Assembly (NCBI GenBank): GCA_963664325.2 | Contig: CAXXDQ010000003.1 | Span: forward strand, 992,001 to 1,056,000 | DNA length: 64,000 nt | From: Desulfomonilia bacterium | Lineage (GTDB): Bacteria; Desulfobacterota; Desulfomonilia; UBA1062 | Direction: 5' to 3' | Notes under the pieces: generated by a model | The model's input: the letters and a program-made list of their open reading frames with translations, nothing else | What the model was told of the DNA's origin: nothing | Databases searched by the model: none | Translations under genes and position numbers: made by a program | Shown here: positions 1-64,000 of the stretch, one piece after another | How positions within the stretch are numbered: position 1 is the first letter of the stretch | Layout of the letters: every line of letters begins with the position of its first letter

Positions 1-252
1 ATCAGGCCGGTTTTCCGGGGGCTTGGCGCAGGAGAAAGGCTTATTGATAGGGTAATCGGGCATGCCCGTGAAACTGGTTCCGGCGAGGTCTCCCTTTTCG
101 TTTTCAGGGACAACCAAAGGGCTATCAGTTTTTATAGAAAACTCGGGTTTAAAGAAATAGAGATACCTGAACTCAAGGATAAAATCCTGAAGGGCTATAA
201 AAGGCCGTTTAATTTCATGAGAATCAGTCTCGACTCTTTTTTACCGTTATGA
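1..252 (+). CDS. GNAT family N-acetyltransferase, 5'-truncated by the window edge
   Basis: Frame 1 reads IRPVFRGLGAGERLI...DNQRAISFYRKLGF...* (stop 250-252), containing GNAT motif A (RxxGxG) and motif B (NxxAxxFYxKLGF); not in the ORF track. Confidence 0.85.
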   Translation: MRPVFRGLGAGERLIDRVIGHARETGSGEVSLFVFRDNQRAISFYRKLGFKEIEIPELKDKILKGYKRPFNFMRISLDSFLPL

Positions 253-390
253 ACCTGTGCGAAATCGGGCGGAAAAATAATTGACATACAAAATTAACCG
301 CCACATATTTCCATCAGGAAAGAAGTCCTGAAAAACCAATAAAGACTCGCGGGACATTCTGCAGTTTCTCCCGCACAGGATGGTGCAGAC

Positions 391-2286
391 ATGAAAAAAG
401 GCCGTCTCCGCAGTATTCTCAAATGGGCCGGTTCGATAATAGCCGGCATAGTCCTTATCCTTGTCGTCATCTATCTGCTCCTGCCGAAAGGGCCGAGGGA
501 GAGCATGGCCTTCGACGATCCGCACCTTAAAGACCGCCCGGCGGTGACGTCGCAGCATTATATGGCGGCAGCCGGGACGCCCTGGGCGACCAGAGCCGCC
601 ATGGATACGATGGCGAACGGCGGCAACGCCGTGGACGCCGCCGTGGCTGCGCTGCTGGCGCTCAACGTCACTTACGGGGAGGCCGCCAGCTTCCCTGGTG
701 TAGCGCCTATACTCATCTATGATGCCGTAAACGGGACGATCGAAAGCTATACCGGAGCTGGAAAGGCCCCGGCCAGGGCTACCATCGAGCTGTTCAAGTC
801 CAAAGGCTGGAAGACTATTCCCAAAATGGATATCTTCTCACAATTGCTTCCGGCCTCTCCTGACGTCATAATCTCCATACTCAGGAAATACGGCACAAAG
901 TCGTTCACCGAGCTGAGCAGACCGGCGATAAAACTGGCGCGGGAAGGCTTCCCCGTGCATGATACGATGCTCAAGAACCTTAACCTCAGCCTTGTCGAAA
1001 GGCTCGGCTTCACCGTGCTGATGCCGTACAATTCAAAGGTGTATCTGGGAGGGCAGTGGTGGCGTCCTCTGCATCACGGTGAAATCTTCAAGCGTCCCGA
1101 GCTGGCGGACACGTTTGAATCGATGGCAAAGGCCGAACAGGATGTGCTGGCCAGGGGCGGCACGCGTGATGCCGGTCTGCAGGCGGTAAGGGACATGTTT
1201 TATAAAGGCGATATCGCCCGGAAGATCGTGGCTTTCCACAAGAAAAAGGGCGGCCTCTTCACCGCGGAAGACCTCGCCGGCTACAGCGGCTACTGGGAGG
1301 CGCCTCTAACCGGCCGCTTCAGGGAATATACCATCTATGCCAACGATACCTGGAACCAGGGCGCGGTAACACCAATCGTGCTGCAGATACTCAACGGGAT
1401 CGACCTGAAAGCCATGGGTCACAATTCGCCTGAATATGTGCACACGGTCCTGCAGGCCATCGAGCTGGCCATGGCGGACCGTGAGGCTTATATGGGCGAC
1501 CCCAAATTCGTGAAAGTTCCCATCAAGGGGCTGCTCGATACTGCCTACGCCGATGAGCGCGGCAGGCTGATGACGCCGGGCCGGGCCTTCGGCAGGATGC
1601 CGCCTCCGGGCGATCCCTGGAAATACCAGGATGGGTCTTCTTCCCGGCCTGCGCCAGTCTTAGCGGCAGAACCAGGGGCAGGCGCTCCCGGCATGCAGGC
1701 TGGCAAGGACACTAGTTATATAACTGTGGTCGATGCGAACGGCAATGCCGTTTCGCTGACGCCCAGCGATTTTCCGCAGACGCCCATGGTGCCGGGCACG
1801 GGTCTGACGCTGGGCAGCCGCATGAACCAGTTCCGGCTCGACCCCGGGAACCCGGACGCACTTGAGCCCGGCAAAAGGCCGCGCATCACCCCCAACGCAG
1901 CCATGGCGACCAAAAACGGAAAGCTTTTCATGAGCTTCGGAACGCCTGGCGGAGATACGCAGACGCAGACCAATGTCCAGGTGTTCCTGAATATAGTCGT
2001 GTTCGGCATGGACCCGCAGGCCGCCATCAACGCGCCGCGCTTCCAGTCCTACAACTTCCCCGACTCCTTCGCCCCGAATGTCTACAAGCCCGGAACGATC
2101 GGGCTTGAGCTCCCGCTCTACCGGAGCATCGGCAAAGAGCTTGAAGCCATGGGCTACAGGGTTCAAGCCGGCGGCAAATGGGACAACAAGTACGGCGCCG
2201 AGAACGTGATCATGAAAGATCCGGTTTCGGGCAACATCATCGGCGGCTCTGACCCCAGGGAAGAGAACTGGGCCGAGGGCCGGTAG
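391..2286 (+). CDS. ggt: Gamma-glutamyltransferase family (Ntn hydrolase) with N-terminal membrane anchor
   Basis: GGNAVDAAVA motif, nucleophile region DTSYITVVD, PGKRP and GTPGG motifs, C-terminal DPR; hydrophobic stretch at residues ~14-31. Confidence 0.9.
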   Translation: MKKGRLRSILKWAGSIIAGIVLILVVIYLLLPKGPRESMAFDDPHLKDRPAVTSQHYMAAAGTPWATRAAMDTMANGGNAVDAAVAALLALNVTYGEAASFPGVAPILIYDAVNGTIESYTGAGKAPARATIELFKSKGWKTIPKMDIFSQLLPASPDVIISILRKYGTKSFTELSRPAIKLAREGFPVHDTMLKNLNLSLVERLGFTVLMPYNSKVYLGGQWWRPLHHGEIFKRPELADTFESMAKAEQDVLARGGTRDAGLQAVRDMFYKGDIARKIVAFHKKKGGLFTAEDLAGYSGYWEAPLTGRFREYTIYANDTWNQGAVTPIVLQILNGIDLKAMGHNSPEYVHTVLQAIELAMADREAYMGDPKFVKVPIKGLLDTAYADERGRLMTPGRAFGRMPPPGDPWKYQDGSSSRPAPVLAAEPGAGAPGMQAGKDTSYITVVDANGNAVSLTPSDFPQTPMVPGTGLTLGSRMNQFRLDPGNPDALEPGKRPRITPNAAMATKNGKLFMSFGTPGGDTQTQTNVQVFLNIVVFGMDPQAAINAPRFQSYNFPDSFAPNVYKPGTIGLELPLYRSIGKELEAMGYRVQAGGKWDNKYGAENVIMKDPVSGNIIGGSDPREENWAEGR

Positions 2287-2598
2287 ATCATTTCAAATGA
2301 TGCCTGCGGCATCCGACTGAAGCATTCTGGTTGGATGTTTTTGCCGGATGACTGCAAACGGTTTTACAGAGGCTGCCTCAGGACAGCCAAGCTTATAATG
2401 AGCCGGATTTGACAGCGGGGTTTACAATTTCATGGACGTAAGGCCTTATCATGTGTCAGACAAAGACATGGATGGCGGGCATTCAGGCCGGCTGTCCTGG
2501 CGCTTTAAAAAAGGCCGCATGGACCGGGATGAAGTGTTTCCCCAGGCGGAAAGCCGGTAAGAAAACAGTACGATTGATTTAACTGAGGGGTTAATCGA

Positions 2599-3315
2599 AT
2601 GAATTTAAATATGATAAAAACAAATATCCTTATGGCTGCTGTATTTCTGATGTTTGCAGCGGGATGCAGCAGTATAACAACGGATGAAGACGGCGGACTG
2701 CTCAGGGTCGATGCAGGCAACGACCAGACGGTCTTTGTCGGCGATACTGTGAATTTTGACGGCACCTGCGCTGTCAAAGGGGGCCTGTTTCAAAGGGAAG
2801 CCAGCTGGGATTTCGGCGACGGGACGGGTGAAGACGGCATGACGGCGATACATGTTTATACGCAGCCGGGCGACTATACTGCGGAGTTTACCGTCAGCGT
2901 CATTTACATCGTAACCATAAAGGTTTCAGACGATATCCATATCACTGTCAATCCCCTGCCGCTGGAGGCATTTCTCCCGGCTGAAGACCAATCTGCCGGA
3001 GATTCGGCTCAGACGGCGCTGAAGAACCAGACGGCGGCTGTTCTTCCGGACGGCAGGGTGGTTCTTGCAGGGACCACGGATGAGCAAGACCCTTCCGAAA
3101 TAGCAGTGGCGGTTGAGACTGCGCCGGGCAGCCGTTTGTTCAAACGCTCGGCCTGCTTCGTTCAGAACGAGACGGACAGTCTGCCGGACAGCATCAAGGT
3201 GCTTGACGATGAAAACGTTGAGATAGGCGCGGGCGGTGTCGGTTTCGATGTCTGCCTCGATGGCGGTAAGGTCATTGCGGCGCGGGGCGGGGCGTCAAAA
3301 CGAAACACGCCGTAA
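2599..3315 (+). CDS. PKD-domain lipoprotein
   Basis: Lipobox FAAGC; PKD signature WDFGDG and HVYTQPGDYT. Confidence 0.8.
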   Translation: MNLNMIKTNILMAAVFLMFAAGCSSITTDEDGGLLRVDAGNDQTVFVGDTVNFDGTCAVKGGLFQREASWDFGDGTGEDGMTAIHVYTQPGDYTAEFTVSVIYIVTIKVSDDIHITVNPLPLEAFLPAEDQSAGDSAQTALKNQTAAVLPDGRVVLAGTTDEQDPSEIAVAVETAPGSRLFKRSACFVQNETDSLPDSIKVLDDENVEIGAGGVGFDVCLDGGKVIAARGGASKRNTP

Positions 3316-3461
3316 AGGTCCTGACGGGTAGCTTTGCGGGCATTGATCCGGGAGCGTGGTTCTGTCTGCATGGAAGACGGTTTCACAAGGCAGAACCCGG
3401 TTTCCTCGATCTGCGGCCGGGTGATGTTAAAAAGCACGCCGGCCGGCCGGAAGACTGAAGG

Positions 3462-5042
3462 CTACTTTTTAAGCCATCCTCGCGGGTTTGAGCCGAGATC
3501 CTTTTCCCATTTCACCATGTCCGATTCCATCCTGCGGCATATTTCGGGGTATTTGGCCGCCTGATTGTAGCACTCGCCTTCGTCCACATCCAGGCTGTAG
3601 AGATTAGGCCAGTCTGCAAAGTGGCCTTTCTTCGCGGTCTTTCCCATGAAGGTGGTCGGCTTGTCCACTGGCTGCGGCCATGTATAGTGGTTGATGTTGC
3701 GGAAGTATTTCCAGTTTTTCTCGCGTATGCCTTCGAGTTCCTCGTAGTGGTAGAAATAAAGCGTGTCGTGGGGAGAATGTTCGTCCTTGCCTGAAACGAG
3801 CCCCTCTATGTTTTTGCCGTCGATGATGCGGTCGGAAGGAAGCGTGAGCCCTGCGGCAGCGGTAAGAGTGGGGAAGAGGTCGATGTTCATGGCAGGCTCT
3901 GTACACACTGTCCCTGCATTTGCATGGCCGGGCCACCTGACGATGAACGGCACTCGGTATCCGCCTTCGTAGCTCTGCCCTTTCCTTCCTCTGAATTCGC
4001 CCGGGCTTCCGTTGTACCAGGGGCCATTGTCGCTGGTGAACATTACGATGGTATTGTCCCCGATGCCGTTCCTTTCGAGGCATTTCATGATCTCTCCAAC
4101 GTTCCAGTCGATTTCTTCCACTGCATCGCCGAATATGCCGACCCTGGATTTGTCCTTGAATTTCTCCGATGCGTACAGGGGCTGGTGCGGGAAGGTATTG
4201 GCCAGATAGAGGAAGAAAGGCCCGTCTTTCGATTTGTTGATAAAGTCTATCGCCTCTTTCGTATACATGCCCGTGAGCCTGGCCTGATTGTCTTTGATGT
4301 CCGGCTCCAGCATGGTCTCGTCGCGGTAAAGCGCGCAGGGCGGCATGTCGTTGCTGTGCGGCACGCCGAAGAAGCTGTCGAAGCCGTGTCGCCTGGGATT
4401 GTACTGCGGATTCACGCTGAAATCTCCCAGGTGCCACTTGCCGACCATGCCGGTGCGGTATCCCGCCACCTTCAGCGCCCCGGCCAGGGTGATCTCGTCT
4501 TCGGGCAGGCCCTTGACCCAGCAGTCCTCCTGGACGTCGACGGCGCCCAGGCTGCCGAACCAGCGGCCGAGCCTCCTTATCGTATTCTGCATGAAAGATT
4601 CATTGGAGGCGGGCATGACGAAAATGAGCCCGGAACGGACCGCATAGCGGCCGGTCAAAAGGCCGTAGCGAGACGGGGTGCATACCGAGCATGACGAATA
4701 GAAGTCGGTGAAGCGTACCCCGTCTTTTGCAAGGCCGTCGATGTTAGGTGTCCTGATAGCCTCGTTGCCGTAGCATCCCAGGTCGCCCCATCCCAGGTCG
4801 TCGCAAAGGATAACGATGATATTAGGTTTTTTACCGGCATACCCGGGGAGTTCAGAGATCACCTGTCCGGGGATGACCCGGCCCCTTTCCGAGGCCGAAT
4901 AGACATCCGCATCGAATACGGCGCCGTGCTCCTTATCGCCCACGATCTTTCTGCAGCCCCAGAGACCCCCGCCCGCGATAGCGGCAGCGGTCAGGGCGCT
5001 CATCCTGACAAATGAACGTCTTGTCATAAGGTCTTTTGCCAT
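3462..5042 (-). CDS. Arylsulfatase-family sulfatase, Tat-exported lipoprotein
   Basis: TRRSF Tat motif then LWGC lipobox; PNIIVILCDDLG; Cys-type formylglycine motif CTPSR; GKWHLG; FTSDNG. Confidence 0.92.
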   Translation of the reverse strand: MAKDLMTRRSFVRMSALTAAAIAGGGLWGCRKIVGDKEHGAVFDADVYSASERGRVIPGQVISELPGYAGKKPNIIVILCDDLGWGDLGCYGNEAIRTPNIDGLAKDGVRFTDFYSSCSVCTPSRYGLLTGRYAVRSGLIFVMPASNESFMQNTIRRLGRWFGSLGAVDVQEDCWVKGLPEDEITLAGALKVAGYRTGMVGKWHLGDFSVNPQYNPRRHGFDSFFGVPHSNDMPPCALYRDETMLEPDIKDNQARLTGMYTKEAIDFINKSKDGPFFLYLANTFPHQPLYASEKFKDKSRVGIFGDAVEEIDWNVGEIMKCLERNGIGDNTIVMFTSDNGPWYNGSPGEFRGRKGQSYEGGYRVPFIVRWPGHANAGTVCTEPAMNIDLFPTLTAAAGLTLPSDRIIDGKNIEGLVSGKDEHSPHDTLYFYHYEELEGIREKNWKYFRNINHYTWPQPVDKPTTFMGKTAKKGHFADWPNLYSLDVDEGECYNQAAKYPEICRRMESDMVKWEKDLGSNPRGWLKK

Positions 5043-5176
5043 AATTGCCTCCTTCCAGCAGGATAATACGTTATCCGCCTATACCCTGGTTATGCCTGAA
5101 ACATGATAAAACACCGATGAGGAAACAGCGTGGATGATGTGTTCATAAACTGCCGGATGCGAGGTTTCTGCCTTGG

Positions 5177-5257
5177 AATATAGGCAATATGAGAACTTCA
5201 TGTCAAGCTGATAAACCCAGGCAAACTGCTTGACATAAAACCTTCAATCTCTATACT
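5177..5257. promoter_or_regulatory. Back-to-back divergent sigma70-type promoters
   Basis: Plus strand TTGACA(5230)-N16-TATACT(5252) toward the kinase gene; minus strand TTGACA(5206)-N18-TATATT(5182) toward the sulfatase. Confidence 0.55.
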
Positions 5258-5279
5258 GCCAACTACAAAAGGAGTATCT

Positions 5280-7946
5280 ATGACAACGAAATATCTGATG
5301 GCAATCGATATTGGAGGAGGCTCCGGACGGTGCCTTCTTCTCGATCCGGAAACCGGAGCTGTAAAGACGGCAAAGCGGAACTGGACGCATCCGGTGGCGC
5401 CGGGCACCAGCGGTCTCGGGTACTCGATGGACACCGGCGATATCCTTGGAAAGCTTGGCGAGGCGTCTTGTGAGGTGCTGGCAAAGGCCGGGGCGGAGCC
5501 GGGCCGGATCGCCGGCATTTCCGTAAGCGGCATGAGGAACACCGTTGTTGTCCTGGACGCCCGGCACGATGTTCTGCTGGCCACGCCCAACCGGGACGCC
5601 AGAGCGCTGGGTGAAGGGTTGATGCTCGGGTTTGAACGGGGAGCGGAGGTTCATGCCATAACCGGCCACTGGCCGACGCCCCTGTTCCTAGGCACACGTC
5701 TCATCTGGATGAAGAACAACGCCCCAGACCTTTTCAAGCGCGCGGCGACCGCCTTGTCCGTCACGGACTGGCTTGCATTCGTTCTTACCGGAAATGCCGC
5801 TTCCGAAAACTCCCAGGCGGGCGAATCGCTCCTCTTTGACATAAAAAAGCGTGAATGGGCATTTGACCTGATCGATTCTCTCGGAATCCCCAGACAGCTT
5901 TTCCCCGCACCTGTGGCCTCGGGCGCGCCTCTCGGCACCCTTACCAGGGAAGCAGCCGGCCTGCTGGGGCTTGTCCCGGGCATACCCGTTGCCGCGGGCG
6001 GGGCAGACACCCAGTGCGGTCTGCTCGGGGCCGGTGCCGTAATGGACTGCGACCTTGCCGTAATAGCGGGTACAACCATGCCTCTGCAGCTGGTGACGGA
6101 TGACCTTGTACTTGATGAATCGGGCAAGCTCTGGAGCGGACTGCATGTTGTCCCGGGGAAATATTTCCTTGAGAGCAACGGTCTTGTCACAGGAGATACG
6201 ATTGACTGGTTCGCTCGCATGCTCTATCCCGATTCGCCGGACCCGTCGCTCAGCCTTTTTGCCGAAGCGGAAAAGTCGCTTCCCGGCGCGGCCGGAATAT
6301 ATTCCACCTTCGGTGCCGCCCTGTTCGACGGAAGGGTGGTGGGCCTTCCCATTGGGAACCTTACCCTTTCCCATATGGTGACGGGCGATCCGTCGCGCGG
6401 CCGCAGGCACATGGTACGCGCCCTTGTCGAAGGGATAGCGTTCTCGGTGCGCGCCAATCTCGAACAGATAACCACGGTCTCGGGCAGAAAGATACCGGCG
6501 GTAAAGCTCGCGGGAGGCATGTCCAGGAGCGGGCTCTTTGCGCAGATCATTTCCGACGTGACCGGATGCGCCGTGGACGTCCCGGCAACAGCAGAGGTCT
6601 CATCCGTGGGCGCGGCCATACTGGCGGGCGTCGGGGCCGGGATATTTGAAAATCCCTCATCCGGCGTGAAGGCCGCAGCCGGGGCCTTCGATGAATGCCG
6701 TCCGGGGAAAGCCGCGGAAAAATATCAGAACCTTTATACCGGCTGGAGGCAGGCCTTCGACAAGCGTGCCGAGACTGATGCGCACATCGGCAATCTCCTT
6801 ACAACCGCCATGCTCGAGGCTTCGCCTGACGCGGGCCGGGCGGCGGACGCATCTTTTTCACCGAAAATATTTATAACCGCATCTCTGGAGAAGAATGCGA
6901 TCGGCGAATTTAAAAATATCGGCGAGGTGTCTTACGCCGGCTGGCGGGAGACCATGAAGCTGTACGACGGAGGAGAGGAGCTTGCCGGAGCGCTTTCCGG
7001 CGTACAGATTCTGATAACGGAAATGGATGTGGTGGACTTTCAGGCCATCCGCGATGCCAAAGACCTCAGGGCGATCGTAACCTGCCGCGGAAATGCCGTG
7101 AACGTTGACATCAAGGCCGCGACCGCCTACGGCATCCCGGTGATGAACACGCCCGGACGTAACGCGGACGCGGTCGCCGACCTGACGGTCGCCTTCATGG
7201 TGATGCTCGCCCGGAAGATGCCCGGGTCTCTGGACTTCCTCAAGCACGGAGACGTGAAATCGGGCGATATGGCCAGGATGGGAGAGGCCTATCTCAAATA
7301 TCAGGGCAGGGAGCTCTGGAGAAAGACTATAGGCCTTGTAGGCATGGGAAGTGTCGGGGCCGGCGTGGCTGCCAGACTGTCCCGTTTCGGTGCCAGGGTT
7401 ATCTTCTGTGATCCGATGGTGACCGAAGGCGCCGGTTCCCTGCTTTCGGCGCAAAAGGTTTGCCTCGAAGAGCTTCTTGCCGAAAGCGATTTCATAAGCA
7501 TTCATGCCCCTGCAATCGAGGCGACCAGAGGGATGATAAACCGCGGGGCTTTCGAGCGGATGAAGACCGGGGCGTATTTTATAAACACCGCAAGGGCGTC
7601 CCTTGTCGATGATGAGGCGCTTCTGTGGGCCCTTACAACAGGGAAGATCGCGGGCGCGGCGCTGGATGTGTTCTCTGCCGAACCCCCCGCATCGGACGAT
7701 GCAATAGTCTCGCACCCTAATGTTCTAGCCACCCCGCACCTGGGAGGAAACACGGAGGAGACCGCTTCTCATCAGGGGGTGATCGCTGTAGACCAGGTCA
7801 GGAAGCTTATGGCCGGGGAGAAACCGGAATACATCCTGAATCCCGGGGTGCTTGAAACCTTCACATGGTCAGGCCCCCGCCCGGAGCCGGACGGGAAGAA
7901 AAAGGACGAGCTTTCTAAAAACAAGCGGCCTACAATCGCGTCATGA
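5280..7946 (+). CDS. Fusion of FGGY carbohydrate kinase (N-terminal ~510 aa) and D-isomer-specific 2-hydroxyacid dehydrogenase (C-terminal)
   Basis: AIDIGGGSGR, GGADTQCG and GGMSRS kinase motifs; GLVGMGSVG, FINTARA, LDVFSAEP and TPHLGG dehydrogenase motifs in one uninterrupted ORF. Confidence 0.9.
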   Translation: MTTKYLMAIDIGGGSGRCLLLDPETGAVKTAKRNWTHPVAPGTSGLGYSMDTGDILGKLGEASCEVLAKAGAEPGRIAGISVSGMRNTVVVLDARHDVLLATPNRDARALGEGLMLGFERGAEVHAITGHWPTPLFLGTRLIWMKNNAPDLFKRAATALSVTDWLAFVLTGNAASENSQAGESLLFDIKKREWAFDLIDSLGIPRQLFPAPVASGAPLGTLTREAAGLLGLVPGIPVAAGGADTQCGLLGAGAVMDCDLAVIAGTTMPLQLVTDDLVLDESGKLWSGLHVVPGKYFLESNGLVTGDTIDWFARMLYPDSPDPSLSLFAEAEKSLPGAAGIYSTFGAALFDGRVVGLPIGNLTLSHMVTGDPSRGRRHMVRALVEGIAFSVRANLEQITTVSGRKIPAVKLAGGMSRSGLFAQIISDVTGCAVDVPATAEVSSVGAAILAGVGAGIFENPSSGVKAAAGAFDECRPGKAAEKYQNLYTGWRQAFDKRAETDAHIGNLLTTAMLEASPDAGRAADASFSPKIFITASLEKNAIGEFKNIGEVSYAGWRETMKLYDGGEELAGALSGVQILITEMDVVDFQAIRDAKDLRAIVTCRGNAVNVDIKAATAYGIPVMNTPGRNADAVADLTVAFMVMLARKMPGSLDFLKHGDVKSGDMARMGEAYLKYQGRELWRKTIGLVGMGSVGAGVAARLSRFGARVIFCDPMVTEGAGSLLSAQKVCLEELLAESDFISIHAPAIEATRGMINRGAFERMKTGAYFINTARASLVDDEALLWALTTGKIAGAALDVFSAEPPASDDAIVSHPNVLATPHLGGNTEETASHQGVIAVDQVRKLMAGEKPEYILNPGVLETFTWSGPRPEPDGKKKDELSKNKRPTIAS

Positions 7947-7990
7947 TTAAAGCCGCAGGCATAAAAGTTTGAAAGGAGAGGAAAGAGTAT

Positions 7991-8674
7991 ATGGGTACAT
8001 ATGACAAATACAAGAATGAAGTGCTTCAGGCGAGCCTCTGGCTGTCGGACAACGGTTATTTCGGTTCTCTGCGAGGCACGGGAGGCAACGTTTCAGTAAG
8101 GATCGACGGCGAGGACCTGATGGCTGTTACCCCGTCTTCGGTGAAATACCACGAGATTGCCACGGAAGACATATGCATATGCAATCTTTCCGGTGCAGTG
8201 GTGGAAGGGGCCCGCGCCCCGTCGGTGGAGGCCGGGATGCATGCCTCTGTCTACCGTGAGCGGCCGGATGCAAATGCAGTCGTGCATACGCATCAGATAT
8301 ACGGCAGCGTATTCGCCCTGCTGAACAAGTCTATCCCTGCGCTTTTCGACGAGGTGGCTTTCACGCTCGGCGAATCGGTCGAGGTCGCTCCCTACGCCAT
8401 CTCCGGCAGCCCCGAACTGGCGGCTAATGTTGCGGGTAAACTCGGCAACAACGCAAATGCGTACATCATCCAGAATCACGGGATAATCACGCTGGGCAAG
8501 AATATGGACAAGGCGCTTCTTGCGGCCGAACTTCTTGAGAAGATCGCCCACATATACTGTCTGGCCCTTTCCACCGGACTGCCGGTAACGATGCTTCCCA
8601 AGGAAATCGGCGATATGGCGAAAGGCATGAGGGAATACGAGGTGGGCGAGGCGAAGAAGAAGGCGGCAAAATAG
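7991..8674 (+). CDS. Class II aldolase/adducin family protein (fuculose-1-phosphate aldolase-like)
   Basis: GGNVSVR, TPSS, PSVEAGMH, VHTH and NHG zinc-ligand motifs. Confidence 0.9.
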   Translation: MGTYDKYKNEVLQASLWLSDNGYFGSLRGTGGNVSVRIDGEDLMAVTPSSVKYHEIATEDICICNLSGAVVEGARAPSVEAGMHASVYRERPDANAVVHTHQIYGSVFALLNKSIPALFDEVAFTLGESVEVAPYAISGSPELAANVAGKLGNNANAYIIQNHGIITLGKNMDKALLAAELLEKIAHIYCLALSTGLPVTMLPKEIGDMAKGMREYEVGEAKKKAAK

Positions 8675-8966
8675 CGGGAGTCCGGGTTTACTTCGCGCCT
8701 TGCTCTGTTGTCATCATCGCTGCGGGTCTTCTCATACAGTAATGCATGCTCCGGCCCGCTCCTCTTTGACGCGCCGTCACGCACAGATGATTCCCCTGGC
8801 CGGAAGAGATTTTCAGTATTCCCTGAGCGTGTCCTGTAACTGAAAACAAGCAATGGGGAACATCAACCGGGATATTCATTTCCGGGAGAATTTCCGGGAG
8901 AAATAATCCGGCTGTTACAGGATCGCATTCTACATTCTTTTCTTTAATGGATCGGGATGAATGCTT

Positions 8967-9587
8967 TTACAAGGGACTTCCCTGAAAGCCCTGGATTGCC
9001 AGGAACCTGACTTCATTTTTGGCCGGGTCAAAGAGGGCGATCGTACCGTTTCCCGCCGCGCCTACCGTGATGATGTAGCGCAGATCCTGACCAAGAACCA
9101 CTGTCCCTGTTGCCGGGATTTGCATCTCATGAGGTATTCCCTCTTTTACCTCGACAACGGACGGAGTGTGCGAATGCCCGCGGAATATAAGCCTGTGCTT
9201 TTCCGGATGAAGGCTGTGTATGAACTCGCCGATGGGCCTTCTCGTGGCAGCAGGCCATTCGAAAGGGGATGAGTGCGTGAAGGTGAGTCCGCCGGATCTG
9301 ATCGTATAGGGAAGAGCTTTCATGTAATCTATGGTTTCTTTCTTTAGCCCTTCGGTCAGGCTGTCGGCAATAACAATATAGTCGTTGTTTCCCAGGACCG
9401 CTGAGACGTTGTTTTCTTTAAGTATGCGCACCGCCCCGTCAAGCGCGCCGGGATCGAGCGAATCGCATATGTCTCCCAGGTGGATTATCTTTACAGCGCC
9501 CAGAGACCTGAGCTTTACAATTGCCTTTTCAAGCAGCCTGTTGTTGCTGTGTGTGTCTGCAAGCAATCCTGTAAGGCTTTTGTTCAT
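8967..9587 (-). CDS. Calcineurin-like metallophosphoesterase
   Basis: DTHSN, LGDICD, GNND and GHSH motifs; ATGA overlap with the upstream ThiF-like gene. Confidence 0.85.
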   Translation of the reverse strand: MNKSLTGLLADTHSNNRLLEKAIVKLRSLGAVKIIHLGDICDSLDPGALDGAVRILKENNVSAVLGNNDYIVIADSLTEGLKKETIDYMKALPYTIRSGGLTFTHSSPFEWPAATRRPIGEFIHSLHPEKHRLIFRGHSHTPSVVEVKEGIPHEMQIPATGTVVLGQDLRYIITVGAAGNGTIALFDPAKNEVRFLAIQGFQGSPL

Positions 9588-10513
9588 GACGGCCTGTCTT
9601 GCCTGATCTTAAGGAATTTAAAAACCTTCCTCCAGAACCAGAATGCCTGGCGGTGGAAGTGCTGGCCGCGGCCGTTGCCGAAAAGCTTCCAGCCTAATTC
9701 CCTGTGATATTTTATGAACAGGCTGAAGCGGCTCAGCCTGACACTGCCTTTGCTTATATACCAGCACCGGGGAGCTTTTACTGGTTCCCATCTGCCGGAT
9801 GCAAGTTTTACGGTCTCCAGCGCAGCCAGACTTGCAGCCAGCCATGAAACCGGACAGATGAGCGCAAGCTGTCTGTTGCCAAGGAAATAATCCCAGTACC
9901 AGCCCACGCGCCAGTCGCCGGATGTTATGAAATTATACTGCGCGCAGCGATAGGCCCTTGTATGCATGACGGTCCTCAGGCCTTTATAGCCGAGCTTAGG
10001 TATGCCGAAGACATCCTCGATGGAAGGTGTTGATTCATCCATGACGCTCACCCAGGCCATGGCCCCTGAAGGCATGCAGAGGACGGCGGGCTTGCCATGC
10101 TTTTTCGCGGCGCGGAAAACAAGGATGCTGTAGGACAGGTCATCGACGGCAGGGATGATGATGTCGGCGGATTGAACCAGGGTCTCGATCCCGGCTTCAT
10201 CAGGGAGGTGCTCCAGGCCTGTTATGCTTATGCCGGGATTGATCGCCCTGAGCGAATCGCGGATCACGCTGATTTTGTTCTTGCCGATAGTGTCCGTACT
10301 GCAAAAAGGCTGGCGGTTTGCATCCTGGCTGGCATAGGTGTCGGCCCCGGCAATCGTGATGTTTTCAAAACCGCTTCTTGCCAGCACGGCCGCGATTGTT
10401 TCGCCGGCGCCGCTGTCGCCCACAATGAGTATCCTGGAATTACGGACTTTTTCCTGTTCGGCCTCCGTGAGGACACCGTAGTTGCGCTTGAACAGTTCTT
10501 TATAATCAGACAT
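9584..10513 (-). CDS. ThiF/E1-like protein with degenerate nucleotide-binding loop
   Basis: Start reassigned to MSDYK (ATG at 10513); paralog of the adjacent gene; GDSGAG and DTYASQDANRQ replace GCGGIG and DxxExSNxNRQ. Confidence 0.8.
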   Translation of the reverse strand: MSDYKELFKRNYGVLTEAEQEKVRNSRILIVGDSGAGETIAAVLARSGFENITIAGADTYASQDANRQPFCSTDTIGKNKISVIRDSLRAINPGISITGLEHLPDEAGIETLVQSADIIIPAVDDLSYSILVFRAAKKHGKPAVLCMPSGAMAWVSVMDESTPSIEDVFGIPKLGYKGLRTVMHTRAYRCAQYNFITSGDWRVGWYWDYFLGNRQLALICPVSWLAASLAALETVKLASGRWEPVKAPRCWYISKGSVRLSRFSLFIKYHRELGWKLFGNGRGQHFHRQAFWFWRKVFKFLKIRQDRPS

Positions 10514-11456
10514 TTCTTTTTCTTTCGATAAAGCCGTAAAGCTTCCTGAAGGCCGCCCACCATATCTTCTGTCCCAGTTCAAGGGCAGGCGCAAAGGGCG
10601 TCTGGAACAGTCTGTACATCAGCTTTCTCTGCCACACCAGGAGCGAGGTGATGCTCAGGCCGTTTACCCTCTGAACTTTAATGCGGTTGTGCGTTATTGA
10701 GTAATACCTGGGCGAGGAGACGGCTTCCCATTTGCCGGATATGGTCTTGACGATTTCCATGGCGCCTATTGACGAGCAGATCCAGACAATTGGACAGAGC
10801 TGTGTCGGCGGGGCCCCGTCGAACACAAAGGATTTGTAATAGTCGATTTTCCAGCTTGCCATCGGCACATAGAAGTATGTCCCGAACTTGTATCTGGGGG
10901 TAATAAACATCTCATGCAGCTCTTCATAAGTCTTGAGCCAGGGCACCCCCTCTATATCCTCTACCGGCGGACTGTCCGGCATAATCATGCTGACATGCGC
11001 CCAGGTGCCTGACGGTACGACGAACAGGGCCGGTTTCTCAAGTCTTTGCGCATCCCTGAAGACGATCAGGCTGAATGCGAAATCATCGGCTGCAGGGAAA
11101 ACGACATCGACTTTTTTTATAAGCTCTTCGATCTCCCGGTGATTCATTCTTGTTGCATTAACCTCGACTTTTGCATCGGGGTTTATCTTCCTGATATATT
11201 CTGCAACAGCTTCCGCCTTGTTTATGCCCAGGGTATTTTCAAAGCAGCATATCTGGCGGTTCATGTTGGAGGGCTCATATTTGTCCGGCTCAATAAGGAT
11301 GAAATTTTCAACGCCCGAGCGGGCAAGGATTATTGCCACAGTCCCGCCTATGCCGCCGCATCCGATAATAAGGATTTTGGCCGCCTTCAGCAGCGACTGC
11401 TCCCTTTCGGTAAATATACCGTAATTCCTTTCAAACAGTTTCCGGTAATTATCCAC
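10506..11456 (-). CDS. ThiF/E1-like adenylyltransferase
   Basis: FERNYG, IIGCGGIGG, DKYEPSNMNRQ, NKAE and AADD motifs; no MoeB-type CxxC zinc pairs. Confidence 0.88.
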   Translation of the reverse strand: MDNYRKLFERNYGIFTEREQSLLKAAKILIIGCGGIGGTVAIILARSGVENFILIEPDKYEPSNMNRQICCFENTLGINKAEAVAEYIRKINPDAKVEVNATRMNHREIEELIKKVDVVFPAADDFAFSLIVFRDAQRLEKPALFVVPSGTWAHVSMIMPDSPPVEDIEGVPWLKTYEELHEMFITPRYKFGTYFYVPMASWKIDYYKSFVFDGAPPTQLCPIVWICSSIGAMEIVKTISGKWEAVSSPRYYSITHNRIKVQRVNGLSITSLLVWQRKLMYRLFQTPFAPALELGQKIWWAAFRKLYGFIERKRNV

Positions 11457-11550
11457 GGCCTCCTCCCTGAAGACGTGAGATTATACTAACATAAAAAAAT
11501 ATCAACACAGAAGGTGGAATTGAATCGGTGTTTCATGTAATATCCGGGAA

Positions 11551-12570
11551 ATGGAAGCACCTGACATGCAAGACGCGAACAATGATAAACCGGCAATCAA
11601 AAAGCAGATACTCATAATGATTGCGGCTTTCTGCGCCCTTTGCCTTTACTTTGTCCTGAGCTGGATGATCGATATCAGGTATGCCTCGAAAGAGGAGGAA
11701 AGGTATTCAAAAGAGCTGGTATCGAAAGCCCAGACAGCGGGCGATATTCTCTCTGCCAGGGTTAAAAATCTGGCCGATGCCCTTGACATTTTCCGAAGGA
11801 TCTACCTGACCGAGTTTGCCGGGGAAAAAAGAGGCATCGGCTCGGTGATCGACCTTTTCGAGGAAGAGCTCAATTCGTTTCCGGAGCTGGTCAGCCTCTC
11901 GTACATGAATGCGACATCAGAGCTTGTTTATGCCAGAGGCATAGAAGGCGATGAAGGCGAGGCTGCCGTCAACGCCGCCATTGACTGGTCAAAGGAATAC
12001 TGGTCCAGGCTAGGCCCGGATGATGAAAAGCCTTTTTACACACCGGTAAAAAAAGCGGACAGGTATTACTTGCAGGGCGTTATATTTCCTGTAACGCTGG
12101 ATGAAAAGATCGCAGGCGGCCTCATCGCGGTGACAGATATGGGAACAGCAATGTCAAAGACCTTTGAACTCGCAGATATCCAGGAAGGCACAACCATCTT
12201 CCTGATCGATACGACAGGTGAGGTAATCTCTTCTTCGGGCAACGGTGAATCAATGAAATCACCCGACGCTTCCTTTATCACAAAAGATTTCATGAAAAAG
12301 GTCCTGTTGTCTCAAAACGGGTGTCTGACTACGGTGGTTAAACCAAAGGGAACGGGAAAGACAAGGCTGTCAGGCCAGCTTATTACGGCATGGCAGCAGG
12401 TAAGGCTCGGCTCGAAGGATGCCGTTGTCGTTATGACTTCACCCGCTGAAAACGCTGTCATGATATTTAAAAAAGCCAGGTTTACCCACATGATACTTGA
12501 GTTTGTTTTTGCAGTCCTTGTGGCCATGATTCTGGCCGTGTTTTTATTGAAGAACCGCAGTTCCTGCTGA
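11551..12570 (+). CDS. Two-TM membrane protein with extracytoplasmic Cache-like sensor domain and no cytoplasmic output domain
   Basis: TM at residues ~20-40; Cache-like PFYTPV...PV...GGLIAVTD...FLIDTTGEVI; second TM ends about 6 aa before the stop. Confidence 0.65.
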   Translation: MEAPDMQDANNDKPAIKKQILIMIAAFCALCLYFVLSWMIDIRYASKEEERYSKELVSKAQTAGDILSARVKNLADALDIFRRIYLTEFAGEKRGIGSVIDLFEEELNSFPELVSLSYMNATSELVYARGIEGDEGEAAVNAAIDWSKEYWSRLGPDDEKPFYTPVKKADRYYLQGVIFPVTLDEKIAGGLIAVTDMGTAMSKTFELADIQEGTTIFLIDTTGEVISSSGNGESMKSPDASFITKDFMKKVLLSQNGCLTTVVKPKGTGKTRLSGQLITAWQQVRLGSKDAVVVMTSPAENAVMIFKKARFTHMILEFVFAVLVAMILAVFLLKNRSSC

Positions 12571-12682
12571 TGCATCAGAACTGGAGATTTTCCCTGTCGC
12601 GCTTTTCATGATGTGCGCTTGATGCAGGCCGGCCGGTGTGTTAATCACTCGTTATTGTCATAAATTAAATATGGAGGAAATT

Positions 12683-14260
12683 ATGCAGGGCAGGATACCG
12701 AACGGAATAACCAGGCGTGAATTCATTGCATGGACAATTGCGGCGGCCGCAGTGTCCGCGCTTCCGGTAAAGGGCCATGCAGAAGAAAAGCCCTTAACCT
12801 CCCTGCCCAATATAGATAAAAACCGCGATGTGCTGCTTTATAACTGCAATGTAATAGATGTCCGCACGGGAAAACTCGTTCCGAATGCGCACATCCTTTA
12901 TCAGAAGGGAAAGATTGTTTCCGTCTCTGCGGGTGAGGCCGGTCCCGGCCATGCGCAGAAGATAAACCTTGAAGGGGCCTATGTAATACCGGGGCTGATT
13001 GACGGGCATTGCCATACGACCGCTTCCCCTGTTTTCGGTTCAAGCATCTGGGGACTTGCCAAGCTTATAAAGGAGCAGAGAAAGCATTTTCCGGCCTGCA
13101 TCAACGGCGGCGTGACAACCGTGAGGGACCTGGGCGCCTTCCCGCCGATTCTGCACGGATACATCGAAGATATTGACAAGGGAAAGCTCACAGGTCCGAG
13201 GATCGCTTACTGCAATTCAATAATAAATATTAACGGCGGGCATCCCGATATAAAACCGACCGATATAACCATATTTGCCGACCTGGCCAAACCTTTTATC
13301 GGAATGCTCCAGGCAAACTTCAAAAACGATAAGGAATTGAAGGAGGCGCTTGAGGAAAATACCCGTGATGCATCGTTCATCAAGCTCACCATGGACAACC
13401 TCTCGATATTCGCGGGCAAAGGAGAGATACCTGTTTACAGCGACGGGCAGCTTAAAATGATATTTGACTACGCCGATAAAAAAGGCCTGCCTGTTTCATG
13501 CCACAACCACCGGAAATGGGGCTATGACCGCGCGATGAAATATCCCTTCAATTCGATCGAGCACATGGTAGGGGATGCTTATCTCAGTGATGATGAAGTG
13601 GAACTGATGGTCAAGAAGAATGTTTCCATCGTGCCGACTCTGACCATTGCCCAGTGCTTTTTGATTGAAGATGCATATGACACTGTCCCGGCGCAGTTCA
13701 GGAATGATTTTATAGATAATGAAGTGAGGATCAGAAACGAATACGTCAATAACGATGCGTACAGGGATTTCGACCCTAAACTGCACCAGACAAACATGGA
13801 CTGCATGAAGCTCTATAAAACCATGGGCAAGGACAATCTCTATAAGAATAAAAAATTCCTGGTCGACCCGGACCTCTATTACGGGATTATGCTGCATGCC
13901 CCTCGGAACATCGGGAAGATGAAGGACGCAGGCGTGAACATCGGTGTGGGAATCGACGCCGGGATGCCGTTTGCATATTTCGGCGGATATCACCGTGAAC
14001 TCGAACTGCTCACCAGGGTGGGATTCACGAACGCCGAGGTGTTGAGATGCGCCACTCTGAACAATGCCAGGATCCTTTGCATGGAGGATAAGATCGGCTC
14101 GCTCGAACCGGGCAAATGCGCCGACATGGCCGTATATTCGGAGAACCCTCTTCAGAAGATCGAGGTATGCAGGACACCGAAAATAGTATTCAGGGATGGA
14201 GATATCCTTTTAAGTTCCGGCACGCTGAAGATTGATGATGCGGGAAAAGGGCCTGCCTGA
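12683..14260 (+). CDS. Tat-exported metal-dependent amidohydrolase
   Basis: ATG at 12683 after GGAGG; TRREF Tat motif; PGLIDGHCH, GVTTVRDLG, SIEH, GIDAG and GSLEPGKCAD motifs. Confidence 0.88.
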   Translation: MQGRIPNGITRREFIAWTIAAAAVSALPVKGHAEEKPLTSLPNIDKNRDVLLYNCNVIDVRTGKLVPNAHILYQKGKIVSVSAGEAGPGHAQKINLEGAYVIPGLIDGHCHTTASPVFGSSIWGLAKLIKEQRKHFPACINGGVTTVRDLGAFPPILHGYIEDIDKGKLTGPRIAYCNSIININGGHPDIKPTDITIFADLAKPFIGMLQANFKNDKELKEALEENTRDASFIKLTMDNLSIFAGKGEIPVYSDGQLKMIFDYADKKGLPVSCHNHRKWGYDRAMKYPFNSIEHMVGDAYLSDDEVELMVKKNVSIVPTLTIAQCFLIEDAYDTVPAQFRNDFIDNEVRIRNEYVNNDAYRDFDPKLHQTNMDCMKLYKTMGKDNLYKNKKFLVDPDLYYGIMLHAPRNIGKMKDAGVNIGVGIDAGMPFAYFGGYHRELELLTRVGFTNAEVLRCATLNNARILCMEDKIGSLEPGKCADMAVYSENPLQKIEVCRTPKIVFRDGDILLSSGTLKIDDAGKGPA

Positions 14261-14393
14261 TAAAAAGCCTGGGAAATGATGGTCTGTAAAGAATTCAGAG
14301 ACTGTTCCGATTCATGGTGAACCAGGGTTTGTTTAAGAGTTTTTCTGTTTAATGTACTCCTGATTCAAGCTGGTTTTTCTTCAGGATTTCATC

Positions 14394-14444
14394 TTGCCAA
14401 CATAAGGCAACCATGATATAAGCCTGCTGTTAAAAAATTAACAG
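14394..14444 (+). promoter_or_regulatory. sigma70 promoter followed by a Rex-like operator
   Basis: TTGCCA(14394)-N17-TATAAG(14417) with TG extension, then the palindrome CTGTTAA-AAAA-TTAACAG (14427-14444), close to the Rex consensus TTGTKAA-N4-TTMACAA. Confidence 0.6.
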
Positions 14445-14470
14445 GCAAACAAAAATTCCAGGAGGCAAAC

Positions 14471-14974
14471 ATGTCAGCAGTTAAAGAAGCAAATCTCAGC
14501 GGCCTCGAGGAGTTCACATCCGAGCAGATAGCAAAAATGGATGCTATCATTAAAAGCTACAAGGGCAAACCGGGCGCACTTATCCCGGTGCTCGAACAGG
14601 TTCAGGAAGAGCTCGGATTTCTCCCGATGGCGGTTCAGCAAAGGGTGGCAAACGGTCTTAATCTCCCGGTTGCCAATGTCTACGGCGTCGTAACATTCTA
14701 TTCATTCTTCACAATGGTCCCGAGGGGCAAGCACAATATCCGCGTATGCCTTGGGACGGCTTGTTATGTCAGAGGTTCGCAGAGGCTTCTGGAAACCATT
14801 ACAAACATTCTCGGCATAGAGCCGGGCGGCTGCACGGAGGATAGACAGTTTTCACTTGAAACGGTCCGCTGCCTCGGTGCCTGCGGTCTGGCGCCTGTCG
14901 TTGTCGTCGATAACGACACGCATGGCCAGATGAAGGCTGCAAAGCTGGAAAGCTTGCTGGCACAGTACAAATAG
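14471..14974 (+). CDS. NuoE/HndA-like [2Fe-2S] subunit
   Basis: VCLGTACYVRG and RCLGACGLAP motifs. Confidence 0.93.
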   Translation: MSAVKEANLSGLEEFTSEQIAKMDAIIKSYKGKPGALIPVLEQVQEELGFLPMAVQQRVANGLNLPVANVYGVVTFYSFFTMVPRGKHNIRVCLGTACYVRGSQRLLETITNILGIEPGGCTEDRQFSLETVRCLGACGLAPVVVVDNDTHGQMKAAKLESLLAQYK

Positions 14975-14986
14975 GAGGCTTACGTT

Positions 14987-15373
14987 ATGGCAAAACTGAC
15001 AATAGAAGATCTCAAGAAGATAAAGGAAAAGGTTGAAAAGGAAGACCAGTTCCGTTCTGGCCAGAAGAGGGTGAAAATCAACGTACACATGGGGACATGC
15101 GGGATTGCATCCGGCGCCAAGGAAGTCCTTGACACGGTCATGGAAGAGCTGAACGAGAACAAGTCAAACGATGTCCTTGTCACGACATCCGGCTGCATAG
15201 GAATCTGCAGCAGGGAGCCACTGGTCACGATAGAAGAGCAGGGCAAGGAAGCAACCGTTTATGAATATGTAAACAAGAACAAGATGAGACAGATATTCAA
15301 GCGTCATGTCATGGGCGGCGAGATACAGTCCGATTTCGTAATGGCCCGCGGCAAAGAGCAGGATGGGAGGTAG
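14987..15373 (+). CDS. Thioredoxin-like [2Fe-2S] ferredoxin (HndB-like)
   Basis: MGTCGIASGA and SGCIGICSREP motifs. Confidence 0.88.
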   Translation: MAKLTIEDLKKIKEKVEKEDQFRSGQKRVKINVHMGTCGIASGAKEVLDTVMEELNENKSNDVLVTTSGCIGICSREPLVTIEEQGKEATVYEYVNKNKMRQIFKRHVMGGEIQSDFVMARGKEQDGR

Positions 15374-15376
15374 GTC

Positions 15377-18300
15377 ATGGCAGCCAGAGTTTTCAGGGCA
15401 CACATACTTGTCTGCGGCGGAACAGGCTGCAGGGCGACGGGCAGCGAGGCGATCCTGAGCGATGTCGTAAAGGAGCTTGCTAAAAAAGGGCTGACGAATG
15501 AAGTGAGCGTGGTGGAAACCGGATGCAACGGTTTCTGCGCAGCAGGCCCGATCATGGTCATATATCCGGAAGGCACGTTCTATCAGTACGTCAAGGCCGC
15601 TGATGTTCCGGAGATAATTGAAGAGCATATCATCAAGGGACGCCCGGTTCAAAGGCTCATGTACAAAGAGCCTTTAACCGAGAAGCCAATCCCGCACATG
15701 CAGGAGATACCGTTCTTCGGCAAGCAGATGCTGATCGCACTTAAGAACAGGGGCCTTATCGATGCTGAAAAGATCGATGAATATATAGCCCGGGACGGGT
15801 ACATGGCGGCGGCGAAAGCGCTTAGCGAAATGGGTCCTGATGAGGTAATCGAGCAGGTCAAGAAATCAGGTCTTCGTGGCCGTGGGGGCGGTGGATTCCC
15901 TACAGGTATGAAGTGGTCTTTTGCCCGCAAGAGCGCCGGCACTGAGAAGTACATCCTCTGCAATGCGGATGAAGGCGACCCGGGCGCATTCATGGACCGT
16001 TCGGTACTTGAGGCAGACCCGCACGCGGTCCTCGAAGGCATGATAATCGCCGGCTTCTCAATCGGCGCAAGCCAGGGTTACATATACTGCCGCGCTGAAT
16101 ATCCGCTGGCCATCAAGAGACTGAACCTTGCAATCGAACAGGCCCGCGAATACGGTCTGCTGGGTAAAAATATCCTCGGCACCAACTACAGCCTTGATAT
16201 CGAAGTCTACCAGGGCGCGGGCGCATTCGTATGCGGCGAAGAGACCGCTTTGATGGCATCCATAGAAGGCCGCCGCGGCATGCCCAGGCCGAGGCCTCCG
16301 TTCCCCGCAACGTCGGGACTCTGGAACAAGCCCTCGGTGCTCAACAACGTCGAGACGTTTGCAAACATCCCGCAGATTATTTTAAAGGGCGGAGACTGGT
16401 ATGCATCCATCGGTACGCAGGGTTCAAAGGGTACGAAGGTTTTCGCTCTGACCGGTGCGGTCAATAATGTCGGTCTGGTCGAGGTCCCCATGGGGACGCC
16501 GATCGGCGATATCATATTCGACATTGGCGGCGGAATCCCTAACGGCAAGAACTTCAAGGCGGCACAGCTGGGCGGCCCGTCCGGCGGATGTATTCCGGCC
16601 CAGGCCTTGAACACGCCTACGGACTATGAAGAGATCGTAAAGCTCGGTGCAATCATGGGTTCGGGCGGTCTTATCGTCATGGACGAGGACACCTGCATGG
16701 TCGATACCGCACGCTTCTTCATGGAATTCTGCCAGGAAGAGTCCTGCGGAAAATGCACCCCGTGCCGTGAAGGCACCAAGCGCATGCTCGAAATACTGGA
16801 AAAGATATGCAAGGGCAAAGGGGAGGATGGCGATATAGAACTTCTCGAAGACCTTGCCTATGTCATCAAGGACTCGGCCCTTTGCGGACTCGGCCAGACA
16901 GCCCCGAACCCGGTTCTTTCGACGCTGAAATACTTCCGGGAAGAATACGAAGCCCATATCTATGACAAGAAGTGTCCGGCGGCCGTATGCTCGGCGCTCT
17001 TTAAATCTCCGTGCCAGCATGCATGCCCGATCGAAATGGATATTCCCGCCTACATAGCGCTGATAAGGGCGGGCAGGCTCGATGACGGCTACAAGCTCAT
17101 GAAGCAGACCAACCCGTTCCCCGGCGTATGCGGCCGCGTATGCCCGCAGTTCTGCGCTTCGAAATGCCGCAGAGGCCAGCTCGACGAGCCGATGGCCATC
17201 GCATGGCTCAAGAGATACATCGCAGACAACGCCAAGCGCCCTGAAGTAAAACCGGCTGAAGTAACCAGAAAACAGAAAATAGCCATAATCGGCGCAGGCC
17301 CGGCCGGCCTTACGGCAGCGCAGGACCTTGCAAAGCGCGGCTACAAGGTAACGGTGTTCGAAAGCCTTCCAATGGCTGGCGGCATGATGAGATACGCCAT
17401 TCCGGAATACAGGATGCCTCGAAACATAATCGACATTGAGGTCGCAGACATCGAAGCGCTCGGCGTAGAGATCAGGACAAACTGCAAGATCGGCAAGGAC
17501 ATCAGCTTCGACAAGTTGAAGAAGGATTATGACATAGTCCTTCTTGCAATCGGCGCCCAGAAGAGCTGGACGCTCGACATCGAAGGCGAGGATTCAAAGG
17601 GCGTTTACGGCGCGGTCGAATTCCTCCGCGAAGTCAACCTCGGCAAAAAGATCAAGGTCGGCACCAAGGTGGCGGTCATAGGCGGCGGGAACTCAGCAAT
17701 CGACGCAGCCAGGACAGCCCTCAGGCTCGGCGCAAAAGATGTGACGATCCTTTACCGCCGCGAAAGAAAAGACATGCCTGCATGGGAAAACGAGATAGTT
17801 GCGGCTGAGCATGAAGGTGTGAGGATCGAGTACCTGGTTGCTCCGACCAAGGTCATAAGCAAGGCCGGAAAGGTAACAGGCATCGAATGTGAGCGCATGA
17901 AGCTGGCCGAATTCGACAAGTCGGGCAGACGCCGTCCCAAGGCGATAGAAGGCAGCAGGTACGTGATATCGGTTGACACAATCATACCCGCAATTTCTCA
18001 GGCCCTTGATGCCGACTGGATCAATGCGGATTCAGGTGTCACTGTTACAAGGGGCGGCACTGTTGCAGTTGCTGGCCGTACCAAGACGGCAACTACGGCT
18101 GACGGCATATTCGTGGCCGGCGATGCGGCAAAAGGCCCGGCAACCGTCGTGGAGGCAATAGCGATGGGACATCAGTCTGCAGCTGAGATAGACAGCTATA
18201 TCAGGAAGCTTAACGGTGAACCCGAATACAAGATCCCTGAGAGCGAGAAAATAGACATCCCGTTCGAGGTTGATGAGGAGGTCGTCGAGACCCCGAAGGC

Positions 18301-18424
18301 CGAGATGCCGGAAATAACCCTGAAAGCCAGGGCAGGCAACTTCAATGAGGTTGAAACCGGCTACAACAAGAAGCTTGCATACAAGGAGGCTTGCCGCTGC
18401 CTGAGGTGCGATGCCGAGCTTTAA
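15377..18424 (+). CDS. NuoF/HndC-like NADH-binding flavoprotein fused to a GltD-like FAD/NAD(P)H oxidoreductase
   Basis: N-terminal 2Fe-2S domain; GRGGGGF, NADEGDPGAFMDR, GAGAFVCGEETAL and CGKCTPCREG; then CQHACP, CGRVCP, IIGAGPAG, VIGGGNSAID...YRR and C-terminal CLRC. Confidence 0.93.
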   Translation: MAARVFRAHILVCGGTGCRATGSEAILSDVVKELAKKGLTNEVSVVETGCNGFCAAGPIMVIYPEGTFYQYVKAADVPEIIEEHIIKGRPVQRLMYKEPLTEKPIPHMQEIPFFGKQMLIALKNRGLIDAEKIDEYIARDGYMAAAKALSEMGPDEVIEQVKKSGLRGRGGGGFPTGMKWSFARKSAGTEKYILCNADEGDPGAFMDRSVLEADPHAVLEGMIIAGFSIGASQGYIYCRAEYPLAIKRLNLAIEQAREYGLLGKNILGTNYSLDIEVYQGAGAFVCGEETALMASIEGRRGMPRPRPPFPATSGLWNKPSVLNNVETFANIPQIILKGGDWYASIGTQGSKGTKVFALTGAVNNVGLVEVPMGTPIGDIIFDIGGGIPNGKNFKAAQLGGPSGGCIPAQALNTPTDYEEIVKLGAIMGSGGLIVMDEDTCMVDTARFFMEFCQEESCGKCTPCREGTKRMLEILEKICKGKGEDGDIELLEDLAYVIKDSALCGLGQTAPNPVLSTLKYFREEYEAHIYDKKCPAAVCSALFKSPCQHACPIEMDIPAYIALIRAGRLDDGYKLMKQTNPFPGVCGRVCPQFCASKCRRGQLDEPMAIAWLKRYIADNAKRPEVKPAEVTRKQKIAIIGAGPAGLTAAQDLAKRGYKVTVFESLPMAGGMMRYAIPEYRMPRNIIDIEVADIEALGVEIRTNCKIGKDISFDKLKKDYDIVLLAIGAQKSWTLDIEGEDSKGVYGAVEFLREVNLGKKIKVGTKVAVIGGGNSAIDAARTALRLGAKDVTILYRRERKDMPAWENEIVAAEHEGVRIEYLVAPTKVISKAGKVTGIECERMKLAEFDKSGRRRPKAIEGSRYVISVDTIIPAISQALDADWINADSGVTVTRGGTVAVAGRTKTATTADGIFVAGDAAKGPATVVEAIAMGHQSAAEIDSYIRKLNGEPEYKIPESEKIDIPFEVDEEVVETPKAEMPEITLKARAGNFNEVETGYNKKLAYKEACRCLRCDAEL

Positions 18425-18455
18425 TACCTGATTCAAACGTTAATCATCAACACCG

Positions 18456-18493
18456 GCGGTCAGGACCCGATAAAAGTCCTGACCGCTTTTTTT
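18456..18493 (+). terminator. Rho-independent terminator
   Basis: GCGGTCAGGAC-loop-GTCCTGACCGC followed by a T run. Confidence 0.85.
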
Positions 18494-18798
18494 CTTAAAG
18501 CCTACAGCCCGTAAGGAACCTGATAATGCCTGTCCCCTGTCTGTTGTTGACAGATATCGGGTGTTAACCTATATAACATCTCGGAATATTTATATATTAT
18601 GCAGATTCCAGCATAATAATATTTCAATAAGGGAACATTATGAAAATCAAACGTACATCTTTCAGGGAATCATGGTTACTCATGATCTGTTTTTGAAAAC
18701 ACAGGGAATGAGCCTCTTGCCTTGAGCAGCGGTCAGGCCGTTTGGTATTTTGTTCCAATATTCCAATACAGCAACCGGGCATTCACGGGAGGAATTTA

Positions 18799-21483
18799 AT
18801 GAAGCTCAGCATTAATGGAAGGGAAGTTGAATTTGAGGCCGGTAAGACGGTCTATGAGGTGGCCAGGGCCAACGGTATATACATCCCCGTCCTATGCCAC
18901 CATGAACTTGTGAAACCTGTCGGCGCCTGCAGAGTGTGCGTGGTTGAGATCATGGGCGCCAGAAACCTTGTCGCATCGTGCGCCATGCCTGCGGAAGACA
19001 ACATGAAGATATTTACCGGCACGGACAGGGTGCTCAAGGCGAGGAAGCTCGTTGTTGAACTGCTCATGACCCAGGGCCAGCACAACTGCATTACATGCGA
19101 ATCGAGCGGGGATTGCGTGTTGCAGGACCTGGCATATTCGCTGGGGGTTGAGAGTCCGAGATTTACGGAGCCTGAAAAGCTGCCCGCAATCGAACAGGGC
19201 AACGAGATGATAGTTCGTGACATGAAAAAATGCGTGCTGTGCGGCCTGTGCGTGCGCGCATGCAACGAGGTTCAGGTAAACCAGGTGCTTGATTATACGG
19301 GCCGGGGCCCGAGCGCAAAGGTAGGACCTCCGTTCAAGAGGCTTTACGAAGAATCAGACTGCGTATTCTGCGGGGAATGTGTCAGGGTCTGCCCGGTCGG
19401 CGCTCTCTATGAAAAGCAGGGCAGGTTCAGGGGCAGGGGAAAGGAACTGGAAAAAGTAAGGACCACCTGTTCATACTGCGGTGTCGGCTGTCAGATGGAC
19501 GTGTGCGTCAATGACGGCCAGATTGCCAAGGTCACAACTGCAAGAGAAGGGATGCCTTTGCCGAACAACGGCAGTCTCTGTATAAAAGGGCGCTTCGGGT
19601 ATGACTATGTCGGGCATCCCGACAGGCTTAAAACCCCGCTTATCAAGGTTGACGGCGAATTTAAAGAGGCCTCGTGGGACGAGGCGATTGGCTTTATTGC
19701 AGAGAAGCTTCTCAGGGTAAAGCAAACAGCAGGTGCAGAGGCCGTTGCGGGGTTTTCCTCCGCACGCTGCACGAATGAAGAGAACTATCTGTTTCAGAAG
19801 TTTTTCCGTGCAGTGATCGGCAGCAACAATGTCGACCATTGCGCCCGGCTCTGACACAGCTCGACCGTGGCCGGTCTGGCCACTGCCTTCGGTTCTGGGG
19901 CAATGACAAATTCGATAGCAGACCTTGAAGAGAGCAGATGCTTCCTGATCACCGGATCAAATACGACCGAAAACCACCCGGTCATCTCGACGTTTATAAA
20001 AAGGGCAGTAATGCAAAGGGGCGCAAAGCTCATACTGGCCGACCCGCGTAATATCGAGCTTTCGAAATTTGCCACCATACATCTCAGGCAGAAACCGGGC
20101 AGCGACATCGCCTGGATCAACGGCATGATCAACATCATCATTAAAGAAGGGCTCTTAGATGAAAAGTTTATCGAAGAAAGGACCGAGAACTTCGATGCCC
20201 TGAAAGAGGCTGTTTCAAAATATACGCCCGAGTATGTTGAAGAAATATCGGGCATTCCGAAAGACGAGCTTATCACGGCTGCAAGAATCTATGCAAAATC
20301 CGGCGCCTCGGCCATAGTTTATGCAATGGGCATTACCCAGCACATTACAGGAACCGATGCCGTCAAATCCCTGGCCAACCTGGCGATGGTCACCGGCAAT
20401 ATCGGCAGGCCCGGAACCGGCGTGAATCCCCTGCGCGGGCAGAACAATGTCCAGGGGGCCTGCGACATGGGCTGCCTTCCGGGAAATTTTCCGGCCTACA
20501 TGCAGGTCGCGAATGACGAACACAGGGCCAAATTCGAGGCGGCGTGGGGCTGCAAGCTTAACCCGAAACCGGGGCTTACTATCCCCAAGATAATCGAAGG
20601 GGCCGACAAGGGGACGATCAAGGCGCTTATCATAATGGGTGAAAACCCGATGATGTCCGATCCTGATATCGCACATGTGGAGCATGCGCTTGGAAAGCTT
20701 GACCTGCTGGTTTGTATGGACATCTTTTTAAATGAAACGACGGCACTGGCCGATGTCGTACTTCCGGGCGCCTCATGGCCTGAAAAGGACGGAACTTTCA
20801 CGAACACGGAAAGAAGGGTTCAGCGTGTCAGGAAGGCTGTAAATGCCCCCGGACTGGCCCTGCCGGACTGGAAGGCCCTTGAGATGCTGGCCAACAGGAT
20901 GGGTGCATCATGGGGCTATGCCGATGCAAATGCCATAATGGAGGAAATAAGGGGCGTGACCCCGTCATACAAGGGCATAAGCTATCAGAGGCTTGAAACA
21001 GAGGGTTTGCAGTGGCCGTGCCTGAACGACGAACACCCCGGCACAAAAATCCTCCATTCTGCGGCTTTCACGAGAGGCAAGGGGCTTTTCACGGTGAACC
21101 ATTATCTGCCGCCCGCCGAAGTCACCGACGACAAGTATCCGTTCATCCTGACCACTGGGCGGATCCTTCAGCAGTATCATACGGCGACCATGACCAGGCG
21201 CTCGAAGGGCCTCGTGTCAAGAACGCCGGATGCCTTTGTCGAAATAAACCCCTCAGATGCAAAAGCGCTTGGAATCTCAGCAGGCGACAAGATAGAAATT
21301 TCATCCCGCCGGGGGAAGATTGTTGTAAATGCGGACGTAACTGACAGTGTCGCCAGGGGGGTTATATTCGTACCGTTCCACTATCACGAGGCGGCTGTCA
21401 ACCGGCTCACGATTGCAGCCATTGACCCTGTCGCCAACATACCGGAATATAAGGTCTGTGCGGTAAATCTGAAAAAGGCCTGA
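18799..21483 (+). CDS. fdhF: Selenocysteine-containing formate dehydrogenase alpha subunit (NuoG-like FeS domain plus Mo/W-bisPGD domain); Sec UGA at 19852-19854
   Basis: ORFs 18742-19854 and 19867-21483 are in one frame and join as DHCARL-U-HSSTVAGL; CSYCGVGC, LCIKGRFG and LRGQNNVQG motifs; start MKLSING after GGAGG; selA is in the window. Confidence 0.95.
19852..19883 (+). promoter_or_regulatory. Bacterial SECIS hairpin
   Basis: UGA followed after 12 nt by GTGGCC-GGTCT-GGCCAC (19867-19883), with an apical GGU as in the E. coli fdhF SECIS. Confidence 0.85.
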
Positions 21484-21495
21484 ACATTTAAAACA

Positions 21496-21540
21496 ATAGA
21501 GACCCCTATTGCCCCAAAAATAGGGGTCTCTATCTTTCTT
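21496..21540 (+). terminator. Rho-independent terminator
   Basis: ATAGAGACCCCTATT / AATAGGGGTCTCTAT 15-bp stem followed by a T-rich tract. Confidence 0.8.
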
Positions 21541-21878
21541 TAAAAATATTCAATTTAGATCAATTCAAAATATACACTTAAGACTTTTCAGCATCAATGA
21601 TGTCCTGGCGTAAAGCAAACCTGCGAGTTCATGTGGATTGTTTGCTCAGATATTCGATGTCTCAAGTCCATTGGTGAAAAGACAGTTTTAGAAGCATAGG
21701 ACCGGGAAAACTCAGGGAGATATTCGACATCTGATGCCCTGCTTGTTTCCCGACTCGCCTCCTGCTATATTTGCCGGAAGAAGGGATGAAATATTATAGA
21801 TTGTGTAATTTGATACGAAGATAAGGTGTCTGACTGAATCATGAAAAACTTGCACAGAAACCGGTTAATATAAACAGG

Positions 21879-23057
21879 ATGGACAAGAGCCCATTGCGAA
21901 CTTTGTCAAGGTTATCGGTAAAGCCAGGACTTTTACCATCGCTCCTGCTCTGTATGGCACTGACCATTGCATTCCTGCCCCTGTGCTCGGAAGTGTATGC
22001 GGCGGGAGGAGAGTCCGACCATGCAGCAAAATCCTTCCGCATCGAGACTCAACGCTGGATTGAAGCCGAGAAGATCTTCCGCTCCGACCCGCATTGGCTG
22101 GGGGGTGACGGGGCGGCATCGATTGACCTGGGGAAAGGCCGGGTGCTCTGGTTATTCGGTGACAGTTTTATTGATCTTTCCGGTACCGGCTCCCGGCGGT
22201 CATCCACCCTGGTACGCAACAGCCTAGCCATCCAGACCGGGTATGACCCCTGCAACGCCTCAATGAAGTTCTATTGGAACATGCATGACGGTACACCATC
22301 GGCCTTTTTCGCCTATAATGGTAGAAACTGGTACTGGCCGGCCTCCGGAATCAAGCTCGGCAAACATTTAATTGTTTTCCTCATGGAAATCAAAACAGCC
22401 GGGAATGAACTCGGCTTCGAAGCCTGCGGCTGGAAGGCCGTCTGGATCGACAACCCGCAGGAGGAACCGGACCAATGGAATTTGACCTGTCTCATCAGCC
22501 CTCAGCGGCATGGTCTGATTGTCGGCTCCGGCAATCCGCTTTTAGAGAAAGGCTTCCTTACCGTATGCGCCACTGATGGCAATGATCGGGCGGTATATCT
22601 TGTGCGCTGGCCGGAACGCTCGGCCGGCAACGGAACACTCACCAGCCCGGAGTGGTGGACCGGTCATAAAACAGGCTGGGTGAGAGGCCGGAATGACAAA
22701 CTTGAGCCCATAATTTCAGACGGCCAGATGGAATTCACAGTGGAGTACCAGCCCCGGCTTGAACGTTATCTCCAGATTCAGACATTGAGTGTCATGAATC
22801 CCTGCCTGGCCGTGGCATCCTCTGCCTCTGTGACAGGACCCTGGTCCGCACAGGCCTGCTTTTTTACTTCACACGAGCAGGGTAGCCCGGAGCTCCTGAT
22901 CTATGCCGGCAAGTCGCATCCAGCGCTCAAGGGAGCGGACATGGTCTTCACCTATGTGGTGAATACGACAAAGGAAGACCGTCTTTTAAATGATATGTCC
23001 ATATATTATCCCGCCATGCTCAAGGGGCGTATCGTTTCCGATCGCAATGTCCCATAA
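21879..23057 (+). CDS. Exported protein, DUF4185-like beta-propeller
   Basis: Signal-like hydrophobic segment; WLGGDG..S, LWLFGDSF, RNS and YAGKSHP motifs. Confidence 0.65.
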   Translation: MDKSPLRTLSRLSVKPGLLPSLLLCMALTIAFLPLCSEVYAAGGESDHAAKSFRIETQRWIEAEKIFRSDPHWLGGDGAASIDLGKGRVLWLFGDSFIDLSGTGSRRSSTLVRNSLAIQTGYDPCNASMKFYWNMHDGTPSAFFAYNGRNWYWPASGIKLGKHLIVFLMEIKTAGNELGFEACGWKAVWIDNPQEEPDQWNLTCLISPQRHGLIVGSGNPLLEKGFLTVCATDGNDRAVYLVRWPERSAGNGTLTSPEWWTGHKTGWVRGRNDKLEPIISDGQMEFTVEYQPRLERYLQIQTLSVMNPCLAVASSASVTGPWSAQACFFTSHEQGSPELLIYAGKSHPALKGADMVFTYVVNTTKEDRLLNDMSIYYPAMLKGRIVSDRNVP

Positions 23058-23246
23058 GGGTGCAAGCGAATCAACTCGGGCACTCAGCGTAGGATGTTAA
23101 CGCTCTGTGGATTTTAAAATGTGTTCTATCCTTCAGGTCCGGATGCAGAGCTTGTTGATCATGAACAGATGAGATTTGTACCGGCTTGACTTCCAATAAT
23201 TAACCGGATAAACCCCTGACAAAGGCTTAGACATAATTGAAACCAG

Positions 23247-23717
23247 ATGATGGAAATAAATAAAATCAGCTTGGGAGCCACGTCGGCAATTGTTACAAGT
23301 ATGGGTCTGATCGCAGGGTTAACCCATGGGGATAATGCCAAAACAGCTATAATTGGCGGTCTGCTGGTTGTCGGCATTGCAGATAATATTTCCGATTCGT
23401 TAGGCATACATATTTATAAAGAGTCGGAAGGCGTCAACAAACAGGAAATCAAATCGTCAACCCTTGGCAATTTCATTGTCAGATTGATAATAACACTTCT
23501 CTTTGTAACGGTTGTTCTCCTCTTTCCTCCACACATTGCATACATTGTTTCTTCTGTCCTTGGAATGGTTCTGCTCTCTGCAATGAGTTATCTGATAGCA
23601 AGAATAAAGATGACGCATCCCTTGAGGGAAGTGGTCAATCATCTGGCTATCGCATTAATAGTAATTATTGGTTGTAAATTTCTAGGAGATTTCATTTCAC
23701 ACCATATCAACGGGTAA
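23247..23717 (+). CDS. Small multi-TM protein, VIT1/CCC1-like
   Basis: About 5 hydrophobic segments; IADNISDSLGIHIYKESE motif; AT-rich. Confidence 0.6.
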   Translation: MMEINKISLGATSAIVTSMGLIAGLTHGDNAKTAIIGGLLVVGIADNISDSLGIHIYKESEGVNKQEIKSSTLGNFIVRLIITLLFVTVVLLFPPHIAYIVSSVLGMVLLSAMSYLIARIKMTHPLREVVNHLAIALIVIIGCKFLGDFISHHING

Positions 23718-23988
23718 TGAATATCTGCGGTTCCTTTTAAGCCTGCCCGGCTTAAAGATATGGCCGGAGGAGGTTTGAAGGAAATATAGAGAAGGTCTGC
23801 GGGCAGCACAGTAAAATCAGCAATAGCAAATTGATTATCACGGTACCGGACTACGCCGCCTGTGTCGAATGCAGGCTCAACATGACTGTAGTTAATTAGC
23901 GGTAGTCGGCGCAATCATAAATCTGTTAGATTGATATATTCATTATTTCTTCTCGACCAAAAAGAATATCAATTATATATTCTGCCAT

Positions 23989-24930
23989 ATGCAGATATTA
24001 AGTGTTACATTTACCGGTGTCGCCACTCTGTTAATAATAGGTCTTCTAGGCTTCTGGCTGCTTAGAAGAAATATAATTACCGGAAGCATTCTGCCACCTC
24101 TGTCTTTTCTTGCAATAGATATTGCCTTGCCCTGCTTTATTTTTGTCAATATCACGACAAAATTCAAACCTTCGGCCAGCCCTTTATGGTGGACGCTGCC
24201 TTTATGGTGGGCGGGATTTACAGTTATCGCGGCAATAATTTCTTATCTGAGTTCATTTGCGGTTAAAAGAGGGATAAGAAGGGAATTCATAGCCTGCATG
24301 TTTTTTCAGAACGGGATATTTTTCCCGCTGGCAATCATTTCTTCCATGTTCGGTTTAAATTCAACTTACCTGGTTGACCTGTTTCTGTTTACGTTGTTTT
24401 ATCCGGCCTTTTTCTTCAACTTCGCCCCATATGTGGTCAAAAGAAAAAACTTCATGACTAATGTTAAAAGGATCTTTAACCCCGTTCTGATTGTAACAAT
24501 GATTGCTGTATTAACCAAGATTACCGGTGTCGATTCATATATCCCTCAATTTATAATATCAGGTATAAACCTCACCGGTCAGATGGCAGTTCCCTTGCTC
24601 ATGATTGTTCTTGGCGGAAATATATTTCTCGATTTCAAAAATACAGAAAAAGTCTTTATTATGGAAACCTTTAAATTTGTGGCAGTTAAAAACTTTATTT
24701 TACCCGGGATTGTTCTCGGCCTGCTGTCTTTAATTAAACCCGGATATTCTATTGCCCTGATTATTATTTTGCAAAGTGCCGTCCCTCCAGTTACAGCGGT
24801 GCCAATAATTGTCGAGCGCGAAGAAGGGAACCGTGCAATCGCAAACCAGTTCCTTGTTGCCAGTTTTATTGCCAGTCTTATCAGCCTGCCTGTTGTTGTC
24901 ATGCTGTTCAGCATGTTGTTTGGCAGGTGA
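23989..24930 (+). CDS. AEC (auxin efflux carrier) family transporter
   Basis: About 10 TMs; ALPCFIF, FQNGIFFPL, NPVL, PLLMIVLG and AVPPV motifs. Confidence 0.85.
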   Translation: MQILSVTFTGVATLLIIGLLGFWLLRRNIITGSILPPLSFLAIDIALPCFIFVNITTKFKPSASPLWWTLPLWWAGFTVIAAIISYLSSFAVKRGIRREFIACMFFQNGIFFPLAIISSMFGLNSTYLVDLFLFTLFYPAFFFNFAPYVVKRKNFMTNVKRIFNPVLIVTMIAVLTKITGVDSYIPQFIISGINLTGQMAVPLLMIVLGGNIFLDFKNTEKVFIMETFKFVAVKNFILPGIVLGLLSLIKPGYSIALIIILQSAVPPVTAVPIIVEREEGNRAIANQFLVASFIASLISLPVVVMLFSMLFGR

Positions 24931-25196
24931 AGGGAGTCTGCCGGGTAACAAGCGGTGGTCTCTTCCAAACAGGTTGAATTCCGGGCCTTCCGGTCCTGTA
25001 TTGCTCGCTGCCTTTTGAATGTCCAGGAGCTCAGAGCATAGAAAGAACCTTGTGGTTAAAAGAATAAATCTGAGAAACTTTAAAGGTATATTTGATACAT
25101 GAAGCTTGCTTGTTTACTTCCTCCACACTCCTTTTTCCAATGTTATCAAAGTGCGCAAGCCGGCATGTAACCGGTGCATCCGGGTTTTTCCCCGTC

Positions 25197-27692
25197 CTAT
25201 TCGCTCAATTCCAGTGTCGAGATGGTTTGCGCCGCAATATCTGCTTCGCTGAACGGCAGGTCGATCCACTCCTTGTTGCTGTACATGTGTGTCTGATCCT
25301 TATACCAGGGTGAATTCACGTTCTGTGACAGCGAATAGGTTGTGACGGTGCTCATGCGCGGGAATTCCTTGCCTTCGAAACTCACGACCTGGATGTATGT
25401 ATTGCCGTGATATGGATTGACATAGGCCTTCTTTGCGGAATCCCATTCACTCTCGATAACACTGTACAGACCCAGTGCATCCGGTCCGCCGTGCAGGGGG
25501 ATGTTTTCACCGCCGCGCTCCACGTACTGGTGATCCCGTAGCGTCGCATCAAGGGGCAGGTCCAGATCGTGGAATTCCTGCAGCGTATCATTAACGGCTG
25601 TCCATACCCGCGGATTCAGTATGTTCAATCCCCTGGGGGTGTCGATGGGGTCCGCGGAATTGAAGGGATATAGAAAACAGGAGGTCAGCGGTATGGGGGG
25701 CGAATATGTTGTCCCGGCCGGCAATGAAGTTCCCAGCAGCTGTCTGGCAATGCGGCGGAACAGAAGGGCCCCGGGGGAATCAAGATTATCGGTGCGGTCC
25801 CAGGCTGCAAGCACATCAATGGCCGGCTTTATGCTGTCATCACCGATGGCCATTAATTTTAACAGCTGGACCAGATCGTCCACCCAAAGCTCGGCCAGCT
25901 TGTTGCGCGCGTTAAAAACGATCTCCCGCATATTTTCATGGGTGAATTTGGTGCCTGCAAGCCCGTCTTTGCCTGAGAGCCTGTCGGCGATGATTGTCTG
26001 CCCCATTCGAGTGCGCAGGCTTAATTGCGAATTTTCCGTGCCTATGATGCGGGCATAGCCCGTAAGGGGCTCTGACGGGTTGACCAGCCAGTAGCTGTCG
26101 TTGCTGTTCATCACATAGTCATACCTGAAAATCGATGGTAATTGCGATATGCCCATAATGCCTGGAACTATGGCATCCGCAGCTGCCTCAGGCATGCACT
26201 CGGAGCGGCTTCCGTCAAGGATGGGCAAGCCCAAAAGCCTGAAAGTCAGCTGCCCCAGAGACGATCCGCAAGCGGTTGCCTTCTTGTCGGGGATGTTTGC
26301 AACTACGGTAATGTCAGCATAGAAGGCCTCTCCGTAAGCATCGGCGGCAATCGTATTGGCCCAGGGGATCGCCTGGAACTTTTCCAGTACCTGCTTTACA
26401 TCGTGCACATTCTTTGCCTTGCCTATTTCCACGAAATGATTGAGGGCCCGCAGGTTCTCGGCATTCGGGTCCAGAAGGGCAAAGCCGCTGGAAGACGTCC
26501 AGGATAGAATTTCCAGATTGGTCAAGGCTGTGCACATAGGGCCGAATCGAGTTGTGTAGAGGGTGCGCTGCATCTTGCCGATCGTGCCGTCATCGTTAAG
26601 CGTTTCGATCTCCAATGGCCAGGCCTTCATCTGTTCGACCTTGCCGTCAACCTGGTAACTGTAGGTGTTTGCAATATCAAGCTGAACAGGCACGAAACGG
26701 AATGCGGTTGAAACTGTGTGCGACCATGCCACGCTGCTGTTGGCGCCGATGGCGATCACAGGTATTCCCAGAAAGCTAATGCCGTTGACGTCATATTCCC
26801 CCGGGATGGTCATGTGAACCTGGTAGAAACTCCCTGAGTCTAGCCAACCCATATGCGGATTGCCCAGCAGCAGGCCGCGGCCGTTCTGGGTGGCATCTTT
26901 CCCGGCTGCAATGGCATTGCTACCCATGCTGAGCTTCAGGCGTGCCTTCAATTGGGATATGGACTGCTCGCCTGAATTCAGTATATCGGCCAGCTGTTCG
27001 GTTGACTGGGATTTTTTTGGTCTGGCATTGCCGATTCCGCTTACTGAAGTGGCCGATCCCGCCATGATGTGAATCATATAGCACACCCGGTAAACGTCGA
27101 GTTCCGTGATTTCTTTGACCCATTTCTCATTCCGGCAGGCCGGGTCGGTAAGTATCTCTGCCGGGTGATCCCGAAGAAAGCGGTTGTATCCGGCCACATA
27201 ACCCCTGATCAATTCCTTTACTTCAGGTCCCATCCCGACCGGGTAGGGAGTAGCCATTATCTTTTCCACAAGACCCCGTGCCTTAATCAATTTGAAGAAG
27301 AAATCACTGTCGGAGTTTTTGAATACCATCTCGTTCCCCGGGAAATGGAAGGTGTTATCCGGGCCGAAGTACTTCGAGCGTTCGCCGTTGGCCGTCACAT
27401 AGGCATCGGCCAGCCTGCAGATATTATCCTCCGCCGCGGCATAAGCATAACCGTAGCCCAGGCCCGCCCAGTCGGCGGCCTTGATGTGAGGTATCCCGTG
27501 GGTTGTACGGCGGATGGTCGCATGCAGCCCGTTCTCTTCGGGGATCTGGGGCGTGCTGTTTGCTGAGCTGACATCGGAGTTGTCGCCGCTGTCGCTGCAA
27601 CTGGCGATGAAGATGACAATAAATGCCACAAGCAGAAGCCGAATGATTGATTGAAAATACATCTTGCGGATTATCGCTGAATTTCTTTTCAT
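25197..27692 (-). CDS. Penicillin/acyl-homoserine-lactone acylase family (PvdQ-like Ntn hydrolase) lipoprotein
   Basis: Lipobox IASC; GIPHIKA; GSN nucleophile followed by LLGNPH; AWSHTVS and NSNDSYW. Confidence 0.9.
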   Translation of the reverse strand: MKRNSAIIRKMYFQSIIRLLLVAFIVIFIASCSDSGDNSDVSSANSTPQIPEENGLHATIRRTTHGIPHIKAADWAGLGYGYAYAAAEDNICRLADAYVTANGERSKYFGPDNTFHFPGNEMVFKNSDSDFFFKLIKARGLVEKIMATPYPVGMGPEVKELIRGYVAGYNRFLRDHPAEILTDPACRNEKWVKEITELDVYRVCYMIHIMAGSATSVSGIGNARPKKSQSTEQLADILNSGEQSISQLKARLKLSMGSNAIAAGKDATQNGRGLLLGNPHMGWLDSGSFYQVHMTIPGEYDVNGISFLGIPVIAIGANSSVAWSHTVSTAFRFVPVQLDIANTYSYQVDGKVEQMKAWPLEIETLNDDGTIGKMQRTLYTTRFGPMCTALTNLEILSWTSSSGFALLDPNAENLRALNHFVEIGKAKNVHDVKQVLEKFQAIPWANTIAADAYGEAFYADITVVANIPDKKATACGSSLGQLTFRLLGLPILDGSRSECMPEAAADAIVPGIMGISQLPSIFRYDYVMNSNDSYWLVNPSEPLTGYARIIGTENSQLSLRTRMGQTIIADRLSGKDGLAGTKFTHENMREIVFNARNKLAELWVDDLVQLLKLMAIGDDSIKPAIDVLAAWDRTDNLDSPGALLFRRIARQLLGTSLPAGTTYSPPIPLTSCFLYPFNSADPIDTPRGLNILNPRVWTAVNDTLQEFHDLDLPLDATLRDHQYVERGGENIPLHGGPDALGLYSVIESEWDSAKKAYVNPYHGNTYIQVVSFEGKEFPRMSTVTTYSLSQNVNSPWYKDQTHMYSNKEWIDLPFSEADIAAQTISTLELSE

Positions 27693-28575
27693 CTGAACGC
27701 CTCCTCATAAAAATTATTTCCGGGCTGAACAATGACCTGCATGAAGCAAAGTAATGCCCCATATGAACCGTACTGCAGGTTTTAAAACTGATAAAAAAAC
27801 AATCCCCTTCTTGGAGAAACAGTTCAATAAACAGTTTACACCAATTTCAGAAAAATTGAAAGAGAGGATCGCCCCATAAAGGCATCCAACATGCAATCGG
27901 ACTTCAGCTTCATCACATATATGGGGCGCCGTTTAAGCATTAATGGAAAGCAAGCTCAATTATCCGTTATCGGCACCTAAGATAATATGATCTGCATAAC
28001 AGTGATTCTCATTATCCATAATAATGTCCCTGCCATAAACCGGAAAGCAATTCGAGTATCAGCAATAAGTATACATAATAAACTGTTGACACATAATATG
28101 AAAAAGAATAATGGTATGCATATTGAATAATTAATTTCATATGTTTTGGAGGTCTGTGGTTCATTCCTGAGTTTCATGAAGGGGGTTTCTTCATGTTGCT
28201 TCATGTATTGTAATGATTCCGTCTGTGTGCAAACCCCCGGAGTGATTTCTGCGGCGGAGGATAACATCAGCGAATCCATGAAGGATTGTTGTTTGCTTGA
28301 AATATATTCAGAAAAACCTTTCGCCATATCATAATTGGGAAGAAGGGGAATGAAATAATCATCAGGCAGGAATTTGTCTGCGGCAAATGGCAGGTACACA
28401 AGGCCGGATACCGATTGTGCTAAATATCTGAAGATCCGAATGCTTTATTTATTTGCATCATTAATGAGGGTTTAGGAGCATCTTATAAGCCACAGGATAT
28501 TTCCAGTTGGAGTTTATTGTACTTTGCCTTTCTGAATATTGTATTTATATATTCGAGAAGGATCTTTAATACCGG

Positions 28576-28593
28576 TTGACTGAATACGGTCAA
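28576..28593. promoter_or_regulatory. Palindromic operator-like site
   Basis: TTGACTG-AATA-CGGTCAA in the divergent intergenic region. Confidence 0.35.
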
Positions 28594-28738
28594 AAAAATA
28601 TAAAAACTTCCTGGCAGGCCGATATGTGAAAACCCTCACTTCAACCCGGCAATTTCCCGGCTGGTACAAATGGCAATTTCATTGTTCCATGTGTGGTTAT
28701 GTAATGCTTCAGGATGCCTATTATTCAATGGATTATGC

Positions 28739-28766
28739 TTGACATATTTCAATTCGCGGCTATTAT
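28739..28766 (+). promoter_or_regulatory. sigma70-type promoter
   Basis: TTGACA-N16-TATTAT about 75 bp upstream of 28842. Confidence 0.45.
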
Positions 28767-28841
28767 TTACATCATATCTGGTACGGTCTGCAAAGTATTC
28801 AAATATGAATTCAGGGAATTTAAATTATTGAGGGGGCTACA

Positions 28842-29720
28842 ATGAAGAGATCACTGTTATTCCTGGCACTAACTTTGTCCGCAATCATGCTGAACGGGTG
28901 TATCGTTTCAATGTCACCCAAAGGGGATCAATCCCTGTGTCCCGGCGAGTCCATGACATTCTCTGTCGGTGATATGGCGGAAGGCTCCAAGGTCTACGAA
29001 TGGACACTCGACGGGGTTCCCATTCTCGGTGCCACAGCCGGCATTTATACCTATACCCCAACCCCGAGCGAAGTGGGTTTGCACAAACTTAAGGTTCAGA
29101 TTCTGTGGGACTCCCGTTCCTGGAATGTTGAAGTTAAGAACTGCGGAACCGTGGGCTTTGAAAAGGTGCTTTTCTGTGTCGACACGTCCGGAAATATGAT
29201 CTATAGCGATCCGCTCAACAAGCGTGTCAATGCCGTAAAAGAGACTATCGACAAATTCTACGATAACGAAAAGGTCAGCTTCGGGATCATTGATTTCGAC
29301 GATACAGCCAAGATACTCACAGGCTTTTCCCGCGACCGGACCCTCCTCGAAGGTTATGCCGATGCCCTGGGGGATGATTGCGGCTGGACAACATATCTGG
29401 CCGGTGGAATATATACCTCCGGCGCCCTCGATGCTGTAGACCAGGTCGTTGACGAAACCGAGACCGGAAATCATTTTACGGTCATCTTCATCGGTGACGG
29501 AGAACCGACGCAGGGTACTACCGGCCACGACCAGATCGTGGACAAGGTGGCCTCTATCGCCGCACCTGAAAATGTCAAGCTCTACACCATCTACCTGGAC
29601 GGCGACCCTCTGCCTGCAGCAGAGCAGCTGCTTGATGACATGGCTATCGCCGGGAAAACAACCGAGACCCATATTTATACCGATCCGGACTCCCTTTCTT
29701 TCATTGAACTGGAATTCTAG
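28842..29720 (+). CDS. Lipoprotein with Ig-like domain and vWA domain
   Basis: Lipobox LNGC; MIDAS-like DTSGNM, T and GDGEP motifs. Confidence 0.8.
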   Translation: MKRSLLFLALTLSAIMLNGCIVSMSPKGDQSLCPGESMTFSVGDMAEGSKVYEWTLDGVPILGATAGIYTYTPTPSEVGLHKLKVQILWDSRSWNVEVKNCGTVGFEKVLFCVDTSGNMIYSDPLNKRVNAVKETIDKFYDNEKVSFGIIDFDDTAKILTGFSRDRTLLEGYADALGDDCGWTTYLAGGIYTSGALDAVDQVVDETETGNHFTVIFIGDGEPTQGTTGHDQIVDKVASIAAPENVKLYTIYLDGDPLPAAEQLLDDMAIAGKTTETHIYTDPDSLSFIELEF

Positions 29721-29739
29721 GTTTATATGATAGTATGAG

Positions 29740-29777
29740 ACTGTTCCCATCCGTCTGCAGCAACGGATGGGAACAGT
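29740..29777 (+). terminator. Stem-loop, probable terminator
   Basis: ACTGTTCCCATCCGT / ACGGATGGGAACAGT 15-bp stem, no clear U tract. Confidence 0.55.
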
Positions 29778-30185
29778 TCCATGTCCTGACGGCTGCATCT
29801 CATTGAGAAAAAATCCCTGCATAAAATCGGGCTGGCTCAGAATGGTATCAGTACAGGAACAGCCATGTTGCGTTCATTCTGGTGATTGTCCTGATGAGAA
29901 CATACGAAATCACACCCTTAATTTAATGATATGTCAAAATGGCAGGAGTATCCCTGAGGGTATACAGCTTTGCATGATGATAATATTCGTTTAGACCTCG
30001 GGTGTGCTCGAATCAAATACTGGAAGCATACTCCTGTTAGTACGGTTCTCAAGCTTGCTTAAAAATAGCCGGTGCAAATGAACTGGTTTGTTTTACATGA
30101 CAGCCGTATTTTAAATACTTATTAAGTGAAAGAATAGTATGATATAAGAATATGCATCATGCTGAGTTGCAGCATAGGGGGTTAT

Positions 30186-31622
30186 ATGAAACCGTTCTAT
30201 GATTTCCGCAAGTCCCTGGTTGAAACCGAACTTATAGAAGCCCTTGGCCCGGATCGGGTATCGACATCGCCCATCGACCGCTTGTCTTATTCCCGCGACA
30301 TGATCGTGGAATGGAACTGCCAGCAGCCCGAGGGTGAATTCGAACCTCCCCAGGCTGACTTCATTGTCTGGCCGAAAACAGCACAGGAAGTCTCAGAGAT
30401 AATAAAGATCGCTAATGTCCACAAGGTGCCGGTCACCCCCGAGTGCGGCGGTGCGCAGGGAAGCGGCAGCACCCTGCCCCTTTTTGGGGGAATAATCATC
30501 GACACCAAATCGCTCGATAAGGTGATCGACATTGATACTGAAAACCATACCGTGACCACGCAGACAGGGCTAATCTGCCAGGAGCTTGAAAGCAGGCTCA
30601 ACGCCGTGGGCTTCACCCTTAACCACCTGCCGCAGTCGCAGCATGTAAGCGGCATCGGCGGGTTCCTGGCCGCCCGCAGCGCGGGCGTCGTTTCCACCAA
30701 GTATGGCAAGATATCCGAGATGGTGCTGGGCATGGAGGTCGTACTGCCGACCGGCGATATCATGCGCACCAAGGCCGTACCGAATTCGGCGGCGGGACCC
30801 AACTTCAACCATCTGTTCATGGGGTCCGAGGGAACGCTCGGGGTTATCACAGAGACCACTTTCAAGATAAGGCCTCTTCCGGAAACCAGAAAATTTCTGG
30901 GGCTTTTGTTTGCCGACCTTCCCACAGCAATGAACGGGGCGCGCCTGATCATGCGGCGCGGCCTGTGGCCTGCAGCCATGCGCATCTCGGATGAACTCGA
31001 AACGCAATACTTTCACCACCACGATGCCGGTTCTGAAATGATCCTGATGTTCGACGGGTTTGAAGACCTTTGCAAACTTGAGCATCGGGAGGTTATGAAG
31101 ATAGCAAAAAAGCTCAAGGCGGAAGATCTCGGCGAAGGACCTGCAAAGAACTGGTGGGAGAACAAGCGGTTTTCGGTTGCCTTCCCTTCCAGCACTCACC
31201 CGCTCTTCGGCATTCCTACGCCAGGGTTCGTTAGGGTGTCGGGCTGCATCGATTCGGCGGGCACGTTCGACTATCTGGTGAAGGTCCAGCGCGGGCTAAA
31301 GGAGATCGTCGAGGGCATGCAGATGTTCCTGGCCGCGCACTTCTCACATTTCTATACATCAGGAGGCATGATTTACCCGACCTTCGTAGGCCAGCTGATA
31401 AAGGGCAGACAGGCAGCGCGAACGTATAACGAGGTCTGGCGCAGGGGCATAGAGCTGTCTCACAGTCTGGGCGGCACCATCAACCACCATCACGGGATAG
31501 GGATCAACCTGGGGCGTTTCATGAAGCTGGAGCTTGGCGAAACAGGGCTTGAGAATTTCCGCCGCATAAAAAAGGCCATGGACCCCAATAATATCATGAA
31601 TCCCGGAAAACTCGGGCTGTAA
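30186..31622 (+). CDS. FAD-binding oxidoreductase, alkyl-dihydroxyacetonephosphate synthase-like (VAO/GlcD fold)
   Basis: HLPQS, GGFLAARSAG..STKYG, GSEGTLGVIT, HFSHFY, GGTINHHHGIG and DPNNIMNPGK motifs. Confidence 0.85.
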   Translation: MKPFYDFRKSLVETELIEALGPDRVSTSPIDRLSYSRDMIVEWNCQQPEGEFEPPQADFIVWPKTAQEVSEIIKIANVHKVPVTPECGGAQGSGSTLPLFGGIIIDTKSLDKVIDIDTENHTVTTQTGLICQELESRLNAVGFTLNHLPQSQHVSGIGGFLAARSAGVVSTKYGKISEMVLGMEVVLPTGDIMRTKAVPNSAAGPNFNHLFMGSEGTLGVITETTFKIRPLPETRKFLGLLFADLPTAMNGARLIMRRGLWPAAMRISDELETQYFHHHDAGSEMILMFDGFEDLCKLEHREVMKIAKKLKAEDLGEGPAKNWWENKRFSVAFPSSTHPLFGIPTPGFVRVSGCIDSAGTFDYLVKVQRGLKEIVEGMQMFLAAHFSHFYTSGGMIYPTFVGQLIKGRQAARTYNEVWRRGIELSHSLGGTINHHHGIGINLGRFMKLELGETGLENFRRIKKAMDPNNIMNPGKLGL

Positions 31623-31658
31623 ATATGGTGAGAAATTCACTCTAAAGGAGATGAACGC

Positions 31659-32774
31659 ATGAGCGACCTGATAGAAAACACCCGGCTTTGTTCCGTCTGC
31701 TTCAAGATGTGCCGTGACGCCTGTTCCGTTGCCGCAGCAACCCGGCGTGAAGCCGATTCCCCGCACAACCGCGGGTTTTTCGCCTATCGTATCATGCAGG
31801 GGAAGGCCGACCTGAATGCCGATATCGTGGATTATTTCTACCGCTGCTCCATGTGCAAGGCCTGCAGGGAAGCCTGCGAAACCGGCATCGACACCGGCGA
31901 GATCATGCTGAGCGCGAGAAGCGGGCTTGAAGATTCCCTGATGCCGCCGGCGGTGCTGGCGAAAAAAGCTGATATCATTTCAGGCAGAATCAACCCGGCG
32001 GATTCGGAAGAAGTCAGTTCGATTTTAAAACCCTATACAGCAAAATCCGATGCGCGCACCCTGGTCTATTTCGGGCGAAGAATTCGTGCATACTGGGCGG
32101 ATACGGTACAGAGCACCGTGAATATTTTTGAAAAACTCGCCATAAATTTTTCCGCTCTGCCCGAAGATCCTGATACCGGGAAGCTTGCATATTTCCTGGG
32201 CTTTTCCAAAGAGGCAGCAAGGCTGGCAAAAAAATTCAAGGAGACTATAGAATCGCACGCGCCCAAAACACTTGTGGTCTTGTCGGCCGATGACCTGAGA
32301 ATGCTCAAACTGGAATATCCGAAACTGGGCCTTGATTTCAAAAACATGGAAATCATCAGCCTGCCGGAATTCCTGCTTGCAGTTCTCAAAGAAAAAAAGC
32401 CAGCGCTTGCAGGCTTCAAAAAAAGACGGGTCACATACCACGACCCCTGCGGGCTGGGCCGCGAGCTTCGTGTTTTCGAAGCGCCGCGAGATATCATACG
32501 CATGGTCCCCGGCATAAAGCTTGTCGAGATGGCTTTTTCCCGCGATCAGGCCCCGTGCTGCGGCTACGGCTCCGGGCTCGAGATAAGCCATCCCGAAATC
32601 ATGCGCGAAATGGCGTCCCGCCTGATTGCCGTCGCTCGCGAGTCAAAGGCGGATGTCCTTGTGACCGGCTGCCCCACATGCCGCAGCGTCCTGCTCGATA
32701 ACATGAAAAAGGGCGGGGATACCGGACCTGAAATCCTCGACATCCCGGGTTTCCTTGAAAGGTGTCTGCAATGA
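31659..32774 (+). CDS. Fe-S oxidoreductase with CCG domain (GlpC/GlcF-like)
   Basis: CSVCFKMCRDAC, CSMCKACREAC, TYHDPC, CCG and CPTC motifs. Confidence 0.88.
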   Translation: MSDLIENTRLCSVCFKMCRDACSVAAATRREADSPHNRGFFAYRIMQGKADLNADIVDYFYRCSMCKACREACETGIDTGEIMLSARSGLEDSLMPPAVLAKKADIISGRINPADSEEVSSILKPYTAKSDARTLVYFGRRIRAYWADTVQSTVNIFEKLAINFSALPEDPDTGKLAYFLGFSKEAARLAKKFKETIESHAPKTLVVLSADDLRMLKLEYPKLGLDFKNMEIISLPEFLLAVLKEKKPALAGFKKRRVTYHDPCGLGRELRVFEAPRDIIRMVPGIKLVEMAFSRDQAPCCGYGSGLEISHPEIMREMASRLIAVARESKADVLVTGCPTCRSVLLDNMKKGGDTGPEILDIPGFLERCLQ

Positions 32775-34435
32775 ACGAAGAATTGATATCATGGAGCGCG
32801 AAAGACCGTCCGGAATATCTTAAAAAGCTCAAAGAAACAACATTCGATGTATTGATCGTTGGAGGCGGTATCACCGGCGCGGGCGTTCTGCGCGAATGCG
32901 GGCTTCAGGGGTTCAGAGCGGCCCTCATTGAAAAGGATGACTTCGCGTTCGGGACATCATCCAAAAGCACGCGTCTGGCACACGGCGGGGTCCGCTATAT
33001 CATAAACGGCGAGTTCGGTCTGGTGCGGGAGGAAACGCACGAGCGCGACTGGATGCGCGGCGCCTTTCCCAACCTCGTGCGGCCAGTGCCGATCATCTTC
33101 GCCTGCTACAGCCTGAAGGAAGCGGTCACGGTCGGGATAGTGCTCACTATTTACGACGCCCTGTCAGGCTGGAAGAATTACCGCATCACGCGCTTTTTAA
33201 ACTTAGACAAGATCAGGAAGCTCGAACCGGATATGACCTTTAAGGGCATACATTCAGGATACCTTCTCTACGAGTGCATAACCAACGATGCCCGGCTTAC
33301 CGCCGAGGTCGTAAAGGAAGGGGTCATGCTGGGGGGAATGGCACTCAACTATGTGAGCGCAAAAGAGGTGCTCATGGAAAACGGCCGCGCCGCAGGTGTT
33401 GCCGCCCTTGACCGGGAAACCGGCGAGACCGTAACCATTAAGGCGAAAAATGTCGTTAATGCATCAGGGCCGTGGACCGACGGGCTCCTTCCCAAAGATT
33501 ACAACGAAGGCAGCCGCCTGATCAGGCCTGCAAAGGGCGTGCACATCGTGGTCAAACGCGAGGCGATAGGCAACCGCGGAGGGCTCTTTGTCAAGAATCC
33601 TGTGGACAAGCGTGGTGTCTTCGTGCTGGCCCACGGCGATTTTACCTATCTGGGGACTACCGACACCGAATATTCAGGTGACCTCGACAACTGCTACACT
33701 GAAAAAGAGGAGTACGGGTATTTCAAGAACATCACCAATGCGAGCCTTCCTGCAGCAAGGTTCGAACCGGAGGACCTTGTGGGCACCTATGCCGGAAACC
33801 GTCCGCTGGTGCACCAGGAAGGGCTCTCCGAAGACAAGACCTCGCGCAGGGAATATATCGACGAAGTGAAGCCCGGGTTTTTCGTGCTTACAGGCGGCAA
33901 GCTCACTATTTTCCGGACCATGGCGCTCAAGCTTCTGAATTACATGTCGGCGAGGGAAGCTTTTTCCATCACCGAACCCGACAGTAAAGTTTCTAAAAAA
34001 AGATTTTCCATTTCGCTTACAAAAGAAGAATGGAATAATCTTGTTCGCAAAACAATCGGTGACAAAGGCCCCGGGCTTGACAGCAGGACCCTCGAACACA
34101 TTTACCAGAACTACGGCAGAGGCGGCATCGCCATACTTGAAATGGTGCGGAACGATCCGTCCTTTGCCGAGCCCGTTACATACGATCAGCCCGACATCAT
34201 GGCCGAGATCGCCTACTGCATGGAATACGAGATGATCACGCACGTGAAGGACTTTCTGCTCCGCCGCACGAACCTCTCGCTGCATCAGCGCGAAAACCAT
34301 GAAGAGCTGGGCCGAAAAGTGGCCGGACGCATGGCGGCATATCTTGGCTGGAGTGAATCGCGCATCGAAGACGAAGTCAGGGAATATGCAGCTCTGGCCC
34401 GTAAGAACAAATTTTTCTTATCCGATAAGAGCTGA
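32771..34435 (+). CDS. glpD: FAD-dependent glycerol-3-phosphate dehydrogenase/oxidase family
   Basis: GGGITGAG, GTSSKSTRLAHGG, DARL, KGVH, GTTD and GGKLT motifs; ATGA overlap with the upstream gene. Confidence 0.88.
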   Translation: MNEELISWSAKDRPEYLKKLKETTFDVLIVGGGITGAGVLRECGLQGFRAALIEKDDFAFGTSSKSTRLAHGGVRYIINGEFGLVREETHERDWMRGAFPNLVRPVPIIFACYSLKEAVTVGIVLTIYDALSGWKNYRITRFLNLDKIRKLEPDMTFKGIHSGYLLYECITNDARLTAEVVKEGVMLGGMALNYVSAKEVLMENGRAAGVAALDRETGETVTIKAKNVVNASGPWTDGLLPKDYNEGSRLIRPAKGVHIVVKREAIGNRGGLFVKNPVDKRGVFVLAHGDFTYLGTTDTEYSGDLDNCYTEKEEYGYFKNITNASLPAARFEPEDLVGTYAGNRPLVHQEGLSEDKTSRREYIDEVKPGFFVLTGGKLTIFRTMALKLLNYMSAREAFSITEPDSKVSKKRFSISLTKEEWNNLVRKTIGDKGPGLDSRTLEHIYQNYGRGGIAILEMVRNDPSFAEPVTYDQPDIMAEIAYCMEYEMITHVKDFLLRRTNLSLHQRENHEELGRKVAGRMAAYLGWSESRIEDEVREYAALARKNKFFLSDKS

Positions 34436-34458
34436 CTGTTTTTTAAAGGAGCGTCAGG

Positions 34459-36009
34459 ATGAGTTACGAAGATGATCTGATCCTGGCCATAGACAGCGGC
34501 ACCCAGAACGTGAAGGCGGCCGTATTCGATCTGAACGGCAATCAGCTTGCGCTGTCGCGTATGGCGAACGAACCGGATTCGGCCCCTTTTCCCCGCTGGG
34601 TGGAGCACGACCCGGAAGACTACTGGAAGAAACTTTGCGCCACGGTGCGCCAAGTGCTTGGCGCAATCGGCCCCGGCATCGGGAAACTCAAGGCAGTCGG
34701 GCTCACCTCGCAGCGCGGCACGGTCATCCCCATGGATAAAAAAGGCAATATCCTGCGGCCTGCCATTATCTATCTGGACGGACGCGAAACTTTCGGGCTT
34801 CCGCCTTTAGGCGGCTTCTGGGGCCTCTTTTTCAAGGCCATAGGCAAAAAGAGCGCCATAGACTATGTGCGCAGACATTCGCGCTTCCTGTGGATCAGAG
34901 AGAACGAACCCGATGTATACAGCCGGACACACAAGTTCATGCAGGTCGCGAGCTTTCTTAACTACCGGCTTACCGGGCAGATCAACGAATCCATCGCCAT
35001 GATGGTGGGCATGTTCCCGATAGACTACACGAAATTCAAATTCTATCCGTTCAGGGGGATTCACGAGGCATTCGGGGTGACGCCGGCGATGCTGCCCGAG
35101 CTGATGCGGCCGCAGAGCATAACCGGCCGCATCACAAGGGACGCCAGCCGCGAGACCATGATCCCTGAAGGCCTGCCCGTCGTTGTTGGCGGCGGAGACC
35201 AGCAGTCTGCCATGATCGGCATGGGCGTTACCGATGAAAGGCATGCCTCCCTTGTGCTCGGGACGACCATCGGCCTCAATATCCCCTCGAAGAAATATAT
35301 CAATGACAAGGACATAATCTTCCTGCCCTGGCCCTCGGCGATCCCGGATGAATACATACTTGAAGTGGGTGTGGGCAGCGGCCTGCTGACCATATCCTGG
35401 TTCGTGAAGGAACTTGCAGGGCACGAAGCCGCGCTCTCCAGGGAACAGAACAGGCCTGCCGAAGAGATTCTGGAGGAGGCTATCCGCGACATACCGCCGG
35501 GCTCGCTCGGCCTGATGGTCCAGCCTTACTGGAACGCGCCGTTCCACCGGCCCGAGGCCAGGGGTGCGATGCTTGGCTTCTCCATGGCCCATACCCGCGC
35601 ACACCTCTACCGGGCGATTCTCGAAGGCATGGCATATGAGATCAGGGCCGGATACGAGGCCATCCATAAAGAGACCGGTTTTACTCTCGCCGAGATACGC
35701 GTTTCCGGCGGCGGCTCTCAGAGCGACATGCTGCTCGCCATACTGGCCGATGTCCTTGGCATACCGGCTGTCCGCACCAGAGTGGGTGAAGCAGGGGCCC
35801 TGGGTGCGGCCATATGCGCCGCGGCAGGCGCGGGACTTCTGCCCGATTTCAGGGCCGGGATAGAAAAGATGGTGCATGTAAAAGACCGCTTTGAGCCCAG
35901 TCCCGAGAACCGCAGGACCTATGAAACGATGTACGCTACCTACCGGAAAATCTATCTGCGGGTGGGGGACCTGTATCAGGAGACCGAAAACATTGCATCG
36001 GACAAATAA
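34459..36009 (+). CDS. FGGY family carbohydrate kinase
   Basis: AIDSGTQ, TSQR, GGGDQQ and SGGGSQSD motifs. Confidence 0.92.
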   Translation: MSYEDDLILAIDSGTQNVKAAVFDLNGNQLALSRMANEPDSAPFPRWVEHDPEDYWKKLCATVRQVLGAIGPGIGKLKAVGLTSQRGTVIPMDKKGNILRPAIIYLDGRETFGLPPLGGFWGLFFKAIGKKSAIDYVRRHSRFLWIRENEPDVYSRTHKFMQVASFLNYRLTGQINESIAMMVGMFPIDYTKFKFYPFRGIHEAFGVTPAMLPELMRPQSITGRITRDASRETMIPEGLPVVVGGGDQQSAMIGMGVTDERHASLVLGTTIGLNIPSKKYINDKDIIFLPWPSAIPDEYILEVGVGSGLLTISWFVKELAGHEAALSREQNRPAEEILEEAIRDIPPGSLGLMVQPYWNAPFHRPEARGAMLGFSMAHTRAHLYRAILEGMAYEIRAGYEAIHKETGFTLAEIRVSGGGSQSDMLLAILADVLGIPAVRTRVGEAGALGAAICAAAGAGLLPDFRAGIEKMVHVKDRFEPSPENRRTYETMYATYRKIYLRVGDLYQETENIASDK

Positions 36010-36038
36010 TTCATTATTTATTTCAGAGTGAGGTGAAT

Positions 36039-37397
36039 ATGGATACTATTGAAGAAAGAGACCGGCTAAACATTTCCACAAAAATATTTTATCTGTTCGG
36101 CGACATAGGCATATCCATGTGCCTGTCGGCCGTTGCGTTCTTCATCCTGTTCTATTATGCCGATGTGGCCAAGGTCGATCCGGCCCTTGTAGGAACGGCC
36201 CTTCTGCTGGGCAAGCTCTGGGACGCCGTCAGTAATCCGCTCTTCGGCTGGATTTCCGACCGCACCAAGTCGCGCCATGGCCGGCGCAAGGTCTATCTCT
36301 ACTATGCCTCGATCCCTCTGGGCCTGTCCTTTGCCTTGCTCTGGGCCATGCCCGAAGGCCTGACCGGCATCCTGACCACGGTCTGGATTATCGTCACATT
36401 CCTTTTGTACTACACATTCGACAACATCGTAGGGGTATCCTACTATGCCATGACCCCGGAGCTCACGCGCGACTATGATGAGCGCACCAGCCTGACGACC
36501 TTCCGCATGATCGGCGGCACCGTGGGCTACATGGCAGGCGCCGCCCTGCCGCCGTTTATCGCGGGGCTGTTCGCAACCGGAAAGATCGGGTGGAGGATGA
36601 TGGGGATCATGTTCGCGGTTTTTGCCATTATGTGCCTATATATAACGGCCTTCGGGGTCAAACAGCGCAAAGAGCTGGAAGGCCCGCCCTCCACGCTGCC
36701 GGTCTTGCCTTCCATCATCACCTGTTTCAAGAACAAGCCGTATGTGTATCTGATCATTCAGGGCCTTTTTACAGGCATCAGCTTTGTCCTGGTGATGTCG
36801 TACATGGCCTTTTACCTCACCTACCAGCTCAACATGAAGGACAAGATACCGGTCATGATGGTCCTGCTGCTGGCGACGATAGGCGTTTTTCTCTTTCTCT
36901 GGAAGTGGATCACCGACAAATGGGCCAAGGGCCCGACCTATGCACTGGGTCTGTTCATCGCTTTCGGCGCCACCGCGTTATCGTTCTTTTTGCCGCAGGG
37001 CGGCAGCTTCTGGATCTACCCTATTGTCTTCGTGGCCGGGTTCGGATTCTCCGCACAGTGGGTGCTGCCCTGGTCGATCATACCGGATGTGATCGAATAC
37101 GACGAGCTGATCACCGGAGAGAGGCGCGAAGGGATCTACTATGGGGTCAAGGGTCTGACCGACAAGGTTGCCTGGGCCCTTGGGCTTTTTGTAGGCGGCT
37201 GGGTGCTGAAGCTCTTCGGCTTTGTGCCTGAAGCCGCACAGAGCGCGAAATCTCTGCTTGGAATCCGGCTCTTTTTCGGCCCGATCCCGGCGCTCGTGAC
37301 ATTCATCAGTCTGCCGCTCCTGATCTGGTTTCCCATAAACCGCAAAACCCATGCCGAAATACTGGCCAAGCTGAAGCTCAAAAAGGGCGAGAGCTAA
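36039..37397 (+). CDS. MFS transporter, glycoside-pentoside-hexuronide (MelB/Mfsd2-like) family
   Basis: WDAVSNP..G..SDRT, PELTRDYDERT and DVIEYDE..TG.RREG motifs. Confidence 0.9.
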   Translation: MDTIEERDRLNISTKIFYLFGDIGISMCLSAVAFFILFYYADVAKVDPALVGTALLLGKLWDAVSNPLFGWISDRTKSRHGRRKVYLYYASIPLGLSFALLWAMPEGLTGILTTVWIIVTFLLYYTFDNIVGVSYYAMTPELTRDYDERTSLTTFRMIGGTVGYMAGAALPPFIAGLFATGKIGWRMMGIMFAVFAIMCLYITAFGVKQRKELEGPPSTLPVLPSIITCFKNKPYVYLIIQGLFTGISFVLVMSYMAFYLTYQLNMKDKIPVMMVLLLATIGVFLFLWKWITDKWAKGPTYALGLFIAFGATALSFFLPQGGSFWIYPIVFVAGFGFSAQWVLPWSIIPDVIEYDELITGERREGIYYGVKGLTDKVAWALGLFVGGWVLKLFGFVPEAAQSAKSLLGIRLFFGPIPALVTFISLPLLIWFPINRKTHAEILAKLKLKKGES

Positions 37398-37731
37398 TCA
37401 TTATCCTTCCCCTGTCGAATTTAAAAGATCCCCGGCTTTGTCAGGGGGCTTAAGAAATACATAGACGGTCCCACCCGTTTATTCCGGAAAAATATCAGGC
37501 CAAAATACACGTTGGACAACATGCGTCCAGGAATGATGCCTGTAATTATCTCATGGTTTAATTCACAAAGGCGATTTAACCGTACCAGACACCTTTTTGA
37601 TATCACAGGCAGATAACAAGCTTTACAAAAAAGTCTGAGGCAGGTTTATCAATGTTGTCTGAAAGTGTAGATAACGTGATAAAATCTATGGTTCGTAGAT
37701 AAGCTCAAAGACTGTATATATCTTCTGGATG

Positions 37732-37761
37732 TGAGCCGTCCGCTGGATTAGCTTGTTGGCT
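37732..37761 (-). other. Truncated attC site (5' half only)
   Basis: AGCCAAC-AAGCT-AATCCAG-CGGACGGCTC; R'' AGCCAAC is the exact complement of the GTTGGCT that opens this cassette; no complementary half follows. Confidence 0.65.
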
Positions 37762-37824
37762 GCTTTGCCTATCCTTGCTCGGTGCCTGGCAGATCTTCCA
37801 ATATATGCGTTCGTTGCATCAAAA

Positions 37825-38535
37825 TTATGTTGGTTCCCGGTCGAGTGCTGCTTTCTTGGCAGCATCTTTTTCGGATGCACTAAGGCCCAATCGATCGACA
37901 CACCTTTCACAAATGAGCCATCCGAAAGATTGTGTTATCGAGGCCTCCTTCATCTCAGCGAAGAAATCTTGCATAGCACCTGTCTTTTGCATAGTTGCGT
38001 CATCTACATAATACCCATCGCCAAATGAAATGGGGTACGAAGAACCCCAAAAGGTTCCATGTGTATTGCAGCAGTATGCTTTCTTGCTTGTTATTTCTTT
38101 GGCCTGCAATGAAGCGTGCACAGAGGCCGCAAAAGGAAGTGCAGGATCCTTAGCATCCAATTTTGGCTCTGTGCCGAATACTGTTTCCCATGCCTTCTGA
38201 GCGGCAGCGAATGCGGGAGGAAATTCTGCAGTACCGAAGTAGGAGGGAAGCTTGCCTGTTTGCTGCCATGTCTGAAAATACTGGCGAGCCTTGGACTTGT
38301 CTACAGAAAACATGTCAATGCAGGACGCACATAATACCCATCCGGTATTGTCGGCAGCCCTACCGAATACATAGGAAGCGAGTTTCTCGCCGTGTTCGCC
38401 AACATACTCGACCTGCTGAGGATAATAGTACCGAAAGAAGAACTCCCAATAGTTTACGTTGGTAACTACTTCAGTTGTTGACAGCATATAGGAACTGTCT
38501 TGCGCTAAGTCCATAGAACAAACATCACATCCCAT
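37825..38535 (-). CDS. Integron cassette protein, hypothetical, with repeated Cys motifs
   Basis: ATG at 38535 after AAGGAGG just downstream of attC R'; CDVC, GWVLCASC and GWLICERC. Confidence 0.7.
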   Translation of the reverse strand: MGCDVCSMDLAQDSSYMLSTTEVVTNVNYWEFFFRYYYPQQVEYVGEHGEKLASYVFGRAADNTGWVLCASCIDMFSVDKSKARQYFQTWQQTGKLPSYFGTAEFPPAFAAAQKAWETVFGTEPKLDAKDPALPFAASVHASLQAKEITSKKAYCCNTHGTFWGSSYPISFGDGYYVDDATMQKTGAMQDFFAEMKEASITQSFGWLICERCVDRLGLSASEKDAAKKAALDREPT

Positions 38536-38554
38536 GCGTATCCCCCTCCTTTCC

Positions 38555-38679
38555 AGCCAACGATCAAGCTGAGGCACAGCCACCAGAGGCCGACTCCGAA
38601 ATGGAACCGCGACAATCAAATTCCTGAACCGCTCCCACTCACCGGGGCGGTGGCTGTTGCCTCCAGCGCCTTGTTCGGC
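38555..38679 (-). other. Integron attC recombination site (125 bp)
   Basis: R'' GCCGAAC, L'' GCTGGAG, L' CTCAGC, R' GTTGGCT; GCTGGAGGCAACAGCCACC pairs with GGTGGCTGTGCCTCAGC leaving two extrahelical bases. Confidence 0.9.
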
Positions 38680-38682
38680 GTC

Positions 38683-39123
38683 TTACTCATTGATGAACAA
38701 CGCGTAAATTAGGTGACCGCCATCAGTTACTGGGTCACGCAGAGCAACGCGTTGGCCTGCGCGTATCACTAGATCAGTCTGGGATTTAGCCCTCGCGAGT
38801 TCACTTAAAGTGATGAACATTTCACCCTTCTTGACTAGGTCGAACAGGGCGTCGCGAGGATTCGCAGTGCCTTTCAGAAAGTCGGCAGATACATTTACCG
38901 CATAAGCCGTAGGTCCGTCACAGACGAGTTCTGCGGACTTGGAAACAGTAAGCTGCTCGCAACTGACTGCCTTCGGCACGATCTCTAAATCCGTTGCGAA
39001 AACAATCGCCTTGTGGAGATCGTCCATGTCCCAGAGGATGCCTCTCTTGTCAAACGCCTTCTTGGCTGCCTGTGAGGCTGTCATTAATCTCTCGAATCCT
39101 TCGCGAAACTCGTTTTGGTTCAT
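38683..39123 (-). CDS. Integron cassette protein, hypothetical (first cassette)
   Basis: ORF lies between GTTCGGC (39142-39136) and its exact complement GCCGAAC 3 nt after the stop. Confidence 0.75.
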   Translation of the reverse strand: MNQNEFREGFERLMTASQAAKKAFDKRGILWDMDDLHKAIVFATDLEIVPKAVSCEQLTVSKSAELVCDGPTAYAVNVSADFLKGTANPRDALFDLVKKGEMFITLSELARAKSQTDLVIRAGQRVALRDPVTDGGHLIYALFINE

Positions 39124-39135
39124 GGGCGTTGTCCA

Positions 39136-39176
39136 GCCGAACTATTGATTATACTGCAGCAATTAAATGTTATCAT
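39136..39176 (-). other. attI-like site with overlapping cassette promoter
   Basis: GTATAAT-CAATA-GTTCGGC with no upstream attC half; ATGATA-N17-TATAAT points into the cassettes. Confidence 0.55.
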
Positions 39177-39439
39177 ACTTACCTCCCAACCGATCCGATG
39201 CTTAAAAATATCACGATAAAACCATTGATTCAAGCTATTATATGCTTTAATTTGTTTAAATATTAATGATTATACCGCTGAGAGATAATTGAGTTGAAAT
39301 ATTAATCATGCCTTATAATGTCATTCCAAAATAGCAAACAAAACTATAAAGTACTTTGCAAAACATTGAGCACTAATGGTGTCACCCATTAAAAGGTAGC
39401 TGTCAAGAGAGTAGGTTTCTCCGTTAGCAGAGGCGTTGG

Positions 39440-39828
39440 ACCCTTCTGCTTGCATGTGCAACCATAGCGATAATTGCTGTTTTACCATGCCCTGACTTGC
39501 CGCCGCCTTATTTTCTGTTAATATTGGTTACGGATGCCTGATCCGCACCAGTCACCCATCGGGATCAAGGTTATCTCGGGCTGCCCGAGGCCCGGAACTC
39601 TCGGGGGGGGGTCCGGGGCGAGAGGCAGCCCAACCCCTGGCTTGAAGCCCCAGAAAAAGCATCGGTTCATTGCCGTGTCCGATTTGTTTTCACAGGTTTT
39701 ATGGTTGCTGGCCAACACCTTCTGGCTCATGGCAATGGCGGTTGTCAAAGCATGGCGAGGGACGGCTGACAAATCAGGCCTTGTGGTTCTCATCCCAACA
39801 CCTTGAGGTCTTGCCGTCCCAGCCATAT
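39440..39828 (-). ncRNA. Putative bridge/seek RNA of the IS (boundaries approximate)
   Basis: Stem-internal-loop at 39752-39826 carries GGTGT and AAGGCCTGA, which match the two sides of the insertion site; a second similar loop at 39668-39737; ATGGGTGA (39559-39552) matches the circle junction. Confidence 0.75.
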
Positions 39829-40848
39829 TCATGAAACCAGCATCTCCTCTTTATAGGGGACCTGATCCTTCATGATGTAGTAGCTGGCCCTTGCCAGCTT
39901 ATGGGCCAATGCCTTTATCGCTACAAACTTATTCTGCGAAGACTCCTTGCGCTGGTAAAAGGAATTGAGCCTTCTGTTGTACCTCCTTGCTATGTTTGCA
40001 GCCTCGATAAACGCCCATGCTAAATATTTATTACCGTTCTTTGAGTTGCCTTTACCTTTGACCTTGTCATTCGATGTCCACTTGCCGGATATGCACCTGC
40101 TGTATGACGAAAAGTTGCCGACTTTCTTGAATCTCGATATGTCTCCCACCTCATACATGATTGTTAATGCCAGAGTCTTGCCTATACCCGGAACTGTAAG
40201 AAGGTTTTCAAATTCCCTTCTGAGCCTGGCTTTCTCAAGAACCGCTTTTTCTATAACCCTGATCTCATGATCCAGAGTCCTTATAGTATTTACGCCGGAT
40301 ATTGCCATCAGCCTTGAATATTTGTCCTTGAAGAGCCTTTCTATTTCTTCTTCTTTAAGGGTCTTTATATCATATGAGTTGATTCTTCTTGCCGTGCACC
40401 TGTTGATCAGTCCTTGCAGAGAAAGAATATTGGAGGTCCTTTGATGAACAAAGAAAGTCCTCTTTCTGAACAAATCCCTCAGAGGCCTTTCTTCTTTCGG
40501 GTAAATATACCCTTTCCTCAAAATGCCGAGAGAAAGCATCTGGGCCAGCCAGAACGCGTCGCTCTTGTCATCTGAATGCTTCAGCCCGCTGTACTGATGA
40601 TTCGCAGCAGGGTTTGCAAGGCACACTTCATATCCGGAATCCATCAACCCGTCCACGAGCCAGTACCAGTTGAATGTGCTCTCAACTGTAATAGCCTTGA
40701 TGTTCTCCCTGAATGGTTCAAGTTCATAGACAATCTTGGGCAGTTCGTTCGGAAGCCTCCTGTGGTAAACCTTCTCCTGAGTGATCTTATCCAGTATCCC
40801 AACGTAAGTATTGTTCGAATGAAGATCCATCCCGACGTACAGTTCCAT
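39829..40848 (-). CDS. IS110-family transposase/recombinase
   Basis: YVGMDLH, VEST and KHSDDKSDA (DEDD RuvC-like domain); LLTVPGIG, Ser-containing GKWTSN, GNKYL and ALAHKLAR; start reassigned to ATG 40848. Confidence 0.95.
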   Translation of the reverse strand: MELYVGMDLHSNNTYVGILDKITQEKVYHRRLPNELPKIVYELEPFRENIKAITVESTFNWYWLVDGLMDSGYEVCLANPAANHQYSGLKHSDDKSDAFWLAQMLSLGILRKGYIYPKEERPLRDLFRKRTFFVHQRTSNILSLQGLINRCTARRINSYDIKTLKEEEIERLFKDKYSRLMAISGVNTIRTLDHEIRVIEKAVLEKARLRREFENLLTVPGIGKTLALTIMYEVGDISRFKKVGNFSSYSRCISGKWTSNDKVKGKGNSKNGNKYLAWAFIEAANIARRYNRRLNSFYQRKESSQNKFVAIKALAHKLARASYYIMKDQVPYKEEMLVS

Positions 40849-40940
40849 CTCCTGTCCCTCCCTTCCTTCGCTTTCTATTCTCAACGTCCTCTGCTAGGGA
40901 GAAACTTACTACTCCTTAGAAACTGCCTTTTAGATGATTA

Positions 40941-41063
40941 TCAGGCCTTTATTCTTGATATTTATGTCGATTGGTTTTAGGTTTTTATTATGGATACATC
41001 GCTGAGTATCGAATATCCAAGAGCAGAATACGTTTTATTTTGTCAAGGATAAAGGCCTGACAC
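40941..41063 (+). pseudogene. Internally deleted RAYT/IS200-like (Y1) element remnant bounded by 23-bp inverted repeats
   Basis: (GTG)TCAGGCCTTTATTCTTGATA and TGTCAAGGATAAAGGCCTGACAC match at 21/23; ATG 40990 reads MDTSLSIEYPRAEY, resembling the RAYT N-terminus MxRPLRIEYPGAxYHV. Confidence 0.55.
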
Positions 41064-41102
41064 ACTGTCACCACATCTACATAAACAGGAGCAGTGGAAA
41101 TT

Positions 41103-41285
41103 ATGACAGACAGAAAGAAAGCATGGATAAGGCCGGAACTGATTGTCTTGGTCCGCAACAAACCAGAAGAGCAAGTTCTGACTGCATGTAAGACCAGTGG
41201 GCAAACGTCTTCGGTGTCCACGTTCCAGACAGGGTGCAAGGACGAATTTGGGTGTCCTGACTGCAGCGAGCCGGGCTCATCCTAA
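41103..41285 (+). CDS. Small Cys-rich RiPP-like precursor peptide (SynChlorMet-cassette type leader)
   Basis: KKAWIRPELIVLVRNKPEEQVLTACK leader, then a Ser/Thr/Gly/Cys-rich tail with GCPDC; AGGAG upstream. Confidence 0.7.
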   Translation: MTDRKKAWIRPELIVLVRNKPEEQVLTACKTSGQTSSVSTFQTGCKDEFGCPDCSEPGSS

Positions 41286-41387
41286 ACATCCCCAACCCCT
41301 TTGTGACTGATGGACCAGTCGAGAAATCTTCGTCAAATTACTTAAAGAGTTACAAGTCATCAGATCATAGCATAAAATTGAAAATGA

Positions 41388-41852
41388 CTACTCGTAATTT
41401 CCATAGACCCGTATGTGTATGATATAGCCTTTGCTGTCCTTCGGGTAGTAGAGCGTTGTACGATAAAAAAGGGATGCCCGATTGGGGTTCAGGGGAATAA
41501 GCTGGGTATCAAGGAACACGGTGCCTAAAATCTCGCCGTCCTTGGTTTCCGCGGCAATCTCTATTCCTTGGATCAGTTCATCATATGCAATTGTTCCGCG
41601 TGGAGTCCTGTAACATAATGCAAGGTCTATGAGCACGGTCTCGCCTGTCAGGAGATTGAGGGCCGTCCCGGCTAATATTGCCGTACCACCCTTTATTGTA
41701 GTTTTGAACTCCTCGTGTGACAGCGGTTTTGCGGACATCGGAATCGAGAGGTCGACCTGAAGTATCTGGCCATAAGAGATAACAGGTGCTGCAAGCAAAG
41801 CGATAAGCAAGAAGGCCCTCAGTTTCATTTTTCGGAAAAATAAATTGCTCAT
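41388..41852 (-). CDS. Hypothetical exported protein
   Basis: Signal peptide-like N-terminus; AAGGGGG RBS before ATG 41852. Confidence 0.65.
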   Translation of the reverse strand: MSNLFFRKMKLRAFLLIALLAAPVISYGQILQVDLSIPMSAKPLSHEEFKTTIKGGTAILAGTALNLLTGETVLIDLALCYRTPRGTIAYDELIQGIEIAAETKDGEILGTVFLDTQLIPLNPNRASLFYRTTLYYPKDSKGYIIHIRVYGNYE

Positions 41853-41996
41853 ATTGCCCCCTTTCAAATGATGAATCAGCTATAAATCCGACCACCACAA
41901 AGTACACCGGTATCATTAATTTTATGCTGTTATGATGTGTTTCCTCTGCCATTCAATTTTTACTATGTTTATATTCGCAATTATTTCGTAAATTTT

Positions 41997-43919
41997 CTAT
42001 TCTGCGATCAAAACGATATCATGCCGGGCACTCAGGGAAACATTGACTGAAATCGAGTTCACCCCGGAATACTCCTCCTGCGGCACCCCGTCCATAACGA
42101 GTTTCCATGTCCTGTCAGGGTCAAGTTTTATTATGTTAAACGATGTGGTGCCGCTCTGGTCTGTTCCCCCCTCGGTTGTTATAACGAGGGCCTCCTTTTC
42201 AAAGTCGTAGATAGCCCGCTTGAGCAGGACATTCGGAAAGGACAGGCCGGTCACCTGAGGAGAATCGAAATCCCGCTGAGTGAACGGTTTGCTGTGAAGT
42301 GCCAGGAGACCGTTGGGAGGGTTCGCAGCAGCAAAGGCAACAAGCACGCCTGTAAGGGCATGAGACCACGGGGTGAAAGCCGTTTTGGAAAGATTGAGGT
42401 ATGTGTCTTGCTCAACCGGGAAACGGAGCATACCGTCTTCCCACGAGGCCTTGTAGTAATCCTTGCACCAGGCCACCAGCTTGTCCCTCAGGTCCGTATC
42501 TCCCACTTCCGCTGCCAGCAGGGCGAAGAACGGTGTGGCGCACTGGTCTGAGAGCATCTCGGTTTTCAGGTATGCAGTATTGCTGTCTGGCGCTATCACA
42601 TGCCTTTGCTTCTGGTACGGATAATGTCGTTCGATTAAACCCGGCTCCCAGGCATGCATGAAGGCGCCGTTCCATCCGTTGGAAACCGAGGCATTGGCCT
42701 GGATTACCCCAAGCCAGGCCAGTGGAACCGTTAACAGGGACAGGCCGTTGCCGAAGCTGCAGAACTCCTGGGTGATGGTTGTTTTCTGTTTCACCAGATA
42801 CATGAAACAGGTCTCATGCGTGACCGGGTTGATGAACATGTTCTTGAGGAAAAAATCCAGAAAGGAGTTGCGGGCCTCGGCATAGGATGTCCCGTGTATA
42901 TGGTCGTACAGCATTAATGACAGGATAGGATGCTGGTTGCATTCTCCGAAGACCGCGTTGGGCTCGCATTCTATGCTGTGGTAAGAATTGTTCGCCATCT
43001 GGTCGTACATGACCTTTTGCAGGGAATTGTTGTCATAGGTATACTGCTCGGCATCGCTCCACTTGAAGACGATGGAACCGGGCTCGTCCCATTTCAAGTC
43101 ATGGTAAAGCGTTTCATAAAGACCGATCATCTGCCCCAGGTGTCCGGAGTACATGATGTTCTTTTTCCCGACCGGGTCGTGCTCTTCCGGATAGGGCGTG
43201 TTCAGCAGCGGCTCGATAAAATTAACCCCTTTGCTGCGTTCGGCCCAGTACTGCCACACCTGCTTCTGAATCATTTTCTGGATCAGTTTGTCCATGCGCG
43301 GCTTGATGTACTCGCGCCAGGCCGGTAGCTTGTGGTACTGCTCCAGCGCAAAGAAGTAGGTCATGAAAGCGATGCTGTAGCGGTACGAGGAGAGATAGAA
43401 TTGGGTTTCTTCATATGTCTTGATCCTGCTGAAGTCGTCAAGGGCATCGTCACTGACGGAGAGATACCAGCGGAACAGGCCCATTTCATCCGTGCCGATC
43501 TGCTGATATGAGGCAGGATCGACTGTCGGCAACGCAGGAACGATGCCGGTCAGGCTTTTAATCGAATAACCGGCCTTGTTTTTGGCGACCACGATGATGT
43601 CATAATTCACACCTGTTATAAGGCCTTTGAACTGGTAACCGTCCTTGGATACATCCACAGGTCCCTCTGAAGACCCGGTGACAGTGGACCCGTCAGCAGT
43701 GATCGCACCGGTCGTACCTATATAGGCTTCCACTGACGGCACGGGGTCGCCTTTCGTGGCAAAGGCGGGCAGGTCAATGGTTATGGTACGCGAGCTGAAC
43801 GCCTTAACTTTCAAGTCATTAAGAACCGGCGCCGCTGCCTGTTTGCATCCGGTCAAAAGAAAAAGAATTACAATAAACCAGACCAGTATACATTTTTTTA
43901 TTATTGAGTTCATATTCAT
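41997..43919 (-). CDS. Lipoprotein with Fn3/Ig-like domain and linalool dehydratase/isomerase-like domain
   Basis: Lipobox LTGC; YRYSIAF, VWQYW, NIMYSGHL and ECEPNAVFGECNQ motifs typical of the LinD family. Confidence 0.75.
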   Translation of the reverse strand: MNMNSIIKKCILVWFIVILFLLTGCKQAAAPVLNDLKVKAFSSRTITIDLPAFATKGDPVPSVEAYIGTTGAITADGSTVTGSSEGPVDVSKDGYQFKGLITGVNYDIIVVAKNKAGYSIKSLTGIVPALPTVDPASYQQIGTDEMGLFRWYLSVSDDALDDFSRIKTYEETQFYLSSYRYSIAFMTYFFALEQYHKLPAWREYIKPRMDKLIQKMIQKQVWQYWAERSKGVNFIEPLLNTPYPEEHDPVGKKNIMYSGHLGQMIGLYETLYHDLKWDEPGSIVFKWSDAEQYTYDNNSLQKVMYDQMANNSYHSIECEPNAVFGECNQHPILSLMLYDHIHGTSYAEARNSFLDFFLKNMFINPVTHETCFMYLVKQKTTITQEFCSFGNGLSLLTVPLAWLGVIQANASVSNGWNGAFMHAWEPGLIERHYPYQKQRHVIAPDSNTAYLKTEMLSDQCATPFFALLAAEVGDTDLRDKLVAWCKDYYKASWEDGMLRFPVEQDTYLNLSKTAFTPWSHALTGVLVAFAAANPPNGLLALHSKPFTQRDFDSPQVTGLSFPNVLLKRAIYDFEKEALVITTEGGTDQSGTTSFNIIKLDPDRTWKLVMDGVPQEEYSGVNSISVNVSLSARHDIVLIAE

Positions 43920-44161
43920 TGCCCTCCCATATGTAAAAAATTCCCTGTAAAGGTAAAAGCCGTCATAATTTAAATATTAAAAAATTGCCCTGTCAGCATA
44001 TATCATTTCCATAGTGCAATTCCCGAAAAGAGTGTAAATTAATATACTCCAATCAAGCCGATTATCCAAGATTTTCATTCAGAATAGCATCAATGTGCCG
44101 GGTTTGAGCTAGTATGGCAGCCTGTCCGGCACTTGATATTTGGAATTCAGGCCTTAAAAAA

Positions 44162-45235
44162 TCAATAGCATCCCAGATGGGCAAAGCCAGGGATTGAAAA
44201 CGGGATGTGCCGGTCTTCTTTTACAAGGTATGCAGCCAGTCTTTCTATGTTCCTGACGCCGATGAAGTTGAGCGTGTTTTCAATCAGGCCGACATGGGGC
44301 CTGATCCTGTACCAGATATTGTTCTTGATCCACAGGGCCCTGGCAAAATATTTTGTGAAGCGCGCGAATTCCGCCTCGGCGCTGTTCCTGTCGTAAAGGG
44401 CCATTGCGGCAACCTTGCCGGTGATCAGGGCGCCCAGTATGCCGAACCAGCCGATGGGGTCCATGGCCCCGCTGATAGTACCGCAGAAAATAAGGCCGTC
44501 TCTGACAAGCCTTAAATTGTCCGTGCCGGCCAGCGGTACCGCGCCTGATGCATAATGCCACTCTTCATGTTCAAGGCCTTCGATCCTGCGCATGAAATCA
44601 GTGTATCTGTCGAGGCTGGCCCGGGATACCTCACGGTTCGAGAAGAGCAGGTTAAAGTAATAGTTGTTGGCGGTGCTCAGATAGCCGTATTCCGTGATGC
44701 CCTCATCCCACCATAGCCAAGAATAGTTGGAAAAGCCTATTTCACCCCTGGAAATATACCCGTACCAGCGGCGGTAGGGAATATTGAGCATGTCATAAAC
44801 CCCTTCGGTGAGGCCGCATGCTATGATTGTGCCGGGCTTGAGTTTGCCTATGTCCTGCTTTTTAAGGGCGTGGCCGAATTCGAACCGGACGCCCTCGGCA
44901 GCAGCGATCCCGTAAAGATATGTATCAAGGCTTGTGGGACGGTTTCCCCTCTCGACGCTGAAGAGGCCGCCGTGCGGTGCATAGGCCCTGGTGTCATGGA
45001 AATAGTATGGGCAAGCTATAACGGGGTAAAAGCATGGCGACACATCAATGCCGATATAATCCGATGTCATCTTTACATTGATCGGGGTCGTATGGGTCGA
45101 CGGGTTATAAAGGGGGTCGCCGCCGTATGTCTTTTCGCGCTCGATGAGCGTAACGTGAAAACCTTCCCTTGCGAGGTTTATCGCGCAGACAAGCCCTGAC
45201 ATCCCCGCACCGTAGATAAGGGCTTCCTTGGCCAT
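44162..45235 (-). CDS. FAD-dependent oxidoreductase, geranylgeranyl-reductase-like
   Basis: IYGAGMSG Rossmann motif; GTISGAMDPIGWFGILGALITG; start reassigned to ATG 45235. Confidence 0.7.
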   Translation of the reverse strand: MAKEALIYGAGMSGLVCAINLAREGFHVTLIEREKTYGGDPLYNPSTHTTPINVKMTSDYIGIDVSPCFYPVIACPYYFHDTRAYAPHGGLFSVERGNRPTSLDTYLYGIAAAEGVRFEFGHALKKQDIGKLKPGTIIACGLTEGVYDMLNIPYRRWYGYISRGEIGFSNYSWLWWDEGITEYGYLSTANNYYFNLLFSNREVSRASLDRYTDFMRRIEGLEHEEWHYASGAVPLAGTDNLRLVRDGLIFCGTISGAMDPIGWFGILGALITGKVAAMALYDRNSAEAEFARFTKYFARALWIKNNIWYRIRPHVGLIENTLNFIGVRNIERLAAYLVKEDRHIPFSIPGFAHLGCY

Positions 45236-45239
45236 TACG

Positions 45240-46583
45240 TTATGCACCCATGGACCTGACGACTGCTTCTGCAGCATCGAGGCCGCTCTTTGCAGCGCCT
45301 TCCACCGACGGCATATACATGTATTCCCCGGCCAGATACAATCCCTTTACATCATTGGGCGTTTCCCTTTTCATACGGCTTATGGCCGTAAGCATCCCGG
45401 GCGGCGAGGTGCAGACCGCCTCCTTGAACCTGTAGATCTCTGTAAACCTGGGAAAGTCAGGCATGTCCGGCGTGAACCGCTGAATGTCTTTTATAAGATA
45501 TTTTCTGATATCCTCATCCTTCATTTTATTCAGGTCTGCCGCATGCCTGCCGTATGTAAAGCAGTTTATCAGGCCTGCACCTTCCGGCGTGTAGAAGGGA
45601 GATTTTATCGAACTCTCGGTATAGCCCGCCATAGCCGAACCGAATTTTCTGGGAAGCGCCACTGCATACCAGCTCTCAGGCAGCAGCCTTTTTTCAAGGC
45701 CGAAAATCACGTGGCAGGACTGTGAGTAGCGAACTGTTTCCAGGGGTTTTCTGATGGAGCCGGGCAAGCCCGGAATCATTTTCGCAAGTGTGGTTGCAGT
45801 GGTTGTGCATATGACATGGCTGCATTCAATGAACCCAACATCAGTTTCGACACCTTTTACTTTCCCTTCTTCTAGAACCACCTTCTTTACTTTGGTGTTC
45901 AGGTTTACCGAGGTTATGCAGTCTTCATAAAGCCTTGCCGAAAGAGAGCCGATGCCTTTCCTGAAGGTCCACAGGCCGTTGATGCAATAGAGCAGCAGCG
46001 CCAGGCCGTAGCTGGCAGCGACATCCTCGGGCTCCCCGAGCGTCAGGCACGATGCAACGGGCTGGAATACGTGCTCCAGAAGGGAGCTGCCGGCCTTCTT
46101 AAGCGTATAGTCCGCAAGCGATATGGTATCAAGGTCAAGCGAGGCTTCGAAATCAGTAAAACCGAGTTTTCCAATCCTTGAAATTATGTCAGGGGTCACC
46201 TTCACCAATTCGAAAATAGCCTTGGCTGGCACACCCCTGAACCGCAGGAGTTCCGGGAGGTTTTTGATAATGTCAAGAGGCCTTATCGAGGCCAGGACAG
46301 GCGAAGGTTTCCTGCCAGCCGCCGGCGGGATTCCCGCACGGAAAGGCATCTGCACGAGATCGCCTGCCAGACCCAGTTCCCGGCTCAGCATGAAATATGT
46401 ATGATAATACCTGAAGAGGAACTGCGCCCCGGTATCGAGGATATAGCCGTCTTTGTTATGGCTAAAGGTTCTGCCTCCCGCAAAAGGCTTTTCTTCAAGG
46501 CACAGCATGCCGATGCCTTTTTTCTTCAGTATATATGCGGCTGCTAGTCCTGCAGTTCCTGCGCCGATTATTATGACTTTCAT
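45240..46583 (-). CDS. Flavin amine oxidase / protoporphyrinogen oxidase-like oxidoreductase
   Basis: MKVIIIGAGTAG, GGR..S, LDTGAQF and LAGEY...VEGA..SG motifs. Confidence 0.8.
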   Translation of the reverse strand: MKVIIIGAGTAGLAAAYILKKKGIGMLCLEEKPFAGGRTFSHNKDGYILDTGAQFLFRYYHTYFMLSRELGLAGDLVQMPFRAGIPPAAGRKPSPVLASIRPLDIIKNLPELLRFRGVPAKAIFELVKVTPDIISRIGKLGFTDFEASLDLDTISLADYTLKKAGSSLLEHVFQPVASCLTLGEPEDVAASYGLALLLYCINGLWTFRKGIGSLSARLYEDCITSVNLNTKVKKVVLEEGKVKGVETDVGFIECSHVICTTTATTLAKMIPGLPGSIRKPLETVRYSQSCHVIFGLEKRLLPESWYAVALPRKFGSAMAGYTESSIKSPFYTPEGAGLINCFTYGRHAADLNKMKDEDIRKYLIKDIQRFTPDMPDFPRFTEIYRFKEAVCTSPPGMLTAISRMKRETPNDVKGLYLAGEYMYMPSVEGAAKSGLDAAEAVVRSMGA

Positions 46584-46741
46584 AAATATACCCCGAAAGA
46601 CGCTTATGTTATTATCCGTCACAGGCAGCCGGGATAAACGTCCCATGCGCCTTGTGCAATTACTCTTATCTAATTATAATGCAAGAAACAATGTTTGTAT
46701 TAAGTTTCTGATTGTTTACTTTTCAGGCAATGGAGGAAGTT

Positions 46742-47368
46742 GTGAGATATTTTGTAGCATTATTTCTTGTTGTGAGTTTAATGATACCGTCCGGGTCGGC
46801 CCTGGCTGCCCAGCTCAACCTTGATGCAAAAACGAGAAGCGAACTTGAAAGCGGCAAGATAATAACGAGCCTGGAACAGAATCCCCATACCAAGGTCTTC
46901 AAACCGACAGGGCACAGTCTGGTCGAGGCCAGTGTGGAAGAGGTCTGGTGGGTGATAACGGATTTCAGCCATTTCGGCGAATTCATGCCGGGTGTTATTT
47001 ATTACAGGCCCGTCGGATGGAAAGACGGCAGGCTTATCGTTGATTGCAGGGTCAGGGTCGTCATGTTTAAACTGGATTACACGCTTTCCTATGTCATCGA
47101 CGAGAAGGATCACACCACATACTGGTTTTATGTAAAAGGTCCAATAAAAGATGCGCAGGGGTATTTCAGGATTGAACCGTATGACGAGAAAAGGGTGCTG
47201 GTTACTTACACGACTTCGCTCGATATAGGCAAGGCCATCCCCGGTTTCGTTGAGGAGACCCTGGGCAAGACGACCTTTCCCTCGATATTCAAGTCTCTCA
47301 AAAAAAGGGTTGCTTTGTTGAAACAGAAAGGGCCCATTCCGAAACCCGTACTGCCGCCGATGAACTAG
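46742..47368 (+). CDS. Exported SRPBCC/START-fold (polyketide cyclase-like) lipid-binding protein
   Basis: GTG start after GGAGG; signal peptide; VWWVITDF..F.EFMP and GPIKDAQGYF. Confidence 0.75.
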   Translation: MRYFVALFLVVSLMIPSGSALAAQLNLDAKTRSELESGKIITSLEQNPHTKVFKPTGHSLVEASVEEVWWVITDFSHFGEFMPGVIYYRPVGWKDGRLIVDCRVRVVMFKLDYTLSYVIDEKDHTTYWFYVKGPIKDAQGYFRIEPYDEKRVLVTYTTSLDIGKAIPGFVEETLGKTTFPSIFKSLKKRVALLKQKGPIPKPVLPPMN

Positions 47369-47512
47369 TGCTGAAGGCAGGCGCTCATGATTAGCGCTCG
47401 TACCGGAGGCTGGCTGCTTATATTTTGTAAACCGTCTTCAACTGTAAGAGTCGTTTAATATTTCAGGTGTGTATGGTAAAAGACAATCAAACGCTTGAGA
47501 GGGGAGACTGCC

Positions 47513-47938
47513 ATGTCATGGAGGGGATATAAAAATCTGAAAGATGCATTTGCCGCAGGTACTACACCCGACCCGGCCGAACTCAGGGGATATTACAAGG
47601 TTAAGCTGGTAACCGGCGTACTGCCTGATTTCAGGTCTTTTCTGCACTGCAAGTTTTTCCCCATGGGTGTGGAAACAGAGGGCGGCGGGTTCAACGAATT
47701 TCTGGGATTTGTAAGGATCGGCAACTTTAAAATCGAAAGAACGGATTCAATACTGGGCGACGGGCAGCAGGTGCTTCGCATCATTTACAACAGGAAGGGC
47801 AATCCGTTCTGGCTCAAGCCGCTGAACGATGAGCTGAAGAAATTATCCGACGGATTTTATATCGGCCGCGGGGTTTTCCTGATAAAGGGCCGGGCCTTCA
47901 ACACTTTTTATTTCTCGGTCGAGAAGCTTGGGGCCTGA
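47513..47938 (+). CDS. Hypothetical protein
   Basis: ATG after GGAG; directly upstream of selA in the same operon. Confidence 0.65.
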   Translation: MSWRGYKNLKDAFAAGTTPDPAELRGYYKVKLVTGVLPDFRSFLHCKFFPMGVETEGGGFNEFLGFVRIGNFKIERTDSILGDGQQVLRIIYNRKGNPFWLKPLNDELKKLSDGFYIGRGVFLIKGRAFNTFYFSVEKLGA

Positions 47939-47939
47939 T

Positions 47940-49286
47940 ATGGAGAAAAAAGAGGCATTCAGGACGATCCCGAAGATGGATGCAATCCTCGGCAGCGAAG
48001 AGCTTGCCTGCCTTCCTCTGCGCCAGGAGATGATCAGGAAGGCCGTGGAGGACGAGCTTAAATTGCTGCGCGATTCAATAAAAAAAGGCGAGATTCAAAA
48101 GAGTCCGGCAGCTCATGAGATAGCGGCAAAGGTTGGAGCGGTACTGAGAGAACTCATTGAAACTGGAATAAGGCCCTTGATAAATGCCACGGGCGTCATG
48201 GTCTATACCAATCTCGGGAGGGCTCCGCTTTCCACGTATGCGCTTATGGCCATGCTTGATGCAGGCGGGTATTCCGACCTTGAATATAATGTCAGGGAAG
48301 GCGGCCGGGGCTCCAGACAGGATCATATTAAAGAAATCGCAAAGGCGGTCTTTGGCGTCGAGGATGCGATTACAGTCAACAACAATGCTGCTGCGGTCAT
48401 GCTCGTTCTGGCAAGCCTGGCTGCGGGCAGGGAAGTGATTGTCTCCAGGGGCGAGCTTGTCGAGATAGGCGGTTCGTTCAGGATGCCGGATGTCATGACG
48501 TTAAGCGGGGCCGTGCTCAGAGAGGTCGGGACGACGAACAAGACCAGACTGTCGGATTATGAATCTGCTATAAACGGGAACACCGGACTCATCATGAAAG
48601 TCCACCGGAGCAACTTTGCGCTCATAGGCTTTACCGATGAGGCTGAAATAAAGGAGCTTGCGGCACTCGCGCATTCAAGAGGCCTGCCCTTTTATGTGGA
48701 CATGGGCTCCGGCATACCGTTCGACCTCGGCCCGTTCGGCATTCACGGCGAATGGACCGTGCAGTCGTGTCTGGCAGACGGTGCCGATATAGTATCTTTC
48801 AGCGGTGACAAGGTTCTGAGCGGACCCCAGGCGGGTATCATTCTCGGCCGTAAGCCGCTCATTTCAAGGATGTCGAAACATCCGCTGCACAGGGCCGTCA
48901 GGATAGACAAGTTCAGTCTTGCCGCTCTTGTTGAAACGCTGAAACTGCTCGGTATGGAGATGTACGAAGAACTGCCGGTATTAAGGATGATTACCGAAGA
49001 CAGCGCCGATGTCAGGAAAAGGGCATTGAGGCTTAAAAGAAAGCTTAAGAAAGCCTCTTCAATAACAGGGACAAAGGCAGTCATCGGCGGTGGGGCGGCG
49101 CCGACCTCATCAATACCTTCTTTTGCAGTCGTAGTTGCCATAGAGGATACCGTTAATGCGCATGCAAGACTCCGCGAGGAAGGGATTGTATGCCGCATCG
49201 AAGATGACAGGCTCATATTCGATATGAAAACCGTATCCGAGGAAGAGATTAAGGACGCGGCCGAAAGGATTAACAATGCCCTTTAA
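47940..49286 (+). CDS. selA: L-seryl-tRNA(Sec) selenium transferase
   Basis: INATGV..TNLGRAP, VNNNAAAV, SRGELVEIGGSFR, EVGTTN and FSGDK (PLP lysine). Confidence 0.96.
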   Translation: MEKKEAFRTIPKMDAILGSEELACLPLRQEMIRKAVEDELKLLRDSIKKGEIQKSPAAHEIAAKVGAVLRELIETGIRPLINATGVMVYTNLGRAPLSTYALMAMLDAGGYSDLEYNVREGGRGSRQDHIKEIAKAVFGVEDAITVNNNAAAVMLVLASLAAGREVIVSRGELVEIGGSFRMPDVMTLSGAVLREVGTTNKTRLSDYESAINGNTGLIMKVHRSNFALIGFTDEAEIKELAALAHSRGLPFYVDMGSGIPFDLGPFGIHGEWTVQSCLADGADIVSFSGDKVLSGPQAGIILGRKPLISRMSKHPLHRAVRIDKFSLAALVETLKLLGMEMYEELPVLRMITEDSADVRKRALRLKRKLKKASSITGTKAVIGGGAAPTSSIPSFAVVVAIEDTVNAHARLREEGIVCRIEDDRLIFDMKTVSEEEIKDAAERINNAL

Positions 49287-50199
49287 GTCACCGTACAGGA
49301 TCGGGATCGCGCTTGGCGGCGGCGGTGTCAGGGGTCTGGCCAACATAGGTGTGCTGAGGGCAATGGAAGAATCGGGAATAAGACCCGATGTGGTATCGGG
49401 GACAAGCATGGGGGCCATTGTCGGCGCCCTCTATGCCGATACTGTAAGCGCATCCATGACGGAAAGCACTGTCAGGAGATTCCTTTCTTCCGAGGAATTC
49501 CTGAAAGAGGTTCAGAAGCTTGGGTCTCTTTCCGGAGGGACGGAAATGGACATGGGTTTCTTTGAAAAGATGTTCGATACTGCAAAAAAAGGATATGCCT
49601 TCTACCGTTTCATGACAAAGGACTCGGTTGTCTCCCAGGCGGCCTTAGAGCAGATTGAAAGGCTGGTTCCGGATAAGAATTTTTCGGATCTCAAACTAAG
49701 GTTTGCCTGCATTGCGCTCGACCTGGTCTCAGGGAATACGGTCATGTTCCGCTCCGGCTCACTGAGGACGGCCATAAGGGCGTCAAGCGCCGTCCCGGGA
49801 GCGCTGCCGCCGGTCAGCATGGAGGGCATGCTGTGTGTCGACGGCGGATGGGCCGAGAGTGTTCCGATATCGGCGGTCCGGCAGCTCGGAGCCCATTTTA
49901 TCATAGCATCCGACGTGACGCGCGATATAACGCCAATCGATGCGAAGACTGACCTGAAAAACAGCATGGATATAATGATCAGGGCGAACGATGTTGCAAG
50001 GTCTTCCATGAATATGCTCAGGACAAAGGAAGCCGATTTTGTAATCCATCCAGAAGTCGGTGATGCACCCTGGTCCGCTTTTGAAAATCTCGATGCCTAC
50101 ATATCGGCCGGTTATAGGGAGGCTAAAAAGGCAATGCCGTCACTCAAAAAGGCCATCCTGAAGTTTAAGGTTACCGGATTTCTGAGGCTGTTAAGGTAA
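49276..50199 (+). CDS. Patatin-like phospholipase
   Basis: GGGGVRG, GTSMG and DGG motifs. Confidence 0.93.
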   Translation: MPFKSPYRIGIALGGGGVRGLANIGVLRAMEESGIRPDVVSGTSMGAIVGALYADTVSASMTESTVRRFLSSEEFLKEVQKLGSLSGGTEMDMGFFEKMFDTAKKGYAFYRFMTKDSVVSQAALEQIERLVPDKNFSDLKLRFACIALDLVSGNTVMFRSGSLRTAIRASSAVPGALPPVSMEGMLCVDGGWAESVPISAVRQLGAHFIIASDVTRDITPIDAKTDLKNSMDIMIRANDVARSSMNMLRTKEADFVIHPEVGDAPWSAFENLDAYISAGYREAKKAMPSLKKAILKFKVTGFLRLLR

Positions 50200-50214
50200 G
50201 CGGGCTGACCGGGC

Positions 50215-51177
50215 ATGGATGAAAATCGGAAAATCGTCCTTTACGTAACCGGGGAAGATTCGGGAAGCCGCCTGGACGTATTCCTTTCAAAGAGGACCGG
50301 GATCAGCCGGTCTGCCTCATCCCGCCTTATCCTGGAACAGAAGGCGACGGTGGATTCAATCCCCAGAAAACCTTCATTTGCTGTTGTGACGGATATGAGA
50401 GTGGTATGCGAGAAGGAAGAGAAAAAACAGTCCGGTCTCATGCCCTGGGAAACAGAACTCAGTGTCCTCTATGACGATGAGGCCCTTATAGTGATCGACA
50501 AGCCTGCAGGGCTTGTAGTTCATCCGGGAGCGGGCAACACGGAAAAAACCCTTGTCCATGCGCTCCTTGCCAAATATCCCCAGATGGCCGGTGTAGGCAG
50601 CATTGAAAGGCCGGGCATTGTCCACAGGCTGGACAAGCTCACGTCAGGCGTCATAGTGATCGCAAAAACGCAGCAGGCATATATAAAACTAGCGGATGCC
50701 TTCAAGGAGCATACGCACAAAAGGGTCTATATCTGCATCTGTTTCGGCGGCATGCAGAAGAACAGCGGCCGCATTGAAACGCTGATCAACCGGAATCCCG
50801 TGGACAGGAAGAAGATGACCTCAAAGGCAAAGTCGGGACGCCCGGCAATAACCAACTGGGAAGTAATGAAATCATGGCCCGGTTTTTCAATGCTTAAACT
50901 GAGTCTTGAAACTGGCAGGACCCACCAGATAAGGGTTCACCTTTCAGACACCGGCCACCCCATAGTAGGCGATATGGAATACGGAGGCAGGGGCCGGGCG
51001 GCCAACATAGCGAATGCAGATATGAGGGCGTATGTGAAGAGCCTCAACAGGCAGATGCTTCATGCGCACATCCTGGGGATCAACCATCCCGTTACAGGGG
51101 AATACATGGAATTCATTTCGCAGCTTCCCGGAGATATGGCGAAGCTCGAACAGGAACTTGACAGGATTTATTCATGA
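50215..51177 (+). CDS. rluD: RluA-family 23S rRNA pseudouridine synthase with S4 domain
   Basis: RLD in S4 domain; KPAGLVVHPG, HRLDKLTSG and TGRTHQIRVH. Confidence 0.9.
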   Translation: MDENRKIVLYVTGEDSGSRLDVFLSKRTGISRSASSRLILEQKATVDSIPRKPSFAVVTDMRVVCEKEEKKQSGLMPWETELSVLYDDEALIVIDKPAGLVVHPGAGNTEKTLVHALLAKYPQMAGVGSIERPGIVHRLDKLTSGVIVIAKTQQAYIKLADAFKEHTHKRVYICICFGGMQKNSGRIETLINRNPVDRKKMTSKAKSGRPAITNWEVMKSWPGFSMLKLSLETGRTHQIRVHLSDTGHPIVGDMEYGGRGRAANIANADMRAYVKSLNRQMLHAHILGINHPVTGEYMEFISQLPGDMAKLEQELDRIYS

Positions 51178-51581
51178 GAACAAGAGAACTCGACAGACTC
51201 GGCAACCACCTCGGGTTAATCAGCAAAGACATGTACAGGCTGTTGAGCATAAAAGCGGACTGGGAAGAGATTGCAGGCAAGGTCTTTGCAGCCCATACCA
51301 TACCTGCAAAACTGAAAGGAACAAAGCTGGAGGTCCTGTGCGATTCACCGGTCTGGGTGCAGCAGATAGGCCTGCTTGAATTAACGCTCATTGAAAACAT
51401 CAGGAAACATACAAGCCTGAGGATAAAAGAGATAAATCCAAAGATAGGGGTGCTTAAACCCGAAGTTCAAATGGTGCTGAGAAAACCCGAGCCCTTTAAA
51501 ATCAATATTGACAGCCGGGCTTACGAGAATATTGAAAATCCAGAACTGAAGCAAAAAATCCGGCGTCTGGTAAGGGAATAG
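51174..51581 (+). CDS. DUF721/DciA family protein
   Basis: WEEIAG...AAHT.P..L....L.V..DSPVW.QQ pattern. Confidence 0.75.
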   Translation: MRTRELDRLGNHLGLISKDMYRLLSIKADWEEIAGKVFAAHTIPAKLKGTKLEVLCDSPVWVQQIGLLELTLIENIRKHTSLRIKEINPKIGVLKPEVQMVLRKPEPFKINIDSRAYENIENPELKQKIRRLVRE

Positions 51582-51731
51582 GGAGCATCTTCATCAGCCA
51601 AGACCTGATATGCAACGGTTGCTACTTAGTTAAGAAGCTTTCACACAAATTGCAATCCGGTGGATTTCTTATTGTCTCGGGACGATTCAATCCTATTGAG
51701 ACTTATAGGGAAGTCGGGAGCAATCAGCATT

Positions 51732-53972
51732 TTATTCACTCAGGGAGCGCTTGAGCAGTTCGGCCTGGCGCAGTATCATGGTCCTTCCTCTGACTTTCAG
51801 CTTGCGTCCGATATGCTCCATGTGTTTTTTAACAGTCACTTCACTTATTCCGAGCTTGGAGGCAATCTGCCGGTTGGAGTATCCAAGCCGGAGACTTGTG
51901 AGAACCCGGATCTCCTGTGTTGTAAGCCCGAATTTCTTCAGAGTGAGAAAAGGTTCGGTTTCAAGGCGCTTGAAATTGATCAGGATGTAGTCGTTTAATG
52001 CATACGCACTGCAGACCAGGTTGTAGCTATCGAGGACCAGGTGCTCCGGGAGTATTTGGCTGTGACTTTTCCCTCTTCTTTTCAGCAATCCGATCTGTAT
52101 TATCCATTCCCTGATTGAAGGGAAAAGCAGGTGTCTCCATGATGGGCCGACCTGGGAATTCATCATGTCCAATGCATCCTCGGTCCACATGACATCGCAC
52201 AGTTGCCTGTCCAGGAGAACCGCCCTGATATGAAAATTCTGTAGCAGGCCCCTGCTGCCCATCTGATAAATAGTGCTTTGCTTGAGGCGTACAATGGATT
52301 GGGCCCAGGAGATTATGAGCGGGGACAGCTTTTGAATTAATGCGACACCTTTCCTGGTATATGGCCGTTGCGGGTTATAGCGGCAAAACTGGATGTAGAC
52401 TCTGTGCTCTTCAGTTCTGGCAACTGGCATAGTAATCGCATAGTGTGTGCCGGTGGCTGCCTCGACTATGTTCTGTGCTGAAAGGTCGTCCTCGGTCCGG
52501 GGTTCCGGCGGGCTGAGGAATACCTCTCCCAGTTCCATGGTCCTGAGTACAGGAAGCCAGGAGAAGTTCTTTCTGATGGCCGTGTATAATTTCTCCCAGT
52601 CAAAATTAAGACCTGAGCTTACAAATATCCTTTCGATGCCATTCACAGTACTGATCCAGTAAATGGCCACCCAGTCTATATGCAGGAATTTCCCCAGAAT
52701 GTTCCTGAACAGATCCGGGGCTTCGTCGAAATTTTTGACTTCCGCAAGCTCGGTATGGAGATTGAAAACGGTCTTCCGCCATTTATTCTTGAGCCAGGAA
52801 GATGCCCTGATACGGCTGTCCTTGGGCAAGACAGCCATGAGCGGCGAAAAGTTTGAATGGGACTGAATTACTGCAGGGAGATCACTTGATATATCGAGCG
52901 CCCTGGCGAGTATCTCCGTCCGGCTGAAGGCTTTCAACTTCGAGCCGATGTTGAAGAGATGCTTTCGTACAGTTGTGTTCTTGATACCCAGGCTTTCTCC
53001 GATCTGGGCATTTGATTTTCCGGAATACAGGCAGTCAATGATTTCTATTTCCCTGGGGGAGAGGCCTAAGGCTAAAAGGGGCGTGAAGTCACTGGACTTC
53101 TTCGTAAGGTTGAGGACAGTGAGAAATATTGTTTTCCCGGATGAGTCTTCAAGCGCAACAGCCCTGCATTCGATTGGACCTGATTCCGAGATGAAGGATG
53201 TCTGGCATGTCGATACACGATCATTCATATCTCCGATCAGCCCGCAGCCTTCAAGCCATTCTCTGAGACTGGCAGGCAGTCCCAGTATAATCGGGTCAGG
53301 AAAGTGTTTGGTAAGAAATTCCTTGGTAGATTTGGGCAGGCCGACAACTTTGAGGTTGCTGTCAAGCATCAGATAGTGGAAAGCGGCCTTCTTTTCGGAA
53401 GCAGAGAGGAGCAGGTCACCGGAGCTCGAAATCCTGGCATTTAGAAGAGCGTTGCCGCTCATGACAAGAGCAGGGGCCAGCAAAGCCAGGGCTTCGGCCT
53501 CATTTCTATCAAAAGGTTTAAGCCTGCGGAACAGAGAAAGATGCAGTCTGAAGCCTTGCGTGACGGACAGGACCAGGTGGATGGAGAATTTAAAACCGCT
53601 GAATTTACTTATGAGTCCCAGGGCATGCTCGTCACCTTCACATCCGGGCCCTTTCATGTACTGGCTGAGGAAGATATCACCGGGCTTGCCTCTGTACAGG
53701 ATAGAGGAATGCATGTCCTCGGCAGTGATGTTCGGATAGACCTTATCCCAGTGAAATGGTGCACCTCTTTCGCATATCAATGTCGGGGACGAGTCGTTAG
53801 CTCCGGAGAAGAATATGCAGAATTCGTTGAAGGTGATGACTTCCCTGATGGGTTTTGTGATCCGCTCGGGTAGATCCTCCAGATCGGAAGCAGCAACCAG
53901 CGCATTGTGGAGCTTCAGTATCGTTTCAGCAGGAACTTCTCCTGGGTCGTATGACACCTCGGCGTGGTTCAT
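51732..53972 (-). CDS. Transcriptional regulator with two tandem (GAF-like sensor + LuxR HTH) modules
   Basis: LSPREIEI...GKSNAQI...TVRKH in mid-protein and LTTQEIRV...GYSNRQI...TVKKH at the C-terminus. Confidence 0.85.
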   Translation of the reverse strand: MNHAEVSYDPGEVPAETILKLHNALVAASDLEDLPERITKPIREVITFNEFCIFFSGANDSSPTLICERGAPFHWDKVYPNITAEDMHSSILYRGKPGDIFLSQYMKGPGCEGDEHALGLISKFSGFKFSIHLVLSVTQGFRLHLSLFRRLKPFDRNEAEALALLAPALVMSGNALLNARISSSGDLLLSASEKKAAFHYLMLDSNLKVVGLPKSTKEFLTKHFPDPIILGLPASLREWLEGCGLIGDMNDRVSTCQTSFISESGPIECRAVALEDSSGKTIFLTVLNLTKKSSDFTPLLALGLSPREIEIIDCLYSGKSNAQIGESLGIKNTTVRKHLFNIGSKLKAFSRTEILARALDISSDLPAVIQSHSNFSPLMAVLPKDSRIRASSWLKNKWRKTVFNLHTELAEVKNFDEAPDLFRNILGKFLHIDWVAIYWISTVNGIERIFVSSGLNFDWEKLYTAIRKNFSWLPVLRTMELGEVFLSPPEPRTEDDLSAQNIVEAATGTHYAITMPVARTEEHRVYIQFCRYNPQRPYTRKGVALIQKLSPLIISWAQSIVRLKQSTIYQMGSRGLLQNFHIRAVLLDRQLCDVMWTEDALDMMNSQVGPSWRHLLFPSIREWIIQIGLLKRRGKSHSQILPEHLVLDSYNLVCSAYALNDYILINFKRLETEPFLTLKKFGLTTQEIRVLTSLRLGYSNRQIASKLGISEVTVKKHMEHIGRKLKVRGRTMILRQAELLKRSLSE

Positions 53973-54580
53973 GAAAATCCCTCCCTTGAAATCTGTCATT
54001 GGAAACCCGATATTTAATCAGGATGTGAAATTATATACAACGCAATAATGGAAATCATACTCAGAGAAATGCAAGTTATTGTCAAGATATGTTTAGAGTT
54101 TGCTAAGAACAGTTGGCGTTTCATAATCTTTGACTCTATTGCATGTCGTATAAATGAGACCCGGGAAATGCCTTTTCATATTATACTAAATGATACCCTG
54201 AAGCCGTTTAGTCCATACTGAAATTTTCATCCATATATTGGGTTTCTGAAATGGCCTGTGACATATGTAATGCAATTCAGATCTGTTCTCGAATTGTGTG
54301 GGCGAAGCTTGTGGCTTTAAAACCCCTTGACATGAAGCTTTTCGGACAGACAATCATAAGGTATCTGTATCGTAAACGTTGAAAAAGAATATTTATGGAG
54401 AACCTCCAATGCCATTCCATTCAACGAATGATACGATTGAAATGGTATACGAAGAGATAATTGTTTTTCCTGAAGGGATCAGATAACTTATATATCATCT
54501 TTATTTTTTATTTATTTACGGGAGGGCTAATAGCCCATGAATCAGAATTTTCAATATTCATGGATCATAGACAGGCAGTA

Positions 54581-54880
54581 ATGGAAGAAAGAAGGAAATA
54601 TCCCAGACGAAAACTAGGCTGCCCTGCATTGTTCAAAGGGGGCACCCAGGCGCTTGAGACTGTCCGTGTTCGTGATATATGCAGAGGCGGCATCTTTGTT
54701 GAAACTAAAAATCCGGCTAACCACGGTGAAACTGTCATTGTAAATATTGATGGATACAATCTGGGCAGGGATATCGGTATTAAAGGCACAGTGGTAAGAA
54801 GCGTTCCTGAATACGGAATAGGTATTCAGATATCATCAACAACAAACGACGAGCATTTAAGAGAATGGCTTTCCAGATAA
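54581..54880 (+). CDS. Stand-alone PilZ domain protein
   Basis: RRKYPR (RxxxR) and DICRGG (DxSxxG variant). Confidence 0.85.
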   Translation: MEERRKYPRRKLGCPALFKGGTQALETVRVRDICRGGIFVETKNPANHGETVIVNIDGYNLGRDIGIKGTVVRSVPEYGIGIQISSTTNDEHLREWLSR

Positions 54881-55410
54881 TCATCCACTCGGTAGAATAA
54901 TCTTGATATTGGGAAGTCCATTTCGCTCCCCGTTTCTTTCATGTCCTTGCTGAAGTAGATATATCCGGTCAACGGTTTCTGTGCTGCCAGTCAGCCCGGA
55001 TGATTATCTTTCCATATTATACGAAAGGATACCATAAGACCATTTCGCCTTTACCGGAACCATCCTTCATATGTTGATATTTCTGTCACAGCCAGTGATC
55101 CAAGAAATATGATTTAGGCCATTATCCCTGCGGGGATGGCTATGCCCGTGGCTGAAAATCCTCTTGGTATGCAGCTTATCGGACGGAAATGTTAAGGTAT
55201 CTGAATCACAGCCGTTTGAGTAAGCGTGATCCGGTTCAATTTCAGGTGCGGGTTCAGATTTACCAAGCATGGTATACTTAAGGATAATATACAAGGCATT
55301 ATGCCAAGAATATAATATCATAAGGAGAATATCTCCTTCTTTACCTGATATCGCCGACAGGACATCCACCCATGAAATCAGGAATTCATAACATGACAAG
55401 GAGGTTTATT

Positions 55411-56127
55411 ATGAAAAGGATTACAGTATTACTATCGGCAATGTTTTTGGTAGCCGTCACACTTAGTGGTTGTATTTTGCCAATCACGGCAATCAGCAAC
55501 TCAATGCTGGCGCTCTCGGCAGACTCTGGCAGCGGGACATCAGCGGATCCTTATATCATCGAGAACAAGACATTCAATATGGCAGGGAAAAATGTCAACG
55601 TAGGCATCCATCTCCGGAACACAACTGCCTATATCATCATCCGCAACATCACAGTCCTCAACGGGACTCAGGCCCTCGGCAATAAAAACAACCAGTCCAA
55701 AGCCAATTGCCTGGGCATTATGCTTGAAAATGTGGCCCATGCGACCATCGAAAACTGCCGCTTCGAAAATAACAATATGGGTATGTGGCTTGAAGGGTGC
55801 TTCAATGTGTCCGCAATCAACAACACGGTTATGAATAACCGCTACCGGGGCATCTACCTGATGGATTCACATGACTGCACCATTGAGGGGAATACAGTCG
55901 ACAGCGATAACCCGGAATATGATCAGAATATCCTGCTCAACATAAATTTCCTGAAACCAGAAAGTGTATGCAAATTTAATCGTGTGCAGGATAACGAGAC
56001 AAAGACTGTCAGCCTCGCAGGCAATGAAAACACTTGTTACAACTACATCACGGGCAATTCGTGGGAAGGCGTGCCCGCCATAGTCTCTGTCGGTTCGGAT
56101 GTATGCGAAGATAACTATATATACTAG
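55411..56127 (+). CDS. Lipoprotein with right-handed parallel beta-helix (NosD-like) repeats
   Basis: Lipobox LSGC; GSGT..DPYII; repeated GI.L...N..I.NN. Confidence 0.82.
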   Translation: MKRITVLLSAMFLVAVTLSGCILPITAISNSMLALSADSGSGTSADPYIIENKTFNMAGKNVNVGIHLRNTTAYIIIRNITVLNGTQALGNKNNQSKANCLGIMLENVAHATIENCRFENNNMGMWLEGCFNVSAINNTVMNNRYRGIYLMDSHDCTIEGNTVDSDNPEYDQNILLNINFLKPESVCKFNRVQDNETKTVSLAGNENTCYNYITGNSWEGVPAIVSVGSDVCEDNYIY

Positions 56128-56144
56128 GCAGAACCTCTCCAGAT

Positions 56145-56175
56145 CCAGAGCCCTGTCTCCATTACGGGGCTCTGG
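56145..56175 (+). terminator. Stem-loop, probable terminator
   Basis: CCAGAGCCC / GGGCTCTGG stem 18 nt after the stop codon. Confidence 0.5.
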
Positions 56176-56678
56176 TAATAATTCAGTCCGCAAACGTTCG
56201 GGCTGTCCTCTACCATAATGCTGTCTGATTCTCTGCTAAAACCCTTTGGAACCAAGAGGGGAAATTGATCATTTGTAATATCTTCTCTGTCTCCATGGTA
56301 TAGCCATGTCATGGCTGGCTGGATGATTCTTACGGGGAGCCTGTAATTTATTTCAGAACGAATATGCTGACTGCTTGAATGCTGCAATCCCAATCCGGGA
56401 TCAGGGTATAAAAAAGCCACAGGGGCCTGCTAAGGATGATGATTTTGGGACAATCGACGAATCTGGAGATATGACTCATCTTTACGCTTGTAAAATAAAG
56501 TTTTATGGGACTTACCTCAATAGAGATAAACCTGAGTTTTGGCTTCAGAAAACCATAAAAGCAAGCCCTCTGGAATTATACCTCTATGGATGTAAAAATC
56601 TGTTTGATAAAAAACACCTGGCGTTATACTGAAAATAGTAATGCTCCCGTGCTGAAGCAGAAACATTTTTATGAGTTG

Positions 56679-56723
56679 TCAAAACCCGTAATGCAGACCG
56701 AACCCCAGGTTTTCTTCGATCTT
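56679..56723 (-). repeat. Degenerate copy of the last 15 codons of the 57272-57733 gene
   Basis: 39/45 identical to 57272-57316; reads KIEENLGFGLHYGF* versus KVDENLRFGLHYGF*. Confidence 0.8.
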
Positions 56724-57271
56724 TTAAAAATGGAATATTCAATGATACCCCAACCTGGAGACTAAGGCGGCAGGAGGAAAATCTGAGTCTTTAATTTCCT
56801 TCTCTTCTTTCTCTATCTCCAGAGTGGAGAACTTCACAAGGACACCTCTGGGCCTGTCCAGGATAACAATGTCGTCTTCCTTTACTATATGCCTGATGTC
56901 GTTAAATCCGAAGTTTATTCTCTCTCCCTCTATGGTTTTCCCCGAGAAATTAAGCATCTTTCATTCCTCCTTTCCTGTTTCGGCTTCCATCCAGATCTTG
57001 CGTTGCTCAATTGTTGTTAATTGAATTTTGCCGCCCCTGTACAATCTGGATCAATAATTAATAATGTTTCACGGCGGTCATAAATATAAATTTTATGGAA
57101 AGTATTTCAATCATGAAAACCCTGAGATTTGTATTCGAAATACCTTAGACGCCTGTCATGTGAATATAATAAACCCTTTAAATATTAAAATTTGATTGAT
57201 GAAAATTCAATGATGGCAGGCTGTATATGATAGTTCCGCCATGCTTGTGCAGAGCTGTTTCATTCAGGTTG

Positions 57272-57733
57272 TTAAAATCCATAATGCAGACCGAACCTCA
57301 GGTTTTCATCGACCTTTTCATCTGGATCCCTGCTGAAAGAAGGATTCAGGTAACCTTCATACACTTTGTATTTCAAAAAAGGTTCCGCGTACAAGGAAAC
57401 ACCCTTTGAAACATTCCAGGACATCCCTGCGCCCAGGTTCAAACCAACGTCATAGCGATAGATATCTTTAAAGGTGGTTTTTTTTGCCCCGGGTTTTTCC
57501 AGGGTGTCCCAGTTGAAATTTCCACCGGTCAATAGATACGGCTGGAAGTATTCGTTATATTTCAGTTTAAAACGGCCGGTTACCTCAGCGGTGCTGTGAT
57601 AATCTTTTGTAACATCAAGTGAGATTGCCTTTTCATCCTTGTCTTCAGCTTTTGCCGCACCGGTATTCAGCACAAGGAACATTGAAATAATCAGGAGAGC
57701 CCATGCATGTCGTTTTATCGCTATTGAATTCAT
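57272..57733 (-). CDS. Small outer-membrane beta-barrel-like protein
   Basis: Signal peptide (AKA); amphipathic strands PYLLTG and GLNLGAG; C-terminal YxF. Confidence 0.7.
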   Translation of the reverse strand: MNSIAIKRHAWALLIISMFLVLNTGAAKAEDKDEKAISLDVTKDYHSTAEVTGRFKLKYNEYFQPYLLTGGNFNWDTLEKPGAKKTTFKDIYRYDVGLNLGAGMSWNVSKGVSLYAEPFLKYKVYEGYLNPSFSRDPDEKVDENLRFGLHYGF

Positions 57734-58011
57734 GGCTTCTGTATTTTTATCTCCATTTTACTTTCTGCACGGCCTTAAAAATCCGTGCTTTCGGAGAAAA
57801 TATATTTTTTCTATTTCTTTTAATAGTACCTCTATTTTAAAAATCAATAATAATTCATAATGCAAAGCAGGTTTTGGTCTATCTGCTTGGTTTTACTGGA
57901 GATGTTTTGTGAATCCGGCATGGCTATTATCCAGGAACTATCGTGTTGAAGGCCATTTTAAAGCATCAGTCCATTACATATATTTCGAAATGCGGGCCCA
58001 GTCGTGCCTGA

Positions 58012-59322
58012 TTACAGGTCAGTCATCCACCCCTTGCCCTGGAGTCTGGCGCCCATATTCATGAAGTTAAGAAAAGAGGACCTGAACATATCGCTCATAA
58101 GGGCCCTCTTGACCGGCTGAAGGCGGAGGAAGCCACCGATGAAGGTTCTCATAAACTGTTGTGTGATGCTGTGGGGATTGTCGAAAATCTGATTCTGGAG
58201 ATTGCCCCTTTCAAGGCTAAGCAGCATGATCCTTTCAAATGTTGTCTCCGGATGGATGACTCTGCTGCCGCGGTTTATCATCTCGATGGCGTTTGCCGCG
58301 CACTTGGAAAAACATACGCCGCAGCCCACGCATATTTTAACATCGACATGCCCTTTCTTCATCTTGGGTTTTTGCGGATCGCCGGCCGGGATCAGACTTA
58401 TCGCATTCACAGGGCATACATCAACGCATTTCCCGCATCCTTTGCACGAAGACTCATCAATCCTGGAGATAAAATTGGAGGTAACGGCACTGTTTACGAA
58501 TCCAAACCTGTTCAGCCCGGCCAGAAAATTGCAGCAGCACTTGCAGCAGTGGCAGATGACCGTCGGGTTCCTTTGCGTATTCTCTGCACAGAAGACCAGG
58601 CCGAGTTCTTTCGAGCGCGCAAAATTCTCCAGCATCTCTGATTTCGACACCTCCCGGGCCAGATTATGCCTGATTGCATAGTCCGCCCCTATGCCCAGAG
58701 GACTGCAATTGTTAAGGGGGGCGTCGCATTTCTTTTCATTGTTCTGGGATTTTTCATTTCTGCATGAGCATATGCCGATGGCAAACCTGTGAGAATTTTC
58801 AACGATTGCCGAGGCCCTTTCATAGTCGAAGAATTCGATCGAGTCACCGGGGTGTATCGTTTCTTCAACAGGGATGACTCTCAACACGGAAACATGTTCA
58901 TTGTGCGAGAAATTAGCCTGATACAAAGATTCAAAGTATTCATGAAACAGTTTTGAGCATTCCTTCTGATTGTGAATATCCCCGGTTCTCATCATTGTAA
59001 ACTCGAATATACCGATGAGCAGGGGAGAGGGCATGTAGTAAAACTGGCTTTCATTGTCATTCCATACATCAATGATCAGGCCCTTCTTGCCGAGATTATC
59101 GAGGATGCCTCTCAGACGGGTGCTGTTGACTTTTGTTGCTTTGGAGATTCTTTCAAGGCTGGACAGGGAATAGGGCATATCAATGATCAGCTCTGCCTCT
59201 TCTAAAGTATAAAGTTCCTTTAAAATACTATAGAAGGTCTCATTCCAGGGGGCTTTCACCGTAAGACTGTCAATCTTTTGCCCCAGCCTGCGATATGTAC
59301 TATCTTCAACTCCGAGACTCAT
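58012..59322 (-). CDS. 4Fe-4S dicluster domain protein
   Basis: CSCR, ICHCCKCCC, CKGCGKCVDVCP and CVGCGVCFSKC motifs. Confidence 0.88.
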   Translation of the reverse strand: MSLGVEDSTYRRLGQKIDSLTVKAPWNETFYSILKELYTLEEAELIIDMPYSLSSLERISKATKVNSTRLRGILDNLGKKGLIIDVWNDNESQFYYMPSPLLIGIFEFTMMRTGDIHNQKECSKLFHEYFESLYQANFSHNEHVSVLRVIPVEETIHPGDSIEFFDYERASAIVENSHRFAIGICSCRNEKSQNNEKKCDAPLNNCSPLGIGADYAIRHNLAREVSKSEMLENFARSKELGLVFCAENTQRNPTVICHCCKCCCNFLAGLNRFGFVNSAVTSNFISRIDESSCKGCGKCVDVCPVNAISLIPAGDPQKPKMKKGHVDVKICVGCGVCFSKCAANAIEMINRGSRVIHPETTFERIMLLSLERGNLQNQIFDNPHSITQQFMRTFIGGFLRLQPVKRALMSDMFRSSFLNFMNMGARLQGKGWMTDL

Positions 59323-59541
59323 ATATGCTCCCTTATATGTTCATTTTAAGGCATTGCCGGGAAATAAGCTTATCCACAGTCATTATACAAGAATACCATA
59401 GATGTTTTGAACCTTGAACCATTAACTTTAATGAGGGATCTTCTAACTCTTCAACCGGGCGTCAACCTCTGGGGCGCCCTGCAGTATAGCCTGTACAATG
59501 AACAGGGATTGGAGGCGGCCTGTAAAAACGGCACTTCTGCC

Positions 59542-61479
59542 TCAGATTTCCCGGCCTGCGCGATGGCCCTCGTGTATGGCTTCAAGGATACGGCGCGGCC
59601 CCTTCGAGTCTCCGGCCATAATATATGAGATACCCTCCTCTTTGAGCACGGCCTCAAGTGCATTTTCAGCCCTGGCACCCAGGGCGGTTATGACTGATGC
59701 GGCGGGAAGTGTTTCAACAGCTCCTCCCCTTGAGAAGTCTACGCAATCACGATCAATCATGGTGATTGTCGAGCCCAGGTAAATTTTACCGCCGGCGTCC
59801 CTGATGCGCTTATACAGCCAGTATCCGTGGGCTGTCATCTTATTCACAGGCGGGGAGGCCAGCATTTCGACAATGGCCGTTTCAATGCCTTTATCAATGA
59901 GAAAGTCGGCTGTCTCCATGCCCACGTAACCGGCACCGAGAACCACGGCAGGCCCTTTGACCTGAACCTTGCCTGTAAGGACATCCCGTGCGTCAAATAC
60001 GTGCGTGGACTCAATTCCCGGTATGCCTGAAATTACCGGATAAGAACCGGTGGCCAGGATTACAGTGTCAGGCCTTCCTTCCTTCAGCATAATACTTGAC
60101 ACCGGCCGGCTCAGCCTGATTTCAACGCCTAGCTGGCCAAGCCTTCTGAGCGCCCATTCGACCCAGGCCCAGAAACGCTCCTTGTGCGGCGGTTTGCTGG
60201 CGGAGCGCAGCTGGCCTCCCGCTGAATCTTCCTTTTCGAAGATTGTCACAGAATGCCCCCTCTCTGCCGCGGCCATGGCCGCGGAAATGCCGGCAGGCCC
60301 TGCGCCGATCACCCACACCTTTTTAGGATTTTCGGCGCGCTTTGCCGGGCGGTACTCCTGGCCGCACTCCGGGTTGAAGGAGCAGGTGGAGGACTTCATC
60401 TCGAAGCTCAGGCGCTCTATGCAGCCCTGGTTGCAGGCTACGCACGGCCTGATGTCGATGGTGTTGCCGGCGCCTGCCTTGTTGATGAAATCGGGATCCG
60501 TAAGATGCTGCCTGCCGAAACTTATAAGGTCTGCATCGCCGCGGGCCAGGGCCTGTTCGGCCAGCACGGGTTCGCTGATGCGGCCCACACCGATAACCGG
60601 TACATTCACCATTTCCCTTATGGCACGGGCCCTGAACAGGTTGAACCCGGGGGGGGTGTCCATGGATGCTATGCTCAGATTCCCGGGTGTTGAGTATACG
60701 CCGACCGAGACGTGCAGGGCATTGGCGCCTGCCTGCACAAGTCTGGGTGCGAGTCGCCTGGTGAACTCGAGATCGAACCCGCCCGTAATCAGCTCGTCGG
60801 CCGAAAACCGGACAATTATAGGATAATCTGCACCCGCGGCCTTCCGGGCCGCGGCTATGCACTCAAGCACGAACCGGCAGCGGTTATCTTCAGAACCGCC
60901 GTATTCGTCGGCCCTCTTATTGGAAAAGGGTGAGAGGAACTGGTTGAGAAGGTATCCGTGGGCGCTGTGGATTTCAATTGCGTCAAAACCTGCGGCGCGC
61001 GCGCGGACTGCCGCCGAGGCATACGCGTTTACAACTTCATTGATGCGCTCTATGGTCATCTCCTCGCAGGGCTGCTGAAGTATGACACTGGGTATGGCCG
61101 ACGGTGCCTCCGGGATGCCTCCCGCAGCCGCCGGGAATGTCTCCCTTCCTGCATGGTGAAGCTGGACGGCTGTTCTGCCGCCCTCGCGGTGTATGGCCTC
61201 GGGGATCTTTGACAGCGGGGCGATGAAATCGTCGCTCCATATGCCGAGTTCGTTGGGGAAGCCCTTGCCGCGCGGCGTCACGGCCGTGACCTCGGTAATG
61301 ATGAGACCGGCGCCGCCCCTGGCCCTGCGGGCAAGGTATTCCGCAAGACGTTCGTTCGGGGTGTTGTCCGTGCCTGCATATCCGGTGGCCATGGCCGGCA
61401 TGACCGCCCTGTTCCTGAGCTTCAGGGTGCCGATCTCAACTGGTGAAAACAGGTGCTCGAATCTTATCCTGCTGTTCAT
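59542..61479 (-). CDS. NADH:flavin oxidoreductase (Old Yellow Enzyme + FeS + FAD domains; 2,4-dienoyl-CoA reductase/BaiCD-like)
   Basis: HSAHGYLLNQFLSP..NKR.DEYGG, CVACNQGC and IGAGPAG; start reassigned to ATG 61479. Confidence 0.92.
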   Translation of the reverse strand: MNSRIRFEHLFSPVEIGTLKLRNRAVMPAMATGYAGTDNTPNERLAEYLARRARGGAGLIITEVTAVTPRGKGFPNELGIWSDDFIAPLSKIPEAIHREGGRTAVQLHHAGRETFPAAAGGIPEAPSAIPSVILQQPCEEMTIERINEVVNAYASAAVRARAAGFDAIEIHSAHGYLLNQFLSPFSNKRADEYGGSEDNRCRFVLECIAAARKAAGADYPIIVRFSADELITGGFDLEFTRRLAPRLVQAGANALHVSVGVYSTPGNLSIASMDTPPGFNLFRARAIREMVNVPVIGVGRISEPVLAEQALARGDADLISFGRQHLTDPDFINKAGAGNTIDIRPCVACNQGCIERLSFEMKSSTCSFNPECGQEYRPAKRAENPKKVWVIGAGPAGISAAMAAAERGHSVTIFEKEDSAGGQLRSASKPPHKERFWAWVEWALRRLGQLGVEIRLSRPVSSIMLKEGRPDTVILATGSYPVISGIPGIESTHVFDARDVLTGKVQVKGPAVVLGAGYVGMETADFLIDKGIETAIVEMLASPPVNKMTAHGYWLYKRIRDAGGKIYLGSTITMIDRDCVDFSRGGAVETLPAASVITALGARAENALEAVLKEEGISYIMAGDSKGPRRILEAIHEGHRAGREI

Positions 61480-61492
61480 GTTAAAGCTCCTT

Positions 61493-62314
61493 TCAGATCT
61501 TCTTTTCAGACATCTTGTCACGAAGGAACTGAAACCCCGGTGTGATATTTTCTGTGATGTCCATTGGCAGCATGGCCTTGGCCGGATAACCCATGTTCAT
61601 GACCCCGCCTGCCTTGAAAAGATTTTCCAGCATCTCGAATATGCTGTCGGCCGGCATCCCGACGGCAAGCTCGTTTTCTCCAATGCCGGCAAAAGACCGG
61701 TCGCCCATGCCCGGAATCACCACCTGGGGGCTGCCCAGAAGAAACGGCAGCAGCGCGCCTTTGACGCAGGATTCACCGAACCCCTCGAAGAACGAATGCA
61801 CGACCTGCCTGTACGCATAGCATAAACCATGGATCATGTGGGTAACCTGAACGCCGTCCCCGTAGATAAGGATGCTGTCCGGAATCATCTGTGCATCTTT
61901 GAGGGGAGATGTTACAAAACCGCAATACTGCTTCAGCCGCTCTTCTCCTTTGGAGCGCAGCAGAGCCCATGCGCCTTGAACCCTTCGTGTTTCCGCAGCC
62001 CTGTCCATGTGCCAGCCCTGCCGGACCTGACTCTCGATGAGGTCCTCCATGGAAACGTCAGACCACCCGTGAAAGGCGGTTGCCGGCGTGCAGAAATTAT
62101 CATCCCCAGTCATGGCGACGGGCATGCCCCACTTTCGGCTCAACGTTAAGGCCTGGCAGAGGGACAGCTTTTTATGCGCCTTTATGGGCCGGTATATACC
62201 TTCCGGGATCTCCAACTCATTCTTAATATAGGTTATTGCGACCGGGTATGATGCAAGGTGCAGCTTATGATATATGTCTCCGCCTGCTTTCCTGAATTCT
62301 TCAAGTGTTCCCAT
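61493..62314 (-). CDS. DUF169 domain protein
   Basis: LCQA, C..A and PD..LIYG...Q pattern; ESC...P..GDR. Confidence 0.8.
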   Translation of the reverse strand: MGTLEEFRKAGGDIYHKLHLASYPVAITYIKNELEIPEGIYRPIKAHKKLSLCQALTLSRKWGMPVAMTGDDNFCTPATAFHGWSDVSMEDLIESQVRQGWHMDRAAETRRVQGAWALLRSKGEERLKQYCGFVTSPLKDAQMIPDSILIYGDGVQVTHMIHGLCYAYRQVVHSFFEGFGESCVKGALLPFLLGSPQVVIPGMGDRSFAGIGENELAVGMPADSIFEMLENLFKAGGVMNMGYPAKAMLPMDITENITPGFQFLRDKMSEKKI

Positions 62315-62436
62315 CTGTAACCTCCAAATCTTCTCAAGGGAAATCCTGGTGCTGTTCGCCCGGTTTCCGGAACATCTCTGAGGCGACGGCAGATGCCGGT
62401 TCAGGCTGCCGGATTATGCCGTGATACACAGCCTGC

Positions 62437-63813
62437 TTATCCACATGCGGATTCAACGGGCGTTCTGCTCTTTTTGGAGATACGAGCAGCTGCGTCCTTG
62501 TGGCCCTCGATGCGCTCCGCCACTGCCTTCTTCAAGCGGCGGTCATAGCGGATGCCGTTAATGACGGATTTGGGCTCAAGTCCGAAATAGCGTTTATGGA
62601 ATATAATGGCAGAGGCCAGCGCATCCCTGAGCATTTCCAAAAGGCCTATTTTGGGGAGATTCTTTTTATAAACAGGGAGTGCCTCATCATAGGTGGGCAC
62701 ATTCACCATGTCGCCATCCGGTCCGAGCACCACCAGCCCCCCGTTTACCAGGAGCTTATAGCGTTTGGCGGTTTCCTCCAGGGTCGGCCCGCACACAAGC
62801 GCACATTGCCCGCAGGTAAGGATGCGGTCGTCTCTGAGGCCTGTGACGCCAAGCTTTTCTGCAAAGGAGAAGAACGCCCTTTCGCGTTCATTGCGCATGA
62901 GATTTTCGGGATGCTTATCCAGGTATTCATTTACGATCTCCTCTGGAACAAGCTCGTTTCCGATGGAGCGGATCAGGGAGTAGCGCGGGGCGGAGTCGCC
63001 TGAGAGTGTCCCCTTGAGCAGGAGCTGCAAATGGATGGCCGCCTTAGTTAGCGAATCAACAGGTCTGTCGATCCAGGGTTCGATCCAGTGGTAGGACCAT
63101 GTGGTCCATTTCTTGTCCGGTGAAAGCCCGTGCAAACCGAAACAGGAAATATTGCACAGGTTGATGTCGCGGCGTTTGCCCCGCGGGTGGAGTGTGCCGT
63201 TTAAGAGCACATATTCTTCTTCGTCATCCCTGAACATCTGCGCGGCGCAGGTCTTGTCGCACATCCGGCACGTGCTGCAGTAGCTGTCGATAAAATGGCG
63301 AGGTGAAAACCTTAAAGGGTCGCTTGCGAGAACTGCATCGGTCACCACTGTGCCCAGATATATGGAAGCACCGTATTCCTCGGTCATCACATTGCCTGAC
63401 CAGCCCTGTCCGGCTATGCCCGATGCGACAGCGCCGAAACGGTGCGAGAAACTGGGGAGTGTGGCCAGGACATCAGGATTTCGGCGGTAGTCGTTGTTCG
63501 TCGGTACGGCCCGGGCATGGTATCCCAGCGAACGGATGTAACCGGCCACGAACTCTGCGGTGCGGTACATCTGCTGGTTCATTCTGACCTGGTCCAGGTT
63601 GTGGGGCACCGGGGACTTCTTGCCCAGAAAATCGTATATCGCCTGTATATCCATGGGCAGGGCCATTGAAATGATAGACCGGGCTCCCGGCATGACATAG
63701 GACGGATCGAGCGATGGCGGACCATCAAGACGATCAGGACCCGCGATGCCAACCACCTCAATCCTCTGGCCATGGACAAAATCCCTGATCTTTTCTTCCA
63801 GGTTGTCCTTCAT
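62437..63813 (-). CDS. Epoxyqueuosine reductase / reductive dehalogenase-like FeS protein
   Basis: DP...MPGARSIIS, FSHRFGAVASG, G.SGNVMT.EYG and CSTCRMCDKTC. Confidence 0.75.
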   Translation of the reverse strand: MKDNLEEKIRDFVHGQRIEVVGIAGPDRLDGPPSLDPSYVMPGARSIISMALPMDIQAIYDFLGKKSPVPHNLDQVRMNQQMYRTAEFVAGYIRSLGYHARAVPTNNDYRRNPDVLATLPSFSHRFGAVASGIAGQGWSGNVMTEEYGASIYLGTVVTDAVLASDPLRFSPRHFIDSYCSTCRMCDKTCAAQMFRDDEEEYVLLNGTLHPRGKRRDINLCNISCFGLHGLSPDKKWTTWSYHWIEPWIDRPVDSLTKAAIHLQLLLKGTLSGDSAPRYSLIRSIGNELVPEEIVNEYLDKHPENLMRNERERAFFSFAEKLGVTGLRDDRILTCGQCALVCGPTLEETAKRYKLLVNGGLVVLGPDGDMVNVPTYDEALPVYKKNLPKIGLLEMLRDALASAIIFHKRYFGLEPKSVINGIRYDRRLKKAVAERIEGHKDAAARISKKSRTPVESACG

Positions 63814-63863
63814 TTAGAGCCTCCATACGTCAGCTGTCGAACTGCAAAGCTGAAAATAATCCG

Positions 63864-64000
63864 TTAAGCTGTTAAGCAGAATGAAAATATCAGCTGGTAA
63901 GAAGAATCGAGGGCGGCTTTGCTTATCAGCTTATCAGGTATTCTAGCAGGTATTAAACCGTTAAGCTATTGAGCTTTTGAGCTATTAAGCTGTTAAGCAA
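63864..64000. repeat. Degenerate 8-bp tandem repeats (TTAAGCTR-like)
   Basis: TTAAGCTG TTAAGCAG at 63864; GCTTATCA x2 at 63921; six units from 63953 to the window end. Confidence 0.75.

Follow-up and report, generated by a model that had tools for sequence, protein, structure and literature searches.

The non-coding region downstream of the transposase gene of an IS1111-type insertion sequence was found to carry two stem-loops, SL1 and SL2, of which the former is best interpreted as a programmable target-binding loop and the latter as a conserved paralogue of this loop that apparently acts neither as an independent address nor as a reader of the donor. The analysis covered a window of 64 kb (by which we mean the whole stretch of DNA under study), and all stem-loop and element coordinates given below refer to its minus strand. 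The function that we favor for SL2, with a probability of roughly 45% (i.e. somewhat short of even odds), is that of a second recombinase-binding loop touching just the core-adjacent bases. The preliminary description of this DNA had regarded the two loops as a naturally multiplexed guide that provides one recombinase with two addresses, and this reading is probably not the right one.

The insertion sequence and its target site

The gene preceding the loops (39829..40851) encodes a 340 aa transposase/recombinase that matches PF01548 (DEDD_Tnp_IS110, E 2.5e-13) and PF02371 (Transposase_20, E 4.4e-16), both above the curated Pfam cut-offs, and is distantly similar to the solved transposases of IS621 (8wt6_A, E 2.6e-8) and ISCro4 (9t56_A). 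At least 8000 homologues were detected at E <= 1e-30, the closest of them with 77-94% protein identity; the comparisons of flanks and loops described below took ~150 relatives at 49-66% identity and left out those at 77-94%. The tblastn search of a plasmid collection gave a best transposase identity of 52%, with the matches labeled only as 'IS110 family transposase' and no named IS1111 member among them. Traits of the IS110 family include the TG found at both junctions (in the window as well as in relatives), flanks that rejoin to give an uninterrupted repeat copy, and the lack of any long duplication of the target. The passages on the IS1111 subgroup in two reports (PMC11208160, PMC11187229) describe subterminal inverted repeats of 7-17 bp, a 7 bp extension of the left end, and a longer non-coding region downstream of the transposase gene. 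The present element displays subterminal inverted repeats (CATCTAAAAGGCAG / CTACCTTTTAATG), a 7-base extension TGATAAT outside the left one, and ~445 nt of non-coding sequence downstream of the gene vs ~90 nt upstream. By its domains, ends and non-coding layout, it can be classified as a putative IS1111-type member of the IS110 family. The Rfam covariance models assigned no family, the sole match (E 0.47) being to an unrelated thermometer within the gene.

The whole insertion sequence spans ~1.56 kb (39383..40943, with a copy of the TG core counted at each junction). Its ends were set by alignment with a sister copy in the same genus (L010:1018-2053 in G001; ~84-87% DNA identity), in which the similarity opens at CTGATAATC and closes after GGGTGACACC, and the alignments of the ~150 further relatives begin and end at the same points. 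This sister copy has an internal deletion of transposase residues ~171-340 and a different left flank, and it retains SL1, SL2 and the right-end block described below. The left end (40923..40943) consists of the core TG (40943-40942), ATAAT, and the subterminal repeat CATCTAAAAGGCAG (40936-40923), which, as read off the sequence, forms an inverted repeat with 39399-39387; TGATAATC comes after the flank in 90 of the relatives with a left junction. The right end (39383..39406), which is kept among relatives, comprises TTGACA (39406-39401), the subterminal repeat CTACCTTTTAATG (39399-39387), GG and the core TG (39384-39383). Once joined, the two ends would give TTGACA, a 17 nt spacer and GATAAT (as counted from the sequence), a candidate promoter.

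The genome contains one full copy of the element and a few short pieces. A solo left-end piece (L003, G000:C7:698368-698421; 93% identical over 54 nt) and a solo right-end piece (L002, G000:C7:57119-57215; 83% over 99 nt) each lie beside another copy of the target repeat and are traces of earlier insertions. The search for an orthologous empty site found no match to the right flank in three sister genomes (G001-G003). The joints present in read-derived contigs correspond to repeats elsewhere in the genome, not to circles or empty sites; the X1 contigs repeat the assembly, and 0 reads of the raw-read run X23 were placed on the stretch. A 210 nt contig identical to exactly 39615-39824 (the SL1-SL2 stretch) occurs in X10, a run labeled as a different organism; it may reflect either carry-over between samples or a shared element, and the data fit both. 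One locus among the relatives has SL1, SL2 and right end in duplicate (L140:4019-4462 and 5075-5521), the sets being separated by ~1.06 kb, which suggests tandem or nested copies.

The target is a copy of a genomic repeat, GTCAAGnnTAAAGGCCTGACACC, interrupted by the element so that its left half (TCAAGAATAAAGGCC) is at 40944..40958 and its right half (ACACCATTAGTG) at 39371..39382. This repeat, given more fully as GTCAAGnnTAAAGGCCTGACACC(T)TT, has ~25-30 copies (30 places at up to 4 mismatches). The 13-mer AAGGCCTGACACC occurs in the genome in 14 exact copies, or in 38 if one mismatch is allowed. An uninterrupted site paralogous to the target, ...AAAGGCCTGACACCATTTGG, was found at G000:C3:~53176, and a second, intact and inverted copy of the repeat is located ~90 nt to the left of the element (41042..41064, plus strand). 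Members of the repeat often form inverted pairs 14-90 nt apart (~25-30 places in G000), and the sites of relatives from other phyla also have GTCAA ~10-14 nt ahead of the core. The intact copy is closely followed by a 63 aa Cys-rich ORF with no Pfam match (41094-41285, plus strand), which has a 74% identical paralogue (L005, G000:C5:185579-185666) near another copy of the repeat. The target repeat may be a regulatory site of genes of this Cys-rich type.

SL1 and the right-end block

SL1 (39753..39825; a match of 57.8 bits to model R1) is closed by the stem GGGACGGC (39821-39814) / GCCGTCCC (39766-39759), and its loop reads AAGGTGTTGG-GATGAG-AACCA-C-AAGGCCTGA. The 5' strand AAGGTGT (39804-39798) is the reverse complement of the right-flank consensus ACACCTT and pairs with ACACC in the right half of the interrupted target. 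The 3' strand AAGGCCTG (39782-39775) equals the left flank plus the core, and the AT right after it (39774-39773) corresponds to the first two bases of the left end; AT follows the TG in 110 of 151 relatives, where this strand ends with TGATT. The identity of the 3' strand to the left flank of the same element was 4.76/7 (shuffled 2.63, maximum of 1000 shuffles 3.02; n=104), and the pairing of the 5' strand with the right flank was 4.85/8 (shuffled 3.35, maximum 3.75; n=97), with the caveat that these flank shuffles overstate significance because the relatives are not independent. The many differing flank types argue for a genuine tracking of flanks by SL1. The mutual information is 0.58-0.83 between the 3' strand and the left flank and 0.74 between the 5' strand and the first right-flank base, and clear single cases of tracking are provided by L015, L017, L051, L065, L123, L125, L127 and L166. 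In the sister copy L010, a new left flank (TTGTTCTGA) is accompanied by an SL1 3' strand changed to match it (CTGTTCTGA); an identical T>C change that both loops of this copy have in their 5' strands does not fit its flank. The flank match and the covariation with the flanks of ~100 relatives thus point to SL1 as a programmable target-binding loop, and we read its matches, as well as those of the block described next, as probable RNA-DNA pairings.

Separate from both loops is the conserved block CCTTGATCCCGATGGGTGACTGGTGC (39545..39570), the most conserved non-coding stretch (87-100% identical among the blastn matches listed). It contains GATGGGTGAC (39560-39551), that is, GATGGGTG plus AC, which repeats, in sense orientation, the right end (AATGGGTG) and the two flank bases adjoining it. 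Across 43 distinct block/right-end pairs, positions -7 to -1 are identical in 41-43 with the exception of position -2 (33), at which the right end has C vs T in the block in 9 of the pairs, a difference that would be tolerated by U.G pairing to the bottom strand. The block and the right end also share rare changes, G>A in 5 and G>C in 2 of these pairs. The flank positions +1/+2 of the block are identical in 36/35 of the 43, in four states, and +3/+4 in 5/3; the mutual information between the block and the first flank base (0.99) is the highest of all pairs. By this covariation with the right end and two flank bases, the right-end (donor-side) guide would be this separate block (39570-39545). 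It has in common with the SL1 3' strand the layout CC-N-six bases-TG-two bases-TGG and, by analogy to the passages on IS621 in PMC11208158 and PMC13626964, both could represent a guide followed by handshake positions.

Other conserved parts of the region include the hairpin CGGAT-CAGGC-ATCCG directly after the block (39531..39545), for which compensatory variants among relatives (CGGAC..GTCCG and CGGGT..ACCCG) were noted by eye and left uncounted, and a motif GAACCGATGCTTTTTC followed by the hairpin CTGGGGC..GCCAGGGG after SL2 (39634..39668). The latter hairpin is the one helix in the RNAalifold consensus fold of the interval between SL2 and the block, and TTTTCTGG hardly varies among 132 relatives. 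The TTTTC that follows SL2, itself near-invariant, could pair, with one mismatch, with the core G plus ATAA, making it a candidate left-end guide. Three relatives with the left end TGAAGATC or TGAAAATC carry CTTC instead; they represent one lineage and one event, and because the matching change comes from one lineage, TTTTC stays a lead, with no left-end guide established in the non-coding region of the element.

The second stem-loop

SL2 (39663..39741) is the one match in the window to the covariance model R2 (72.7 bits, E 2.4e-18). Its stem CATTGCCATG (39737-39728) / CACGGCAATG (39677-39668) encloses AAGGTGTTGG-CCAGC-AACCA-T-AAAACCTGT, which can be divided into a 5' strand AGAAGGTGT (39723-39715), a hairpin TGG-CCAGCAA-CCA, and a 3' strand TAAAACCTGTGAAAACAAATC (39701-39681). 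The preliminary description of two stem-loops on the same scaffold was confirmed, as the common motif AAGGTGTTGG-N5-6-AACCA (20-21 nt) occurs exactly twice in the 64 kb window and in 0 of 100 dinucleotide-preserving shuffles, and the stems covary in relatives; the guides described there as differing at 3 of 9 positions do so in the 3' strands. We consider the scaffold to be shared also because the model built on SL2 weakly matches the SL1 positions in relatives (21-26 bits), which would fit a common origin of both loops. Some SL2 3' strands, all in one subgroup, contain palindromes around TGT (GGATC-TGT-GATCC), which are absent in the window.

The single-sequence fold of the window was not significant (z = -1.26). 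RNAalifold applied to a MAFFT alignment of 39 sequences gave 31 pairs, 24 of them with compensatory changes, and recovered both outer stems; this result is taken as independent support because the alignments fitted to the covariance models lean towards the structure. In these model-fitted alignments, paired cells amount to 97.0% for SL1 and 96.1% for SL2, 13 and 14 of 15 pairs, respectively, are changed on both sides, and the covariation score was reached in 0/500 shuffles for either loop. A covariance-model search of the non-coding region, a check foreseen in the preliminary description, detected SL1 in 153 of 164 sources, SL2 in 150 and both in 148. SL2 is thus neither absent nor decaying in relatives, and the two-loop layout is the norm of the clade rather than the special device it had been taken for. 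Among the 16 sources without one or both loops, 10 have < 210 nt of sequence downstream of the gene. Two sources with ample downstream sequence, one without SL2 owing to a deletion inside it (L129:4035-4260) and the other without both loops (L152), are probably decayed copies.

Agreement between SL2 and the target class was observed next to the core. The base before TG in SL2 equals the flank base in 84 of 115 cases, and in the majority of classes the dinucleotide preceding the SL2 hairpin is complementary to that at the start of the right flank (fitting: AC, CC, TC, GC, TG, CT, AA and, in L028, CA; exceptions: L068, L113, L080 and the L116 group), a reading made by eye, on relatives that are not independent, with class statements resting on few lineages. 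L028 shows a single change, G>T in SL2, alongside C>A in the flank and C>A in the block. At its distal positions, SL2 resembles the target type that is most common in the respective subgroup, and these positions remain fixed as SL1 changes. Across the clade, the SL2 strands vary as much as those of SL1 (entropies of 1.2-1.7 bits), and therefore some selection on them may have been missed; within subgroups they are more stable than those of SL1.

In the mechanism that we propose, the 3' guide RNA region would contain three DNA-related modules, SL1, SL2 and the right-end block, which are assumed to lie on one RNA. SL1 would be the programmable loop reading the target, and the downstream single-stranded block (GAUGGGUG+AC) would read the right end and two target bases as the donor-side counterpart of the SL1 3' strand. 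SL2 would have arisen by an ancient duplication of the target loop and been retained by almost all relatives, with distal positions no longer serving as an address and with its agreement with the target class limited to the base preceding TG and the two to four bases that follow TG. Presumably bound by protein, it would help to build or regulate the recombination complex rather than choose a second site. It is also conceivable, although unlikely in our estimate, that SL2 is a 'resident-site' loop that holds the core-proximal flank bases of the integrated copy together with the right-end guide, with SL1 holding the new target, so that one RNA bridges the old and the new site. If true, this would permit excision or direct strand transfer without two RNA molecules, and would mean that the clade evolved a three-module guide RNA with a scaffold free to take more target loops, as suggested by the six relatives with two different SL1-type loops (see below).

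A regulatory or processing role for SL2, as a recombinase decoy or as a handle for cutting a precursor to a short seekRNA, would be in line with the passages of PMC11187229 on ISEc11, in which short and long RNAs co-purify with the transposase and the short is suggested to be derived from the long. The one-loop 82 nt seekRNA was sufficient for ISEc11 movement and moved the reporter better than the 154 nt long form (42% vs 15%), the role of which, in the words of the same paper, 'remains to be established'. However, this support comes from outside the present clade, and the core-proximal agreement of SL2 suggests a contact with DNA rather than a passive handle; we thus hold such a role to be rather doubtful.

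Could SL2 be a second working target loop with its own address, making one RNA serve two site classes? It does have the full target-loop scaffold, the donor-end guide lies elsewhere, and its strands in the main subgroup correspond to the target type found most often in the clade (..AAGATYTG / ACCCCTT). However, instead of falling into two classes by guide, the insertion sites follow SL1 and not SL2 (104 left and 97 right flanks), with no insertions matching the SL2 guide. The SL2 5' strand fits the right flank of the same element at 3.38/8 (shuffled 3.14, maximum 3.48; n=97). The SL2 3' strand shows an excess identity to the left flank (3.58/7 vs shuffled 2.51, maximum 2.92; n=104), which may stem from its shared descent with SL1. 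Of the positions at which the two loops diverge, the left flank has the SL1 base at 171, the SL2 base at 48 and neither at 93. A better fit of the left flank to SL2 than to SL1 was seen in 10 of 104 relatives, the margin being one base in 9 of these. In the subgroup with the right flank CCAnTAT, SL1 tracks every flank and SL2 is constant at ..TATGGCT, which these right flanks never fit. In L010, SL2 kept its own sequence (CAAGACCTGT vs TAAAACCTGT in the window) when the left flank and, with it, the SL1 3' strand changed. The 13-mers corresponding to an SL2 address are present in this genome as 0-1 exact copies and ~10 copies with one mismatch, i.e. at a background level, and none of them is in a repeat context, as compared with 14 exact copies for the 13-mer specified by SL1, so that the suggested reach to two variants of a repeat family finds no counterpart here. 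Overall, what stands of the original proposal is a loop built on the target-loop scaffold with different strands, whereas the choice of a second landing site is not supported, and an address of its own for SL2 appears quite improbable.

That an extra target loop can be carried is shown by six relatives (L070:4020-4234, L116:4026-4259, L126:1144-1296, L147:1293-1534, L155:1035-1281, L161:4024-4266), in which two tandem SL1-type loops with different strands are present upstream of SL2. These have the two-guide architecture proposed for SL1 and SL2, but by way of SL1 duplication. In L070 and L147, the left flank now present is matched by the SL1-type loop adjacent to SL2 but not by the other one. 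Such pairs may represent either natural multiplexing, which they show to be possible on this scaffold, or a snapshot of retargeting.

As the second loop, which lies to the 3' side of the target loop, is conserved throughout the clade and is steadier than SL1 within subgroups, SL2 has the appearance of an ordinary donor-binding loop of a two-loop, IS621-like bridge RNA. We nevertheless judge this assignment very improbable, as neither SL2 strand matches, in either sense, the expected donor junction ..TTTTAATGGG-TG-ATAATCATC.. (AATGGG-TG-ATAATC), the element ends are near-invariant while the SL2 strands vary, and it is the separate block (39570-39545) that covaries with the right end. The local scores of the SL2 strands were at or below shuffled levels against the reverse-complement left end and the sense right end, and near them against the reverse complement of the right end (4.23 vs shuffled 3.82, maximum 4.01). 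The SL2 3' tail was also considered as a sense copy of the left end (TGATAATCATC) and rejected, the match being marginal (mean local score 4.31 vs shuffled 3.99, maximum 4.17). A search for an RNA-RNA partner of the SL2 strands returned, as top mutual-information columns, the first flank base and its twin in the block, which are not pairable, and no consistent match to SL2 was found among fixed internal or flanking DNA sites. Finally, a sense ORF that is open in the window (39832-39518, 104 aa) raised the notion that the stretch codes for a small protein, with the loops being incidental. This can be practically dismissed, since any given sense frame is open over SL1-SL2 in just 5-19 of 151 relatives, the stems keep pairing via compensatory changes, and the linker ranges in length between 12 and 312 nt.

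Bridge and seek RNAs are under development as programmable recombination tools, and the IS1111-type branch with its downstream RNA is less understood. The ~150 natural elements compared here separate three parts, namely a loop that is retargeted, its frozen twin and, at a distance, a guide that carries handshake-like bases and is directed at the end of the element itself. If the twin loop indeed has a role in assembly, excision or control, as in the reading of SL2 as a second recombinase-binding loop, this would bear on the trimming and engineering of such RNAs; if SL2 is a mere relic kept for protein binding, the finding would be an ordinary one.

Comparison with known guide RNAs

A full-text literature search returned no paper on two, second, multiple or duplicated target-binding loops or on a tandem bridge RNA, and the term 'Long seekRNA' led only to the Siddiquee paper (PMC11187229) and its preprint. 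The closest parallels are with the seekRNA/bridge RNA elements of the IS1111 group (ISEc11, ISPa11, ISKpn4) as portrayed in passages of PMC11187229 and PMC11208160. There, as here, a DEDD transposase of ~340 aa is followed by the non-coding region, the inverted repeats are subterminal, and the top-strand match sits 5' of the bottom-strand match. A promoter formed by the joined ends is a predicted trait, represented here by the candidate described above. Insertion after TG is the same as that listed for ISEc11 in Table 1 of PMC13604230. SL1 and SL2 together (163 nt) are close in length to the long RNA form of the group (145-170 nt in the relevant passage of PMC11187229), with ISEc11 being a different, distantly related element and its long form being compared by size, not by fold. 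According to the corresponding statement of Durrant et al. (PMC11208160), many IS1111 orthologues have the nucleotides that bind the donor placed within a multi-loop structure, with which the separate right-end guide of the present element agrees. On the other hand, unlike in these passages on the IS1111 group, the second loop is here a clear duplicate of the target loop, and the right-end guide is located ~100 nt further on.

The likeness to the IS621 bridge RNA, as described in PMC11208160 and PMC11208158, would be in the principle that a guide strand reads a single DNA strand, to one side of a short core. The two core-adjacent bases coming from the other partner are likewise represented, here by AT after the SL1 3' strand and by AC, CC, TC and so on after the right-end guide. 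Unlike in IS621, the strands come in the opposite order, the RNA follows the gene on its 3' side, and the core is TG, not CT; moreover, there would be three modules vs two, with no donor pairing in the second loop.

Two further systems, described in preprints, are relevant to the possible use of a twin loop: the 'TBL-only RNA plus bridge RNA' direct-transfer pathway of CazIS110-1 (bioRxiv 10.1101/2025.10.25.684509) and the half-match recombination of IS621 (bioRxiv 10.64898/2026.08.31.748434). The loops of CazIS110-1 are on separate RNAs and have the same guide, whereas here one RNA is assumed and the second loop is different and does not track the flanks. The complexes of these two systems, which involve either a pair of like loops or substrates that are half-matched, nevertheless illustrate a conceivable use for two target-type loops.

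Follow-up and report, generated by a model that had tools for sequence, protein, structure and literature searches.

The window analysed here, a single stretch of 64,000 nt considered over its whole length, contains a mobile element that we place, with a probability of roughly 0.9, in the IS110 family of insertion sequences with an IS1111-type organisation, and whose 3′ non-coding region would encode a seekRNA, that is, a bridge-type guide RNA. The hairpin that follows the transposase stop codon is very probably the target-reading guide RNA of this element. The evidence comprises sequence matches between the hairpin and the DNA on either side of the insertion, the conservation and covariation of the hairpin itself, a family-wide co-change of guides with flanks, and a natural retargeting in a close relative. 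RNA-guided recombinases of this kind were first described in 2024 and, since the layout observed here agrees with that of the published IS1111-type seekRNA or bridge RNA, the element is a fresh example of a known mechanism and not a new mechanism. The positions of its parts are collected in Table 1.

Table 1. Features of the insertion sequence and its surroundings, in positions of the window (., no strand assigned).
Feature	Position	Strand	Remarks
Insertion sequence	39383..40943	-	~1.56 kb, TG counted at both junctions
Transposase gene, 340 aa	39829..40851	-	ATG at 40851; open frame extends back to TTG 40884
Occupied target, left half AAAGGCC + TG	40942..40950	-	junction reading, decayed copies
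Occupied target, TG + right half ACACCATTAG	39373..39384	-	junction reading, decayed copies
Unoccupied look-alike target	41053..41066	+	inverted relative to the occupied site; 2 mismatches to the 14-mer
Right subterminal inverted repeat arm	39410..39422	.	I4, 13 nt, 92%; partner 40898-40910
Left subterminal inverted repeat arm	40898..40910	.	I4; partner 39410-39422
Terminal-proximal inverted repeat arm	39390..39399	.	I10, 10 nt; partner 40923-40932; brackets the donor core region
Module 1, probable target-binding hairpin (short seekRNA / bridge RNA target-binding loop)	39752..39826	-	fold, alignment, covariation
Outer stem, 5′ arm GGGACGGC	39813..39820	-	fold and compensatory pairs
Outer stem, 3′ arm GCCGTCCC	39759..39766	-	fold and compensatory pairs
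Inner stem-loop: TGG, 8-nt loop, CCA	39784..39797	-	between the two guide strands; inferred structure
Right-target guide, 5′ loop strand CTCAAGGTGT	39798..39807	-	complement of the right flank's top strand; family-wide window 39804..39798
Left-target guide + core AGGCC+TG, 3′ loop strand	39775..39781	-	identical to the top strand
Module 2, second loop of module 1 build	39668..39737	-	outer stem is inverted repeat I11; conserved in relatives
Candidate right-donor guide GATGCTTTT	39655..39663	-	after GAACC and before TGG, as the right-target guide in module 1
Block 3 ATGGG-TG-AC, candidate left-donor guide + two 'handshake' bases	39551..39559	-	co-change in relatives
TTGACA, candidate -35 box	39401..39406	-	17-nt spacer, then GATAAT once the ends join in the circle

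The transposase gene is the sole long frame within the insertion sequence and closes with a stop codon at 39831..39829, leaving 444 nt of non-coding DNA 3′ of the stop and 90 nt 5′ of the start codon, at the left end. Its product carries an N-terminal DEDD/RuvC-like domain (PF01548; E 2.8e-13, 50.4 bits against a cut-off of 29) and a C-terminal Transposase_20 domain (PF02371; E 4.5e-16, 59.4 bits against a cut-off of 21.3), and over residues 5-331 it scores 176 bits with the NCBIfam equivalog model NF033542, 'IS110 family RNA-guided transposase', for which the cut-off is 140. By these domain and family matches the enzyme is an IS110-family RNA-guided transposase. The C-terminal half aligns to the IS621 transposase (8wt6; E 2.6e-8), with the position of the catalytic Ser kept. 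With the catalytic residues of IS621 numbered as in PMC11208158, the Ser falls in this significant stretch and the Glu and two Asp in a weak one (i-Evalue 4.8); the first catalytic Asp (GMDLH) was spotted by eye alone. The IS621 segment GLTPRRYESG is aligned to RCISGKWTSN here, so that Ser alone is kept and the Gly following it is replaced by Asn.

Relatives were taken from a scan of one genome per species, in which 542 were reported and the best 80 of these, 48-57% identical, were used; the closest transposase found among these best 80 of the 542 is thus at most 57% identical. The transposases of the relatives align from residue 1-5 and end to end with the one described here. A further 545 plasmid records matched, all at less than 60% identity. 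Among the plasmid matches listed, the best reaches 51.7% identity, the nearest labelled relative belongs to the 'ISGsu4 family' (45.9% identity), and no IS1111-type name appears; a copy carried by a Pseudomonas plasmid (L097) was not located in an integron. A protein search of the source genome returned no other IS110-family transposase, and the four frames flanking the insertion sequence matched no NCBIfam family.

The left junction of the element reads AAAGGCC-TGA-TAATCATC (40950..40931, minus strand) and the right junction AATGGG-TGA-CACCATTAG (39390..39373, minus strand). These ends are supported by decayed copies, by an empty paralogous site and by conserved terminal motifs. The genome (4.3 Mb, 9 contigs) holds one full copy and three decayed pieces (C7:57119-57215, C7:698368-698421 and C8:79542-79575), and in all three of the latter the similarity to the insertion sequence stops exactly at the junction TG. 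A paralogous site without the insertion (C3:53181) reads AAAGGCCTGACACCATTTGG, and relatives keep the terminal motifs, namely TG-ATAATCAT or a variant of it at the left end and AATGGG-TG at the right end. No orthologous empty site was found when the flanks were sought in 30 relatives; the homologous intergenic stretch is present in one of these 30 only (G001:C22), and the target repeat is absent there. The subterminal inverted repeat can be extended by eye, with gaps, over ~24 nt (39438..39415 with 40905..40882), and position 12 of the left-end tip is complementary to position -8 of the right-end tip in 36 of 38 relatives.

TG stands at both junctions of the element and recurs in the decayed copies and the relatives, indicating site- and orientation-specific insertion around a short core, with no longer duplication of the target. 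The preliminary description had reconstructed the empty target as AAAGGCC-TGA-CACCATTAG, which is correct as a sequence, and had taken TGA for the shared core, which is not. Among 41 relatives the right-junction TG is followed by A (20), G (12) or C (9), and at the left junction the first element base next to TG is mostly A (43 of 46 relatives), so that the third base of TGA is common to the two junctions here only by coincidence. The variable third base at the right junction rules out a 3-nt TGA core and, as read from the junctions of the relatives, the shared core is TG.

A stem enclosing an internal loop directly after the transposase stop had been proposed in the preliminary description, and every string named there was found on the minus strand at its place. 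RNA folding and covariation, the sequence-based checks put forward with that proposal, both came out in its favour. The predicted fold of the hairpin has an energy of -39.3 kcal/mol (z = -4.63), a value that none of 200 shuffles reached. In most of the best 80 relatives a hairpin of the same design begins 0-25 nt past the transposase stop, and module 1 could be aligned with 57 relatives, giving an alignment of 58 sequences. From these RNAalifold predicts the outer stem with compensatory changes in 10 of 10 pairs, and in the trimmed alignment, again of 58 sequences, all 11 outer-stem pairs have changed on both sides. Pairing is found in 89.5% of the outer-stem cells versus 66.7% in shuffles (0/500 as high), none of 500 shuffles matched the covariation score of the stem, and just 34-50% of cells pair when the partner is moved by 1-3 columns as a slid control. 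The pairs of the inner TGG/CCA stem (GC in 56/58, GC in 56/58 and UA in 43/58) are conserved without covariation and, being nearly invariant, are uninformative on structure.

A covariance model, R1, was built from the hairpin alignment of the relatives. It scores the hairpin here at 44.1 bits, as a training member. Of 21 further loci, 18 have an R1 match just 3′ of the transposase gene; the other three are fragments with the right end only. Some of the matches are near-copies of training rows; those in L024, L035, L062, L069, L092, L095 and L097, the last on the Pseudomonas plasmid, are not. No free-standing copies of the guide RNA were found in the genome, where R1 matches the element's own copy alone, and an Rfam search of positions 39000-41300 (E <= 1) returned no family save for a chance match inside the transposase gene.

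The two strands of the internal loop correspond to the two sides of the insertion site. AAGGCCTGA, at 39782..39774 on the minus strand, is the same as the left flank plus core at 9 of 9 positions, and CTCAAGGTGT is complementary to the element's own right flank at 8 of 10, with ACACC exact and mismatches at +6 and +8; both matches, 9/9 on the left and 8/10 with GGTGT exact on the right, had been noted beforehand and are correct on a check of the sequence. When compared with the consensus of the genomic repeat that the element has entered (see below), the right guide fits at 7 of 7 positions. To gauge the expectation by chance, the 444 nt of the non-coding region were dinucleotide-shuffled 20,000 times. 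Taken singly, the matches leave some room for a hairpin that is merely structural or terminator-like and resembles its flanks by chance: the 9-mer alone is not very rare in 444 nt (116/20,000 shuffles), a complement of 8/10 or better is common (2,558/20,000), and the 9-mer of left target plus core is abundant in the genome, with 171 copies. The 9-mer and the complement occurred within 60 nt of one another, however, in just 4 of the 20,000 shuffles, making coincidence at this single locus unlikely, though not overwhelmingly so. No U-tract lies 3′ of the hairpin, where a terminator scan likewise lists nothing, and the loop strands track the flanks in ~45 relatives whose targets differ. A structural hairpin with a fortuitous resemblance to its flanks is, on this evidence, very improbable, and a target-reading function is the interpretation followed below.

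For the comparison across relatives, the ends were anchored via the conserved tips and without use of the guides. The left anchor was placed in 46 of 58 loci, 45 of them distinct, with two that contain masked N scored as misses; the right anchor was placed in 41 of 58, of which several fell on an internal look-alike and were retained as misses. Between the left guide and the left flank of the same element, 4.76 of 8 positions agreed on average, versus 2.62 +/- 0.18 when permuted (0/10,000 as high; n = 45), and the reverse complement of the right guide matched its own flank at 6.0 of 10 versus 3.63 +/- 0.23 (0/10,000; n = 41), permutation figures that overstate the significance because the relatives are not phylogenetically independent. 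From position -5 to -1 the left guide matched in 33, 37, 37, 37 and 43 of the 45 loci, and from -8 to -6 in 12, 7 and 8, which is at chance, so that the signal is limited to the 5 nt before TG. On the right, matches at +1 to +7 numbered 36, 33, 29, 30, 28, 26 and 23 of 41, with 11/41 at +10. The same guide columns were recovered by an unbiased scan of all columns of the non-coding region against all flank positions. Guide and flank also match by eye in six held-out loci with readable junctions (L024, L035, L062, L069, L095 and L097), although the plasmid relative L097 is a weak case, with 2/5 on the left flank and 7/7 on the right. Many different guide sequences take part in the co-change. From the natural guide/target pairs, the working length of the left guide is put at 5 nt plus TG and that of the right guide at about 7 nt; the longer guide strings of the preliminary description make real matches here, but the windows used family-wide are shorter.

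A copy from the same genus (G001:C47) is 86-88% identical in DNA, has an internal deletion in the transposase gene, and carries a hairpin that differs mainly in the two loop (guide) strands. Its left guide, TGTTC+TG as against AGGCC+TG here, equals its own left flank TGTTC-TG at 5 of 5 positions, and its right guide fits its own right flank at 5 of 7. As judged from these guides and flanks, the pair shows natural retargeting in a close relative.

Matches of this kind would also be expected if the guide worked as the single-stranded DNA of the element, as do the subterminal hairpins of IS200/IS605, and RNA and DNA are indistinguishable in an analysis of sequence. Against this, G-U pairs occur among the compensatory types in the outer stem, which favours RNA, and the hairpin lies ~370 nt from the nearer end of the element and is not terminal. 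Moreover, in IS1111/IS110-type elements the non-coding region functions in trans in the form of RNA, which is recovered together with the purified transposase (PMC11187229). We consider a DNA guide improbable, and retain an RNA guide as the preferred reading.

The 14-mer that the RNA would specify, AGGCC-TG-ACACCTT, has 10 exact sites in the genome versus 0.03 expected from composition, and 8 further sites with one mismatch. The 10 exact sites all fall within one palindromic repeat family, and almost all copies share a left context of TTGTCAAG..TA or TGTCCCATTTC; the consensus of the repeat is centred around TTGTCAAG..TAAAGGCCTGACACCTTT, and its members often occur in inverted orientation to one another at distances of 36-150 bp. 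With a single mismatch (ACACCAT), the occupied site belongs to this repeat as well. Insertions of the family into palindromic genomic repeats are already known (PMC11187229, PMC12288879).

Since 10 perfect targets are unoccupied and the genome has a single full copy beside three decayed ones, this copy may be either inactive or a recent arrival. A genuine guide could accordingly belong to an inactive relic in which enzyme, guide, donor and target no longer form a working set, and the count of one full and three decayed copies, the internal transposase deletion in the same-genus copy and the Asn in place of the Gly after the catalytic Ser all speak for this. Yet the 340-aa frame is intact and aligned end to end with those of the relatives, the ends, inverted repeats, candidate junction-promoter boxes and all RNA modules are likewise intact, and right-end fragments at contig ends in G001 suggest that the family is multi-copy and has been recently active in the genus. 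That the copy is a relic seems to us unlikely, if by no means far-fetched, and the mechanism set out next is that of an RNA-guided element with its parts in working order.

Such an element would excise as a circle, and the joining of its ends at the TG core would create a promoter from the TTGACA box, a 17-nt spacer and GATAAT, which consists of the core G and the left end's first five bases. TTGAC is nearly invariant at the same place in 20 aligned relatives, a promoter scan found 0 sigma-70-like promoters in the integrated element (2.3 expected), and junction promoters have been described for the IS110/IS1111 family (PMC11187229). We infer that the promoter is completed only in the circle with joined ends. 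A look through 23 sequencing runs turned up no RNA run containing the stretch. From there the transposase gene and the downstream non-coding region would be transcribed, with transcription and RNA processing modelled on published relatives, and the first 75 nt past the stop would fold into the internal-loop hairpin and be bound by the transposase, as is the case for those relatives. Of the two loop strands, the 5′ one would pair with the right half-target on its top strand (ACACCTT), and the 3′ one with the left half-target and core on their bottom strand (AGGCC-TG). The DEDD/Ser active sites would then exchange strands at TG, in line with the catalysis of published relatives, and the expected outcome is insertion, in one orientation, into the palindromic genomic repeat.

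The rest of the non-coding region is conserved in blocks among the relatives. The stretch from module 1 through module 2 measures 159 nt, as would be expected for the published 'long seekRNA', and R1 gives weak second matches 55-60 nt past module 1 in 4 loci. The 5′ strand of module 2 shows a weak correspondence to the right target (29/45 at 39715), and in the G001 relative it has changed along with module 1; its 3′ strand showed no consistent match to the left flank, and none to the element ends, in the relatives scanned. The idea that the two guide strands pair with downstream 'anti-guides', ACCTTGA and ATCAGGC, was dropped, as ACCTTGA lies in a block that is conserved whatever the target and ATCAGGC is unchanged in G001 despite the different guide there.

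Further downstream, the segment 39663..39655 is the best complement to the element's own left-end tip, with a mean of 5.74/9 versus 2.31 +/- 0.66 over all columns (38 loci); its covariation is weak (5.74 versus 5.51 +/- 0.07, with 54/10,000 permutations as high). Block 3 repeats the right-end tip, the core and the right flank's first two bases. Its dinucleotide equals those two bases in 40 of 45 relatives (the first in 43, the second in 40) and falls into five classes (AC, GC, CC, TG and TC), a GGTG duplication accounting for two of the five misses. In the unbiased scan no signal exceeded that between right-flank position +1 and a block 3 column, at 45/45 where 13.7 were expected. The left-guide strand of the target loop and the candidate one in block 3 share the form N5-TG-NN-TGG, and the NN of the target loop (AT) corresponds to the first two bases of the element's left end.

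The segment 39663..39655 and block 3 could serve to read the donor, as two strands of a multi-branched bridge RNA. It is conceivable that the non-coding region reads DNA beyond the two published guide strands, with each left guide matching a recombinant junction in a mirror image of the handshake of IS621, a proposal that we put forward tentatively and at somewhat less than even odds. If true, it would, with 39663..39655, amount to a full multi-branched bridge RNA for IS1111-type elements, and would predict a third programmable site needing change when such systems are retargeted. The published short seekRNA suffices for ISEc11 (PMC11187229), which argues against an essential donor-reading part. 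In the preliminary description the enzyme, guide, donor and target were all considered visible; a donor-reading part of the RNA had been left unmarked there and is represented here by candidates only.

Taken alone, the element is an ordinary example of a recently described class, whose enzyme the NCBI model already labels as an RNA-guided transposase. What makes it useful is the set of natural guide/target pairs that it forms together with its ~45 relatives. The main texts of the published papers leave open the role of the conserved downstream modules in IS1111-type elements, and the tracking of the right flank by the block 3 dinucleotide suggests that the retargeting of these compact recombinases may need a change at a third site.

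IS110/IS1111 recombinases were taken in the preliminary description to select their targets via non-coding RNA, and the layout found here agrees with the published account (PMC11187229). Siddiquee et al. (2024; PMC11187229) showed for IS1111-type elements that a 70-100 nt RNA from the downstream region is needed and is purified along with the transposase, that there is also a longer form of 145-170 nt, and that the seekRNA carries its match to the top strand 5′ of its match to the bottom strand. The element described here has the longer non-coding region downstream (a feature of the group in PMC11187229 and PMC11208160), subterminal inverted repeats, for which 7-17 bp are given, and a transposase of 340 aa, within the range of 330-350. 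Its strand order is that of PMC11187229, the right-flank complement (39807..39798) lying 5′ of the left-flank copy (39782..39774). As in published seekRNAs, the internal-loop strands match opposite target strands around the core, and the guides co-change with the targets. Of the IS1111 C-terminal consensus GL-P----S/T-G, reported as a conserved logo and not as a membership criterion (PMC11187229), only the Ser is kept, and the label IS1111-type therefore refers to the organisation of the element and not to an established place of its transposase in the IS1111 branch.

With ISEc11, ISPa11, ISKpn4 and ISPst6 it has in common a transposase of ~340 aa with a DEDD/RuvC-like domain and a long downstream non-coding region (PMC11187229). 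It shares with IS1111-type elements generally the subterminal inverted repeats, the position of a 70-100 nt guide hairpin immediately 3′ of the stop and the strand order (PMC11187229). Published IS1111-type targets can be read as 5 nt plus TG plus a right half, as here (table in PMC13604230). The target, a palindromic repeat of the element's own genome, is different from those of the named IS1111-type elements, and the 444-nt non-coding region far exceeds the published long RNA (PMC11187229). For 93% of IS1111 elements, Durrant et al. (2024; PMC11208160) predict a bridge RNA within the right end and place the donor-binding bases inside a multi-loop.

The bridge RNA of IS621 (PMC11208160, PMC11208158) resembles the hairpin in that its loop strands pair with opposite DNA strands around a 2-nt core, and the recombinase likewise combines a RuvC-like domain with a Ser-bearing domain. 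IS621 differs in carrying its RNA upstream of the gene, in its reversed strand order, in its CT core and in having two simple loops, whereas the donor-reading candidates here are spread over a multi-branched region; the handshake-like bases would lie on the left-guide strands here and are on the right guides in IS621. Although its repeat differs in sequence from those of the REP-targeting members IS621, ISPa11 and ISPpu9 and no free-standing small RNA copies were found in its genome (PMC12288879 for the published members), the element resembles them in occupying a fixed point, in a fixed orientation, of a short palindromic repeat with many genomic copies, and in having decayed or partial copies elsewhere in the genome (PMC12288879).

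The target into which the element is inserted belongs to a genome-wide repeat family whose consensus lies around TTGTCAAG..TAAAGGCCTGACACCTTT. Genome-wide there are 171 occurrences of the 9-mer AAGGCCTGA, against about 33 expected, and 10 exact matches to the 14-mer specified by the guide. Copies of the repeat often form intergenic inverted pairs with a spacing of 36-150 bp; the window contains both a copy interrupted by the element and a further copy (see table). Three decayed pieces of the element elsewhere in the same genome (L002-L004) all retain a junction to a target half at TG, and the decayed left-end piece adjoins an inverted unoccupied target, the same arrangement as that seen in the window.

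Features of the element, its target repeat and neighboring frames (C7 and C8, other contigs of the genome containing the window)
Feature	Position	Strand	Remark
Target repeat copy	41053-41066	+	
Target repeat copy interrupted by the element	40942-40950 / 39373-39384		
Decayed right-end piece (L002-L004 set)	C7:57119-57215		
Decayed left-end piece (L002-L004 set)	C7:698368-698421		
Decayed right-end-tip piece (L002-L004 set)	C8:79542-79575		
63-aa frame	41094-41285	+	Immediately adjoins the element; C-terminal part Cys-rich
104-aa open frame	39518-39832	-	Overlaps the non-coding region
90-aa open frame	39534-39806	+	Overlaps the non-coding region

Among relatives of the element, four copies within one genome (L044-L047) are identical except for the base that opens the core at the right junction; the junction reads AATGGGCG in two and AATGGGTG in the other two, while block 3, the internal copy of the right-end tip and core, retains TG in all four. 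This core-base difference could be the trace of a core mismatch during insertion. In two other relatives (L037 and L074) the right-end tip carries an additional GGTG (AATGGGTG-GGTG), followed by the guide-matching flank.

Across the 104- and 90-aa frames, relatives show gaps of 1 and 2 nt as well as stem changes that come in pairs. Both frames are taken to be non-coding. NCBIfam returned no family for the 63-aa frame or for the other three flanking frames tested.

Contigs of 1.6-1.7 kb from the runs containing the window match it only at 39545-39571 and 40652-40677, both of which are conserved; the two stretches lie 1,086 letters apart in these contigs versus 1,080 in the window, and the depth of the contigs is higher. 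They appear to represent another, distinct relative of the element that is present in the same sample. In a same-genus genome, a further copy (L089, G001:C47) has a transposase gene with an internal deletion of about 490 bp and guide strands that differ from those of the window's element. Because right-end fragments lie at several contig ends of that genome, including C11:1-58 and C109:1-55, the evidence suggests that the element is multi-copy there.
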